Of a DNA stretch of 64,000 nt, positions 1 through 64,000 are shown piece by piece. How positions within the stretch are numbered: the stretch's first letter is position 1; every line of letters starts with the position of its first letter. A model generated the notes under the pieces. The model made no database searches. It saw nothing but the letters and a program-made list of their open reading frames with translations, and was not told where the DNA came from. Location: the NCBI GenBank assembly GCA_964036045.1, contig OZ038379.1, positions 21,700,001 through 21,764,000 of the forward strand. Direction: 5' to 3'. The DNA comes from Eutreptiella sp. 'Long Island Sound 2002'. Taxonomy: Eukaryota; Protista; Euglenida. A program made the translations under genes and the position numbers.

Positions 1-34
1 CCCCCCCCCCCCCGCCTTCACTCCGCCGTTGCAG

Positions 35-185
35 ATACCTCAACAAGCGTCACAAGAAGGAGGAGGCGAAGCGATTCGCCCCCGTCATTCAAGGTCCAGA
101 TCAGCCGAAGCAGACGCTGTCCAGGGCGAAGAAGAGAGCCATGCTCAAGCACGGCACCAAAAAGGCTCGGGCGAGGCAGCTTTGA
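35..185 (+). CDS. Probable terminal exon of an upstream gene; basic C-terminus YLNKRHKKEEAKRF...KKARARQL*
   Basis: Pyrimidine tract and TTGCAG acceptor at 31-34, then 49 open codons to TGA at 183-185; Lys/Arg-rich. No family recognised. Confidence 0.5.
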
Positions 186-1599
186 GGAGCTCGCAAGCAG
201 GGGCAGGGGCGCGGCGCAGTGCGTGGGTGCCGAAGTACAGCTGCGGTCCGCACGGGGGGGCAGGTGTAGCGTTGCTGCTTGCAGCTTGGGGCAGCTGCAT
301 CGGGTGCATGCGCCGAAAGGGCACGTTTGTAGACGTACCGCTCCGTACCATTTAGCACTGCATTCTCAAGAGCCCGGTCGGATTGGCCATGGGGAAGTCA
401 GTGTCAGTCTAGCCATGACTTGGACCCCGCGCAGGCACCAGCCACACTGTGTACCCCCAAGTTGCTCGCGAAGGCGTTGCACAACAAACGCTTGGCCAGT
501 ACAAACATGCACAAAACAAGCGGATGTAGGTGTCACGCTTGCTCCCCCAGGCAGGGCCCAGTCCCTTTTCCTTTCCCTTTTTTTGCTTTTTTTTTGCGTC
601 TGCAAACGTCGCCTGCGCCGCGGCTGGTCTGCCAACTGCCATTGGGTGCAGTAGAGAGGCGACCGAGAGGCAAAGGGGGGTCACACGGAAGTAAAGTGTG
701 TGATGCTGACATCATGGAGCATTAGCCTTTCTGGCCACACCTCCGTCATGATGGGCACGCGGAAGGCGCGAGGAATGCGTGAAGATGGTGTTGGAGGCGG
801 CAGCAGACAGCCAGCTGACGGCATCCGGCGGCCATTCGCCGTATCTCACCTGTCAAAGTGCAGTGTGCACCGGCCCCCCCATTTCCATGCGCTCTGGATC
901 AGACTGCCGCGCCGGATGGATTCGGGTAGTTCGTCCAACAACGTTCCGGCCACGAGTGCCCGTACTACATGCACACACTCCAGAGTCACTGGCCCCATCA
1001 CATCCCATGGCACGGATTGCTTAGCAGCACTCAGCCCTGTGCTGTCAGTTGGTGGCACGGCTGTCCTCTGTCTGCTGACTGAATGGTAGGTCTGTCTACG
1101 GAGGGAATGGCGCAGCGGCCAGGGGGGGAGAAGGGGACGGGACTGACCGGGTAAAAGGGGGCGCTGGGATAGCCCCCTGGGGCTGCTATGGCCCACGGGG
1201 CACTGGGATGGCCGGGCTTCATACATTGCTTCACTTCCTCTTCCTTCAAATTCGGTGTGAACAATGCCAATCCAGCGGGACTTCAACAACTTCACAGTGA
1301 AACGCTACATCCGCTTGGGACCCACTGCACGTTTCCTGATATTGAGGTTATCGATTGCCGCTGTGCGAATTATACCGCAGTCAGGCCTGTGCTTCTATGG
1401 GAGGGAGGCTGGTGCGGGGGTGTCAAGACGTAATGCAAAGTAATTACGGGCGGTTTTTTACAGGCGATTGAGGGCCAAGCCCAGGCGGTTGCTAAACGGT
1501 TGGCGGGCACTTAGGGCGCCTGGGGGTGGTTGGATCGGAATAGACAATTGCTCCCCTGTGCAAGCCTCGGCGCTAGCCGAAAAATCGGCCATTGTCGGC

Positions 1600-1950
1600 T
1601 AGTCTGAAATTTTCCATTTTTCCAGTCGGCCAGTTCGGCGAGCAAAATTCATCACAGGCACCTGAGGGAAAGGTGGCAAGGCTGTGGAAAAATGGGGAAA
1701 ATGGGACAGGGAAGAATGGGAAATTTGTCCCAAATGTCTCATTTTTCTCCGATTTTTCTCCAATTTCCTACGAATTTCACACATTTTTTCTACATTTCCC
1801 ACTAGGTATTTTTGGCACTTTCTCACATTTCCCCATTTCCCCCCATTTCCCCCCATTTTCCCTCATTCCCCCCCATTTTTCTCCATTCCCCCCCGTTTCC
1901 CCCCATTTTCCCCCATTTTTCTCCATTTCTCCATTTTCCCCATTTTCCTT
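1600..1950. repeat. Low-complexity CCCCATTT-type dispersed repeat
   Basis: Many CCCCATTT(T/C)C motifs; a similar sequence occurs in reverse orientation at about 62110-62180. Confidence 0.5.
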
Positions 1951-1994
1951 TACCTCTCCAGCTAGTTGGCTACTTCGGCTGCGGCCAACGCCGA

Positions 1995-2790
1995 TGCCTG
2001 CCTATGTAGGCTATCTGGCCATTGGGTTTGAGTATGTTTGTATGTGGGCTATCTAGCCATTGTGTGTCAGTACGTCTGTGTGTGGCCTATGTAGCGATTG
2101 TTTGTGGGTATGCTCGTATGTGGGCTATGCATCCATTGTTTGTGAGTGTGGGTCGCCTAGCCATTGTTTGTGAGCATGTTTGTGTGTGGGCCATCTCGCC
2201 ATTGTGTGTGGGTATGTTGGTGTGTGGGCTATTTAGCCATTGTGTGCGGATGTTTTCATATATGGGCTATCTCGCCATTGTGTGTGATTGGTTTCGTTTG
2301 TGGGAAATCTGGCCATCGTGTGTGAGTATGTTTGTAGGTTACTCATCTATCTAAGTTGTGGGTATGTTGGTATGTGGGCTATTTAGCCATTGTGTGTGAG
2401 TATTTTTGTATGTGAACTATTTAGCCATTGTTTGTGAGTCTGTTTGTGTGTAGGCTATGTAGCCATTTGGTGTGGGTATATTCGGTTGTGGGCTATCTAG
2501 CCATTGTGTGTGTGTATGTTTTTATGCAGCCATTGTTTGTGAGTATGTTCGTACGTGGGCTGTCTAGCAATTGTGTGTGGGTATGTTCATATGTTGGCGA
2601 GCCATTTTGTGTGAGTATGTTCGTGTGTGGGCTATCTAGCCATTGTTTGTGACTTTGTGTGTGGGCTATCCAGCCATTGTCTGTGGGTATGTTTGTACCT
2701 GGGTTATCTACCCATTGTTTGTGCGCATGTTCGTAAGTCGGCCATCTAGCCATTGTTTGTGAGGATGTTGATATATGGGCTATCTAGGCA
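1995..2790. repeat. Degenerate minisatellite, about 38-40-bp unit, about 20 copies
   Basis: Recurring GGGCTATCTAGCCATTGTGTGTGAGTATGTT core. Confidence 0.85.
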
Positions 2791-3654
2791 TTGTGTGTTA
2801 GTCCCAGGTCTACAGGTGTTACCCGTCCCCCCCCCCTCCTTTCTTTCAAGTACAGGCCTGACTGTAGTCATAGTCAATCAGAACGCCCAGCAATTCCCAA
2901 GCTTGTCACTCAGGCTCAGGTCACCATCAGCCATGCCCTCAGCGCGAAAGGGGCAGCACGCTTGCAGTGGTTCCTGCCTGTGCATGTGGCCGCACGTGCA
3001 CGCGTATGTACTGAAGAGGGGCACAACGGAGGCGTTTGGGGGCCCGTGGGCGGGACCATGTGCTCACCACCGATGTAATCATGGGCGCACCCGTGAAGGG
3101 GTTGGAGGTAAGAGGAGGGTGTGAACACCACGATGTAAAAGGGACGGGGACACTTGCATTTGAAAGGGAAGGGGTGTTGGCAACTGCTTTTTTTCGGAAT
3201 CCGCTCTCAATACCCCCGTCCTGAGGCCCAGTGGATCACTAATTCTAACCTGAACTGTGCCTCAACTTCGCCCGGATATGAGTAAGCCCGTGCTCTGTGC
3301 TGACCCCACACCTGCAACGTCATGCAGTGAAACCCAAGTCAGGGTGGTAGCTTCGCACATGCAATCCCCGGCATGGTGATGCTCTCGGAGCCCTTTGACC
3401 CATCTGGACGTCCCACAAGGAGCCACATGGCTTTCTCTTGTCTGATGCCAGACTGCCAACCTGCATTCCACCACGTAGGGGGTGGCTGGTGACCTGAATC
3501 CCCAAGACCCACACTTGCCACCCACTGTATTTTTTGTGCCTGTTCTTTTTCGATTGGGAAATTTGTATCAGTTGGTGGCATTCAATTTTTTGCCTCAAAA
3601 GATCAGTCATAAGGTTGCACAATGTGAAGCGGTTCCCTGTTGAGGTGATTTGTC

Positions 3655-3835
3655 GCTGTTGTTGCCGCCGCCGGTGCCGCCACCCCCTGCTGCTGTTGTT
3701 GTCCGTCCGTCCGTCCGTCCGTCCGTCTGTTTGTTTGTTCATCATTTGTTTGCTTTGTCTGTTTGTGTGTTTGTTGCGGCTGCTGCTGCTGTTATTGCTG
3801 TTGTTGTTGTTGTTGTTGTTATTGATGGTGTTGTA
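3655..3835. repeat. Compound microsatellite (GCC/CTG/CCGT/GTTT/GTT)n
   Basis: Visible short tandem runs. Confidence 0.9.
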
Positions 3836-3959
3836 GTCTGTTCATTGTCTTAAAGTGGACAAGCAGAGGACTGCGTCAGGGTCCTTCGTCCACTCATCAA
3901 AGCTGCACTCAAAACCTTGTTTTCTTCTGTAACTACGACGGTTTGCGGACGCTTCCAAA

Positions 3960-4430
3960 CTTTGACCCTTGGGGCCCAAGTTTGGCAACACAAGCTTTTG
4001 TAAGTGCACACTGCACGCGTCTCCACAAGTATCGCAGAAGATCTGCTTTGAACAGGGCTAGTGTTGTCGTGGCTGTCACCTGATTGATTTCTTTTTTGGC
4101 AGACAGAGGCTTTGGCATTGTTGCCATCACCAAGTGCAGGATTGATTCAAGAGTTGACGTGAGGCGAGGGCCATAGTCATCGTTCTTACTACACAAAGAG
4201 GCGGGGCCATGATGCTTTGTGGGCTGTGTGAGGGCTGTATCTGGCATGGGCTGGCCTGTGATATGCTTTGTAAAAAGTCGGCAGCGGGGGATACTGTGGT
4301 CCAAGCAACCGCGCATTGGAGAACGGAAAAGTGCGAATACGGTGTCCGAGCACCTGCGGTCCACAGGGCCTGCACAGTGTGCGACCCTCAGCATGTGCAC
4401 CTGTGACAAATGTTTGCTGGCAGCAGATCC
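3960..4430 (-). mobile_element. Possible degenerate LINE C-terminal fragment
   Basis: Frameshifted peptides LPTFYKAYHRP, SLC...TLESILHLV and LFKADLLRYLWRR resemble LINE ORF2 thumb/zinc-knuckle ends. Weak. Confidence 0.3.
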
Positions 4431-4592
4431 ACAATTTAATGATTGTCTGGCTGATATCTCTTTATTGCCTAATGTCTTTTGCCTTGCTCGTGTTGTTCCG
4501 GGTGAATGCGGTGCGCTTTGCAGCCCTTTTGTGTTGATGTCAATTTTGGGGCTCCGCATTTTTTGACTGTTTCATGCGCAATTCCGCCTTTG

Positions 4593-5348
4593 CATTCCAT
4601 TTTGGCGCTGCATCGATGCGCGCGGATGTGCGCATTCGCATTCGCATTCACATTCGCCCATCTGCTCTGGAAGTCTTTCGGATCTCCGTTGCATGTGGTG
4701 CTTCAGAGCGGTTATCTGTGATTCAGGGTCCGGGGGTGGGCTGCACGGGAGCGGCAGCGGACACGACGGCAGTGTGCCAAGGCCGGCAGCAACTGCCGGA
4801 TGAAGACTCGCCCAGCGCTGTTTTGCCAGGCCCTGTCCACAGGCTGGAAGGCAGGTGTTGCTTAACACAACGTGCGCGCGGTGCACGCACCCTCACCCCC
4901 CCCCCCCCCCTACGCTGGGCTGATATCTTCAGCAATATCGGCCATGCCAGCGACTGGCAATTTGCGTTTTTGAAGGCGCGGATGACAGTAGCAGAAGAGA
5001 AGGTACATGAACTCCCAAGTTCATTTGATTGTTTCTTTCGGGCAAAAGTAGGGGACCACAGCAGCTGTCACCCTTCAGTCCACAACTGGAGCGACTACGC
5101 ATCCCACGCAGACACCGATCCGCACCCAGTTCCACATTCCTCCTGCAGTCCACTCAGCCAATTCTGAACTGCCAACAGTCCAACACCCCGCAAAACGCCG
5201 TGCACTTTGCAGGCAACTCAGGGATATCCCCCAAACCCCAAACACATGCCCCCGCCGAGCACTGTGGGTCATCAAAATCACTGGACTTCCAGAGCAGCCT
5301 GGCGAATGAGCACGTCCATGTGCATGGATGCAGTGCCAAAATGGAATG
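4593..5348. mobile_element. Segment bounded by long inverted repeats (4593-4675 / 5284-5348); MITE-like
   Basis: CATTCCATTTTGGC(G/A)CTGCATC...CATTCGCC...CTGCTCTGGAAGTC is present on both strands. No TSD found. Confidence 0.55.
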
Positions 5349-6542
5349 TAAAAAAAGTGAATGCACATGCAGCAGTGGAACAATACACATCCCCACCTCT
5401 CGTCTCGGCTACACGACAGTAAACGCTTGCCAGACTTCAGAGGATGACCACCACTGTCATTCTAGCTCAGCTACTCCACAGGGTGCCTTCCCTTACGCTA
5501 GCTGAAACAAAGCCGTCGCTTATGCGCTGTACATGGAAAGTGGTGCATGCACAACAACAGATGCTTTGCAATGGGATGCTGCCCAGCATTTTCCAGTGCC
5601 TCTGGCTGCATCTGTGGGTAATGGCATGCGCCGCTTCATCCTTGGGGGTTGTTTTCCAGATCATGCAGCTTTGTCGAGAAGGCACCATTTCTGCTTAGTA
5701 CGGGTCTTCACCAACAATGTGGTGGAATGTCTAGTTGCGCTGCCCCACCAGTTCCCTAGTTATATGGCCCAACACCTTGGTGGGCCCTGGCTCACAGGCT
5801 GTACTGGTGGTGGCCCATTTCTGTTTTAAAATTATCTCATGTAAAAGGCCACACTTTCTGGGGCGCTGCTGAAAGCTGAGCAAGAAAGGGGTTGCCATGG
5901 GCCACATAAGACAGCACGAAAGAAGCTTTCAAGGTCTCCAAAGACGCGAATTTAGCACTAGAGGGATACCAAAGGGCTCCCACCAATGCAACGTCTTGCT
6001 CTCTGTCTCTCTCTGACACATGGTGGCGTGAGGCTGAGCATGTCCATTTCTGCTGAAGCACCAATGCCGCAGCGGTTGTTTGGTGTGATGCATGCAATTC
6101 ATGTCATCACCACCATGACCAACAACCTCCAAACACCCAAGGACCCAGAAATGTCCCACAGCAACGGAGCTGTGTGGTCTCATTGTTGGCAACGAGCATG
6201 AGCAATTCACACCGCAATATGCCACGGGAGCTGAGGAGTGCCATGGGGAGCTAACACGGGTGTGGTACGCACATGACACCTAATGCTGTCTGCATCCTTC
6301 ATGTTTTGGCCCACGCGACCTGCCGCATGGAGAAACAGAAGCAGTGGGCCAAAATAGCGGCTTGCAGAGCTTCATGCAAGACAGCACCAACATACCGGGG
6401 GCCTAACCCAACTCACTCATGCTGGTGTCCCTCTGCTACGTACCCCCCCTCCCCAAAACACCAATATGCACAAACAAACATGCCTCCATCAACCTGCGAG
6501 CGGGTGCTGAGCCAAAAAAAACAAAGCAATTTCGACTTTTTG

Positions 6543-7475
6543 GGGGGGCCATGGCCCGGGCTATATGGGTCTAGCGGCCACTACTTGGGTCCCCGTGGGT
6601 GCTAGAGTATCCGTATTGTCACCAAATGATCACTCAAACCCATACCAGGGGCGACACAAGGGTTTCAGAAATAGTCAGATTTTGAAGAAAATCTTCAGGT
6701 GCCACTAAGGGGGCGCACCGTGCACCGTGCATGCGCTGTACGAAAAGTCGGCTGTTTTCCACCGCCGGTAGCCACGGATCCCAAGGTCCTGGATCCTGCA
6801 CCATACCACCCCCCTGCTGGTACACCAGGGGATTTTTTTTTAGTCTGATGCTTGCCACGGGTCCCAGGGTCCTGAATTCTGCACCCCGATGCTGTTTTGA
6901 ATTAATTATACATCTTTCTGCAGGTGGGTGGTTTTCAGGGGTGTTCCCGGGATAAACAATGTAATGATTGGCGCTGTGCCCGTGCTGTGCCAGAGCTGTG
7001 CCCGCGCTGTGCAAAAACGCCCCCTAAATAGCCTAAGGGGGCGTACCGTGCGCTGTGCGTGCGCTGTGCACGCGCTGTGCGCGCGCTGTGCGAAAAGTTG
7101 GCTGTTCTCCACCACCGGGAGTTCGGTAAGTTCAGAAGATTGAAAGGACGTCATTGAATGGCTGCTGCAGTGGACGGGGCTATAAGGGGCAGAATTTAGG
7201 TCCCTGGGACCCATGGCAAGCATCAGATGTTTTGAATTTTTGAGTTTTGAATTGATTGTGCATGATTCCGCAGGTGGGTGGTTTTCAGGGTTGTTACCTG
7301 GATAATCACCGTAATAATTGGCGCTGTGCGCGCGCTGTGCGAAAACGCCCCCTAAACAACAACAATTTGGGGCTCTCGGGGGGGGGGGGGTATCTAGGAC
7401 TATTGGCCATTACGTGGGTCCCCATGGGTGCTAGAGTACCGATATTGCCAGCAAATGATCACCCAAACATCGTAG
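6543..7475. repeat. Composite repeat with nested direct and inverted arms
   Basis: 38-bp IR at 6845-6882 / 7189-7226 (3 mismatches); direct repeats at about 6921-6980 / 7271-7330 and 6580-6640 / 7410-7465; (GCGCTGTGC)n runs. Confidence 0.7.
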
Positions 7476-8619
7476 TATTTTGGAAAAAGTCAAATGTTCG
7501 AAAATTTTTCAGGCAACGCATGCTAACTTGAAAACAGCTGAGCCCTCACCGGCAAGAGCCCATGGGGGGGTCAAAAGGGGGTACTCGGAGTTCGGACCCA
7601 AGACCTTCCATGTATAACGAAACGGTTGTTTAGGGCATTGGTCTAAACCGACACACATCATCCACAAAACGCAAAAACGATTTGACCCCCCCCCCCCCCA
7701 CAACCCCCCCCCCAGAAATACGCCGACCTTTGTGGATAAGCAATCCCCCACATTGCGGCAAGGTGGAACCGGGGGTGGGAGACTCGCAAAGCTCAGCGGA
7801 TGAACTGTATGGCTCCATCCTCCCTGGGTACAACACCATGGATGGTAACAATATCCAAGACATCAAGCACTGGCACAAGGGGCAAGAGGTCTTGGCTGCA
7901 GTGTCTGTAGCAGAGCCCTTGCAGTGCACATTCAATTTTGTGACTCGAAATGGCCAGCTAGTTGCTCTCATCGGACAGGAGCTGTTCTCGGTCTTGTCCA
8001 AGGTGGTGTGGAGTGTACACACCAAGCGGCACTGCGCCATGGGTGTGCGGTGGATCAAAAAGCCCCATGTGCATCCATTCAGATGGGAAGTGCGGGTGTG
8101 GGTGGCCCTGGCAACTTGGAGCTGTGATCTGGTGCTGGGGGCAAGCACGCGGGGCGAGGGGCATTACGTTTGGATGAGCGGCACTCCACATGTTTTGGCA
8201 CAAGTGAGGGATAAGGGGCTGGGGTGGGGGAAGTGGTGGGCATGTGATACACACTGCTGCTTGCTGAGCCCAAAGAAGGGCTCCAAGCCACCGAACAAGC
8301 TGGCAAAAGGTGAGCCTAGGCTGTGTTGTGCCACAGTCCACAGCAGAGCTTCTTGTATCCCTGCGAAGGCAAGAGGGAGTTTGAACTGTGTCACGACTGC
8401 CGGTCAGCAACAGGTTGGTCAACAGTGCTGTTGTGCAATAGGGCAAAGCAACTAGCAACAAAACAAAGTGCATGTCAAATGGGATATTCTCAAACACTTC
8501 GCAAACCAATGTCCTCTTCAAAAACCCTAACCTCATATTGTTTGTTTCGCAAAAGTTTAAAAAGGCAATGTGGTTTCAAAAGTACTTTTTGTTGAAACTA
8601 CATTTCCAAATTAAACCAT

Positions 8620-9246
8620 GTATCGCACGAAGTCCCCCCCCCCCCCCCCACACCTTGGGGGTAAGGGGGGGAAGTAGGGGGGGGGGAAGTAGGGGGGGGG
8701 GGAGGTAGGGGGGGAAGGTAGGGTGTGTGTGCGGAGGGGTAGGCGGGGCATACACACAGAAGGCGGTGCACACACAAGTGGGTGCATACACAAGTGGGTG
8801 CATGCACAAGGCGGTGCATACACAAGGTGGTGTGCACACAAGGCGATTTGTGGCCACCGCAGGAGTCTTGTTATTCAAGGGGGGTGCGGGGGCTTGCCCC
8901 CGTGTTAAGCGAAGCGAGCCAAGGCACCGGAAGGTTTGGCGGTCCACACACAAGGCGGTGCATACAAAGGCGATCTGTGGCCACTGCAAGAGTCTTGTTA
9001 TTTGAGTGGGGTGCGGGAGCTGGCCCCCGCGTTGAGCGAAGCAAGGGAAGGTTTGGCGGTCCACACACAAGGCGGTGCATACACAAGGCGGTCTGTGGCC
9101 ACCGCACGTGTCTTGTTATTTAAGGGGGGTGCGGGGGCTGGCCCCCGTGTTGAGCGAAGCGAGCCGAGTCGGGTAAGGGGGGGCAGGTAGGGGGAGGGAG
9201 GTGGGGGGGGGGGTATGGGGGGTAGGGGGGGGGACTTCGTGCATAC
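8620..9246. mobile_element. MITE-like element with TIR GTAT(C)GCACGAAGTCCCCCCC and internal about 120-bp tandem units
   Basis: GCACGAAGTCCCCCCC at 8625 and its reverse complement ending at 9242; about 3 internal units containing CACACAAGGCGGTGCATAC. Confidence 0.75.
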
Positions 9247-10553
9247 TATCAATTAAAAGTTCAAGAAATGTTGGTCCCGCATTCAAGTCAATATCTCTAG
9301 GTTACAAGTACAAGCTATATTCAAAAAAATTCTGAAATCTCTTGCCATTGTAAAAAGTACATTGCCTACATGGGGACATGTGATAATTGAGAATGTCTAT
9401 TAGCAATACTCATCATGACGATTTGTCCACATTCAGTAGGATTTTCTACGAGTAGAACAATTTGATGTGGTCATGGAACTGATTTGGGACCCAATTGAGA
9501 GACTACCATCAATTTGTAAGGTAAAGTGTCTAGTTACCTCCCGGTGTACACACCGGTTGACATCTGAACGGTCAGGACGTTGAGCACACCATCTGGTATC
9601 ACTCCGGATGCGTACATCTTCATCAGAGTGCACCTTTTGGGGGCACCATATGGTTTGAACCATTGTTCGACCAATATCTTGACCATTTGCTCACTTGTGA
9701 TTTCCTTGCTGCAAGGAATGGCAAGGGTGAATCAAATTAGTCCCCCGGCAGCTTACATAGCATCCAAATTTATGGAGGCCATGAATAAAATCGACATACA
9801 AGAGCGAATTAGCACAGGAGGGGATAGGTGGGCTAGACACCAGCCCTCTATCTTGCGAATCGCTTTGCTTGCTGGCATGACAGCCACAAGGGACCACAGT
9901 GGTGTGCATATGGGTCATCAACTCCTTTTGGGTTAGACGGCAGTGAAAACACTCCAAAAACATATCCAAAGAGCGGCACAAATTGGTGAAAACAGTTGAA
10001 AATGTATTACAAATATGTCATATTCCGAATGCATAAGAAGCTTAAAAAAACCCTATTATGGAACCATAAACCTCCACATCAGGGCCGAAACTAGGGTTCA
10101 GGTAGTTATCCACATACAAAAATTTGCACTACGTGCGCACTGCACACACAGCATTCTCAGAACTTGGGGATGAGGATCATAGCCCGATTGTGGAACTTGG
10201 CCACTATGCGCAAGATCCTTGGTCACTATGATACAGGGGCTAGGGGCTGTGAGACATTTAGGGTTGCCATCTTCATGAGAGGGGTTGTAATGGCATTGAG
10301 TATGATAGTAGTCGATTTCTCCCTACAGTCGTTAGTTGGGGTGGGGGGGTGCCATAAAGATGGTGTGCCGGTTGGTACTCTTGGGTGTATCCACTGGGTT
10401 GAAGATGCACTATTGTACGCACTTGGGGGGGGGGATCCTCAATGACATTCTAATGCAATAGTATTTCCTTTCTTTCTTTGCTTTGTTTTTATGCATGGGT
10501 GCATATTGCATTCTTTTGTTGCTCCATAAGATGAGGGAACACCAGAAGTGGGC

Positions 10554-10803
10554 TACCTTATACCCCCCTTGCAAATCCTCCCCGCCTGGGGGGAAACGGT
10601 CACTTGGCCCAAAAAGTATAGAAAATACTAGGCGCCATAGGCGGCAAAGAAATTTTTTTACAAGGTGCCGAAGGCGCCAAAGCTGATTTACACTGTGATA
10701 CTATGGTAGAGTTTTGTGGTGCAATCACCCCCCCCCCCCCCCCCGCCCCAGGGGGGGGACCGTCACGACATTGGTGGGGAGATTACAAGGGGAATGTAAG
10801 GTA
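10554..10803. mobile_element. 250-bp MITE-like element
   Basis: Imperfect TIR: TACCTTATACCCCCCTTGCAAATCCTCCCC vs GGGGAGATTACAAGGGGAATGTAAGGTA. No clear TSD. Confidence 0.65.
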
Positions 10804-13302
10804 CGTAGGAGGGTAGAGGGGCAAAGGTCCCCTTCGTCGTAAACAAGTGCCACAATGTAGCCAGATGCATTTATGGTGGCCTATGCTTCCATCAGGAACC
10901 GTTGCAAGCTGTTGGGGTGGGGGACCGGATAGACATGTCTGGAGGGAGGGGGGGGGTGCAAACACACAAATTTGACAGACACATTCTCTTTCCCTTGCTA
11001 TGTACACTTGAGGTAGATAAAAAGAGCAAGGGAACATTTATTGTCTTCTGTTTGACAGTCACGAGGTTGCTGGTGGTTGTTGCGGTGTTTGAAAGAATTC
11101 GTTCATTTTAAAACATCAATCTAGCATGAGGCGTGATCTAGTAGTGATTTCTCTTAGCAGCCAACAATGGCTCAGCGATCGCGATGTTCTATGTGTTGTG
11201 TCCCCACCTTACATCGGAGTTCACCTAGACTTTGTACGCAATGAATCAGACAAATTGAGTTGATGAATGCTTCTTTGTGGACTGGCAGTCCGGACTCTTA
11301 GCGTCTAGGATTCCTGTGAAGAACATGACATGATATTGGGAGATGCACAGGGGGCTAGGCACATGGTAGGGACGAGGAAGAAGACTTTCATTCCCGGCTT
11401 GTGTTTCTTTTCTGCAGCTGTGCAAAATGATTCCAGCGCCTCCGATTACCAACTTTGAAGTGTATTGGTTGGTACATGCGTTATGCACTTTGCGTGCAGG
11501 GCTTATGTGAGGTTTGGCGCAGGAGGAAAAGAAAAATGAGAATTTTTGCCGGTGACTGACAATGAAATCACAGCTTGCCCCAGTATGGGCATCAAAGTGG
11601 ACCAAGTTGAAGAGAAGCAGTTATACATGCCGACATTATAGCAGATCTGTTGACATGGAAAAAAATCAAACACCCAGAAATTGATTGCCATGCTATTCTG
11701 CTGCTCCTACAGGTCGATCGGCAGACGTCATGTTCACCGGTGCTTTCCCTAATTTGCAGCACCTGACGGCTTTTTAGTGGGATTTCTGTTTATGGGAAAA
11801 CCACAACAGCCACTTCCGCTGCACAGCTACACAATGCAGTCACGCCTGTAAAGCTGGTTGGCCACCCTTGTCTGCATACAGGTCAGGTTGTTGTTGTCTT
11901 GTTGTGGCTGGATCTAGTATGATGTGAAACGGTTTGGACCGAAGAAAGATGGATGCTCCACAGAGTGAAGAAACTGCAGTTAATGCCGGACTATGTTTGG
12001 CTTATGTGGGAGCCACCGTTGTGGCTTATCAAAACGCTCTCCCCGGTATAGGCATCCCTAAAGGAGTCGCTAAGCCATCTCCAAGTTGAATCTGGCATGT
12101 TTGTATTTCAAAGCTCTACCAAGAGCATTGGCTCGGCTCTAGAGTTGGCTGAACAAGAGAATTCGAAGCTACTTGAAAAGATTGAAACACCCAAACACCA
12201 AATGGATGCAATGATGATTAAGCAGAGACGCAACTGTGTCAATGGCACATGTGTCAACTTTGTAGCATGGCCATGAAATGCACAAAACTGCATGCTTTTG
12301 GTGAATGTCTTTTGTGCACATCTCACTCTGTGCTGGGAGTCTTGGTTGCTCATCATGAATGGCACATCGCACTGTACCCAATTTTTACTCATACAAAACC
12401 AAAATGGAGCTACAGCTTTTACAAAGAATCATTGCCATAACTAGTCACAACAACGATCAATTGGTGGTCCATCACGACACATCTAAACAATGATGAGCGA
12501 AGTGAAGCTAGAATGTTCACATTTTCCTAAATTAACCCATTTGAGTGAAACGTTCTAATATTTCCAACAAACACCCATTTGTATGGAAACTACACCAGAA
12601 CATGCCAATGAATGAGGAGTGGCCCGGGGAATGAATGGATTCTCCCGGTCATGCAGAGTGCTACCTCGCAACAGGCACCCAAGCGCTGTAGCGGTAGGCC
12701 CACACCGGCCAAACACTTTTCTTTTTTTTTGTTTCCAGCCCCATACACCTTTCTCCCCATCCGTCCAAAATGCCAGTTGGTCAACAACTCCAGTCGCCAT
12801 GCATTGTAATCAACCATAACAAACAGATTCTCCATGTGATCGATGCATCATTGGGAACGATGCACTGTTGGGCTGAATGGCAAGAACCCGTACCAATTCC
12901 GATTTGCTCAAGCATCCCATGAGCATGCAGCACACCGAGGCCCAAATTGGATGGGGCCTTCTCCCCTCCTCTCCCCATTGTGGCTCGTTTCTTTTTGAGT
13001 AACCTCCAATCCTCCTTTTGTAAACTGTTGTGACACTGTCTATAAATCTTTACATTGTCCTGACCCAGTTGACAGACTAGGAGGGTTGCATCACAGGAGG
13101 AGAAAAATCTGTGCACTGTGCAAATCCAACCACCACCAATGCAAAGGGAGCAGATGGCAAGCACAGGGCTCAATGGTCACTTTGCAATGTCAGCGTTAGG
13201 CTCCAGCCGCGCCTGTTCCCCGCAGCTTTCAGCGCCTACTGTCCACGCTCTCACTTCCAGTTCATTCAGGTCCACCAATCTGTTCTGGCCTGTGCTCCCT
13301 CT

Positions 13303-13432
13303 ATGAATTGCTTGGGTTGCGGTTGTTATGGTTATGGGTATGGTTATGGTTAGGGTTATGCGGCCTGTGCCCCCTCCCTGAATTGCTTGGGTTGCGGTTG
13401 TTATGGTTATGGGTATGGTTAGGGTTATGCGT
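13303..13432. repeat. Tandem duplication containing (GGTTAT/GGGTAT)n and TTAGGG
   Basis: GAATTGCTTGGGTTGCGGTTGTTATGGTTATGGGTATGGTTA occurs twice. Confidence 0.8.
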
Positions 13433-13799
13433 GCATCAGCGGTCACTCCTGAGCAAGCACAGGTGGAGCTAGAAGGGACTGGGACAGGATGAAAAAGCTG
13501 GACACCTTAAAGGTTGGACTGGCCACAGTTAGTGTTCTGGGTCAGGTAAAACTCACCGAATGAACAACTGCACACACAAGACGGCCCGACAGCCTGACAG
13601 GCAGAAATGTCCAAGAATCACCCCCTGCGGACTTCAAACTCCATTCCTGACCGTGAGGCCGTCAGCAGTTCCATCTTCCCATGAACTTGCATGAAGCTGC
13701 AATTTTGCTCTCATCTTCAAGGGGCAGCATTCCGCCTTTCCCTTGAGGTCGCTGAAAATCACTTGAACATAGTTGCCAGAGTCTCCATCTCCAGCTGTC

Positions 13800-14260
13800 A
13801 GGGTTGGACCCAACCATCATGCACTATAACCTGCAAAGATTGTGGTTCCAGCAACTGATGGTTAACGCAGCAGTGGAGCTGCCGGATTGCGCAAAAGAAA
13901 AGCAGAACCCAAAAATAAAGAGTGGAGTACTGCAGTACTGGGGTTTGAATGTGAGTCACATTGCACCAAATAAACTGAGTGTCATGAGAGTGACACATCT
14001 CACTGGCCAGTGGCAAAACAAATAAGCTTTGAAGTCAGCCGCATGCGTGACCGCTGCATTGGGAACCCTAAAAGAAAACCCCTGGGAACAGCTGCATCGA
14101 CTCCTCCTGTACCACGCCCTGAGCACAAGAATGGTCGTGAGTCGGAGGATCACAGTGAGTCCAGAGACTGGAGTCCTGCTCATGCATAAAATATTGGGCA
14201 TGGAGAGGAACTTCACTGCAAACAGAGAGCAGGCTGAGGGGCACACTGCCCAACATCAGT
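13800..14260 (+). mobile_element. Degenerate LINE ORF2 C-terminal (zf-RVT-like) fragment
   Basis: WEQLHRLLLYHALSTRMVVSRRITVSP resembles the W..LH..L.T...+.RR motif of zf-RVT; interrupted by stops. Confidence 0.35.
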
Positions 14261-14687
14261 GAAAATTGACTACCATTGGGAACAAACAGAAATTAGGAAA
14301 ACAATCTCCTGAGGGGGGCCCAACCCCAACATCAATGTTGTGTGAAGAACCAAAGCACACTGGGTGCAGTCCTAGGACAAAGAAAACATGTGTGCTATGT
14401 ATGAAGAACATGCCACGAGGGCACACAATTTCAACTCTCTGCCTTCTCTTGCCGTGGAGGCCACCAAAAACTGTAGCTCGCTGCACCCACATCCTGTGGC
14501 TGATTCGGGGAAACCGGGTACCCGAAATGGGGGGTATTTTTTTTAACTCAAAATCGATGTCCCCCAAGTGTCCGTGGAGCATGCCCGTAATAGTTCATTC
14601 ACTGTTGACACGCCTGCCTCAATGTGGGCTACATGTAGGGGATGGCAAAAAGGCTGTGTGTTCTGGGAGAAACCCGCAATAGACATG

Positions 14688-15055
14688 AATACCAAACAAA
14701 TGCGTTGGGGTGTCATGGGGCCTGATGGGTAGGGACTGAGGGGGGGGTGAGGATTGGTGAATGCAAAAAGAGGGTCCACTGTCATGTCTCCCAAGGCTAT
14801 GTATTCTGGGAGTCCCCCCTTTAGGCAACATGAACACCAAACCAATGGGTTGGGGTGTCATGGGGGCTGATGGGTGGGGACTGAGGGTAGGTTGAGGATT
14901 GGTTGGGGGATGGTGATGGTGAATGCAAACAGAGGGTCCAGTGTCATGTCTCCCAAGGCTATGTATTCTGGGAGTCCCCCCTTTAGGAGACTTGAACACC
15001 GAACAAATGGGCTGGGGTGTCATGGGGGCTAATGGGTAGGGACTGAGGGGTGTGT
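14688..15055. repeat. About 150-160-bp tandem repeat, about 2.4 copies
   Basis: TTGGGGTGTCATGGGG occurs three times; GTCATGTCTCCCAAGGCTATGTATTCTGGGAGTCCCCC occurs twice. Confidence 0.85.
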
Positions 15056-15349
15056 GAGTACTATGGTCTGAAAGGGAATGTGCACTTGCTGGTGTTGCCC
15101 TCCCTTTGAGCTAGGCTGCTGCCCAGTATGTTGTCACAGTCACTTGAGAAGGGCTTGATGAGCACTGGTGGTCTCAAGTCGATTAGTGTAGCTTGATTGA
15201 CTTCAGCAAAAAAAATTGTACTTGTAAAAACGCTTGATGCAGACATGTGACAACAACATGTTGAGATGCAAAATAGAAGATGGCGAGGCATCCCCCATCT
15301 CGCACTTCTGTGGATGACCGCAACACGTGAAGCTGCCAGTAAGCCTGCA

Positions 15350-15853
15350 AGCCGCTGGCATGACGTCGTCCATGGTAGACATGACCACGGGCTCAATAGC
15401 ACTGTCCAACTCGGGACTGGCGATTTGAAGTGCAACCTGCACAGGGTGCAGACCAAGGAAGACCCCTTCCACTCATCAGTTGTCTGGAAAACAAGAGGCA
15501 GGGCCACCATGTAAGGGCGGTTCAGGCCAAACTCTCGACGGCCTTGGGGTGGTCCTGACGGGCGGAGCCTCCAATCAAGCGAAACCAGTCAACGAAACAA
15601 CTCCATCCACCAGGCACTGTCCTGCGGAGAAGAAGTACTTGTTGAAGTCGAGACCGCCAGCGAACACGGGAATCACCTCGCAACCACGGCTCTCGAACTC
15701 CTGGACAACGGACACGTACTGAGCATCGTCCTTGGACACCAAGTGGGATCGCTGCAACACCAAACCAATGATAGGACCATCCTTCGCCAGCTCAGGGCGA
15801 GAGTTATTCCACTTGTTGTAAGCGCGTCGGTGAACATGTTTGGCGCCAGAGGG
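15350..15853 (-). pseudogene. chlH: chlH pseudogene, piece D (downstream of the insert)
   Basis: PLAPNMFTD / YNKWNNSRPELAKDGPIIGLVLQRSHL...VIPVFAGGLDF...VDGVVSLTGFA / RQDHPKAVESL / YMVALPLVFQTTDEW / LGLHPVQVALQIASPELDSAIEP; at least 4 frameshifts. Confidence 0.9.
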
Positions 15854-16699
15854 CAAAAATCTAGCGTTGATCTATTGCCGTAGCAATCTGCCGTAGGGCC
15901 ACGAGGAAAATCCTTTCCTCTCGCAATAGGGCCCCGAGTGGACCGGCATCTGTTTTGTTTTGCATGCTTTGCACCGTGGAAGGGACCGTAAACTGTAGTT
16001 TCCGTAGAAACTGAAGTTTAATACATTCCCTGGAGCTGCTGTTGACTGTGCTTTTATGGAGCATGCATATGACCCCTTTTCACGCTTAGTCAATTTTCAT
16101 AAGCGAAATGGAGGGTCCCACCCAACCTCCCTTCGGACAGTGTCTATCCCTTGAGATGAGGGACTTTGAACTCGACCAGCGGCGCTACGAAGAGTGCTGC
16201 GGGGCCCCAAGTGGACTGGCATGTGTTTTGTTATGCATTCTTTGCACTGTGGAAGGGAGCGTAAACAAGCCCGTGAGGTCACCTTCAATTATAGTACTTG
16301 GACGTGATATAGCACTTGGAGAGGATGCTGGATTGGCTCCCTCGGCCTTGATCATGATACCGAGGTCCAACATCAGCAATGCTTGCTTGAGGTCACCATG
16401 ATGGGGGGAAAACAACATGGATACATCACCTCTGCCGTCTTGAGGTCCCATGGTGGGGAGAAATCAGCCTAGGAAAGAGTGGATGTGGCGGAATTGAGCA
16501 AAAAAGTGTGAAAAGGGGTGGAAATGGGTGAAGCTAGGTGAGAATCCAAAAATGCCATATCCCCAATGTAGAAGAAGTATCAAAACCTACCCTCAAACAA
16601 CAGTGATGCCCCCCTAGTATCACAAAGTATGGGTCTCTAGTATGGCCACGCACCCAAATAGTTGCACTGCGCATGCACTGCGCTAAGTGCGCCCCCCAT

Positions 16700-16940
16700 A
16701 TATAGTGGGCTTGTTGGCAGTGCAAAGTGCCCCATGCCCATATATAGGGGGCTGTTTGGCAGTGCAAATTGCTCCATAGGGGGCTTTTTGGCTGCACAGA
16801 GTGTCCCCGTGCCCATATATAGGCAGTGCAAAGTGTCCCCACGCCCATATATAGGTCTTTTTGGCAGTGCAAAGTGTCCCCATGCCCATATGTAGGGGGC
16901 TTTTTGGCAGTCCAAAGTGTCCACTACCAAAAAGACCTGG
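16700..16940. repeat. About 42-bp minisatellite, about 6 copies
   Basis: TTGGCAGTGCAAAGTG(T/C)CCCATGCCCATATATAGG units. Confidence 0.85.
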
Positions 16941-18115
16941 GCATACACTGCCAAAAAGACATGTGGGCCTTGTGCAATTTTCTTGGGCCTACAGGATTTG
17001 GGCTTGGAGCCTGCGTGGTGGATCTATATCTTGAAGTCCATAAGTACTCATGGACCCATACCTTATGGGCGTATAGTAGATGGTCACAACTACGTTTTTC
17101 CCCAGGTGTCTCCCTCTACCATGCATAGAGAGCAGAGATGTTGAACAAAACGGCGCCATTTGGGTCATTTTTGTCCCCACGGGCTACTGCGAGAACCTTG
17201 GGGCACTCATGCCTTCATTGTTTCCCCTTGCCGCCAATCCTCCATGCTGTGCACTTGTGTGTGCGATGAGACGGTGTGCTAATCGGGGTCCGGGGGAGGG
17301 GGGTCGAGCTGACCTGGATGATATGGAGTGAGATACGAGTGAGATTTGCAACCCAAGCCAGCCTATGAAACATTCGACAGCCCATGTGGGTGAACTCAAG
17401 GCAATATTCAGCACTGGTTTGGACAATGATGAGCGATGACCTATGGCCTGTGTCACGGGGGTCGTAGCTCAGTATCTGTTGCTTCACAGCCCCGCCCCTG
17501 CGCAACCATGGGCTTGTCCAACCACAGGGATCTCGTCGGACCGCATTTTTCTGAACCTGTGTTTTGGCGGACAAGAGAAACAAGAATTCAATGGCGCAAA
17601 GGAACTCCGCAATTTATAAACAGAATATTGAGCATCACAACTGGCACGATGTTACATTCAAGAGACGGTGATGAAAATGTGCTTGGTGTGTGTGTTGTGT
17701 GCGCCATTCAGGCACATGTTGCCGGGGCATGGACTGATGGGCTTGTTCAACCACGGAGACCCCATCGGCCTGGTGCTTTGCCCGTGATTGTGCAAAGGGG
17801 GGAGGGGTGCATTTGGTGGTTCAGTGGGTGGGTGCTTGGCTGAACCGTCCCCCCCCCCCCTCCCACATGTAGTGCCTTCTGTGAGGGCCCCAAAGTGGAC
17901 TGGTGCGTCCTAGATTCCAACCTGTCACTAAGAAAACACATGGCGTTCAGCCGTTGTGTGCCCTGTTTGATGTATAACTGGGCTGCGCATCAGAGGTCGA
18001 TGGGAGCACAATTGATAATGAAACTGCGGTAGTATCTGGGCTGCACCCCATTATGCCCCCATCCTCAATCACTCCCTCACACTGTCCCCTCATTTTGTTT
18101 CTATGCAGGTGTAAC

Positions 18116-20146
18116 ATGGTTCCTCAATTGCCTTTGGAAGTGTGGGATGTCATTGCCGACCTTGTTCACTCAGATGTACTGAGTCAAGTTTGTCAAAAGC
18201 TAAGGAAACTGCTTGGGACTCATCGTTATGTGAAGTTGAGGTGCACTGGAGAGAATTTGCAGCGAGTACTGGGACTCATTGGGAATCTACGCTCTCTGCA
18301 GCTCGATCTTGGTGGAAATTCCGTGGGAGAGAGTGGGGCACAGGCGCTTGCAGCGCTGAAGGATGCCCCCTCACTGCATACCCTGTCCCTCGATCTTGGG
18401 GAGAATTCCGTGGGAGACAGTGGGGCACAGGCGCTTGCAGCGCTAAAGGATGCCCCCTCACTGCATACCCTGTCCCTCAATCTGAGGTGGAATTCTGTGG
18501 GAGAGAGTGGGGCACAGGCGCTTGCAGCGCTGAAGGATGCCGCCGCACTGCATACCCTGTCCCTCAATCTGAGGTGGAATTCTGTGGGAGAGAGTGGGGC
18601 ACAGGCGCTTGTAGCGCTGAAGGATGCCCCCTCACTGCACACCCTGTCCCTCATTCTTCGGTGGAATTCTGTGGGAGAGAGTGGGGCACAGGCGCTTGCA
18701 GCGCTGAAGGATGCCCCCTCACTGCATACCCTGTTCCTCGGTCTTGGGCGGAATTCCCTGGGAGACGGTGGGGCACAGGCGCTTGCCGCGCTGAAGGATG
18801 CTGCCTCACTGCATACCCTGTCCCTCGATCTTTGTGGAAATTCCGTGGGAGAGAGTGGGGCACAGGCGCTTGCAGCGCTGAAGGATGCCGCCTCACTGCA
18901 TACCCTGTTCCTCGATCTTGGGTGGAATTCCGTGGGAGGCAATGGGGGACAGGCGCTTGCAGCGCTGAAGGATGCCCCCTCACTGCAGACCCTGTCCCTC
19001 GATCTTTGTGGAAATTCCGTGGGAGACAGTGGGGCACAGGCGCTTGCAGCGCTGAAGGATGCCGCCTCACTGCATTCCCTGTCCCTCAATCTTGCTGGAA
19101 ATTCCGTGGGAGGCATTGGGGCACAGGTGCTTGCAGCGCTGAAGGATGCCGCCTCACTGCATACCCTGTCCCTCGAGCTTGGGCAGAATTCCGTGGGAGA
19201 CAGTGGGGCACAGGCGCTTGCAGCGCTGAAGGATGCCGCCTCACTGCATACCCTGTTCCTCGGTCTTGGGTGGAATTCCGTGGGAGGCAATGGGGGACAG
19301 GCGCTTGCAACGCTGAAGGATGCCCCCTCACTGCATACCCTGTCCCTCGATCTTCGTGGAAATTCTGTGGGAGAGAGTGGGGCACAGGCGCTTGCAGCGC
19401 TGAAGGATGCCCCCTCACTGCATACCCTGTCCCTCGATCTTTTTGGAAATTCCGTGGGAGGCATTGGGGCACAGGCGCTTGCAGCGCTGAAGGATGCCCC
19501 CTCACTGCATAGCCTGTCCCTCGATCTTTTTCAAAATTCCGTGGGAGGCATTGGGGCACAGGTGCTTGCAGCGCTGAAGGATGCCGCCTCACTGCATACC
19601 CTGTCCCTCGAGCTTGGGCAGAATTCCGTGGGAGACAGTGGGGCACAGGCGCTTGCAGCGCTGAAGGATGCCGCCTCACTGCATACCCTGTCCCTCGAGC
19701 TTGGGCAGAATTCCGTGGGAGACAGTGGGGCACAGGCGCTTGCAGCGCTGAAGGATGCCCCCTCACTGCATACCCTGTCCCTCGATCTTCGTGGAAATTC
19801 TGTGGGAGAGAGTGGGGCACAGGCGCTTGCAGCGCTGAAGGATGCCCCCTCACTGCCTTCCCTGTCCCTCAATCCTGCTGGAAATTCTGTGGGAGGCATT
19901 GGGGCACAGGCGCTTGCAGCGCTGAAGGATGCCCCCTCACTGCATAGCCTGTCCCTCGATCTTTTTGGAAATTCCGTGGGAGAGAGTGGGGCACAGGCGC
20001 TTGCAGCGCTGAAGGATGCCGCCTCACTGCATACCCTGTCCCTCAATCTTGCTGGAAATTCTGTGGGAGAGAGTGGGGCACAGGCGCTTGCAGCGCTGAA
20101 GGATGCCCCCTCACTGCATACCCTCGTCCTTACTCTTGACGATTGA
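18116..20146 (+). CDS. Intronless F-box-like / RI-type leucine-rich-repeat protein, 676 aa, 21 x 29-aa LRRs
   Basis: Acceptor TTTCTATGCAG at 18108 and ATG at 18116. N-terminus LPLEVWDVIADLV...LSQVCQKLRKLL is F-box-like. The 87-bp repeats at 18287-20113 match LxxLxLxLxxNxVGxxGAxALA. Confidence 0.85.
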   Translation: MVPQLPLEVWDVIADLVHSDVLSQVCQKLRKLLGTHRYVKLRCTGENLQRVLGLIGNLRSLQLDLGGNSVGESGAQALAALKDAPSLHTLSLDLGENSVGDSGAQALAALKDAPSLHTLSLNLRWNSVGESGAQALAALKDAAALHTLSLNLRWNSVGESGAQALVALKDAPSLHTLSLILRWNSVGESGAQALAALKDAPSLHTLFLGLGRNSLGDGGAQALAALKDAASLHTLSLDLCGNSVGESGAQALAALKDAASLHTLFLDLGWNSVGGNGGQALAALKDAPSLQTLSLDLCGNSVGDSGAQALAALKDAASLHSLSLNLAGNSVGGIGAQVLAALKDAASLHTLSLELGQNSVGDSGAQALAALKDAASLHTLFLGLGWNSVGGNGGQALATLKDAPSLHTLSLDLRGNSVGESGAQALAALKDAPSLHTLSLDLFGNSVGGIGAQALAALKDAPSLHSLSLDLFQNSVGGIGAQVLAALKDAASLHTLSLELGQNSVGDSGAQALAALKDAASLHTLSLELGQNSVGDSGAQALAALKDAPSLHTLSLDLRGNSVGESGAQALAALKDAPSLPSLSLNPAGNSVGGIGAQALAALKDAPSLHSLSLDLFGNSVGESGAQALAALKDAASLHTLSLNLAGNSVGESGAQALAALKDAPSLHTLVLTLDD

Positions 20147-20214
20147 ACGCGAGAGACTGGGGCACAGGCGCTTGCAGCACTCATGGACAGCAATGCAATT
20201 GCTCCATGCTGATT

Positions 20215-20635
20215 GGTGCCAGATGCCCAGGGCAGGGTACACGTACCGATCGGTCAGAATGACAAGAAGTTCTGAAGGTTGTCGGAAGAACCACCCAACC
20301 AGTACTGGAAGGACAACACGAAGTTCCTAGTGCCTTGTTGTTTGGCATGTCCTTCAAGAGCTTTGGCAGAGTCCGCACAGTCTTGAGCATGGCAACTTGG
20401 AAGGATGCACCCTGCTCTTCCTTCTTCTTCGTGAAGTCGCTGTTCGCGCTCTTGCTCTGAACCAGATTGCTTGTTGAGGCGCACGACTTCTGGCAGGGAC
20501 GGGAACACATGCGCAACGTCCAACTGGTCACGGACAGGCTCAACAGCCTCAACGACCTTCTGCGCAAGGTCTCCCTGAAAGAACACCCAAAAAAATGTTG
20601 GCCTCTGCGCAGTCCTGCTTGAATGACCTTCACTG
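20215..20635 (-). pseudogene. chlH: chlH pseudogene, piece C
   Basis: FKQDCAEANIFLG / DLAQKVVEAVEPVRDQLDVAHVFPSLPEVVRLNK / QSKSANSDFTKKKEEQGASFQVAMLKTVRTLPK / RNFVLSFQYWLGGSSDNLQNF / TDRYVYPALGIWH; several deletions and frameshifts. Confidence 0.9.
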
Positions 20636-21798
20636 CCTGCCGAGTACCAACAACACAACAACCTATACCGAATGAAGGCTCCCGCACTTCCGTGAATTTT
20701 TTAACTTTTCCCAGTGCTGCATCACCAGTCAACGCATCTTCGAAAAGTCATCTTTCATTTCCAACCGTTGTTGTTTCCTTGTGGTTGTTCACACTCCTTG
20801 TCTCACTCGTTGATGAACCGTTAACGATTTTTTTCTTCTGTTCCTTGCAACATCCCTGTTCTTGCTGAGCTGAGAAAATATTACTTTGTTGCGACAAAAT
20901 TCTGTTGAGTTGGAAACTTTTTTGCGTTGCGGCACAACCAAGGAAATTTTTCTCGTTGTTTGGTCCGAGGCACCTGGTGAGAAATGGCAGTGAGACAGTG
21001 AGACAGGACCCTGCTTTTGGGGCAACCACACCCTGGTTTGCCCGGGACGTTAAGGTGACGTGAGAAAGTTGGTTGTGGGGGTTTTTGGGAAGATTTCCTA
21101 CCCACAAGCAAATGCATGTGACATGCAGCAGCCCTCGGCAAACGTGATTTTCTTTTTGCCACGCACGACCTACACCAAGTGCCACCTGCGCGCCACCAAG
21201 GACGCCACGGCCAAGGGATCGACTTGACTTTACAACACGACGTTTGGAAGCACTAGTTGGGAATAAATCAAACGAAAATTATCCTTTTCTCGTGTTTTGG
21301 CAACACAGGAAAAAGCTGCTCCACCACGCCAACAATGTGAACGGCGAGTGAAACTTTGACTTAAAAAAATCTTACATTTTTTGTGGCTGCAAACATCTTC
21401 TTCTATGACATCACGCCTGCTTTTGTGACATTATTTACGTGCAATCGTCATTCGCATCCGAGACACTCTGTAACAGACACACGGAACACACGGAACAGAC
21501 ATTTTCAGGCCGCTGGCAAACACCTGAACACTCCAAAACGCCATCCCATACGACTGCGGCTCGTTTACGGCAGAGAGCGCGGCGGAGGCCCGCCCATAAA
21601 ACACAAAAAAGCACACTGCACTTCGCACCGGTGGTTTGATAATTTATCGTGCTATGTCATCAACACAAACAGACACTTGAAATAGAGAACTAGTTGCGCC
21701 GTGCAGGACCGTGGTGCGGCAATCTGTCTCTAACCTGCAGGCTGTTGTTGCCTGCTGTTTCTTCGTCGCTCTCTCGTAGTTGACAGGTCGCGCAGAAA

Positions 21799-21917
21799 TA
21801 TGCGCAAAGATCGAAGCACACCTCGGCGTTCTCAGCCACCGTTATGATCTTGCGGCCTGCGGCTTCGGGCACGATACGACGAATCGAAGACTCGACCTTC
21901 GCGTAGGTACCACCCAC
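21799..21917 (-). pseudogene. chlH: chlH pseudogene, piece B (mature N-terminus)
   Basis: TYAKVESSIRRIVPEAAGRKIITV and ENAEVCFDLCAY resemble the ChlH N-terminal RRIVP and NVCFE..GY segments; the intervening VYVVLE segment is missing. Confidence 0.55.
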
Positions 21918-22270
21918 CTGGTGAAATGAAAGAACAGGTCCAGTTTCTGCTGCGACAGAGGCCACCAGGATTCGCCCAGGCCCAAGTCGTCAGGGATGGA
22001 TTGACCATATTCTTGCGGCGAAACCATCAGTGCTGGCCTACAGACCTAGCAAGCTCCGGCGACGACGTTGAGCACAGATTTGTACCAGGGCGAGAGTTTC
22101 CGAACACAACACAGTGCAACTACAGGCGCTTACGGCATTGCGTCACGACGATGGTGGCGACAAGAAGAAGCTGTGCTGTGCTGTGCTGTGCTGCCCTAAC
22201 CCCACTTAAACCCAAGTCACAACAGGAGCACGAGTGGCGTAGCAACACTGAAGTAGCACGTTTTTTTTTA

Positions 22271-22480
22271 CCTTCTTAGCAGAACGAGCACCACCGCCAG
22301 AGGCAGCACCCAGAGCAGAGGCCACAGCCAGAAGCATGGCGGAGAAGGAGGCCACCAAAAGTCCACCACCGCCACCCTCCGGATCTTCCGCCTCACAACC
22401 TTTGTGCGCCTGGCCTTCACCACTGCCTTGAAGTCCAGCACCGCCGTCAGCAGCCCCACCAGAAGCCCCGTGTGCAGCGC
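22271..22480 (-). pseudogene. Possible plastid-targeting presequence exon of the chlH copy
   Basis: Gly/Ala-rich stretch, hydrophobic LLVASFSAMLLAVASALG, then RSAKK ending at AAG|GTAAAA. It joins piece B in phase at TTTCACCAG|GTG. Plausible splice signals also exist on the + strand. Confidence 0.35.
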
Positions 22481-22847
22481 CAGCCCCACTGGTGGACGTC
22501 ACGGAGCATTCCCAAAGGCTTGGCGCCGTTGGGCGAAGAAGAAAGCAGGTTAGTATTTCGGCGCAACCCCATTTTTGCAAAAAAAAATTTCAGATAGCCA
22601 ACTGCCGACGCAAACACAAAAGACACAGGGAACGAAAGCAAGGAAAGCTTGATTCAAGCTTTTGGTCAGCACAAAAAAGTCAATGTGAACCCACCATAAA
22701 GTTAACCCGCCCAGTTGCCCAGACACCCAGTGAAGTGTCAACAAATATATAAAAAAGTGTCGACAAGTGCCTGCCCCAAGTCAGACAGCAAAAGCACAAA
22801 GGCAGAAGAAAGCACTCAGCAGCCTACAATGCGACTGCCAAACATGC

Positions 22848-22975
22848 CCAAGGTCAAGGGTAAAGGTCAATGGCCAGGCCAAGGTCAAGGGTAAAGGTCA
22901 ACGGCCAGGCCAAGGTCAAGGGTAAAGGTCAACGGCCAGGCCAAGGTCAAGGGCAAAGGTCAACGGCCAAGCCAA
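22848..22975. repeat. 31-bp tandem repeat x4
   Basis: CCAAGGTCAAGGGTAAAGGTCAA(T/C)GGCCAGG, nearly perfect; directly 3' of the PPPDE stop. Confidence 0.9.
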
Positions 22976-22990
22976 AAGTGAGGCTGGACC

Positions 22991-23431
22991 TCACAACACA
23001 CTTCTCAAGGACGAACCCCCGTTGTCCCACGTGGCAACACCACAGGCCACGACACACTTGGGGGCCAAGGGGGCAGCCCACCGCCCAGCCCGGTTGACCC
23101 AGTAGGGGGGCACACTGACCCCCAAAAATTTTGCCAACTGCTTGCAAAAGCAGTTGCAGTTGTGGGAAAGGGGGTGGTAGTGTGTGGGTCCCCAGTGTGT
23201 GTCCTGCATGTACTTTACTACGTTGTCTACCTCCCGGGGGGTGAGTTTTGTGTACCCTAGGTGCAGGACTGCTTTACAAGGCTCCTGTGAGCGCATTTGG
23301 GGGTTGGTTTCGTATACCCCCTCACCCCCCCCCATGAAGCTATAACCCTTCCCATACACCTCTAATTCTGAATGAAATGCGCCGAGGGCGCGGGGTCCGA
23401 ACCGGAAAACACGAAGAACAACCAACGGCAT
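22991..23431 (-). CDS. PPPDE / DeSI-family peptidase (desumoylating isopeptidase-like), single exon, 146 aa
   Basis: GAFHSELEVYG (catalytic His), YHPLSHNCNCFC (catalytic NCN Cys) and PYWVNR motifs; TTTTTCCAG acceptor about 55 nt upstream of the ATG. Confidence 0.8.
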   Translation of the reverse strand: MPLVVLRVFRFGPRALGAFHSELEVYGKGYSFMGGGEGVYETNPQMRSQEPCKAVLHLGYTKLTPREVDNVVKYMQDTHWGPTHYHPLSHNCNCFCKQLAKFLGVSVPPYWVNRAGRWAAPLAPKCVVACGVATWDNGGSSLRSVL

Positions 23432-26282
23432 GATATATGTAAACAGTGAAGAATTTAAGTCGAAAAATGAAAGGAAATGTTCCTGGAAAATGGGCAACAG
23501 ATGCAACAGAATGAACTGAGCTGAACGGTTTTTTGATGTTTCTTGCACGCCTCGTCGTGGCCGCATCGCGCTCCACAGATAAAAAAAACTACTCAAGCAA
23601 ATTTTGTTATTCCAGAGACATGTCATTTTTTTCTCGGATATTGACTTAGAATTGATTTCCTGAGATGAATTCCAACTGTCATTTTCTCTTGGCAGGTTTG
23701 TGGCTCCCATCTCCTAACTTGTTCAGCTTGGAAGCAATTTTCTTTAATTTGGAGGCCAAAGCGCACACACAAAAGAGCAAAGGTCAAGTTCAAGGGTCAC
23801 AAAGGCACAAACAGTGCAATTTTTTGAAAATAGGTGGTACTTGTCACTTTGGATATGCAGGTCGCTTGAGATAAGGTGCAGGTCACTTTGGAGAAGGTGT
23901 AACCGACAGCAGTAAAGGCAAAAGAAAGCACTCCGCAAACAAATGACATCATCACCAAAGGCTGAGTGTATGGAGGAGTGTGTTCGGGTCCCTATTGAGC
24001 AACTCGTTGATACCAATGCGTGAGTTGCGGGGCCCAACACTGATACATGGTGAATGTGGTTCTGGTTAACTTCTAATACAACAAGTAGAACAAAAATGCA
24101 AAGGGCTTGCAGGCCCTAGGCACTGTTGTGGACGCGCATGTGCATTAACAGCGTCCACTCAAACATTTGTCCGATGAATTCATTTTGCAAATCGGTTTTG
24201 AGCATAAACGAAACACCGTGTCCGCGGCGATAGTGGACTCGGTTTCGGCCACTTGGGTTTTCTCTCCACCTATAAGAATGGAGTGCAACAAGTGTCACAT
24301 GGCATTTGGTGGCTCTACAAGTAGCAGACGGATGCTTGGGTTTCACAGTGATTGTTTGAGTACACCTCTGAAGACGCTTGTGCTTTGCCTTGAACGCGCA
24401 TTTTTGTCTTGTTGAAACTTTCAACTTTCAAACTCAATCAAAATCAACACGCTGCTCATGAGTGCTCCGCGACCTTGAGGATGCTGACCGGGTGTCGGGC
24501 TTGCCAAGATCAATTTGTGCACTGCATAGTGAGGCCCTTGGACAGCCACAATCTCAAACGGAATGTTCAACAGTGTGATTGGATTTTGTCTAGGAGGGCC
24601 CACTTGCATGTTTTTTGTTCATGCATGATCTTTGCATACTTGGAGAGACTCAAAATGAATCCACATGGCAATAGAACCATGTCAAGTGTTTCAAGGCCAC
24701 CTCTGCCGTTAGTGATCACAGGCTATTCGCACAACAGATCAATTCATCCCCCAACCACACCAATTGTGGGGACAGATGTGGTTGGCCAAAGAAGTCAAGA
24801 TTAGCTTTCCAATTGTTGGTGGTGTCCGTATCATGATCAGTGTTCACTGCCCATGCATCATTCGCCACACATGTGTTCGACCATTGAGACCCAAGTGTCC
24901 TTGGGATGCCGCGGCTCAGCTTTGCAGGAGTGGCTGTTGGATAGATGTGAGTGTGGAAGATGCATGCTGGTGTTCGATGAAGATGTAATGAGCAAGGTTG
25001 TGCAATGGGTGCTGCCCCCAATACTGCAGGGATATGGAGTCGATCATCACAGCAAGTTAAGTTGCCACAAGAAGAAGGAACAGCTTGCCAAGGATGCATC
25101 TTAGTGATGCACCCAGACTCAAAATGACAAAAATATCTGACCCAGAGATTCGAAGACCATCCATCTAGCAGCCACTAGTGAGAGGGCACTCTTACCATGG
25201 TGCACGTGTGGTGCAAACTTTGGGTATATTTGGAGACCCACAGGGACTTTTAGCACCTGCTAGGGAGGCGTTAATCACGTGTTGCTCTGCCCACTTGCTG
25301 CAGGTATGCCGCGTAAACATGGGGTAGTTTAGGCACTGACTTGTTGTCTCACAGCTCTGAAACAACATGTCTTTGTGTTCCTTTTATGCCTGCCAATAAT
25401 ACCCGGAGGCCTCCGGGTAGTTTTTGTTCTTCCTTAAAGGCGCTTGATTGTTGTAGTTAGTTCTTGGAGGCTTTTATTTCCTGGTGCCTTCTGGATAGTT
25501 GCTTTTATTTGCTTGCATTCACCTCGTGGTCAAGAACAGAAGGAACTCTCTCCAGTGTACTTGAACAATGATAGATGACGTTGGTGAAACCTAGGAAGAC
25601 AGGTGGCGTGCATGCAACTAAGATTTTCTGGGGTTGTATGGGCTGTTTGTGTAGGTACATTTTGGGATGCACTGGTGTTTGACCGCTAATAGTTGCCATG
25701 GTGCGGACACAGTGCGCAGCAGTGTAATAACTCGCACTAAGAGGGACAATGGCAGGCAAATTCAGGATCCACGTGGGCCACAGAAAAGCATTTGGGAACC
25801 CGAACTTGTGATGCATTCTGTAAGGCCCAAAGACTCTGCGATGGCATGTGGCCACCTGGCTCCTCTTTGCTTCTCCCAATATCAGAAGGTTTCTGAAGCG
25901 ATGGGACTACCATCTGCAAGCATTTGCCTGTGTTCTGTTGCATATGGGCAATTTTTTTGGGGTTTGCCCTTTACGGGGCTTTTCCGGGTAATTGTGCCAA
26001 GCGTGGCATGCAAAGTATGGGCAGAGCAAACAACCCATGCATAGCAGCACCGCAGGTGTTTCCCTCCGTCTGTTGCTTGATGTCCCTCCGTCTTGTTGCT
26101 TGACGTTGTGAAATGTGGGGCTGTGACCGGTTATTGCGGCAGCGAAGCCGCTCAAAATCCACGAGCAACAAGTGGCTCAACAAGCATGGCCCCTATCCTT
26201 AGATGCATCATCCACTTCCAATATGTGTCACCTGTTTGTGGACCAGGTGCACTAGGAGGCGGGTTGCACTACATCAGTGGCT

Positions 26283-27180
26283 TAAGTCCGGGTTATAGAC
26301 CCGGGAACTCAGACCCGAGTCCGGGTTATGTAGCCCGGAACTCGGGTGTCCCAAGTTGTGGGTTATATAACCCGGACTCGGGTCTAAGTTACAGGTTATA
26401 GGGGTACAAGATACTAATGGAAAAGCAATGTATAATTGGAACTATACAAATATGGAACTTGTTGCTTCGTGCTTTGATAGGGTGTTCTTTCAAAAATGTA
26501 CGGCAAGCAATTGGCAAACATGTTCGGATTTGTTCCTTCTCCTTTCAAGGCAGCCAAATGGGAGGGAAGTGGTGCCAAGGACAAGGCGCCTCAAAAAAAC
26601 GTGCATCCCAAATGTTTCCGTTGCGATCATCAGGTGCGGGCAAAGGATGCAAGTGGTAATCGGCGGCCGGTGAAATGTGCTTGTTGCTCCGCCATCTTCC
26701 ACTTGGGATGTGCTGGTGTGACTCATCCACCGTGGTTTGGGTCGTGGGCATGTGATGGATGCAAGAAGGCCATGTAGGGCCAGTCTGTTGTAACATTCTT
26801 TGGCGATTGCTTGGATTCTTCACTATCTATTTGATTCCGGCTGAAAGAGACCGGCACCATACTTTGTTTGCTAGTGTAAAAGAGAGTGGCACCAAAGCAT
26901 GGAACGTATCTTACTACCAGTGGCACATGATTTGCTATTGTTGTGTTGCGATTGCACATGGGCGCGATCCAAAGGCCCAACCCGATCAGAGGGTGTCAAG
27001 GTGGAGACAACAAGGGACAGGCAAGGGGGCAAGAATCGGAAACAATGGCAAGCTCTCCGTGGATACATAACCCGGACTCTTGGGTTTGAGTTCCCGGGTC
27101 TCCATAACCCGGACTTAGAAACCAAGTGTTATAACCCAGAACTCGGACCGAGTCCCGGGTTATACACCCGGTTTATATAT
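26283..27180. mobile_element. Fold-back element with ATAACCCGGACT-motif arms enclosing a PHD ORF
   Basis: TAAGTCCGGGTTAT(GG)AGACCCGGGAACTC IR at about 26283-26310 / 27088-27117; perfect 18-bp internal IR GACCCGAGTCCGGGTTAT in the left arm. Confidence 0.6.
26496..26777 (+). CDS. PHD-finger (C4HC3) ORF, probably TE-derived
   Basis: CFRC...CACC...HLGC...WACDGC spacing, including the conserved Trp before the last Cys pair. Confidence 0.6.
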   Translation: MYGKQLANMFGFVPSPFKAAKWEGSGAKDKAPQKNVHPKCFRCDHQVRAKDASGNRRPVKCACCSAIFHLGCAGVTHPPWFGSWACDGCKKAM

Positions 27181-27408
27181 AGAGCTGTGGCGCGCGGTGC
27201 AGCCCCACTGTGATCTTTCTCAGTTGAGCACACATACAAACAACAAAAGATCATCCCATTGCGCACATTTCAGGTGCCCTCGTCTCTGTGTTCTCAGGGT
27301 CGCTCTCATGGTCTGTGGTGCCGTCCGCAGGGACGTGCCGCGCATGTAGACACGCCACAGCACGCCATCGGCCCGTCTCACGCGCACCGTGTTGACGCCC
27401 AGGCTCTG

Positions 27409-27603
27409 ATGGTGCGTACCGCCAAAATCGGGGATGTGGTCACACTGTTCCACGAGTCGCTGTCCGGGTGGATGTACGCCACGCGGCTTGAGGGGGCCCT
27501 CTACGTTGACGAAATGGACCGCGAGCTAGAGTTCCAGAGCCCGCCGAACCCACAGGACTGCCTGTTCCGCCTGCACCCACAGCACCGCTTCGCAGCTCTG
27601 AAG
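27409..27603 (+). CDS. ITPR-like: IP3 receptor-like channel, exon 1 (suppressor domain)
   Basis: KIGDVVTLFHES...PPNPQDCLFRLHPQHRFAALK resembles IP3R GDIVSLYAE...[22 protein letters not shown]; ends AAG|GT. Confidence 0.85.
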
Positions 27604-28020
27604 GTACCCCACACCATCCCTTCTGCTGGGGAGGCGGTCGGGCAATTTCTGCGGTGCACAGGGGAGTCCCGAAGGACGTGCACAAGTTGCTCTTTCCTTT
27701 CGCTCTAAGGACTCCCCCCCCCCCCCCCCCGCCACAGCTCTAGTTACTGTCAAAGTGCTGCCCGTATGGGCATTCTCAAATTACCGCCGGCTACCCTCCA
27801 ATAATCGAGGTGGGTTTGATGGACGGCAGCAGGTTTTTTTCCTCTATGGAGCTGCCCTGGCTGTGGACCGTCCCGTCATGAAGGTCGCCAAGTCGCACCT
27901 GTGAAGGAAATCCAGCAACATGGTTATGTGCAGTTTCAATGGAACATACTTGGCAGGGCCGGGCAGCACAACCCCACCACAGGCTTCTTCCAGGGAGGGT
28001 GTGAGCAAGCTAGTGCAGCC

Positions 28021-28536
28021 GCAGCATGCCGCAGCATGCCGCAGCGTGCCGCAGCATGCCGCAGCATGCCGCAGCACCTTTTTTTTGGAGCTGCACATGG
28101 GGGTTTTGAAGCATGCCGCAGCATGCCGCAGCGTGCCGCAGCATGCCGCAGCATGCCGCAGCGAGCCAAAATTTTCACATGGCGGACTTTTTTTGTCATA
28201 ACATGTCGAACCTGTGAACCCTTTGTTGCACAGATGTCTCAGAACTGGATGGTAGCTCAGTGGTCTATGTACCAGATCTTAGTTCGGAGGATCCTGGGTT
28301 CCACTCCCGGAATGGGCAATTATTTGCCTGTCAGTTCCTCTCTATTGTTGCACAGATCTTTGCTTTTTTGGTGTATTGGGAAGGTATTGGGGACCACATC
28401 AGCCTGTCTGCCTTGTCTGTCTGCTCCTGCTCTGTTTGCACGGGAGACATTCTGCCTGCCCCAAGTGTAGGTACCCACATGTGCAGGCAGAAGCATGCCG
28501 CAGCATGCCGCAGCGTGCCGCAGCATGCCGCAGCAC
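28021..28536. repeat. Three arrays of the decamer GCAGCATGCC (28021-28077, 28111-28162, 28493-28536)
   Basis: Near-perfect 10-bp units; each array has a GCGT variant at the same relative place. Confidence 0.9.
28245..28318 (+). ncRNA. tRNA-like segment (pseudo-tRNA or SINE head)
   Basis: A-box-like TAGCTCAGTGG and B-box-like GGTTCCACTCC at tRNA spacing; anticodon and acceptor stems are mismatched. Confidence 0.5.
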
Positions 28537-28869
28537 AAGAAATTTTTCCGAGGGACCGCACTAGCTTGGGTGTGAGTCACTCCCGGTCTGAGCCATTGGT
28601 GCATGTGGTGTCCTGGGGGAGGAGGTTATGGTGGGGCACCTGGAGCGCAGCGCAACGATCTGCGCTCCGGGCCAGAACAACAATTTGTGGGGCAAAGTGG
28701 TAATGTGGCCGCCCGCCACCAGTCAAAGATGGTTGTAAATGTGAGAAATGTAAATGTTTCCACCTGAAGGGCGATTCATGAGCTGGTATGGGTGGGCGTT
28801 TGGAACGCGGTCAATTTGAGGGCTTTCTGGGATAGTATATCTTTAAAGGTAGGGCACACACAGCGCAAT

Positions 28870-28980
28870 GATTCCCCCTGGGCATGGGTGTGGGTATGGG
28901 CATGGGCATGGGCATGGGCATAAGGATAGGTATGGGTATGGCATGGGTGTGGGTATGGGCAAGGGCATGGGCATGGGCAT
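28870..28980. repeat. (GGGCAT/GGGTAT)n microsatellite
   Basis: Visible hexamer run. Confidence 0.85.
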
Positions 28981-29407
28981 AAGAAGACAAATCTTCCCTA
29001 TGTTTCATACCCCCTGGGCAATTGTGGGACCCCCTGATGTTGCATGGGGGGCTTGGAAGGGGGTAAACATATGAACATGACTATACCACAATTGACTCAC
29101 TGCACAAATGTTGCACAACGGTTCACAACAGTTGCACAAGTTCTTTCTTCCATATCAGCCATGTTCTCTGTCCCCTTTTCTCCATTGTGCTCACTGCTAG
29201 TGACTCTGTACGCAGGACTTGCAGTCTGTGGGCGTGATGCGCGGGGTCGAACCCAAATCATGGGGGCCACAGGGGCCCTCAGCAGCTCCACTACCAACAA
29301 CGATGGGGCTTGCCGCTTTATTGAACGGCGGTCTTTGCGTGTGCTGTTGATGCCCGCGTGCTGCACGTGCACTATGAAGCAGACCCCCATCCTCACACGC
29401 CTCCCAG

Positions 29408-29680
29408 GCATACCACAAGCGCGGGCCCGAGGACAACGATGCGCTGCTGCGACAGCAGGCGGATGAGGAGGCGCAGCAGAACTGCGTGGAGGGGCAGGCG
29501 GCCCTCGGCTCCAACGTCCTCTACGGCGCTGTGATCCAACTGCAGCACGTAGCCACGGAGAAGTTTGTGGTGCTGCAGAAGGCGCTGGCGGTGACAGAGC
29601 GGGACAGTTACCGCGTGCGGCTGGACGCTGGGGAAGAGGGCGCGTGGTGGCGCATATGCCCTGCCTACAAGTTCCGGCAG
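29408..29680 (+). CDS. ITPR-like: IP3R-like exon 2
   Basis: LGSNVLYGAVIQLQHVATEKFV...RVRLDAGEEGAWWRICPAYKFR resembles [23 protein letters not shown]...[23 protein letters not shown]; 273 nt, phase 0. Confidence 0.9.
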
Positions 29681-32389
29681 GTGTGCGGCCCCGTGCTGCC
29701 GTCTGACCCTGGCCTCCAGGGCGTGGGGGGGGGGGTGGTCAACAAGTGTCAAGGAGAGTCAACACTACTGGCGCTGCTGGGGAGCCTGGGCGGCAACCGT
29801 GAGGGCCACACCTCAATTAGGGTGTCTTTTGTCAACGAGAGATTTCTTTCATGACAGCCCTTTCCCAAGGCACCGATTGGTTACAGGCGTTTACCGGCAG
29901 TTACAGGCGATATTGTCAGTTACTTGTCTGCAATTGTTAGTGGCTGGCCGACCGCCGTGGATGATGATGGCCGAGGTGCTGGGTGTTGACCGATCTTAGT
30001 CCCCCCCGCATTTACCCCGCCCCCCCACCCCCCCATTCTCCCCCACTGTGGACAGGAAGGGAAGGGGTAGGGGACCAGGGAACCCCCTACACGCACGCCA
30101 GAGGACGTGGGACCGAGGAACCACAACCGGGGACGGAGTGGCCCGACCTCTCCAAAGCGCGCGTGCCACTTGCCAATGCACACCACACCAAGGGTTGGCA
30201 GGCAGCTTCCAGAATTGAACAACATTGACGCCAGCTTCACGTATGCCATGCCCGTCGACAGCAGGCACCACCCCACCGACCAGGTTGAGGTCGCGGGCAC
30301 AGTGCAGGTCACCGGCGCGCCAATCCCCGCCGCACGTTCCGACAATGCATATTCTTTCCCCCTCCTCCAACAGGAGGAGGGGCTCCAAGGGCGCCAGAAG
30401 CGACAGTGACACAGTGTCCATGTAGCAAGGAAGGCTCGCGGTGTTCAACACCGCACAGAGCGCTGAGTCATGAGTGAAATGCACTCCCCTCCACCTCAAT
30501 GTCTGTTGTATGTACAAATCTGTACCCACGAGGCCTGTAGGCCCAAGGACCACTCTGCAGCAGGGGACGGCGCGGCCGAGAGGGGCCAACACAAGCAAAT
30601 TCCGTCGTACTGATGACCAGTGACCTGCATACATGCTGTCCTGCTAGAGGTACGGCCCGACAGCTGATCGGAAGGACAGATGGGCTTTAAGCCCTTACGA
30701 GTGTTTGCATTCCAATGAACCAACAGGCGACAGCAGACTTGGTGCAGTGGACTTAAGGGAAATAGGGTTCTTGCCCCTGACTCAACCATTGAACTTTTGG
30801 ACAGCGCACACAATCACCAAGATCTGGCACACTGAACTGAGAGCAATGAAGACTGTGGTGGCAGGTGCGGTTGGAGCTAATGGCACATGGAAGCACCCCT
30901 GACCCATTGTGGCCTCGTTCTCCCCCGCCCCGCCACCACCCCTACCCCCTGCCTCTCCCCCCAGTCGCCCCCTTTCCCCCCTATGCTCCTTCAGGAGGGG
31001 CCGGCTTGGTGGTTTGCCCTCCGAACCCCCCGAAGCTAACGGGCCTGCAGCCCCGCACCCCGGGAGTATTCCCAGGCAGGTCTGGAGGGCAGGGAGGCGC
31101 TCTGCGCGCTCTGGGACCCCTGCTGCTGCTTCAGGCGTGCCCGTGGGATGTTGGACCCGCCACCTGTGCCGTATGGCAGTCAAGGAGTGTGGGTCCTCCC
31201 CAGTCATGCCGCACATCGGGGCTGCCCTCATGCCTGAGCAGCATGTCTCTGTGACCCGGAGGCTATGTAGCCCTGGCCCTCCCCGGGTGGACTCAGTGTA
31301 AGGCTCCCCTAGCCTCCCCCCGGGGCCCGGAGCACCAGGCAAACACTGCGCCCCCCCACACACCCACACACAGGCACCATGATGGCGTCCGCCCCACACC
31401 AGTGCAACAGTGTGGTCTACGGGAGCTGTCCCAGTCCGCTTGGCCTTGGAACTGGACAGCCAGGATTTGGGACCAGTGCCGCGCAGGGATGGCCCCGCAG
31501 GCCTGCAATCCCCCGCCTGTGTGAGGCCCTTTCCCAGCCCTATCCCTCTGCTCCTTTTCCCACTGCCACTCCTGCTCGTCCTGTGGTTTTGTCGGTTGCT
31601 GGTTTTTGAGGTTCCAATGACGACTGGGGCCGTCCCAGTCCAGGGGCGGTCTTGACCGTTCCTGAAGGTACTATGGCAGACCTGTCAGGTTGTCTCAAGC
31701 TCCCCCGCAATGGACTTGGGGCTACAAGGCCACCGCAGACCCTGGGCAACCCAGCCGCAGTGAAGCCTGACACATGCACATGTACCTGACATGTGCTCAC
31801 TTGCGCGCGCGCGTACACACACACAACCACGTCAATTCATGGTCCTAACCATAGGCACTGGGGCCCTACGCAAATCAGTCAGTGGAGTATCTGCCCTGAC
31901 CTGCAGGCAGTGGCACCCACCACAAGTCCCACAATGTGCTACGGTGTCAGGGACACATTGGCAGTGGTGTTGCACAGTCTGAGACATGATGCACGAGGTC
32001 AGGGCCAAGCCACCAGAGCACAGGACCAGGTCTGCAGGTCTTGAGACTGAGGAGGCTTGCCGGAGGATGTCACACTCACCACAGCTCCAAAGTTCGGGTC
32101 CGGTCTTGTCCGGTAAAAGGCGGGGCAGGTTCCGCAGCCACTTCCAACGGGTGAGAATGGGACACTTGTCCCTCTGCTCACATGTGCGGCTTCTGCCCCT
32201 TGACGTCGCGTTCATGCCGGCGCCGGTAACGCTCACACGCAAGTCATTTCAAGACCGTAAAGCTCAGAGGGTGGTTGCCACCGAATCGGATGTGGGGAGC
32301 GTGACACAGGGCCCTGGGGTTCCGGATCACCAAAGTGTTACCCATCGGAGGTGAGCCATGTGTCCAGCCATTTTGCCGTTGGCTGTCCT

Positions 32390-33665
32390 CACGGGGGGGA
32401 CGTCTCCTCGGTCCCGGTACGCGACCCCCCCCCCCCCCCCCCCCCTCCGGGCCCTCCGGGCCCACTTAGTTACCAAGGGTCAATGGCTACTAGCCATACA
32501 TAGGGTGGCGCCGAAGGCGCCCGAAAATTTTGTCCCCTTTGCTGGGGACCCCCGAGAATGCAGGGTTGAGGTAGGACTCCGACGCTTCTTGACTCAATCC
32601 ATTTTAGCAAACCCACACGGGGCACCTGGACCCCTAACCAGGGACCAGCGCCGGATAGGGCAAGACGGGGCGCTATATAAATGCCGTTTGTTGCCCACCT
32701 AAACACAATGCTGCTGCGGCCAAACTAGCTTGTGGGATTTGTTCGTTAATCTGTTCGTTCGTTCGTTCATACCCCGTGTCACAAAACTTCCACCCAGCAC
32801 AGTGCCCAAACCCAAACCTTGTGTGCTGAAACCTAAACCAATACCAATGCACTCGCCGCAGAGCGATGGGAGTAGGCACCCGGGAAAGCATTCGCCGCAG
32901 AGCGACGGGAGTAGGCACTGTCTTGGTGGCATGGTCATTAAGAATCGCGAATACAGGAGTTGCATTAGATACGTCTTTGCCATGTTTCTTGCCTGTGCTC
33001 CACGGAATCCCGCATGTGTTTCCCTGTTTCCTGTGTGCAGTTCTTTCTCGCCCCATGAGAGCGGCGGAATACAAATGTCTCCGATTCCGACTCGTCGTCG
33101 GAGGGAGAACTTTTTAAGTGAGCCGTGGGGTAGTGGAAAAAAAAGGGACGGAACGAGCTGTATTTGTGTATACGGCGAAGGAAAAAAAAAACCATTACTA
33201 TAGAGCGGTACTTGTGTGTACGGCGAAGGAAAAAAAAACCTACTCCCACACAGTTGCATTTGTGTATGCGGCGAAGGAAAAAAAAACTATTCATATAGAG
33301 CGGTACTTGTGTGTACGGCAAAGGAAAAAAAAACCAATCGGGTGCCTCGTAGGCTTGGGCAACCTGCAAGGCACCCAGCTGCTCTCCGGTGTGATGGGCC
33401 GTGTCGGAGAGACCAGCATATATATACGGCCCTCCCCAGGCAGGGGGTGTGGGCGCCTACAACCACCATTGCAATGGTGAGGAGGTAGAGTGGAGGCCTC
33501 CGTTGTTGTAGAGTAACCCCTTAGGCCACCGCGTCTCTGCCAGACTGGACTAGACCTCTGCTAAACCCTCCCCCCCAACCCCCCCCCCCCCCTAGCAACT
33601 AGCAGCAACTAGCTAGTCCCCTAGGGAGGCCCTCCTCGGCGGCTAGCCCCCCCCCCCCCCAGAAG

Positions 33666-33697
<32 letters not shown>

Positions 33698-33767
33698 TGG
33701 GGGCCTTCGGCCCACTTCTACTGGGGGGGGGAGTCGCGTACAGAAGCGAGGAGACGTCCCCCCCGTG
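32390..33767. mobile_element. 1,378-bp non-autonomous TIR element with an 8-bp TSD (hAT-like), in IP3R intron 2
   Basis: Perfect 21-bp TIR CACGGGGGGGACGTCTCCTCG plus inner GTACGCGAC; TSD GCTGTCCT at 32382-32389 and 33768-33775. Confidence 0.9.
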
Positions 33768-34095
33768 GCTGTCCTTTGTTTCCCGTTTGCACAGTGCCAT
33801 TGCCTCACGTCGGCCAGGCACCTCCCTGCCTCTATCCTTTTGGCCAAATGGTCCCTCTGGTCTTGTATTGGCCACTGCCGAGCCTCTGTCTGCTGTGCTG
33901 CTGTGCACGTGCCCTCGCACTGCCATGATGCGGCCCTCCACTTGGGGCACGACTGTGCACAGCAGCTGTCCCGAGCGCTGGCTGCAGCTTTTCAGGATGG
34001 GGGGGGGGATTGAGGCAATTTCCCGCAATTTTTCAGCAATTGCTTTCTGCTTGTCCACTGCTTGTGCGTGCCCTCTGTGTCCCGTCCGACCGCAG

Positions 34096-34455
34096 GTGGG
34101 TGACCCCGTGCAGTTCCGTGACGTGTTCTACCTGCAGTCGGCCAAGGGGGCGGCGGGCAAGAACGGCAGCCTGCACGTGTCGGACCTCCCCGTACCCGCG
34201 GCGGTGCGGGTCCACCCCACGTACGTCTCGGACGTGTACGAGGTCAACTGTGCCCCGACGGAGGCCCGGTTCCAGATCCTGCCGTGGCAGGACTTCCAGG
34301 CGGCCCCGGCCCCAGGGGGGGTCCATGGCGGCGGGGTCGTGATGCTCAGCCTGCCGGAGCGGGGCAGCTGCCTCGCGCAGCACGCGCGCTGCACCGAGCA
34401 GCTGCAATTCGTTGCGACGGACCCGGCGGAGGTGCGGACCAGCAGCATGTGGAAG
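34096..34455 (+). CDS. ITPR-like: IP3R-like exon 3 (MIR region)
   Basis: VGDPVQFRD...YEVNC...GGGVVMLS...TSSMWK; 360 nt, CAG/GT bounded. Confidence 0.88.
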
Positions 34456-34679
34456 GTCCCCCCCCGCCCTGAGCCCCCGCCCTTTCAGGGGGTGGTTCAG
34501 CGGGGTGCCGGCGCTCTTTGACGTGCATCCCCGCTCCAAACAGTTGTGCGGCACCTCTGGGCCAAAGAGTGCCGTGACGCCGCCTCACAGTTGTGGCCGT
34601 GAAGGGCCTCAGTCTTGTTCCTCTCAGTCCCCTCCATCTCAGCCCCCCCCCACCTCAATCCCCTCGCTCGCAGTCATGA

Positions 34680-34773
34680 CTGGCCGATATGCAGAGTCGT
34701 CGGGGACGCCATTGTGCACCCCCAGGACGTCTTGTGAGCCTTAAGATCGGCCTCCAAATCCAAATCCAAATCC
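34680..34773 (-). repeat. Copy of the (GGATTT)n-GGTGGCCGATCTTAAGGCTCAC dispersed family; other copies at 53364-53460 (+) and 59581-59669 (+)
   Basis: About 90-100-bp shared sequence ending GACTCTGCATATCGGCCAG; partial copy near 63921. Confidence 0.8.
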
Positions 34774-35030
34774 CTCCCTCTCAGTCTTCTGTCTCTCTCC
34801 ATTCCACTCCATCTCACCCCCCCCCCCCTTCATCCCCCCCCTCTGCCCCCCTTCTCATTCTACCCCTTCCCTCCCCATCCCCTGCCTCTCAGTACCCCCT
34901 CTCACGGAATCCGCTCCCTCTCAGTCCCCCTGCCTCTCACTCCCATCCCATTCCCCTCAGTCCCCATTCCCTCACTCAGCCTCAGCCCGCCTCAGTCCCT
35001 CCCCGTCCTAGCCCCCCCCCCCCCCCGCAG

Positions 35031-35429
35031 GTGGAGCCCAAGGACGTGGCGTGGGGCGGGCAGCCCGTGGAGCTCGGCCGCCTGTACCGCCTCAAGCACG
35101 TGCTCACAGACCTGTACCTGACGACCGCCGATCCCGAGGACGGGGCGCTGTGCCTCACTGCGGACTACCTCCGGGACGACTGCCTGTGGCTGCTGGAGGG
35201 CATTGAGGGCGGCCGGCGGGCCCGCGTGGGCGGCACGACGCCGCTCTACCTCCGCCACCACCGCCACAAGGCCTGGCTGCAGGAGACCCCCTCTGGCCCG
35301 GCGTGCGTGGCGGAGCGGGACCCCACGCAGTATCTGATGCTGGTGCCCTCCTCGAGGGAGACGGCGCAGGACCTCGACCACCTCCGCGCCTTCCATATGG
35401 CGCTGGAGGACTTCGCGGAGGGCCTGCAG
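35031..35429 (+). CDS. ITPR-like: IP3R-like exon 4 (MIR region)
   Basis: GRLYRLKHVLTDLYL resembles SLFRFKHLATGHYL; 399 nt, phase 0. Confidence 0.88.
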
Positions 35430-37299
35430 GTCTGGGGCGTGGGCGGTGCGTAGGGGGTGTCGCAAGGCCAAGGCACTCGGGCGGTCAGAAAAGCCATGAA
35501 ATGAGGCACCGCGACGTAGATCCGGAAGGCCCTGAGGGCAGACCAGTCAGGGAGTACTATACGCGGTGCGTGTTTGGGGTGATGTCGTAGATCTACCCCC
35601 CCTTTGTGAAGTGTCCCCTGACAGTTGCGCGCACGTCTCTTTCATGGCTTGCTGCGGGCATCACTGTCACCTACACCCGACCAAATGGTGATGGGGTGCC
35701 TGCCACCGTCATCTCCGCCTCCGAGTGTGGGCAGTACGTGAGCATGGGGTCACCAGGGCACCAAGGAATGGCTTTTCCCCCATGGTTTGTTCCGACACGT
35801 TAAGCGGTGTGCAGGTGGTGCAGGTACCCCCCCCAGTACCACAGGCGTGGGAAGGGGGATGGGGGTGTGTCCACCACCACATTGACGCGCACTGTGGCGC
35901 CCCCCGTGGATGCGAAATGGGATGGGCTCATTGGCCTGTCGCAGGCTGCCTGGCTCTGGGCCAAGGACCACCGCAGGCCCGGCCGGAGGGCGCGGCAGTG
36001 AACTGATGGGGGGGGGGGGGGACTGCGGCAGGGGTTCATTTCAAGGGGTGTCCCCTGAGGTTTTTCGCGGGATGTGGGCAATGCCGTGCTCCCTCTGGAC
36101 GGCGGTGGACGTGTTTGGTCCCCTGGGATGCACCGGTGCCTCTGAGCCAAGGACTGCCTGCCAGGCCCTGTGTCTTGGTGGGGCTGGGGGGGGGGGGGCA
36201 ATGCTGTGTGCCCCATGCGGTGTCCCATGGCAGGCCCCTGTAGCCCCTGTGGCCCGGGTCTGTCACAGACACACCTCATGTCAAGGTGGGGGCCATGGCA
36301 TGTGTGCGCAGACCTGCACAAAGTGGCGCTGCTGCCGGCGGCTGTTTGAATGGCAAAGCACACTGGGGCTTACCTGTGAGGCCTGACCCCCCCCCGCCCC
36401 TCTGGACCCCCCAACCCATACTAGTGCGCACCTAGTTGGAACTGGCAACTTGGGCGCCAATGGCACCGGGAAAAAATTTTTGAGCCTGGAAAATTTGCAA
36501 CTCACTTGATTTCCCCCCACTTATTTACATTCAAAATGCTCACAATGAGTTAGGGAATGCTGTGCCACGTGTCTTCTTCTGCTGGCCGGGATGCCTTTGC
36601 TGATTCAGAGGTACATCTGTTGGAATACGGTACTGTTTTTCGTTGGTCGTGAGTGGGAGAACCAAATTTCACCCCACTTGTATACTTCAAAATCCTCAGA
36701 ATGAAACGGGGAATTCAAAAATGCTCCCAAAATGGAGAACCCCCCCTCCGGACCCCCCCCCCCGCCCACGCCGCAGGGGTTGGGGTCTAGAACTGAACTG
36801 CAACCCCCCCCCCCCCGGGGCAAAGGGTCCCCCCCCCCTCCACAACACTGTTTAGGGCAAGAAATGATACAATTTTCTGAAGGTCAAATGTCATCGGCCC
36901 ATATATGCCCCGGACCCCCCTCTCTCCCAGAGCGGCCCCTTCAAGCTGGGGGGGGGGGGGTTCCCATCCCCGTAGACGGTGTGTGGGGCTTAGGGATAGC
37001 CGTCTACGGGGGAGCAGGTGGGTGTCTTCCCTGGCCGGTATCAAATGCCCGTGATTGGTGCCGGGATAGAACAGGTGCCTATGAACAGGAAGGCACAGAA
37101 ACACATAATGTAGCTAGTGCAAAATCTAGCTCCTTGGTTATAGACTTAATAGGAAACGTCCCCTCGGGAAGCTCGAGAAGAAACACGCTGAATCATGACG
37201 AAGTCACCACCCAACTAGACGGGCCTCATGGGCATGGAACAAAATTTTCGGTCCAAGGTCCTCCAACTCCCTAAAGCGCTATGTGTTTCTACGTCCATT

Positions 37300-40200
37300 G
37301 TGGAGAGACCATGAAGGACCAATAGGTCACAGGACAGATATCTTGGCACTGAATACCATGGCACCTGATAGACGATCATGCACATATGACGAACTCAATG
37401 GCACACATAATGAGAATTCTTCATCCAGTCCTGGGAATGTGACCAAAAGGTGGCAACATGGTGTGTATTTGAGAATCATACACAACATGTGGAATGCATT
37501 TCGTCTCAAGGTACTATTGTGAACACAAGGATGAACACGAGGGAACTCTTTAGTTAACAACCTCCAGCGCGATAAAGTACAATACACAACATTGTTACCA
37601 TGCAATCCCATTTGGGTCTTGGCTTTGTTTGTCTCTCACCTGTTCCTCATCCTAGGGGAACTTATGAATCGTTTGTGACTCGTGGAATGAAATTGTTACC
37701 TTTCTTTCCGCATGGGTGCTGGCCCCGGCACGAGCCACCACCAGACCTCATAGCGGTAAGGAAAATATTCAAATTGGAGGTATGCAGTAGGGTGAAACAA
37801 ACACTACAAGATGTACCATTGAGTGCTCACCCAATGAAACGTGGTTCTTGATCTATAGTCATTTCATGCGTCCACCGTCCACTCCCTCTCAACGACACTA
37901 TCTAGAATCTACCTCTCCCCCCGTAGAGCAGGGTTGTCGACCACTCCCCGTCTTCTGATTATGGGTCGCTCCCACCCGCGATCCATTGAAGATACAAAAA
38001 CCAACAGTGGCGCAACACATAGCGTCTTGTGGATCGTTACAATGCAAAGCATGTTGCTGAATAGCCTTGTCACCCGTTAAGAGCTCTCACCACGGGCGGA
38101 TGCTGCATAGTGTTCGACGTGCGTAGCTTGCTGCGTGTGCAAAAGTCTACAAAGAGGACAAAGGCCTTGGTAGTCATTTGCGCAACCACTACTTGTGTCT
38201 ATAATGGGATGCATCACATAGGAATTTCTTGACCTTCTCCTTCACCTCGCATTGCAACAATTCCACTTTCAAGGCCGATGTGACTTGTTGTGTTGGAATG
38301 CTACGAGGTCACCGATCACCCTTTTGATGACCATGATGATACCCCGCCGCCGCTGCTCTTGCGTGAACATGGCGGGGCGTTGTCCGCCCTTGCTGTGGGT
38401 CACCAAGGAATTCAATTATGTACATGTTGGATCTAGACGGCCTTTGGGGGCCCTCTTGGTAGAAAATGGTAGGTCGCCAATGACTCGATATGGTGTGATG
38501 GGTACTCTTTGCGGAGGAATGACAAGCCCCCCTTGTGAAGTGTACCAAGTATTTTGTTGCAGCGTTTCTTTGGCCGCCAGTGACGTGTCACGGCACCTAA
38601 CTGTGTGATGCACCATACACCTACATGCATGCACAATATTGTGTGACTCTTCCAAGAGCCGCCTGGAAGTGATGTGTTGTTTCTTTTGCTGCTGCCCGCA
38701 AAATTGGTTCTTGAGGAAGGTTGGGATGATCATGGGCCGCCCTCAAAATGCCCATTAGCAGGGGCAAATCAGGCGAGCGCAGAGTTGACTATCACGCTTT
38801 CAGACGTTCAATATGGGCCCGGGCCCCGTGAAGATCAGCTACCCAGCCAGTCACTCAGCGTTGCAGGGCCCAGATTTCTGCTAGGTGCTTCCTTTTCATA
38901 CTTCAGGTCCTCCATCATCTTTGCTCGCTCCTCTATGTGTCTCCCCTCTTGTTCGGAAGAGTACGATTGTAGGTGGTGTATGGCCGTCTAAACCTTGTGG
39001 AGCTTTGCCCGCGCCTCCTGAAGTTCTTTGCCGGTGGCATCTTGGGCTAAGTCAAATTGTGGCAATAGAGAAGTGGATACTCTAGGGACAGCCCGTTCTG
39101 TGTGGATGAATTGGCAGCTTTGCAGGAGCTCCAATGATGGTGCCCCATCGTTTGGTGTAGTGACTACAGAGTCCCCAAAGACAATCAGCTGAACAACAGA
39201 GTGGGGACACGGAGTGGATTGTACATTGCTCAAGTCCGAAATTCAGAATCGGAGCACTCGCAGTCAGGGGCGGTGCATCTGATCTGTGATCTCCTTGCAA
39301 TGCAGTTGTGCCAAAACTAAGATGGGGTTTTCAAAGGATCCGTCACCAAATGCAAAACTGTGATCGTAGGGGCCGGGGCCCATGGATGCCAATATCCTCC
39401 AAAAGTTGCAACTTGTTCACATCCTCCACTGGTATGAGAGATGCCTCATGGGCGGCAGAAAAAAAGGACGTGTTATGGGCATCCAAATTTAGCGGCTTCC
39501 TTGGTACTCCTGACACGACGCACCAATTTGCACCAAATTTCTTCATATCAGCTTTGACATGGGCTTCGCCCACCCGCACGTGGGGAGTGATCATGAGTAC
39601 CCGAGGCATACTCATCGGCTACTCACCCGTGCTTGAAGTTGGTGGCACGGTTCTTTAACCGCGTGCCGGCTATATCCAGGCCTCGTTTCAATTTTACACG
39701 GTCCCACTGTTGTGTTGGGGGGGTTTTGATCATGATTTTGGACCCCTCTATAATCACGTGCACCATTGGCCACAATGCCATGTGGCTCTTTTTTTGGTAA
39801 ACGCGCAAAGTCGCCATGGTGCAAAATTTCCAGTGTGCACCCCGGCAGAAGGAGATGGACCAGCACATTGAAACAGCCATCATTCATGGCTCCCAAAAGT
39901 CGATATGGAATAAGATTTCGATAAGGAAGGAGTGGTATGTGGGGCACCCGCCAAAGCAGCTCGTACCTAGTCCCGGGAAATTGAAAGAAATGTTTTGCAC
40001 GGCAACCAATGCATCATGTATGTAACCTACTGCACAGTCAAATCACATAGAGGGCGGAGGTGTCTCTGCCGCAGTTGATCTAGAGCTATCTTTGCATGGA
40101 GGCGTGATGGGACTGTCAGGGCTACTGCATACTTGGGGTCCAAGGCCCGAGCCATGGTGCGGCGGTATATCATCTGATACGTGGGTTTGGGAACAGCTGC

Positions 40201-41950
40201 AAAGTGTTCTCGCACGTGATTGATCCCCGGTTGCAATTCCAAATTTGTAACACACCAAGCCGTGTTCCGATGGCGCCTCGGGTGTCGTACCTCTAAAACA
40301 TGCTCCAAGTTCTGCCACAACCGGGAGGTGCTTAACAAAAAGGTCTAGCACCTTTGTTGACATTGAACCACCATGCTGGGCATTGTCCCTACCGCTCGAG
40401 GTGACCCAGAACTAGATGAAGACGCCGGCATAATGCAAGCCTATATTGCCTCAAACGAAGCAGTTGCAGGCAAACCGAATAGTCCTCCAAAATCAATTCC
40501 GTCACGGCAAAGTTATGTTGCTCCACAACGGCACTCTTGATTTCCAGAGGTAGAACCTTACCTTCTCAACCCACTGCTCACCAAGCGGCTTGTCAGTGTC
40601 TAGAGATAGTGCCACAAAAATAGGGAAGTGGTCGGATAGAAAGGATGAGCTGCCGTGAATGCATGCAGCCGGGGTGGGAGAAGATGTGCAACCACAAAAT
40701 GTAATCCGACACATTGGTCCATCCCTAACTGGCAACCCAAGTAGGACCATGAGTAATAGGGACGGCCTTGGTAAGAACCGACTCCTACTTGAACCGGTTA
40801 AAAAGGTCCACGATTTCTGATGCAACGCAAGGGAAAGCCAGAATCCATGGTGGATTTTTGTTGAAATCACCCAAAACAACCTACCACGTCTAAGAGGTGA
40901 CAACAGCAAAGCTTCAGTGGAGGTAAGCAGAGCCTCGTAGGCTTCATACGTGCCACGAGCAAGGAGGGAAAGACCAACAATCATGAAAAAAAATGTGATA
41001 CATTTCAAACCACTCTGCCACCCCCCGCCTCCTCCATCCGCCCGTATGTTAGCTCGCTGGAACAAAAAATTGGAGACACAGCGCAAAAGTGGGGCGGCCC
41101 AAGACTTTTTCGCGGGCCCACTGTGAAACAAGTTGCGTACAAGGGGTGGAAGCGGTAGTTAGCCCCCAGACTGCCGATTTCCAGCAAGCACAGCACTTCC
41201 ACAAAGGAGTGGAACTCCGGGAAATGAGGTAGCGCCTCTAGCCCCCACTGTTTCTTTTTAAAAGTGAATGTGTGCTACATGGTCTAGGGGACAACCAATT
41301 GCAAGTCCATTAGAAATAAGCGGTTCTCCCTCACATTTCGAAGGTCGCGATAGTTCACGCCAGATATTGCGCAGAGGGGGGGGGGGGGTGGCAAGGGTAG
41401 GCCCTCTCTAATCTTTCGGTGCCTTGGAAGCTCGTTTTAAAATGGTTTTTAAGAAGGCTTTGCAACAATGGCTGTTGAGTCGAGGCAAAATCCCCCCTTC
41501 CGAGATGGCAATGCAAGATTACACACCGGTGTTGCATGGGTGGTTTCCACGGTCTACGTGCTTTTAGTGCCTTGTATGAAGCTTGCATGGGGCAAAGGGA
41601 CCTAGTGTTGGCTCCGTATTGTGTCTTGTGAATGCCATCAGGGTGGTGGTAGTTGTCAATGTGGTGGGCATGATTGATACACCTACTGGCCCTCTGCGGT
41701 AGGTAGGGTGGATAGATGGCTCTTCGTGGTTGGGTGCCACACGGTCTGATATTCAGGAAGTGGCAGCCTCGTTGCCTTAGGCAGGCAGGTGCACTAACCT
41801 CTTCTTGGATGCCATCAAGCTTTGGTTTCTTGGGGCTCGTTTGTCTTGCGGTTTGGTGCAATATGACCTTGAGCCCGTTCTTCTTGCGGAAATGCCCTTG
41901 TAGATCCCCTTGGAGGGTGAGGACGTACGACATGCAGCTCACCACGCTTT
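37300..41950 (-). mobile_element. Degenerate LINE (APE + RT) in IP3R intron 4; boundaries approximate
   Basis: APE motifs GDFN (40860-40871), DYIL (40695-40706) and SDH (40628-40636). RT motifs LPKKEPHG (about 39790), RTGCP*S resembling RQGCPLS (39079-39099) and GGLVIP (about 38520). Order is correct; many stops. Confidence 0.75.
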
Positions 41951-44784
41951 ACCACACATTTGCCACAAGCAAGACTTTTGTCGCTCAATGGCGGCCTGTG
42001 GATGGGTAGTGGCTCCCGTGTCCATGGATTGCCTGCCATCCCACTACCCCGTACGCATGTACAATGCGGTGGCAAGGGGGGGGTGCAACGTCTGGTCCCT
42101 GGTCCCTTAAATACTGCCCCACCATGCAGAGCCCATGGTCCGCCTCCCACCGTCATGTAAGGAACATTATGACAGGCTCCATTGTAAATGTTCTCCCCCT
42201 TTTAAATTCATGGAGCAACATGCTCCTTAGCTTCGCTGCTTGGATTCAGCTGTCTTTTCTCAGCAGCTACCCTAAGTCTGCCATTCACCGTGCTTTGCAA
42301 GGTGCAATCCCGCGAGTGCTAAGCCGTACCCCATGGGACATCTCCCTCTCTCTTTCCTTCTGTCGCTCCATTCTCCCCCTTTTGCCATGCGATAAGTCAC
42401 GCATCATGAGACACCTCACCACATGGTTGCGTATCCATGCTGTTTGGCAACATAGTGCCTACACCTCCTGGCATCTACCCTTTTCCCACCGTTGTGATGC
42501 CCATTGCGCTGTCTGGTGCCATGATTACCCCATCCTCAAACAAATGCGTAGCTTCGCCCCGCGGGGACACGGACGGGAGGTGGCAAAGCCAATGGCCGTG
42601 CCATTCCCTCAAGTACAGGGACAGATCGCGGGTCCACAGTGATAGCTTAGCGTTGACCTCCGTGTACCGCTGCCACACTGTGTAGAATGGTCGTCACCAC
42701 ATGACCATGGCTTAGGTGTAGGGTTGTGATCAGGGACATGTGCATTACATTCATTGCTTTACACACTGTCTCCCTATCACAGCGAAAGGCGCCTATGGAC
42801 ATGTTTCACTGACGAGCTTTTCTCTGTGCCGTCGCGTGCTGACGTGCTTGCTTTGCCCCTCAGCTACCCCGCGCAGCAATCCCAAGGGTGCAACGTTGGA
42901 GTGCACTCATACGCCCTCCACTCCCCACGGCTATGCGGCTTGCTATCTGTAGTGTCTATGCTCCACAACGTGTGAGAAATCCCTGCCCACCACGCACCCA
43001 AGCTATTTGTGCTACCCACAGCGGCACGCTAGACGGGACTTGTTAGTTCCGTTCCCACTATGGACATTCCATTTCTATCTACATTCATTCAGCAGCTTAA
43101 TCATACCAATCTCCAAGTTTGTGCCCGCCATGGCCTCCTCCAGGCCCTCATGAGGCATCACGTCTGCATGCCGTGTTTGAAAACGTGATTTTCTCCAAGT
43201 CTGCCCTGCTCACAGTTCACATCATGACCGGTTTCTCAGTTGGTGTCAACAAGTGAGGCTGAATGCCCATGTGCCGGAACACCATTTGCATGCGGACCTG
43301 CTACAAAGCCCCATGCATCAAGCCACACACCCTTGGTAGATACATGACGTGCACAAATGGATGGAAGTTCCCTACCACTCAACCCAGTAGATCACAAGTC
43401 ACGGATGGGTGGGGCGTTTCCAACTGAACCGATATGAGACTTCTCGTTGATGTCTCGGGCTCGAGAACCTTTTTTTGCTAGATTTCACCATGGTGCTACT
43501 TGATGCGGTTTTCGTGCATGATGCTTCGTGGTTTCCATCGGGATGGTTTTCCGGAGGCGCTGTGGCTCTTCTTGATCCTGCCTAGCTCCAATATGTGCAC
43601 TACCGCATTCCCATACCCTTTTTTGTGATGACTCGCACCAACCATAACTGTATGTAGCCTGGGTAGTCTTGAAGTCCCGTGTGTGGCTTGGGTGGTCATG
43701 AAGTTCCGTGCACATGCCCGGTGTGCGTGACTCCATGAGCTTAACTTTTGACAGCGGGCTGTTGCGTTGGTGGGGTGTTGTTGGAAGTGTACCTTCATCA
43801 ACGATCGGTCTAGGTCGTATGAATTGCACTTCATGAACTCAATTGTAATTCCGATGAATTTGAATGCAATTGAGTTCCAATGCCGCTTGCTGTGACTACA
43901 CTTCAGTGCATTTAGCTGCTTGGATAGGGACAGCTGCCTGCTTCAATGGGTTTTGACGGCATAGATCCATGTGTCCGGTGTGTTCGCTCGCTGTCGGGGG
44001 CACGTAGAAACAAGTGCTAGTTTTGTGGGAGTACATTGGATGCACCTTCTCGCACGAACCGGCCCCATGGTCTCGAAAATCTGACCGGAGTTGGAGATAG
44101 TGGGGGCATGCATCAAGTGGCCAATGATCTATTAGTCGTGCTGCTTAGGAAGCGGAGCAGGCGGTGAGCAGCCTCATTTAAAGGAGTGTGAGAACCGACG
44201 GGTGGTGCAAGTCATGCACGTTGGGAGCCCATGGTACGTGAATACAATCCCCATAGTGGCGCTAGTAACACAATTCTTAGGTCCGTTTGCCATCCCACCA
44301 GGGAACAAATGGGTGTGAAACTGATGAACCTAGACCTGGTGTGATAGGGTGGCCACGCTGAGCACTAATATGGGGCACCTAGCGCAAGATGGGAGTCCTA
44401 CGTCCCAACCGTAGATGCTAGTACCTGTATGCTCGGAAGCTCCCGGGAAGCATAGTGGAACATACCTACCCGGCTTGGGGGTATGTTTAGCTGCAACGGA
44501 ATACCAGCTAAGCTGTGTGGTTGTTTTTTTTTTCCACAGAGGGTCTCCCACGTTCGTGCCCGCCTCCCCAGTGACGACAGTGGGGTAACAGCATAAGCTG
44601 GTCCCTCCTCCTCCCCCCCCCCCCCCGTCCTACGGCCAGCACAGCCGTGGAATGGGCCCATGGGGCAACACAGGCCTAGGGCGTGGGGGCTGCCCCTAGT
44701 CTCGTGCCCCCTGTCAGTCCTTCAGGGGGGGGGGCGAGGTGCCCCTCGACATACACACCCTCAGCAACCCCTTTGTGTCTCAGG

Positions 44785-45006
44785 CAGGGATGCGTTAGAA
44801 GGGAAGGGACCTCAGAGGCGGCCCCGAAAGCAGTCCGACAGGCTGTGGGAGGAGGTTGCTGAAGTGGTTGGGGGCTCACTGTGGGTTACAAATGCCATTG
44901 AAGCTGGTACCTGCCGTCCGGGAGACAAGTGGCTGGGCGTGGGCTGGGCGTGAGCTGGGGGCTCTGGAGTGTTGGGGGGGGGGGAAGGGCTTCCAATGCA
45001 TCCCTG
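44785..45006. mobile_element. 222-bp MITE immediately upstream of the exon 5 acceptor
   Basis: 17-bp TIR CAGGGATGC(G/A)TT(A/G)GAAG with 2 mismatches; flanks GTCTCAGG / GTTGCAGG match at 6 of 8 positions. Confidence 0.8.
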
Positions 45007-45013
45007 GTTGCAG

Positions 45014-45334
45014 GTGCTGATGGCGGAGGAGGGGGACGAGGAGGCGGCAGAGGTGCAGTGGTGCCTGAAGGCGCAGGAGCCCGTGGTGACCGCGATGCTG
45101 CAGGAGTGTGGGGCGATGCTGCGGGCTGGCGGGCGGGCGCCGCTGGAGAGGGGCGGGGGCGGGGCGCTGCGGGTGGACAAACAGGCGCTGCTGCTGGACA
45201 TGGGCTTCGTGGACACGCTCATGAAGGCGCTGGACACGGCGGCGGCGGTGCTGAAGGCGGGCCTCCTCCGTGGCGCCCGCGACACGCTGTCGGTGGAGGA
45301 TCTCGTGGCCGTTGTGCGGCTGGGCTACGCACAG
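45014..45334 (+). CDS. ITPR-like: IP3R-like exon 5 (RIH domain 1)
   Basis: DKQALLLDMGFVDTLMKAL resembles ERQKLMREQNILKQIFKLL; ends RLGYAQ; 321 nt. Confidence 0.82.
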
Positions 45335-46408
45335 GTGTGTGGCCGCGGAGTGTTTGCGTGCACACGCAACCGAATACTTCCTGAAGGCCTCCTCTTTGGC
45401 TCTGCGGAAACCCGCACCCCCCACCGAAGTGGAATCCGCCCCAATTTCGACTCTGAATCCGACTCTAACCGTACACCTGCATGTGACTCTGACTCTTGGT
45501 AGCTCATGTGGTTCTTGTGGAAGGCCATGGTGGGGTGCTTCAAACATGTGTGGCCAGAATTGACCTTTAGACACAAATACCAGGATTGATCGGGGGGCAA
45601 GTTCCGTTAGACACAAATACCACCCTTGGAAATACGGAAGTCCTGGAGTTGGTTTTTGGGGTCCAATCAATTGAGCCGTCTTTTCTTAGGGCAAGGGGTT
45701 AGTCAGGGGACTCCATCCACCTCTGGCAGTTGCACACCTGCCCCACCCCAGCAGGTGCTGTATGACTCATGGGCACGTTCTACGCGGGGTCATGTAGGTC
45801 ATACATACTTACATACCTGCGCACAGACCATGCCCACGGGTTACATCAAAACGCATGGAACGTGCCCATGTATTAGATGACGTTGCGTTGCTCATTCGTT
45901 CGGTGGGTGGCTGTCCTGCCGGGGTACTGTGCCTCACCCCCGCCCCTCCTCCTGCCTGCATCGTATGCATTTTGCATTCCCTGGAGGGCCAATGAATGCC
46001 CAAACAGCATCCAGGGCAACAAAGCGCGGGAATGAGGGAATGCAGGAGTCAGTGATAGAGTGAGGGGCTGAAGGGGTGAGGGAGCGAAGGAGTGGGTGAA
46101 GGTATGATGGAGCGAAGGAGCAAGTGATGCGGGTGATGGAGTGAAGGGGGTGAGGGAGCGAGGTACTGCAGGAGCGCACTGCCGTTTGCCCAGTGTCCTC
46201 CGCATGCTGCTTGGGGTTACAGCAGGGCTGAGATATCTACCCCAAACCAATCATATGCAACCCCGACTCGCATTAAGGCAGCAGAGCCATGCAACACGTG
46301 CGGCCCATGAGCACGTGCTTAAAATGGGAGCGCTTACTAGCGGTTACTATTGGTTGACAAATGAAACCCCCCCCCAAAAAAAAAACAGCCCCCCGCCACT
46401 TTGCACAG

Positions 46409-46576
46409 GTCTGCGGCATGGTGGAGGGCCGCAAGGATGTCAAGCGGAAGCTGGTGCCGTACATCCACCTGATGCTCACCCACCAACAGTTGGACGTGGG
46501 GGTCGAGGCCGTGCTGCTGCTCATCCTGCAGGACAACAAAGACGTGCTCAACCGCACGCAGGAGGCGGATGTGCAG
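46409..46576 (+). CDS. ITPR-like: IP3R-like exon 6
   Basis: EGRKDVKRKL...LDVGVEAVLLLILQDNKDVL resembles DYRKNQEYI...[20 protein letters not shown]; 168 nt. Confidence 0.85.
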
Positions 46577-49500
46577 GTGGCACCGTGCGCGCACGTGCGA
46601 CATCCGCAAGCGTTTGAAACGAGCAACAGGTTGCGAGGGTCGACTACTCCGGCATTTGGGGGGGGGGGTGGTTGGTCGTGACCCATGGATGAATTTGGTG
46701 TATGGAATAATATGTGCGTCAAAGCCAAAGACGCCCATGGCAATGTCACTGAGGAGCATTTGCTTCGGACTTGTGTTCCTTCGCCGGGTTCTGCATCCAC
46801 ATCTGCCTCCCACAGCGCGAGGGTGGGGGTGGGGGGGGGTCACCGGCTCCTCTTGTCAAGGTGTTCTCCGGCCACCCCCTCCCTGTGAGCCCGGCGTTCC
46901 AGAGAAGGACACGTCCTCGTGTTGTGGGGTGGAGCTGCGGTACCCAAGGCGACCGTCAGGTCTGCATGGGGACGCTAGGAAGCAGTGAAGGGCATTCACG
47001 GGCGTTTGTGCTGTAATGGACCGCGGGGGTGCGGAGTTGCCCCTTGGGGTACGAAGACATGGGGTGTCATGCCACGATTCGAAGGGTGCCCCAAGGGTGC
47101 CGGGGGGGGGGGGACTCCTGGTGTCTACCGAAAGGTACTCTCAGCAGCTTTTTTTGGCCCTGGTGGAGGGGATGGTGGTTTTTGGGGAGGGGAATGAGGT
47201 CTGCAAAACGTGGCACATGGCGCTGGATCCTGCATTGCATGCGTGGAGCGGGTTCTACTGCGCTGTGGAGGTCTGATTTTGACGTTTTGGATCCGTATTG
47301 AATGTTGGCGGCTGTGGCAACACCCAGAGGTATGTGGTATGGTGGCAGAGGTGGTACAATAGGGGCACGACAGCCCTCTGGGGGAGGAGGGACGGGGAGG
47401 GGCGCAGTGCCAGCTGCCGAGGATGAAACATGGCTCACAACCACTTTTACTGAAAAGTGGCTACTGGGCCAATGTCACCACAATTTACCATGCAAGTGAC
47501 ATGCAAAAGGTTGTTCTAGAAGAAGGGGACAAAGTAGTAGTAGGGCAATAAGACCAGAGTGGGTTCTTCTTGCTACACATTGCCCACGTTGTCGGGTGGT
47601 GAGGTGGCAATGATCACTGGAAAGTGTTTTCATTTACATACATGTTGGTTCCCGCATGGTGACAGCGACATTGAGGGTGCCCACCGTCGCAAGCAGTCGC
47701 AGGCGGTCGCAGGCAGTCGCAAGCGCTTGAGATGCCCTTTTTTGGCCAAAAACCCCCTTTTGAGGGCTCCACGCAATTGTACTAAGGCGCTCTTGCCAAA
47801 TCTGACACTGGGGGGCAGGTTGTGCACAGCGCTAGCACAGTGCACGCATGTCACATATGATAGTGATGACCTTATTGGATGGATGCAACCTCGACACCAC
47901 CACTGTAAAGGTGTTTGTCTGGAAAAGTTTCACTCGCAAGAAATTCTGTCCCTGACACACCTGGCACACCACCAATGTGGTCCTCTGTGGGCGGGCTTTA
48001 GGGTAGATACAACAGGCGGGGGGCGGGGGGGGGGGTTTGAGGGTGATCGGGGGCTTGGACAGGTCTTCCCTTGTTGTAGGTTGGGGTGGGGCACGAAATA
48101 GGGGCGTTTGGGCATGGTGGGGTGTGTGGGCAGTCGCACGGGTGTGTTGGTTTCGACAGGGATGTATAAGCAAGGGTAGGGTACAGGGGCACTGCGCATT
48201 GCGTATGTTGAATTGCTCTAATTCTGCTTGTGCATGCAATACACTCAAGTGACTCAGGTGCTAAAGGCGCTGATGCCCTCGGAATCCGGCAGGCCAACCG
48301 AACCTGAACGGGTTCATATGGATATTTGGACTATGCCTGACATTTCTGATTTGGTTGGTTGGGGGGTTTCTCATGCAGATGCATGCGTGCATGCCCTGCA
48401 GACCCATGGCGCCTCAACAGGCACCAGAGACGAAAAAGCGCACAGTAGAGATTGTTGTGGTTGTGGTTGTTTGGATTCTCCGTGTCCAAATAGGGGGCAA
48501 TGCCAAAACTTCCATATGAGAGAGATGACATCTGGACAAGAATCCCAATTTCCTGAAAATTAGCATCTGTATGCATGATGATTGCCTCTATATGCCCTGG
48601 ACCCCCGCCCCCTCTCCCCCAGGCAAATCCATTGATTTCAGTTTAATGGCAGACCAACAGTTTGATATCTAAGGCCTGTGGTTTGACATGCAGAACCTCA
48701 AGAAAACCCTTGGGATCCGCATCTCACTTAAGGGGTCCCAGACCAAGCCCCTAGCAACCAACCAGATCAAGCCCCAAGGAGTCAATCCCTATCCCAAGGA
48801 AGGTTTCAAACTGAGAACCAAGCTACTGGTACCAAGATATGCCACTTCGGGGATTTGACTGATTTTTGACACCCTTTATTGGTGAAAGTGAGTTCGGTGC
48901 AGCATGTCTCAACCTGGAGCGACAAGGTGAAGTGTTGCCATCACAGTGTATTTGTTCCCCTTTCCTTCCTTTGCCCTTGTTTTGTAGGTCGCCTACTCCC
49001 TCTTGTGGTTGGTTTGTTAGTCCACGGATTGTGGGTGTGGGTGTGGGTGTGGGTGTGGGTGTGGGTCGGGGGGGGGGGGGGGGGGGGCTTTGTGGGTGGG
49101 TGCGTGTGGGGGTGTGCTGAAGGCGACGTTACTGAAAGGCAATGGCCAGGATGTTGCACCAATGGGGTATGGTAGGCGGATGGGCTCTGAACATAACCCT
49201 TGGCTAAGCTTACAAGAGGAACCCTGTGGCAGGGGCTGGTCACAGTGTGGGGGGGCTTTCCCTGTGCGGACGTTACTGCTCATGTGGCAGCAGAGAGCGG
49301 CCCTGGGCATCCCTTGCCTCTCCGCCTGCTGCTGGAGCCGTATCTCGTGGAGGGCCCACACAGGGGGCCTGAGGTCCCGCTTGGGCCTTGAGGAGCGGGT
49401 TTGCGCCCACACACGGGCCCTCCACATCTGCATTTTGGCAGTACACTGGGGAGGGGCAGCCGGTTACTACAGCCCTGAGGGCTGGTTCCAGGCGCTTGCT

Positions 49501-50221
49501 CCACCTCTGCCATGCTGAGGCGGCATCCTTCAGTACACTACCATATCACAGGGGTAAGTGGGCAGTGTTTTCCCTCTGCACACTACCACACTGCATGGGG
49601 CAGTGGGCAGTGGTATTCTGCAGCACACACCCACACTGCAGTCACCTGTGCCTGTGCATTTACCTGTGGGAGAGTGTTTTTTAATTGTAGGATGTGACAC
49701 ACGAGGGCAGTTTGCCCATTCGACGACCTTTGGGCTGGATTTTGTAAAGCATTTTGATTTTGAATTGGATGCAAGGCTTTGGAGGAGGACATCAGGGCTT
49801 TACAGGTTTGTCTGGGGGCCAAGCACACTGATGGTGCTGTGCTCAGGGCTCACCACCCCAACACGTGCATGGGTGCTTCGGATCGTCAGGTCTGCACACA
49901 ATAGCTCACCACCATTGTCGTACCACAATATGTATGTGTCACCACAACAGACATCCGCACATCATTGTTATCCGGAGCGTCATCTGGCCTGAGGATTCCT
50001 GAGCAGAAGTGTTTGTGTATGTGTGTGTGTGCGCGCGCGTGTATGTTTGTGTGTGTGTGTTTCTTGCTCTGTCCTTGTTTTTGCGGTTCCCAACGTGTTT
50101 GTGTCCAGCATTATTGGGGCCTTTGTGTATTTGTCACGAATCATTTGTTGAAGTGCTCAAGTAAACACAAAACCTGCCGTTTCATGGCCTGCGTCTCGCT
50201 GATTCGCCATTGTATGCTCAG

Positions 50222-51202
50222 GCCGTGGTATCGCTGTACATTGCCTCCCGTCGGCCCTGCCTCCTGGCGCTGCTGGCCACGTACTGCCAGTGCCAAGGGG
50301 GTGGTGTCCCCTTCGTGCAGACGCTGGTAATCAAGGCCCTCCTGCAGGAGCACGCGGCGGCGCTGCCCACGTTCACCGGGGCGGACGCGGCGGTCCGCAT
50401 CCGTGGTACCCTCCCCGGCTGCGACCCGGTAACCGTCGACCCCACGGCGGTTTGCGACCACGGCACTGAGGAGGCGGAGGCGTCGCCGGCGCAACGCGTG
50501 TACACGCTCATGGTGCAGACCCTGGACCTCTTCGCCGCGCTCTGCATGGGGCGCAACCCGGCGGCGCACCGGGAGCTGCAGCGCCTGCACTGGGGGATCA
50601 GCAGCCCGTTGCTGTGCCGCATCGTGCGGGAGCCGCAGTACCCCCATCCGCTGCAGAGGGCGGGCCTCCGGCTCCTGTACTACTGCTACATCGACCGCCC
50701 GCCCCTCAGCCGTGCCCCCCTGACGCAGTACACGTATTGCTGGGAGGAGGCGCAGCGTGAGGCTGAGGCGCTGGAAGAGACCCCGGCGGCCGAGTCTCCC
50801 TCGGGCGAGGGTGCGGAGCCGGCCTCGCACGGCGGCGGCGCGGCGGCGCGGCGGCAAGAACTCGCAAACGCGGCGGCGTACGTGATTGCCGCGCAGGCGC
50901 AGGCCGTCGAGAGCGTGCAGCAGCAGGTGGGGGCCAGGCTGAGGGAGCTGTGCGCCCGCGGGGCGGTGCACTGGGGGCCTCTGGAGGAGCGGATCGGGGA
51001 CCTGCGGGCGGAGCTGCAGCTGCAGGACTGGGGTGCGCAGGACGCCACACACGGCCCCGTGCAGGCGGTGCAGCGCCTGCTGGAGCACCTCGTCGCGACG
51101 TTCTACGACCCGAACCCCCTCGACGCCGTGGACCTGTTCGTCGAGTGCTGCCACGTCGTGCGGGAGCTGTTCAACTTCGGTCTCATGGGCCTCGGTGAAG
51201 AG
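50222..51202 (+). CDS. ITPR-like: IP3R-like exon 7
   Basis: VVSLYIASRRPCLLALLATYCQCQGGGVPFVQTLVIKALL resembles [40 protein letters not shown]; ends VVRELFNFG; 981 nt open. Confidence 0.85.
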
Positions 51203-53618
51203 GTGTGCCAGGGGCTGCAATGCAAGTCTGCCAAGCCCCACACCAACTGCGGCGTGTTATGGCCGCGCTGCTTGGCCCCAAGTGTGCACAACCCCCCCCC
51301 CCCCCCCTCACATGCCCCCCAACCCCCCAGTCCAGGGGAGAGAACGGCGGCCGTCGGGTCAAACCCTGGCGTGCTACTGGAGCGGGTGAGCAGCGGCAGA
51401 GCTCAGCCCAGGGTCCAGCAATCCGCGCCCCATGCCTTAGGCCTTGCGTCCAGGGGACGGACAGAGCCACGGGCCGGGTGCCTGCCGAACCAAACCAAAC
51501 CAAACCAACCCCCCAGTCAAGCATGTGCATGCGAAGGCGGGACCAACTGGCGGGTACCTGTGGGGCTCCAGTCCCCCAAGACAACGTTGTCCTCCACCTT
51601 CCTTCCCCAGCCCTAGGGCGAGGAAAACTGTGGCTGCAGGCACCACGAAGAAAGGAGGGGCACCCCTTCCCTCGCCACTCGTCCTGTCATGACTACTTCT
51701 TGTGCCTGAGCACCCATGGCCCCCATGCATCCGCCCCCCGCCCCCCCTGTGCACTCACTGGGCCTGTGTTGTGGGGGGGAGGGGTCACTGTGTGTGCGTG
51801 TGCATGCGGGCGGTGGGGACACTTGGTGAGGCAGTGGTTCGGCTGCACTGTACCTCTGATCCCGGAGGGTGCCCGGGACGACGGGTGGTGGCTGTGCAGC
51901 AAGGGTTTGAAATCCTCCAGCCAAGGGGATCCTCCACGTGCCCAGGGGGTATAAAAGTCTCCAGCTCCGGTCAAATCCTCCCCCGTGTGCTTAGGGGTTG
52001 CAGTGACCCGCCTCTTGTTAAATCTCCCAAGCAAGGGGGTCCCCCACGTGCTCAGGGGGTTTCCACTGCCAACGACCGGGGGTGCAGTCCGCGGGGCGGG
52101 ACTGGCGGAGTAGGGCGCGTAGAGGCAGAGCTGCGTTCAGCACCGCACAGCGGAGCAAGGCAGGGCAAGGCAGAGCCGGTCAATCCAGGCGCATCGGTGT
52201 TGGTCTGCGGTGGGTGAGGCGGATGGTGGTGCAAGCATGTGCGCGGGCCTTGGCGAGGCTACCCCTAGACCCCGTCCCAACCAACTCAAAAAGATGCCTT
52301 ACACCTGACCCTACTTCTCTCCGGTGGCAAGAAGGCTCTAACTGTATCCTCCTCTGATGGTGAGGAAGGCGCACTAAGGAGTGCAATGGCCCCCGTGTAT
52401 GTGGATAGGTTGGGTTGGGTTCGGTTGGGTTGGGTTGGGACAGGGCCTTGTACAAGAGGCCCCAGGTCTGGGCGTCCTTCCTTGCCCAACCACGAAGTTG
52501 AACAACCCAACTGTCCAGTGCCGGTGCCTAATGGTGCCTAGCTCTGCACTACCAGTCTTAAGCAACATGCACAGGGCCTAGAGTGGGCACTGCCGGCCCT
52601 GTGCAACATGCACAGGGCTTGCAGCGGCCACAACTGACCCTGCGTGGCGTGCGCGGGGCCTACAACGGGCACCACTAGGGGCAGGGCTGGGGCCCGGGCC
52701 GAGGCAGAGGCAGAGGTAGAGGTAGGAGCTGGGGTAGGGGCAGGGGCAGAGGTGGGGGCGAGGACTGGGGCCAGGGTGGGCGGACGCGGGGCCTACAAGG
52801 GGGAGATTGCCCTCGTGAAGGACATCGAGTGGACCGTCATGCCTTACGTTTGTTTTTTTTCGGCAAGGGGGCCTTCAGCTAGTGTCTCTTCCAGTTCTTG
52901 TAGTTCGCACACCAGGTCTGCCGCGCCAGAGAGGCCTGCGTGCAAAACTTGGTGGAGCACAACGGGATGTTGCTGGCGCCCGATACCGAGCTGTTCCGCA
53001 GTTGTGCGACGTGCACTGGGCCAGCACTGGGTGCCACTGGCCTAGTGCGGCGTGAAATGGGCCTAAAAGGGGCACACCCGGCCGTGAAAGGGCTACACCT
53101 GGCCTCTGCGACGTGCACAGGTTTAGGTTTGGCAGTGGGCACAACCGGCCGTATGCAGAGTGTGCAATGGTGCGCCCCAGATGTGGGGCCGGTGCTATGC
53201 GAGGGTAGGGTCGAGGGAAGAGTAGGGTAGGTCGAAGTGGAGTGGGGTTACGGCAGGTCAAGGAGAGGAGCAGGTGCTGGCGACGGGACAGCGGCCCAAT
53301 GCAAGGAGCATCCCGCAGGCCGAGCGAGACGTGGCCAGAGTATGAGGGGGAGGGGGGCAAAGAGGATTTGGATTTGGATTTGGTGGCCGATCTTAACACG
53401 CACAGAAAGCCTGGAGGGTGCTCGGTGGCGCCCCTGGCAACTCTGCACATTGGTGGGCCATACCATATGAGATGCACTCCTCGGGCCCTCGACGGACCTT
53501 TCCCCTCACATGCCCCATGGCGACCGGGCGTGTAGCCCCCCCCCCCCCCCCACCAACGCCTTGTGCCCCCCCCCCCCCCCAACTCCTCCCTCCTCACCCT
53601 CTACCGCTCCCTGTCCAG

Positions 53619-53855
53619 GGCACACAGCGTCGTGCACAGGCCCGCCAGGTGACGGACCTGCTGATCCGCGTCATCAACGTCCCGCGCTACGGCACCGGGA
53701 TGCAGACCGCCAAGACGCATGCCTGCCATGTCCTCCAAAGGTGCTTCGACCTCCGGCTGAACCTGCGCATTCAGACGCTGTTCTACGCCCACCAGAGCAC
53801 GTACCATGCCCTGCACGCCTCCACGCGGGAGGCCCTCCTGCACGTCATCAAAGAG
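53619..53855 (+). CDS. ITPR-like: IP3R-like exon 8
   Basis: MQTAKTHACHVLQRCFDLRLNLRIQTL resembles [27 protein letters not shown]; 237 nt. Confidence 0.85.
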
Positions 53856-55922
53856 GTCTCCACCCCGCCACCCCACCCCAACCCATGACCTCCTCCAGTT
53901 CAGAGTACCCCCCAAGTCTCTTGCAGCTTTGCGGTCCACGAGCACTCGCGCTGCCGCGTTCCCCAGCCCCCTCCCCCCCCCTTGCGCTTCCAGCAAGCGC
54001 CAGTTGACCAGCACCAGTCAAATCCCGTATTTCCGAGCTCATTCGCTTCATGTGCCATTCCCGTCGCGCGCGCTTCAGAGAGCGGCGGTGCACCAAGCAC
54101 GCGGCCTTTCCCGCCCACCAGCCCTCCATGTGAGATGCGTGGGGGCTCTCCATCCCCTCCGGCTTGGAACGCGACAGTCAGGCTCACTCTAAGTGTCAGG
54201 CAGAGAGGGAGGTCACAACCGGGGAGCATGCCCTCTGCATGGGGCCCTTCCTCACCCCCCGCCCAAGCCCCCTCGCCCACACCCTCCGGCCTCCATCCGG
54301 ACCGTCGTGCGCTCCTTCTCACAGTGTTGTCGATCCGGGGACCTCTGAGTCAGGCACCCGGTGCACGACCTCTCCCGGGCACCGGGGCGCCACCGCCCTT
54401 GCCGGCCTGAGGGGCTGCTGTATGGGTACCTTATGCCACCCTCCGGAGAGCGACCGGGCACCCTCACCTCATCTCCCCCTTGAGGCCGCTTGAGGCCCCA
54501 CAGCGACTTATCAGCCCCTCCAACTTACCAATACCACCCTTTGACGACCTCTGCCCGAGCGCCCCAACGCCATACCAACTGGAGTCCATCCCAAAATTGT
54601 ACTTGTCCTTTCGAAAGAAATCCCAGGATACCGTAGCCCTGGGGGCTGCGGGAGGGGGTGGGGGTATTGTGTGGGGGCAAGGGGGCGGAGCTGTCCAGAG
54701 CCCTGTGAGGAAACCAACGAAGGACGGAATGTCACACAGGGGCGGGTATTGCGTGGGGGCTAGCGAGGCCCAGTCCATCAGGATCATCACGCTCTCGGCC
54801 CCCTTAGTCCGCCGCCGCCAAGGGACCGCATTCCAAGCGCCAGGCGGTCGATGGTGTTGTTGGAAAGAGAACACTCGTTTGCACGGGACAGCCCCTCGGC
54901 GCAAGAGTGTGGGCACGCCGTAGGAGGCACTCACAGTGGGGCCAATCGGCGAGGGCACCTCCAAGTCACCACAGGTGCGGTCCTTCAGGAGGGCTGCCGG
55001 TGTGGCATCCTTCTGCTTGCTGCGCCTGCAGTGCACCACTGCCGGGGGGGTGGGGTGGGGGGGGGGGTTGAAAGTCTACTCCAGGGGTGCAGTGCAGGGA
55101 AAGTCTCCCGTGATCGCGTTCGAGCCCAGGACCCCATGCCTGCGCTCGTAGTGGCCAACCACCGGGTCACTCCTCACACACGCTCGGATGGGCCGGCCCC
55201 TCCCGGGTCGGACCCGACCCATTCAGACCTTCCCCACAGGTCACTCACTGGGGGCAGGTGCACTGCGAGTCACGCCGAGCACCACTCAGTTACGGGAATA
55301 CCCCGCGGCGCTTAGCGGTTCACGGACGGCACCAGATGGTCCACCAGCGCCGGTTCACCGGTTACCGGACCGCAGCCACTTTTCCACTGGCGCTTGCTGG
55401 AGGCCCTGGCGTCACCGATTTGCTTTTTTTTTGCGCGGCAAGCGGGAGCGGGGGGGGGGACACTGGGGAACGCGGCGGCGCGAGTGTGCGCAGACGCGTG
55501 TCCTTAGCATTCACAAATCAACCCTCAACTCAACCATGCGGATGGGGGAGCGTCTTGAGCGTCTTGAGTGCACTTGTGCGCCAGTGGACCATCAGATGCC
55601 GCTGAATGCCGCTCAGATGCCTCCGTCGTAGGTTTGATGGTTCAGGGTGACACCCCCGTGCGCTACAGCCTGAAGGGCATTCGCCTTCAAACCAGAGCGG
55701 CCTCAGATGCTGCGGAAAACGTCAAAAGGGTTATGAACACGCCCCTCTTTCCTTTCTCGCCTCGTGGTGCCCTCGACATAGGCTTCTGCAGGCCCGATGG
55801 GACCTGTGGTTCGGTGGACCAGCAGTGGTGTGGCCGCGATCTTTGTGGTGCGTTGGAGGGTCCCTGGCGGCGGGCGTGCCGGGGCCTTCGGCCCGCCCCC
55901 CCTTCCGTGTCTCTCCGCGCAG

Positions 55923-56092
55923 GACCTGTTCGACCGGCCGGTGCTCTCCGCGCACCTCGTCGCCAGCAACTTCGACACCTTCGTGTCCAGTCTGCTGCGC
56001 ATGACCCGTCCGGAGTTTGCGCCGGGGCTGCGGCAGGTCGCCTTCGAGGTCCTGTTCCGGCATGCCACCCAACCGTCCCACTTCATCGCCAG
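55923..56092 (+). CDS. ITPR-like: IP3R-like exon 9
   Basis: TFVSSLLRMTRPEFAPGLRQVAFEVLFRHATQ resembles [31 protein letters not shown]; 170 nt, ends in phase 2. Confidence 0.85.
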
Positions 56093-58112
56093 GTGCTGCC
56101 CAGGCCCCCTCGTGCGGGGGGGGGGGGGGGGGGGGGGTATGGAACGGGTGGACTGGGGAGTCCACCGGGGGAGGGGGTCTTCAGTGCCTGACGATCCGTG
56201 AACCCACCAGAGTGTAATGGTGATAGGCCTTACGTGTAGTGGAATCGCATCGCACTTCTTGTCTTTGCCTCTGCACAGCAGCGAGAGGCGCCTGTGACAT
56301 GTCACTGCAGAGCTTTTCTCTTTGGCTTTCGCTTTGCACTTCTGCTTTGTGCCTGACGGTACCGGTCGCGTGCACGCGTCTGCATTCCACAGCGGGGGGT
56401 ATGGAACGGGAGGGTGTCCCACACCAGGCGTAGTGAAGCATGAGGATGGCCATGGATATGACCCCAACAAGTATGCGGCAGCCCTGTGGGGATACGTGCT
56501 GAACCAGCACCAAGCGGGGACCTCCGGATCCACCGTGTCATCGATGGGAGCTCGAGAAACAGACACAGCAAAGCAAAGAACCCCCCCCCTCCCCTTCCGT
56601 AACAGCCGCTGTGCGTTGACGCAGCCAATACCCAGTCCAACCGCGTAAACTGTGCCGAGGCTTTGGCAGTGGCGGTCCCGATGGCCTCATGAGTCCGGCG
56701 CTGCGAAACAGGGGGCGCACACCCGGACAGCGCAGGTAAAAGGGCCCTCTCCATAACCCATGCCCCTGCCCATACCACGTCTGACGAACCCATTTTCCTC
56801 CCACGCTTTGTGCTGATTGCCTCCTGTGCGCACGTGCAATAGCCCACGCTTCCTTCAGGGGAGTCCAGGGCCCACGGGGGGGGGGGGCACGCTAGTCACC
56901 GCTGCGGGGTAGTGCATGAGAACACGGTAGAGCAGGCTTCAGTGGCACTCTGTGACGCACCTGGGACACCCGGGAGAGCAAGAGCAAGGGCGTGTGTGTG
57001 TGTTGGGGGGGGGGGTGGCTTTGGAGGGGGTCCCAGAGATATGCAGACGTACCGCGGAGGTGGGGGGGGGGGGCGAAACGTGCGGGGGATGCCGTGAAGG
57101 GGGGCGGAGGATGGGCGCGGCCGCCATTCTTGTGCAGTGCACCCCCTCATTGAATGAAACTTGGGGCCCTGTTGGCTGTGCAAGTGGTCGGAGGGTTGTG
57201 GGTCATGGGGGTGACAACGACGTGCCCATGGGAGGGTGATCCACTGCATGAGGCCCGACACAAGGGGGTGGTACCGTGTGTGGGGGTGCAGGCGGTGCTT
57301 GCGCCAACGCGCTGGGGATCGCCTGGTTTCCCCGTGGGACGAGCCCCGGCTGGATCCCCCGGGACGTACTCCCCCCGTGGGGACACTTGTAGAGGAAGTG
57401 CATGCCCGACACTCCGGGGCTGCATAACGGAGGTGCCGCACTCCAGTGTGTCTGCAGAGCTGTGCGACGACCCCCCCCCCCCCGGCTCAGTGCAGCCGTG
57501 TGGGCCGAGCGGGGGCCTGTGGTCTTGTTGTTGGCCCCTGACAAGCCTCTGTGTGATGTGCCGCTGTGCACGTGCCCGCGCACGGCCGTAGCACGGCCTT
57601 GCACTCGGGGGTATCGGTGGGGGGTCCAGTACTTTCCTGGTGTCCCCCCACATGCAGCGTGATGTAGGCGTGAGGCATGCCACAGGGGTCCGGCAGGGGG
57701 AAGTGAATGTCACCCCCGAGGGATGTCCGCTGCTGTTGCACCGGGAGCTCAGTGGGACCCAGCGGTGCCCCTTGTCTGACGCTGTAAGGCCCAGCCCCTT
57801 CTGACGGTGTCTGACCTGGCGGACGCTAGTGGCAGGTCTCGTAGGGGGGCATAGGTCAGCACGGCCTCAGCCTCTGGGCGTACCGCTGCCGGACGGCGCA
57901 CTCATCGGTGTGCCCCCGCCTCCATCGTGTTGGCAGAACGGTCCCTCTGGTTGTGTTTTGGCCCCCGCCGAGCCTCTGTCTTGTGTGCGGTGCGCGTGCC
58001 CTCGCACGGCCGTACCACCGCTTTGCACTCGTCTGGGGTATGCCCCCGGACCACTCTGCCGCGCTCTGCCCCGGCCTCCGCCACGGCCCCGCGCCGCGCC
58101 CTCCCTCTTCAG

Positions 58113-58344
58113 TTTGCAGAAGGTCACGATCCTGACCCGCCCCGAGGCCGTCCGCGTGCACCGGAGGGTCGCGGCCGTGCGCCGGCGGCTGGTCGAGCTC
58201 CTGCCGCAGTTGTCCTGCGACGACGGCGGGACGTGCCACACGGAGATGGCGCGGCAGATCGACGGCCTCACGGCCCTGTGCACGGAGGAGGGCCCGGGCG
58301 GGGCGGGCGCCGGGTACCCCCACCACGTGGTCCGCATCCACCAG
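58113..58344 (+). CDS. ITPR-like: IP3R-like exon 10
   Basis: Phase 2 matches exon 9 (AG+T = Ser); LQKVTILT resembles FKQVQLLV; 232 nt. Confidence 0.85.
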
Positions 58345-59929
58345 GTGTGCAGGGCTGTCCTTGAGAACCCCACATTTTTTAGGGGCGGGGGGTTGAAGAG
58401 GGCCCCCAAGGACCACCAACCACTCACTGCCAGCCACCATCCACCGCCGACCGTGGTGTGTGTGGGGGAAGGCGGTGGGAGGGATGTCAGGGGAAGGGGT
58501 GCGCGGCTGTGTTGGGCTTGGGAGGGGGTCTGGCAGGGGGTCATCCACACCGCTGCTCTCCCACACCCCTACGCCCTACAGCCCTTTGTTCTTCCGGTCC
58601 GCTTCTAGACACCCCCTATTGCCCGAGCGCTCCTCCTCTGGCTCCCCCCACATGGATCGGCTGGTCACTCAGGCCGATGCTCGTCTCGTCCCCGTCGCTA
58701 TCACTCACTTCAGTGGCAGTCCCCGCAGTACCTTTCAGCACCGTGATATTCAGGGCATCAGCCCACATACGCAACACTTGCGACCGAGCAGGGGACTTGT
58801 TGTTAATACGCCACAAGTGCAACTTGCGGTTGCACCCCCCCCCCCCCCCACAGGTGTTGTGCTGTTCTGTCCAGTCAGCTGCTCGAATTCCGGTCCCCCC
58901 CCCAATGCCCAAGATACAACCACGTCCCACATCGACACGGTACACACGCCCGCTGTGTCTCGGATAGGGCGTATTGTGTGCACCACAGCCCAAACCGCCT
59001 CCTCGGCTTCAACGCTACAAATGTTTCATCGCCGTCAGAACCGCATCGCACTCACATCTCACGTCAATTTGGTACATACGCCCCCCGTATCTCAGACAAT
59101 GCCGAGGGGGGGGGGAGGGCCTGCGGCATTCTGTTCTGTAGGGTATGTAGAGTCCTGTGATAAGGGGCCTGTGCATGAGATGTGTGCGCACCCCATCCCA
59201 CCAGCGGCGGCCGCCAACACATCCTGGAATATGCGCCGGTCTCATGGTTGGAGACGCAATGAGCGCAATGGCGTCCGACGCGAAAGGGGACCATGACAGC
59301 CTCCCCCAAAGTTCCTGCGGCGTGTTCGAGCCAGGCCCTGTGCGTAGTCGTGGTGTTACCTATTCGGGGGGGGGGGTCAGAGGCTAAAAAGAAGTTTGTG
59401 TGTCTAGATTCGACCTCCAATTTCCGTCCTCTTCAACAGACTTCATTTTCCCCCTAAAAATTTTTATGATGGGGGTGGTTCAGGCAGAGGAGCCCAGGCT
59501 GCCATCCCCCCCCCCCCCCCGGTTACGGTAAGCTGGCAGGGGGGGGGGGAGGAGAGGGCAGGGGGTGAGGATTGCATTTTGGATTTGGATTTGGTGGCCG
59601 ATCTTAAGGCTCACAGGACGCCTGGGGAGGAGCATGATGGCGTCCTCAATGACTCTGCATATCGGCCAGCCTCGCGCCTGCCGCCGGGTGGGGGAGGGAG
59701 GTGTGCCCTCTCACCCCCGAGCAGGGCAGGGTGAGGCAGAGCAGTGCAGAGCAAGACATGCAGAGCAGGACAGTGTAGGGCGAGGCAAGGTAGGGTAGTG
59801 CAAAGCGAAGTCGGCCCCCCATCAACCACCCCTTAACCGTGTGCGGGCGGGCACAGGGGCAGGGGCGCCTCCCCTTAGCCATGCATAAGTTAGGGTTGTG
59901 TGTGTGTGTGTCTGTGGCTGTGTGCAGGG

Positions 59930-60420
59930 GCAGAGACACGTCCCCTTAGTCCTCTACCGAAGAGCATAGGGGCAGAAGCACCTCCCCTGAGCCTCGTGCT
60001 GATGTGCTCAGGGGCGGAGCCATTACCCCCCTGCCCTATGTAGACGAGCATAGAGGGAGAGACACATCCCCTCTCCCCTATGTTGACATGCGTAGGGGCA
60101 TGAACACCTCCTCTTTGCCGTATGCTACCGTGCAAAGGGGCAAAAACACCTCCGCCTGCCCTATGCTGACGTGCATAGGGGCAGCAACACCTCCTCTTTG
60201 CCGAATGTTGTCGTGCATAGAGGTAGAGGCATTACCCCTCTGCACTGTGCGGCATAGGGGCGGAGACATTTTCCCTTTCCCTGTGCTGACGTGCAAAGGG
60301 GCAAAAACACCTCCCCTTAACCCAGAGCAACCATGCACAGGGGCGAGGACACCTTCGCACTACCCTATGCTGCTCTATGTTGACATGCGCCGGCACGGAG
60401 CCTCACCCTGTGCCTATGCA
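59930..60420. repeat. About 39-40-bp minisatellite with hairpin-forming units
   Basis: Units of the type CCCTATGCTGACGTGCATAGGGGC; about 12 degenerate copies. Confidence 0.75.
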
Positions 60421-60499
60421 GCGGTGCTCAACGGAGGGGGCGCGGGAAGGGACCGGTAGGTAGCAAGGGGGGAGGGTGGGTGGGAGGGAGGGGGGGGGG

Positions 60500-60790
60500 T
60501 TGTCCTACCCTGCACTGCCCTGCCTTGTTCTCCCCTCCTCTCCCTGCCTTGCACTATGCCGCCCTGCACTCCTCTGCCCTACATCGCAGGGCCCTACATT
60601 GCTATGCGTTGGACCGCGCTGCAATGCACTGCACTGCCCCGCACTGCTATGTTATGCTATGCCTTGCCCTGCTTTGCACTGCACCACCCTGCCCCATCTT
60701 GCTTTGCGCTGCCCTACTGTGTGTTGTGTTGTACTCTACTCTTCACTGCAGCGCTTTGCCCCGCAATGCGCCGCCCCGCACTGAACTGCC
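60500..60790. repeat. (CCCTG/CACTG)n pentamer-type simple repeat
   Basis: Visible; a complementary GCAGG-type tract lies at about 59720-59805. Confidence 0.8.
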
Positions 60791-60793
60791 CTT

Positions 60794-61207
60794 GGATAAG
60801 GTTAGAGCCTTCCTCATCGTTGGAGAGGGATAAGGTAAGAGCCTTCCTTGCTGCCGGCGAGGGATAAGGTTAAAGCCTTTCTCGCTACAGGAGGGCGATA
60901 AGGTCAGAGCCTTCCTTGCTACCGGAGGGGGATAAGGTTAGAGCTTTTCTTGCCGACGGAGGGGAAAGGGTTAGAGCCTTCCTCGCCATCGGAGGGGGAA
61001 GGTAAGAGCCTTCCTTGCCGCTAGAGGGGGATAACGTAAGAGCCTTTGTTGCTGCCGGAGGGGGATAAGGTTAGAGCCTTCCTCACTGTCGGAGTGGGAT
61101 AAGGTTAGAGCCTTCCTTGCCGCCGGAGGGGGATTAGGTTGGAGCTTTCCTCAGCGCCGGAGGGGGATCAGGTAAGAGCCTTCCTTGCCGCCCGAGAGGG
61201 ATAAGGT
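60794..61207. repeat. 34-bp minisatellite, about 12 copies
   Basis: GGATAAGGTTAGAGCCTTCCT-N7-GGAGGG units. Confidence 0.9.
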
Positions 61208-61339
61208 GACAGTCAGCAACACTGAGAGCCGATTGCACCTACAATGAGCAACACCTAGGGCCGGCATCATCCTAGTATGGTAGGACCTAGGGTTGACAGC
61301 CCAAGCGGCCGGCCACACCCACGGTGCACACATGCAATC

Positions 61340-61490
61340 TTGTGCGCACCGCACAGGGCGGAGGGACAATTTTCCCACCCTTGCGTGCACCATCACAGGG
61401 TGGAGGGACGATCTCCCCACCCTTGTACGCACCAGCACAGGGCGGAGGGACCTGTTCCGCACTCCTGTGTGCACCGGCACAGGGTGGAGG
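61340..61490. repeat. About 41-bp tandem repeat, about 3.5 copies
   Basis: GCACCN2-3CACAGGG(C/T)GGAGGGAC units. Confidence 0.75.
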
Positions 61491-62954
61491 GAGGAAGGGG
61501 GGGGCGGAGGAGAGGGCAGGCGGGGGGGGGGGGGGGGGCGAGGGGAGATATGTGGTTGCGATGTACAAGACATGTTGGGAGTGGGTCTGCATGTGTAGGT
61601 CTCCAGATGTGCATAGGGCCTTGGGGGCCTAGAACCGGGCCATACCTTTAGGGTGCCCCAGTCTAGAGCCCAAGGGGCCCCCGGAGGGCCACTTGAGGAT
61701 GTTGTGCGTTTGGACTGCCCCAACGCATCGCTGTCGGGTGGTGCCCCCAAGCAGCCCCGCGGTCCGAGTGGGCGCCGTACGCCACCCCCCCCCCCCCCCC
61801 GGGCGCTGCCTTGGCTGGCGGATTGGCCTTGTGGAAGGGTAGAGGGACCCCCCCCCCCCCACTCTGTCACCTGTTGCTGTGTGTTGTGTCTGCCACGCGT
61901 ACCGTGTGCAGAGGGTGTTGCGCTTCTTGGGCACACCCCCTGACTCATCAGCCCATTGGAACGGACCCGTCGCGGCATTGGGGCGTCATGTGGGCCAACA
62001 CAATGGACATGGAATGTGTTGGCGGGTTCAATGGCCGTGCAGGCGGTTGCACGCCTTGGAAATGCTTGTTTACGCAACTTTACTATGCATTAATCCTCCA
62101 AATGGGCTGATTCAAGAAAAATGGGGGGAAATGGGGGAAAGTGTGGCAAATTTTGGATGCTTGATGGAAAAATGGGGAACAGACCACTTGCCTTGTGTTC
62201 GCCAGGCAAAGCACTTGCGAGATTCATGCCCCGTGCTCCCGCATCAGCGCGTACCTGCTGGCTGGCCACCGACTGGCGACCTAGTAGTCGCCCACCCATG
62301 GGTCCGCTGGCCCGTGGCCAACTTGCCACCGCTCAAGCCACTCCCGCACAAGGGTTCGCACCAGCGCCGCCCATGGGCGCTGCGCCGCATTGCTCGCTTG
62401 CCGCCCCTGGGTTGCCACGATCCGCGACTGGTCGGGGACGGCGATGTAGAACCTCGTGGTCACTGCAGGCAAGGACACCCGCACCCTCCTTCGCTGCTTG
62501 GCCCTGTCCCACATCATCGGCGTGGGCCGCGGCTAGAGCGCGTCGCGCACCCCGCCCATGTGGTCCAGGTTGCATGCGTGGCCCTCGCCACGGGTGCCGT
62601 AGCACTGGAGCAGGAGGAGGCGGCGCACCGCCTCCCCCCAGCAGGGCGGGGGCCCACCTCCCGACCACCCGCGACGGCCAAGAGCGGGGTCGTCATGGTA
62701 TAGGACCCGGATCATGCAGTCCGGGGCCACATTGCACCACGGGTATCAAGGGTGTGTCGAGGGGATGTCAAAGGGGGGGGGTCGGGGCTGTTGAGGGGGC
62801 ATGGAGGGGGGCTCAGGGGGCCGTTATGGTTATTCCAACCCCTCAACCCCACGGCGTCCCTGCGGGGCCAGGGGTTGCCACTCCCAGTGCCTGTGTCCAC
62901 AACGGGTGTCACTGATGCCACGCCCCCATCCCCCCCCCCCCCCTGCTTCTGCAG

Positions 62955-63245
62955 GAGGTCCTCCGGAACCAGACCGTCTTCGACGTCATCATCCGCATCC
63001 TGCAGCTGCCCCTCCGGCGGCGCAAGGTTGCGGGGTCGCTTGATGATGCGGACAACGTCCCGCGGCGGACGCTTTTCGGGCACTGCTACGCCTTTGTCAG
63101 CGCCTTCTGCCGGGGCAACGCCCGCAATCAAGAGATCTCGTTCCGGTGGATGGAGCTGTACCTCAGCACCGTCGGTGTGGCGGACCTCAACAGCGCAGAC
63201 GCCATTGCGGACACACTGCGGGACAACCCCGTGCTGCTGTCGCAG
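62955..63245 (+). CDS. ITPR-like: IP3R-like exon 11 (RIH domain 2); gene continues beyond the window
   Basis: EVLRNQTVFDVIIRILQLP...FCRGNARNQ...LRDNPVL resembles RLLRNMGAHAVVLELLQIP...FCAGNQQNQ...FMNNFQL; 291 nt. Confidence 0.9.
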
Positions 63246-64000
63246 GTGCTGAGGCGATGGGGGGCGTCGGGGGGCGACTTCAAACAATTGGAGGGGGCGG
63301 GCAGTGCCGTGGCCGTCCGATCGCAGGGCCGCGCGGACTACTGACCACCCCCCAGACCCTGCCATCGCACATGTGGGCGGGTCCCAGGAGAGGGGAGGCA
63401 GCCCTCTGCTGGTTCCTGAGAGGCCCCGCTCCCAGTCTTCCACTGTCAGCATGCTGCCTGTGCGCGCCATGGGGCCACTATGGCTTTTGGTTGGCCCAGT
63501 GGCGGGAACTGATTTCAGCCGCGCCCGCGCATGACGTCATGCACAGAAATGCTTCCGGTTTCAGGGAACAAACTTGGGTGGAATTGGCTTGGGGGCGGGG
63601 TAGCGGGGCACAGTGGGTACCAGTCACACCACATGGCATTCTACCTCCTGCCCAGGACCTTGTCCATGGTGATGGCGGTGGAGGCCCCAAACACTGCACG
63701 CCAAAAGGGATACATCTCCATTGGGCAACAGGAGGTGTCTGTCAGTGTTGGGATCAGCTGGATTAGGCTGCTGCTCCGAGGCCCAGGGGGTAGAGAGGTG
63801 GGGGGGGGCCTACCCCCCCCCCCCCCAGCGGGGGAGGGGGTGTGAGGTTTGCTTTTCAAGCCAACAGCCATTCGAACCCCCCCCCCCCCGTCCCCCGCCC
63901 CCGGAGGTCCGCTCTTATCGGATCTTGGATTTGGTGGGGCTTTGGCACGAGTGCCTTAAAGGTAATGTGGTATTTGGGGGTCGCGGGACTGCGGTTCACA

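Follow-up and report, generated by a model that had tools for sequence, protein, structure and literature searches.

A near-clonal array of leucine-rich repeats with clustered codon variation in a multi-copy gene family of the euglenid Eutreptiella

Analysis of a stretch of 64,000 nucleotides from Eutreptiella sp. 'Long Island Sound 2002' (GenBank assembly GCA_964036045.1, contig OZ038379.1, positions 21,700,001 to 21,764,000; hereafter, the window) revealed a gene carrying an uninterrupted array of 21 leucine-rich repeat (LRR) units of exactly 87 bp each. The gene is probably one intact copy of a euglenid-specific, multi-copy family in which the units of a coding minisatellite are shuffled by unequal crossing-over and the codons of the binding face are, or have been, under diversifying selection. 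In the encoded protein, an F-box-like N-terminus and a cap would precede a solenoid of ribonuclease inhibitor (RI)-type LRRs, each 29 residues long, which ends in a decayed unit holding the stop codon. No paper describing this LRR gene family was found in the literature. The gene and its parts are the following (positions refer to the window):

18070..18108, plus strand: pyrimidine-rich tract (C-rich, then T-rich) with CAG at 18106-18108, a candidate acceptor for spliced-leader trans-splicing, separated from the ATG by 7 bases
18116..20146, plus strand: LRR gene, an open reading frame (ORF) of 676 codons followed by the TGA stop at 20144-20146, from the ORF list
18116..18235, plus strand: F-box-like region at the N-terminus (residues 1-40); its motif, LP.E.W..IA..L....LSQVC..L...L., is conserved across 35 members of the family
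18224..18301, plus strand: N-terminal cap, residues 37-62, leading as strand-helix-strand into the array (AF2: strand at 38-42, helix at 45-53, strand at 60-64)
18302..20128, plus strand: LRR array, 21 exact 87-bp units, each one 29-residue RI-type LRR
20129..20189, plus strand: decayed terminal unit with the family stop (…LTLDD-TGA), then 43 bases of the 3' flank of the family

Over 8,031 bases, the window matches contig ctg10954_42x_l of the ENA assembly ERZ25074135 at 100% identity, and the identical 676-aa product has already been called as a gene on that contig. The methionine encoded at 18116 is homologous to the N-termini of the family, including that of a Eutreptiella relative (P0131, a EukProt/MMETSP record). 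An exhaustive search for homologues of the N-terminus, with no limit on length, recovered 26 relatives; a search with the N-terminus only, limited to proteins of 372-1183 aa, returned no match. A longer ORF from the ATG at 18053 was considered and rejected, because no such gene product is on record and its start lies upstream of the putative acceptor site.

Repeat units and the location of variation

TRF reported a single array (18302-20129, period 87, 21.0 copies, 90% matches), and cutting every 87 bases from 18302 yielded 21 in-frame units with zero indels, in agreement with the 21 exact repeats described in the initial annotation of this DNA. The series of residue pairs given there for the successive repeats was likewise reproduced exactly (GG, GE, RW, RW, RW, GR, CG, GW, CG, AG, GQ, GW, RG, FG, FQ, GQ, GQ, RG, AG, FG, AG). 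Repeat positions 5, 7, 9-10 and 15-16 of that annotation correspond to unit positions 29, 2, 4-5 and 10-11 in the register used here.

Variation within the array is clustered at a few codons rather than spread uniformly across the repeat. Amino-acid entropy amounts to 1.4-2.2 bits at unit positions 2, 4, 5, 10 and 11, which are the hypervariable codons, and does not exceed 1.0 bit elsewhere, with moderate variation at codons 23, 27 and 29. The five hypervariable codons have a nucleotide diversity of 0.378, versus 0.048 in the other 72 bases, and, although making up only 15 of the 87 bases, hold 62% of all nucleotide diversity, a share reached in 13 of 100,000 shuffles in which the per-site diversities were dealt at random and the best five codons were taken each time. 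The scaffold had been described as almost invariant even at synonymous sites, and this is borne out by a diversity of 0.051 at its third positions, its silent sites being as uniform as its remaining sites. In diversity, the codons of unit positions 27, 29, 2, 4-5 and 10-11 exceed the silent sites of the scaffold approximately 7-fold. Collectively, entropy, diversity and shuffles support a fixed scaffold with variation concentrated at the positions of the β-strand and the ascending loop. The multi-base codon swaps noted earlier are real (GGT GGA, AGG TGG, TTT CAA, TGT GGA and GCT GGA). The variable sites are linked into cassettes which reach from the end of a unit across the boundary into its successor, as in SLC followed there by LNLWW, which occurs 10 times, and these sites correlate with positions 2, 7, 10-11, 27 and 29.

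The array is an RI-like LRR solenoid of the Pfam class LRR_6, which matched in 12 stretches (E 7e-46, 151 bits against a cut-off of 23.4). The full-length AF2 model (pLDDT 88.4) places one strand and one helix in every unit, with unit positions 27-29, 1 and 2 in the β-strand and positions 4-5 just after it. Sequence and fold matches were obtained to ribonuclease inhibitor, NOD2, NLRP1 and the LRR domain of RipG4 (GALA), the best sequence matches in the PDB having E values of 1e-17 to 1e-14. The variable codons line the strand and the loops that follow it, the usual ligand face of LRR proteins. The simplest cause of their variability would be diversifying selection, present or past, on the binding specificity of this face. 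Inside the five variable codons pN/pS is only 0.8-1.2, a value which is undecisive because the codons are saturated and connected by multi-step paths, and therefore the case for positive selection is built on the silent sites of the scaffold as a neutral yardstick, which assumes an even mutation rate. Binding of nucleic acid by the variable face was rejected by inspection only, Asp being the commonest residue at position 2 and the scaffold not basic.

Paralogous loci and genomic setting

Since the window is identical to a contig of ERZ25074135, the other loci of that assembly with the same scaffold are paralogues in one genome. There are at least nine of these (L001 to L009), with 19, 14, 23, 3, 13, 9, 18, 46 and 9 regular 87-base units, respectively, and L009 includes a second partial copy of 3 units. 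The 87-base spacing is kept in the nine arrays and is interrupted by four indels in total. Pooled with the window, the loci provide 178 units with 32 different residue pairs. A set of paralogues sharing the scaffold, with other residue pairs and other unit numbers, was thus recovered. The terminal unit carries its TGA at the identical place in L003, L005, L007 and L008, whereas in L001 the TGA comes 4 bases earlier, owing to a deletion, and in L009 two codons later.

Both the gene itself and the comparison among loci support shuffling of the units as blocks, which had been proposed from the recurrence of non-adjacent repeats. An exact match of 158 bases (19099-19256 and 19534-19691) shows that the stretch made up of the end of unit 10 and of unit 11 is repeated at the end of unit 15 and in unit 16. 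Units 11 and 16 as well as units 13 and 18, initially reported as identical pairs, do recur, but in the present register they differ by 1 and 2 bases, respectively; these differences sit in the part which the earlier register assigned to the next unit. Some unit types are common to several loci, approximately half of the units have an equally close or closer relative in another locus than within their own array, and the array of L008 has expanded internally. Stop-bearing units also recur, both within arrays (units 4 and 16 of L003 and units 3 and 12 of L005, 4 and 6 bases apart, respectively) and in one case between loci (unit 4 of L001 and unit 28 of L008, 2 bases apart), and therefore the copying of units continued after the stop had arisen. 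These patterns point to recombination as the probable engine of unit turnover. The 87-bp units would be long and alike enough for unequal crossing-over and gene conversion, within arrays as well as between dispersed loci, and unequal exchange would duplicate, delete and reorder units in blocks while the scaffold stays near-identical even at silent sites.

The copy in the window is a segmental copy, truncated at the 3' end, which lies antisense in a non-conventional intron of the gene for Mg-chelatase H (chlH):

15853..20215, minus strand: host intron of chlH, approximately 4.36 kb, without GT-AG ends, with the LRR gene inside in antisense orientation
17265..20189, plus strand: segment common to the paralogous loci at approximately 90% identity (blastn of the window against L001-L009, plus all-against-all comparison)
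20190..20215, no strand: 26 bases between the LRR copy and the chlH exon, absent from all paralogues (L001-L009) and corresponding, in minus-strand orientation, to the 5' end of the host intron

Read on the minus strand, chlH breaks off with …GIWH at 20216 and resumes with PLAP… at 15852, and one contig of sequencing run X1 crosses this junction directly, without the intron and with 9 loose letters. The flanking minus-strand gene call has a weak Pfam match to DUF3479, a domain that occurs in ChlH/CobN. Homology to the LRR copy starts approximately 200 bases upstream of the ATG in all paralogues, extends from 17265 in some and reaches back to 16217 in L007. In the alignment, the window departs from the family sequence after 20189, 43 bases past the stop. 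The truncation so close to the stop and the antisense position within the chlH intron make the activity of this particular copy doubtful. The locus is also a clear, well-documented example of an entire gene copy lodged antisense within a non-conventional euglenid intron.

Decay, expression and alternative readings

Premature stops or frameshifts are present in 7 of the 9 sampled paralogues, and one more is truncated. Accordingly, it is possible, albeit rather unlikely, that the near-clonal subfamily is a decaying relic, in which recent segmental copies are now neutral, the copy in the window is an unexpressed pseudogene with its frame kept by chance and the clustered variation was inherited from a functional ancestral array without being maintained today. 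Given the lesion density of the paralogues (0.07 per unit), the probability that an array of 21 units is intact by chance is 23%. For the scaffold, pN/pS amounts to 0.89 within this gene and to 0.59 when all units are taken together, and therefore little purifying selection has acted on the scaffold since the units spread. The continued copying of stop-bearing units, the loss of the family 3' flank after 20189 and the retroelement ORFs which adjoin several copies favour decay as well. Conversely, the nine paralogues were found via fragment-sized gene calls, so that the sample is biased towards broken copies, and L009 (331 aa), at least, is a further intact copy. Moreover, the excess of variation at binding-face codons over silent scaffold sites still requires past selection or targeted mutation. 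The whole-protein search, which returned no intact close paralogue, is uninformative in this respect, because it omitted the window's own protein, as well as long ORF fragments of close paralogues, all of which are on record.

No evidence that this copy is transcribed was found. Outrons of E. gracilis contain a C-rich tract plus CAG (PMC11170887). The tract at 18070..18108 fits this pattern and, judged by its sequence, may be used for trans-splicing. Homologue searches found no protein from a transcriptome source at ≥83% identity, that is, no transcript of the near-clonal subfamily, as the relic would predict, but more distant members of the family do bear transcript-style EukProt names (EG_transcript_6890, EG_transcript_7540, GGOE01063448 and a Eutreptiella MMETSP record). 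No RNA run of the organism itself contained the gene, and the only RNA matches are pieces of the scaffold, 44-83 bases long, in estuary metatranscriptomes. The sequencing runs were read as Logan contigs, which are too short to span the array and are not recorded as either DNA or RNA; depth values and a small number of junctions could be taken from them, but they do not prove transcription. In three runs, the summed word depth of scaffold bins exceeds that of the flanks by two to three orders of magnitude, and in runs X1 and X2 the bins with locus-specific units have the depth of the flanks. With most sampled paralogues broken, a scaffold under little constraint and no near-clonal transcript seen, the working repertoire envisaged in the initial annotation is not supported. 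The many broken copies and the unsupported expression side also limit the weight of the LRR array finding.

The initial annotation further named the array a candidate programmable repertoire. In the strong form of this reading, each repeat would read one element of a target through its residue pair, in the manner of TALE or PUF proteins, and the arrays would be diversified by directed cassette recombination. We consider this strong form very improbable. Near-identical units with few variable codons, the limited alphabet of recurring pairs (GQ, GG, RG, FG, CG, WW and others) and the range of 3 to 46 units among loci would suit such a code, but the variable sites are not independent, and linked cassettes over the whole β-strand amount to ordinary variation of an LRR surface. 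Furthermore, the fold is an ordinary RI-type horseshoe, the concave face of which binds folded partners in all solved relatives found, many copies are broken and no bank of donor cassettes lies nearby, all 21 scaffold matches of the 64-kb window falling inside the gene. The least credible alternative is that the length or order of the array comes from a mis-assembled repeat: the window is the ENA assembly itself, hence that assembly lends no independent support, and short-read contigs cannot span the array, but the units differ from one another by 9 bases on average, their spacing is always exactly 87, the bins of locus-specific units have flank-like depth and nine other loci share the spacing with only four indels in all. 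A coding minisatellite with a selected binding face therefore remains our preferred reading.

The N-terminal region and comparison with known systems

The F-box named in the title of the initial annotation was an interpretation rather than an observation, and it is likely but unproven that the N-terminus is an F-box, short and divergent. In this protein Pfam recognizes only LRR_6, with no F-box match even at E 10. Four models of the F-box clan match 8 of the 35 family N-termini, that of this protein not among them, and only below threshold (best E 0.001-0.004). When the family alignment was compared by hhalign with two Pfam-positive F-boxes (P0070 and P0202), the LP, I, FL and VC positions came into register with a gap of 3 residues, although the match is weak (E 0.006, probability 6%). 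Among named language-model clusters, F-box ranks best for the region (score 0.89), and the UniRef name of the Eutreptiella relative P0136 is 'F-box domain-containing protein'. AF2 places helices at residues 7-18, 20-23 and 27-33 with low confidence (pLDDT 54-61, and below 50 in the full-length model). PDB sequences searched with a profile built from the N-termini of the family yielded no F-box chain, and Foldseek matches in the PDB and among Swiss-Prot models cover only the LRR part. Should the N-terminus be a true F-box, these proteins would be fast-evolving substrate receptors of SCF ubiquitin ligases. For nematodes and plants, it has been proposed that fast-evolving families of F-box adaptors act as immune-like systems. 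One may speculate, as a long shot, that a large recombining set of F-box-LRR genes with near-clonal arrays gives euglenids a rapidly changing repertoire for recognition, directed for example at viruses or intracellular bacteria, with specificities generated by shuffling of β-strand cassettes within and between loci and broken copies serving as a donor reservoir for intact ones.

The RI-type LRR proteins (RNH1, NOD2/NLRC3/NLRP and axonemal LRR proteins) share with the array the 28-29-residue unit, the LxxLxLxxN motif, the G..GA..LA helix and the pairing of a strand with a helix in each unit. However, the 21 units described here are approximately 90% identical in DNA and all 29 residues long, whereas RI alternates between 28 and 29 residues with diverged units, and the N-terminal partner domain is a different one. 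By domain order, the protein resembles FBXL proteins, plant F-box-LRR proteins and the GALA (RipG) effectors of Ralstonia, in which a short N-terminal LP..E..I..L…VC motif precedes an LRR solenoid; GALA proteins also have a GA.ALA motif in the repeat helix, and the RipG4 LRR domain is the top Foldseek match, with a sequence match at E 2e-14. FBXL and GALA repeats are, however, 24-26-residue units of the CC type, and positive selection has been reported on some of the GALA repeats (PMC2244805). The 29-residue RI-type units of the euglenid gene depart from the 24-residue GALA consensus, its putative F-box is missed by Pfam and 3 residues shorter in alignment, and it is a nuclear gene rather than one for a bacterial effector. 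The LGR proteins of Protochlamydia amoebophila consist of 5-18 concatenated 28-residue RI-like LRRs, which have been explained by concatenation of neighbouring repeats within a gene family of recent duplication (PMC2216083). They are bacterial and devoid of an F-box-like N-terminus, and hypervariable contact codons on a scaffold identical at silent sites are not among their reported features.

Two further systems were named in the initial annotation as loose analogies. The VLR type combines an incomplete germline gene with flanking banks of donor LRR cassettes, in contrast to the complete ORF found here, outside which the window holds no scaffold match. TALE arrays, which serve as an analogy only, are likewise built of near-clonal repeats with a hypervariable residue pair. 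The target of a TALE array is linear, and residues 12-13 each read one of its bases. In the euglenid gene, linked cassettes lie on a curved, protein-binding face and no per-repeat code is evident. LRR surfaces under diversifying selection underlie innate recognition in plants and animals and in the VLR system of lampreys, and a euglenid family joining a variable LRR surface with an F-box would, if true, be a new setting in which to follow the diversification of recognition surfaces.

A further parallel is provided by PRDM9 and other tandem zinc-finger arrays. These coding minisatellites have in-frame units of fixed length (84 bp), near-identical at silent sites and variable at a few contact codons, and unequal recombination changes the number and order of their units. 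Turnover in PRDM9 has been shown between alleles of one locus, whereas in the euglenid it has been observed solely among paralogues within a single genome, many of which are broken, and the fold and the ligand differ. Within the euglenid gene, the same combination is found: 87-bp units of equal length and in frame, near-identity at silent sites and variation confined to the codons of the presumed contact face. The array would thus be a minisatellite visibly gaining, losing and reordering its units and, if this is true, a natural design of scaffold plus variable patch.

Variation within the 87-bp array

The LRR gene, a plus-strand ORF encoding an F-box-like/LRR protein, lies within an intron of chlH, the Mg-chelatase H gene, and is accompanied by the following features:

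15853-20215, minus strand, chlH intron of roughly 4.36 kb without GT-AG ends (…GIWH ends at 20216, PLAP… resumes at 15852)
18070-18108, plus strand, pyrimidine-rich tract ending in CAG, directly preceding ATG 18116; candidate trans-splice acceptor
18116-20146, plus strand, LRR gene, 676 codons; the public-record gene caller gives the same call
18302-20129, plus strand, tandem array (TRF: period 87, 21.0 copies, single array)
20129-20189 and beyond, plus strand, decayed 22nd unit containing the stop (…LTLDD-TGA at 20144-20146)

The longest ORF begins upstream, at 18053. However, ATG 18116 is preceded by an acceptor-like tract and is homologous to the Met at which the N-termini of family members begin, so that we place the gene start at 18116. 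The form of the tract, pyrimidine-rich and followed by CAG, is that of trans-splice acceptors in Euglena gracilis (PMC11170887).

Split at 87-base steps from 18302, where our numbering of unit positions and codons starts, the array yields 21 in-frame units without a single indel (consensus L-[DNGEI]-L-x-x-N-S-V-G-x-x-G-A-Q-A-L-A-A-L-K-D-A-[PA]-S-L-H-T-L-S). This re-cutting reproduced exactly all 21 di-residues (codons 4-5) listed in the initial annotation. Its block recurrence is also real: unit 11, together with the preceding end of unit 10, returns as unit 16 preceded by the end of unit 15, in an exact match of 158 bases. Across the 21 units, 33 of the 87 base positions are variable, with amino-acid entropy of 1.4-2.2 bits at codons 2, 4, 5, 10, and 11, which correspond to positions 7, 9-10 and 15-16 of the initial annotation, and at most 1.0 bit at all others. 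Nucleotide diversity is 0.378 in the 15 bases of these 5 codons, compared with 0.048 over the remaining 72 bases and 0.051 for the third positions of the scaffold. Of the total diversity, 62% falls within the 15 bases, a share reached in 13 of 100,000 shuffles in which per-site diversities were randomised and the best 5 codons chosen, ruling out uniform mutation across the unit. Entropy, diversity and the shuffle test agree that variation is concentrated at few repeat positions, as originally proposed; the observation is real and statistically strong. A free surface over a constrained core is also ruled out, since under that model the silent sites of the scaffold would have diverged as far as the free codons.

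Non-synonymous divergence at the 5 variable codons (0.33-0.39) is 4 to 7 times higher than the silent divergence of the scaffold (pS 0.05-0.10). Silent scaffold sites serve here as the neutral rate, and under an even mutation rate, which this comparison assumes, the 5 codons are under diversifying selection. The pN/pS ratio inside these codons (0.8-1.2) is uninformative due to saturation, and that of the scaffold (0.89 in the LRR gene, 0.59 over all units) hardly points to purifying selection after the spread of the units.

The paralogous family and turnover of units

The 676-aa product is recorded on contig ctg10954_42x_l of ENA assembly ERZ25074135, in which 8,031 surrounding bases are identical to the window. 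The window is thus sequence of ERZ25074135; the assembly provides no independent check of the array, and any further locus found there belongs to the same genome as a paralogue. An exhaustive homologue search with the N-terminus returned 26 clusters, and querying with residues 1-200 yielded many more relatives on large ERZ25074135 contigs, 9 of them 83-91% identical; relatives include records named EG_transcript_… and Eutreptiella proteins, in keeping with a euglenid genome. Nine other loci from this assembly, L001-L009, all carry the 87-bp scaffold, about 88-91% identical to the window, with homology that includes some 200 bases ahead of the ATG and arrays of 19, 14, 23, 3, 13, 9, 18, 46, and 9 regular units, respectively. 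The decayed terminal unit also closes the arrays of L003, L005, L007, and L008, with an identically placed TGA, and the stop is shifted by a few bases in L001 and L009. In L009 (2756-4309), the 9-unit copy is followed 327 bases downstream by a second, partial copy starting within the N-terminal region, so that the gene has been duplicated locally in tandem. Pooling 178 units gave 165 distinct DNA sequences and 32 distinct di-residues (most commonly GQ, GG, RG, FG, CG, WW, GE, GR, RW, and RA), with the same 5 codons variable and positions 23, 27, and 29 next. The search for paralogues suggested initially uncovered a genome-wide family, whose loci share the scaffold with other di-residues and unit numbers. 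We found no description of this Euglena LRR family in the literature.

Short assembled contigs of sequencing runs aligned to the window agree with hundreds of units in the genome: summed word depth, which is not a copy number, is 22,000-54,000 in scaffold bins versus 130-250 in unique flanks for run X1 and 40,000-112,000 versus 40-140 for run X2, with bins holding locus-specific units (18604-18720, 19189-19305) at flank-level depth. Run X5, from a second labelled organism, has the scaffold at a depth of about 500-950 along with an N-terminal region that differs at 15 of 333 bases, indicating that the family is present in another strain or species; the chlH flank of the window was not matched in X5.

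About half of the units have a match in another locus that is at least as near as the best match within their own array. L008 (5400-9485, contig at 22x) is a recent within-array expansion: its 46 regular units form clear higher-order blocks (LNLWWN, LNLGEN/LHLGEN, LDLFGN, and LDLCGN recurring), and the nearest neighbour lies in the same array for 42 of them. The variable sites do not vary independently: the residues at codons 27 and 29 are associated with those at codons 2, 4, and 5 in the unit that follows (SLC followed by LNLWW, 10 times; TLF followed by LDLFG, 5 times). Correlation with the di-residue extends to codon 2, to the silent TCC/TCT difference of codon 7 and to codons 10-11. The exchanged element is a strand-sized cassette rather than a free residue pair. 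Stop-bearing units recur within arrays (L003 units 4 and 16, 4 bases apart; L005 units 3 and 12, 6 apart) and in 2 loci (L001 unit 4 and L008 unit 28, 2 bases apart), the latter by either common descent or conversion between loci; 3 of 7 premature stops fall at scaffold Gln codon 14, CAG to TAG (L001 unit 4, L002 unit 6, L008 unit 28). Copying of units hence continued after the stop arose, making turnover a DNA-level process that recombination between 87-bp units, by unequal crossing-over and gene conversion, would explain. The block shuffling proposed at the outset is borne out by the 158-base recurrence.

The L001 contig (ctg7185_65x_c, 46,758 bases) has the suffix '_c' and 65x, and those of the other loci '_l' and 18-42x; if 'c' denotes circular, it would be either an extrachromosomal circle or an assembler-closed tandem duplication. 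ORFs with RVT_1, RNase_H or zf-CCHC matches lie within a few kb of several paralogues (L002:2173-3886, L002:9430-9858, L008:3982-4188, L005:9949-10188); the retroelement-type ORFs of L002 and L008 are just upstream, in the same orientation, with ends near the shared breakpoint matching window 17265. A retroelement may carry or spread the gene.

Predicted binding face and the N-terminus

Pfam detected LRR_6 alone in the LRR protein (E 7e-46). AlphaFold2, run with family alignments, predicted 1 five-residue strand and 1 twelve-residue helix per unit (mean pLDDT 82.5 for residues 1-150; 88.4 for the full length, pTM 0.87). The predicted strand comprises unit positions 27-29, 1, and 2; positions 4-5 come directly after it, ahead of the conserved Asn, and positions 10-11 fall in the pre-helix loop. 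In LRR solenoids, alternate strand residues and the following loop point to the concave side or rim, the usual ligand face. By this geometry, strand residues 27, 29, and 2 and the following loop would occupy a concave, ligand-type face, and the assignment of the variable residues to the exposed concave strand holds in the model. The single low-confidence break in the full-length model, at residues 272-296 (~18929-19003) in the eighth unit (GW + GGNGG, LDLGWNSVGGNGGQ…), could reflect a true kink or a way for the model to avoid closing the ring. Sequence and fold searches place the protein next to ribonuclease inhibitor, NOD2, NLRP1, axonemal LRR proteins, and the LRR domain of RipG4 (GALA).

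Residues 1-40 carry the motif LP.E.W..IA..L....LSQVC..L...L, conserved in 35 relatives. In individual N-terminus scans of 35 members, the top Pfam families were PF00646 (8), PF12937 (7), PF15966 (5), and PF18511 (3), all sub-threshold. The UniRef name of P0136, a Eutreptiella relative, is 'F-box domain-containing protein', and among named language-model clusters an F-box cluster ranks first for residues 1-62 (score 0.89; a lead only). Alignment with a Pfam-positive F-box by hhalign brings LP, I, FL, and VC into register with a 3-residue gap, although the match is weak (E 0.006, probability 6%). The family N-terminus profile recovered no F-box chains in the PDB, and AlphaFold2 predicted the N-terminal helices at low confidence. 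The F-box of the initial annotation has no Pfam match in the LRR protein itself but, given the sub-threshold F-box-clan matches and the in-register motif, the N-terminus is probably a divergent F-box.

State of the window copy and known systems

A serious rival explanation is that the window copy is a silent relic. Among L001-L009, 7 of 9 have premature stops or frameshifts, 1 is cut after 3 units and L009 (331 aa) is intact; at the resulting 0.07 lesions per unit, the chance of an intact 21-unit array is 0.23, although these loci were reached through fragment-sized gene calls and the sample is biased. The similarity of the window copy to the family breaks off after 20189, at 43 bases beyond the stop, whereas paralogues have at least 135 further bases in common past the matching point. 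The gene is, moreover, antisense within the chlH intron (the flanking minus-strand gene call has a weak DUF3479 match), and the protein matches found include no close relative from transcriptome sources, RNA matches being limited to short scaffold pieces in estuary metatranscriptomes.

Estuary metagenomes and metatranscriptomes (runs X9, X11, X7, and X12) contain 6-14% of the gene's sampled words, as short scaffold pieces of 95-100% identity; organisms with the scaffold thus occur in estuaries, where it may be transcribed. One X1 contig spans the GIWH-PLAP junction without the intron, with 9 loose letters, GCGCCAGAG, before 20215, and represents either spliced mRNA or an insert-free allele, the run type not being on record. 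The intron also holds 41-43-bp tandem repeats (16685-16922) with reverse-oriented relatives in L003, L004, L005, and L009; this repeat is dispersed and has no relation to the LRR units.

Overall, the scaffold with variable binding patches, the shuffling of units in blocks, the existence of paralogues and, as probable, the F-box all stand, whereas a 'programmable' recognition repertoire overreaches, the variation residing in linked, strand-sized cassettes. A TALE-like code is not supported, as the residues that vary do so in linked cassettes and line a protein-binding face, and neither is a VLR-type system, the gene being complete and no cassette bank lying nearby in the window. The array is like a PRDM9-type coding minisatellite, the PRDM9 zinc-finger array likewise combining units of constant length that are identical at silent sites with contact codons that vary. 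In its architecture, the gene resembles F-box-LRR receptors and Ralstonia GALA/RipG effectors, but its repeats are 29-residue RI-type rather than the 24-26-residue CC-type of those proteins (PMC2244805). Concatenated near-identical RI-like repeats are shared with the LGR proteins of Protochlamydia, a young gene family with 28-residue repeats (PMC2216083).
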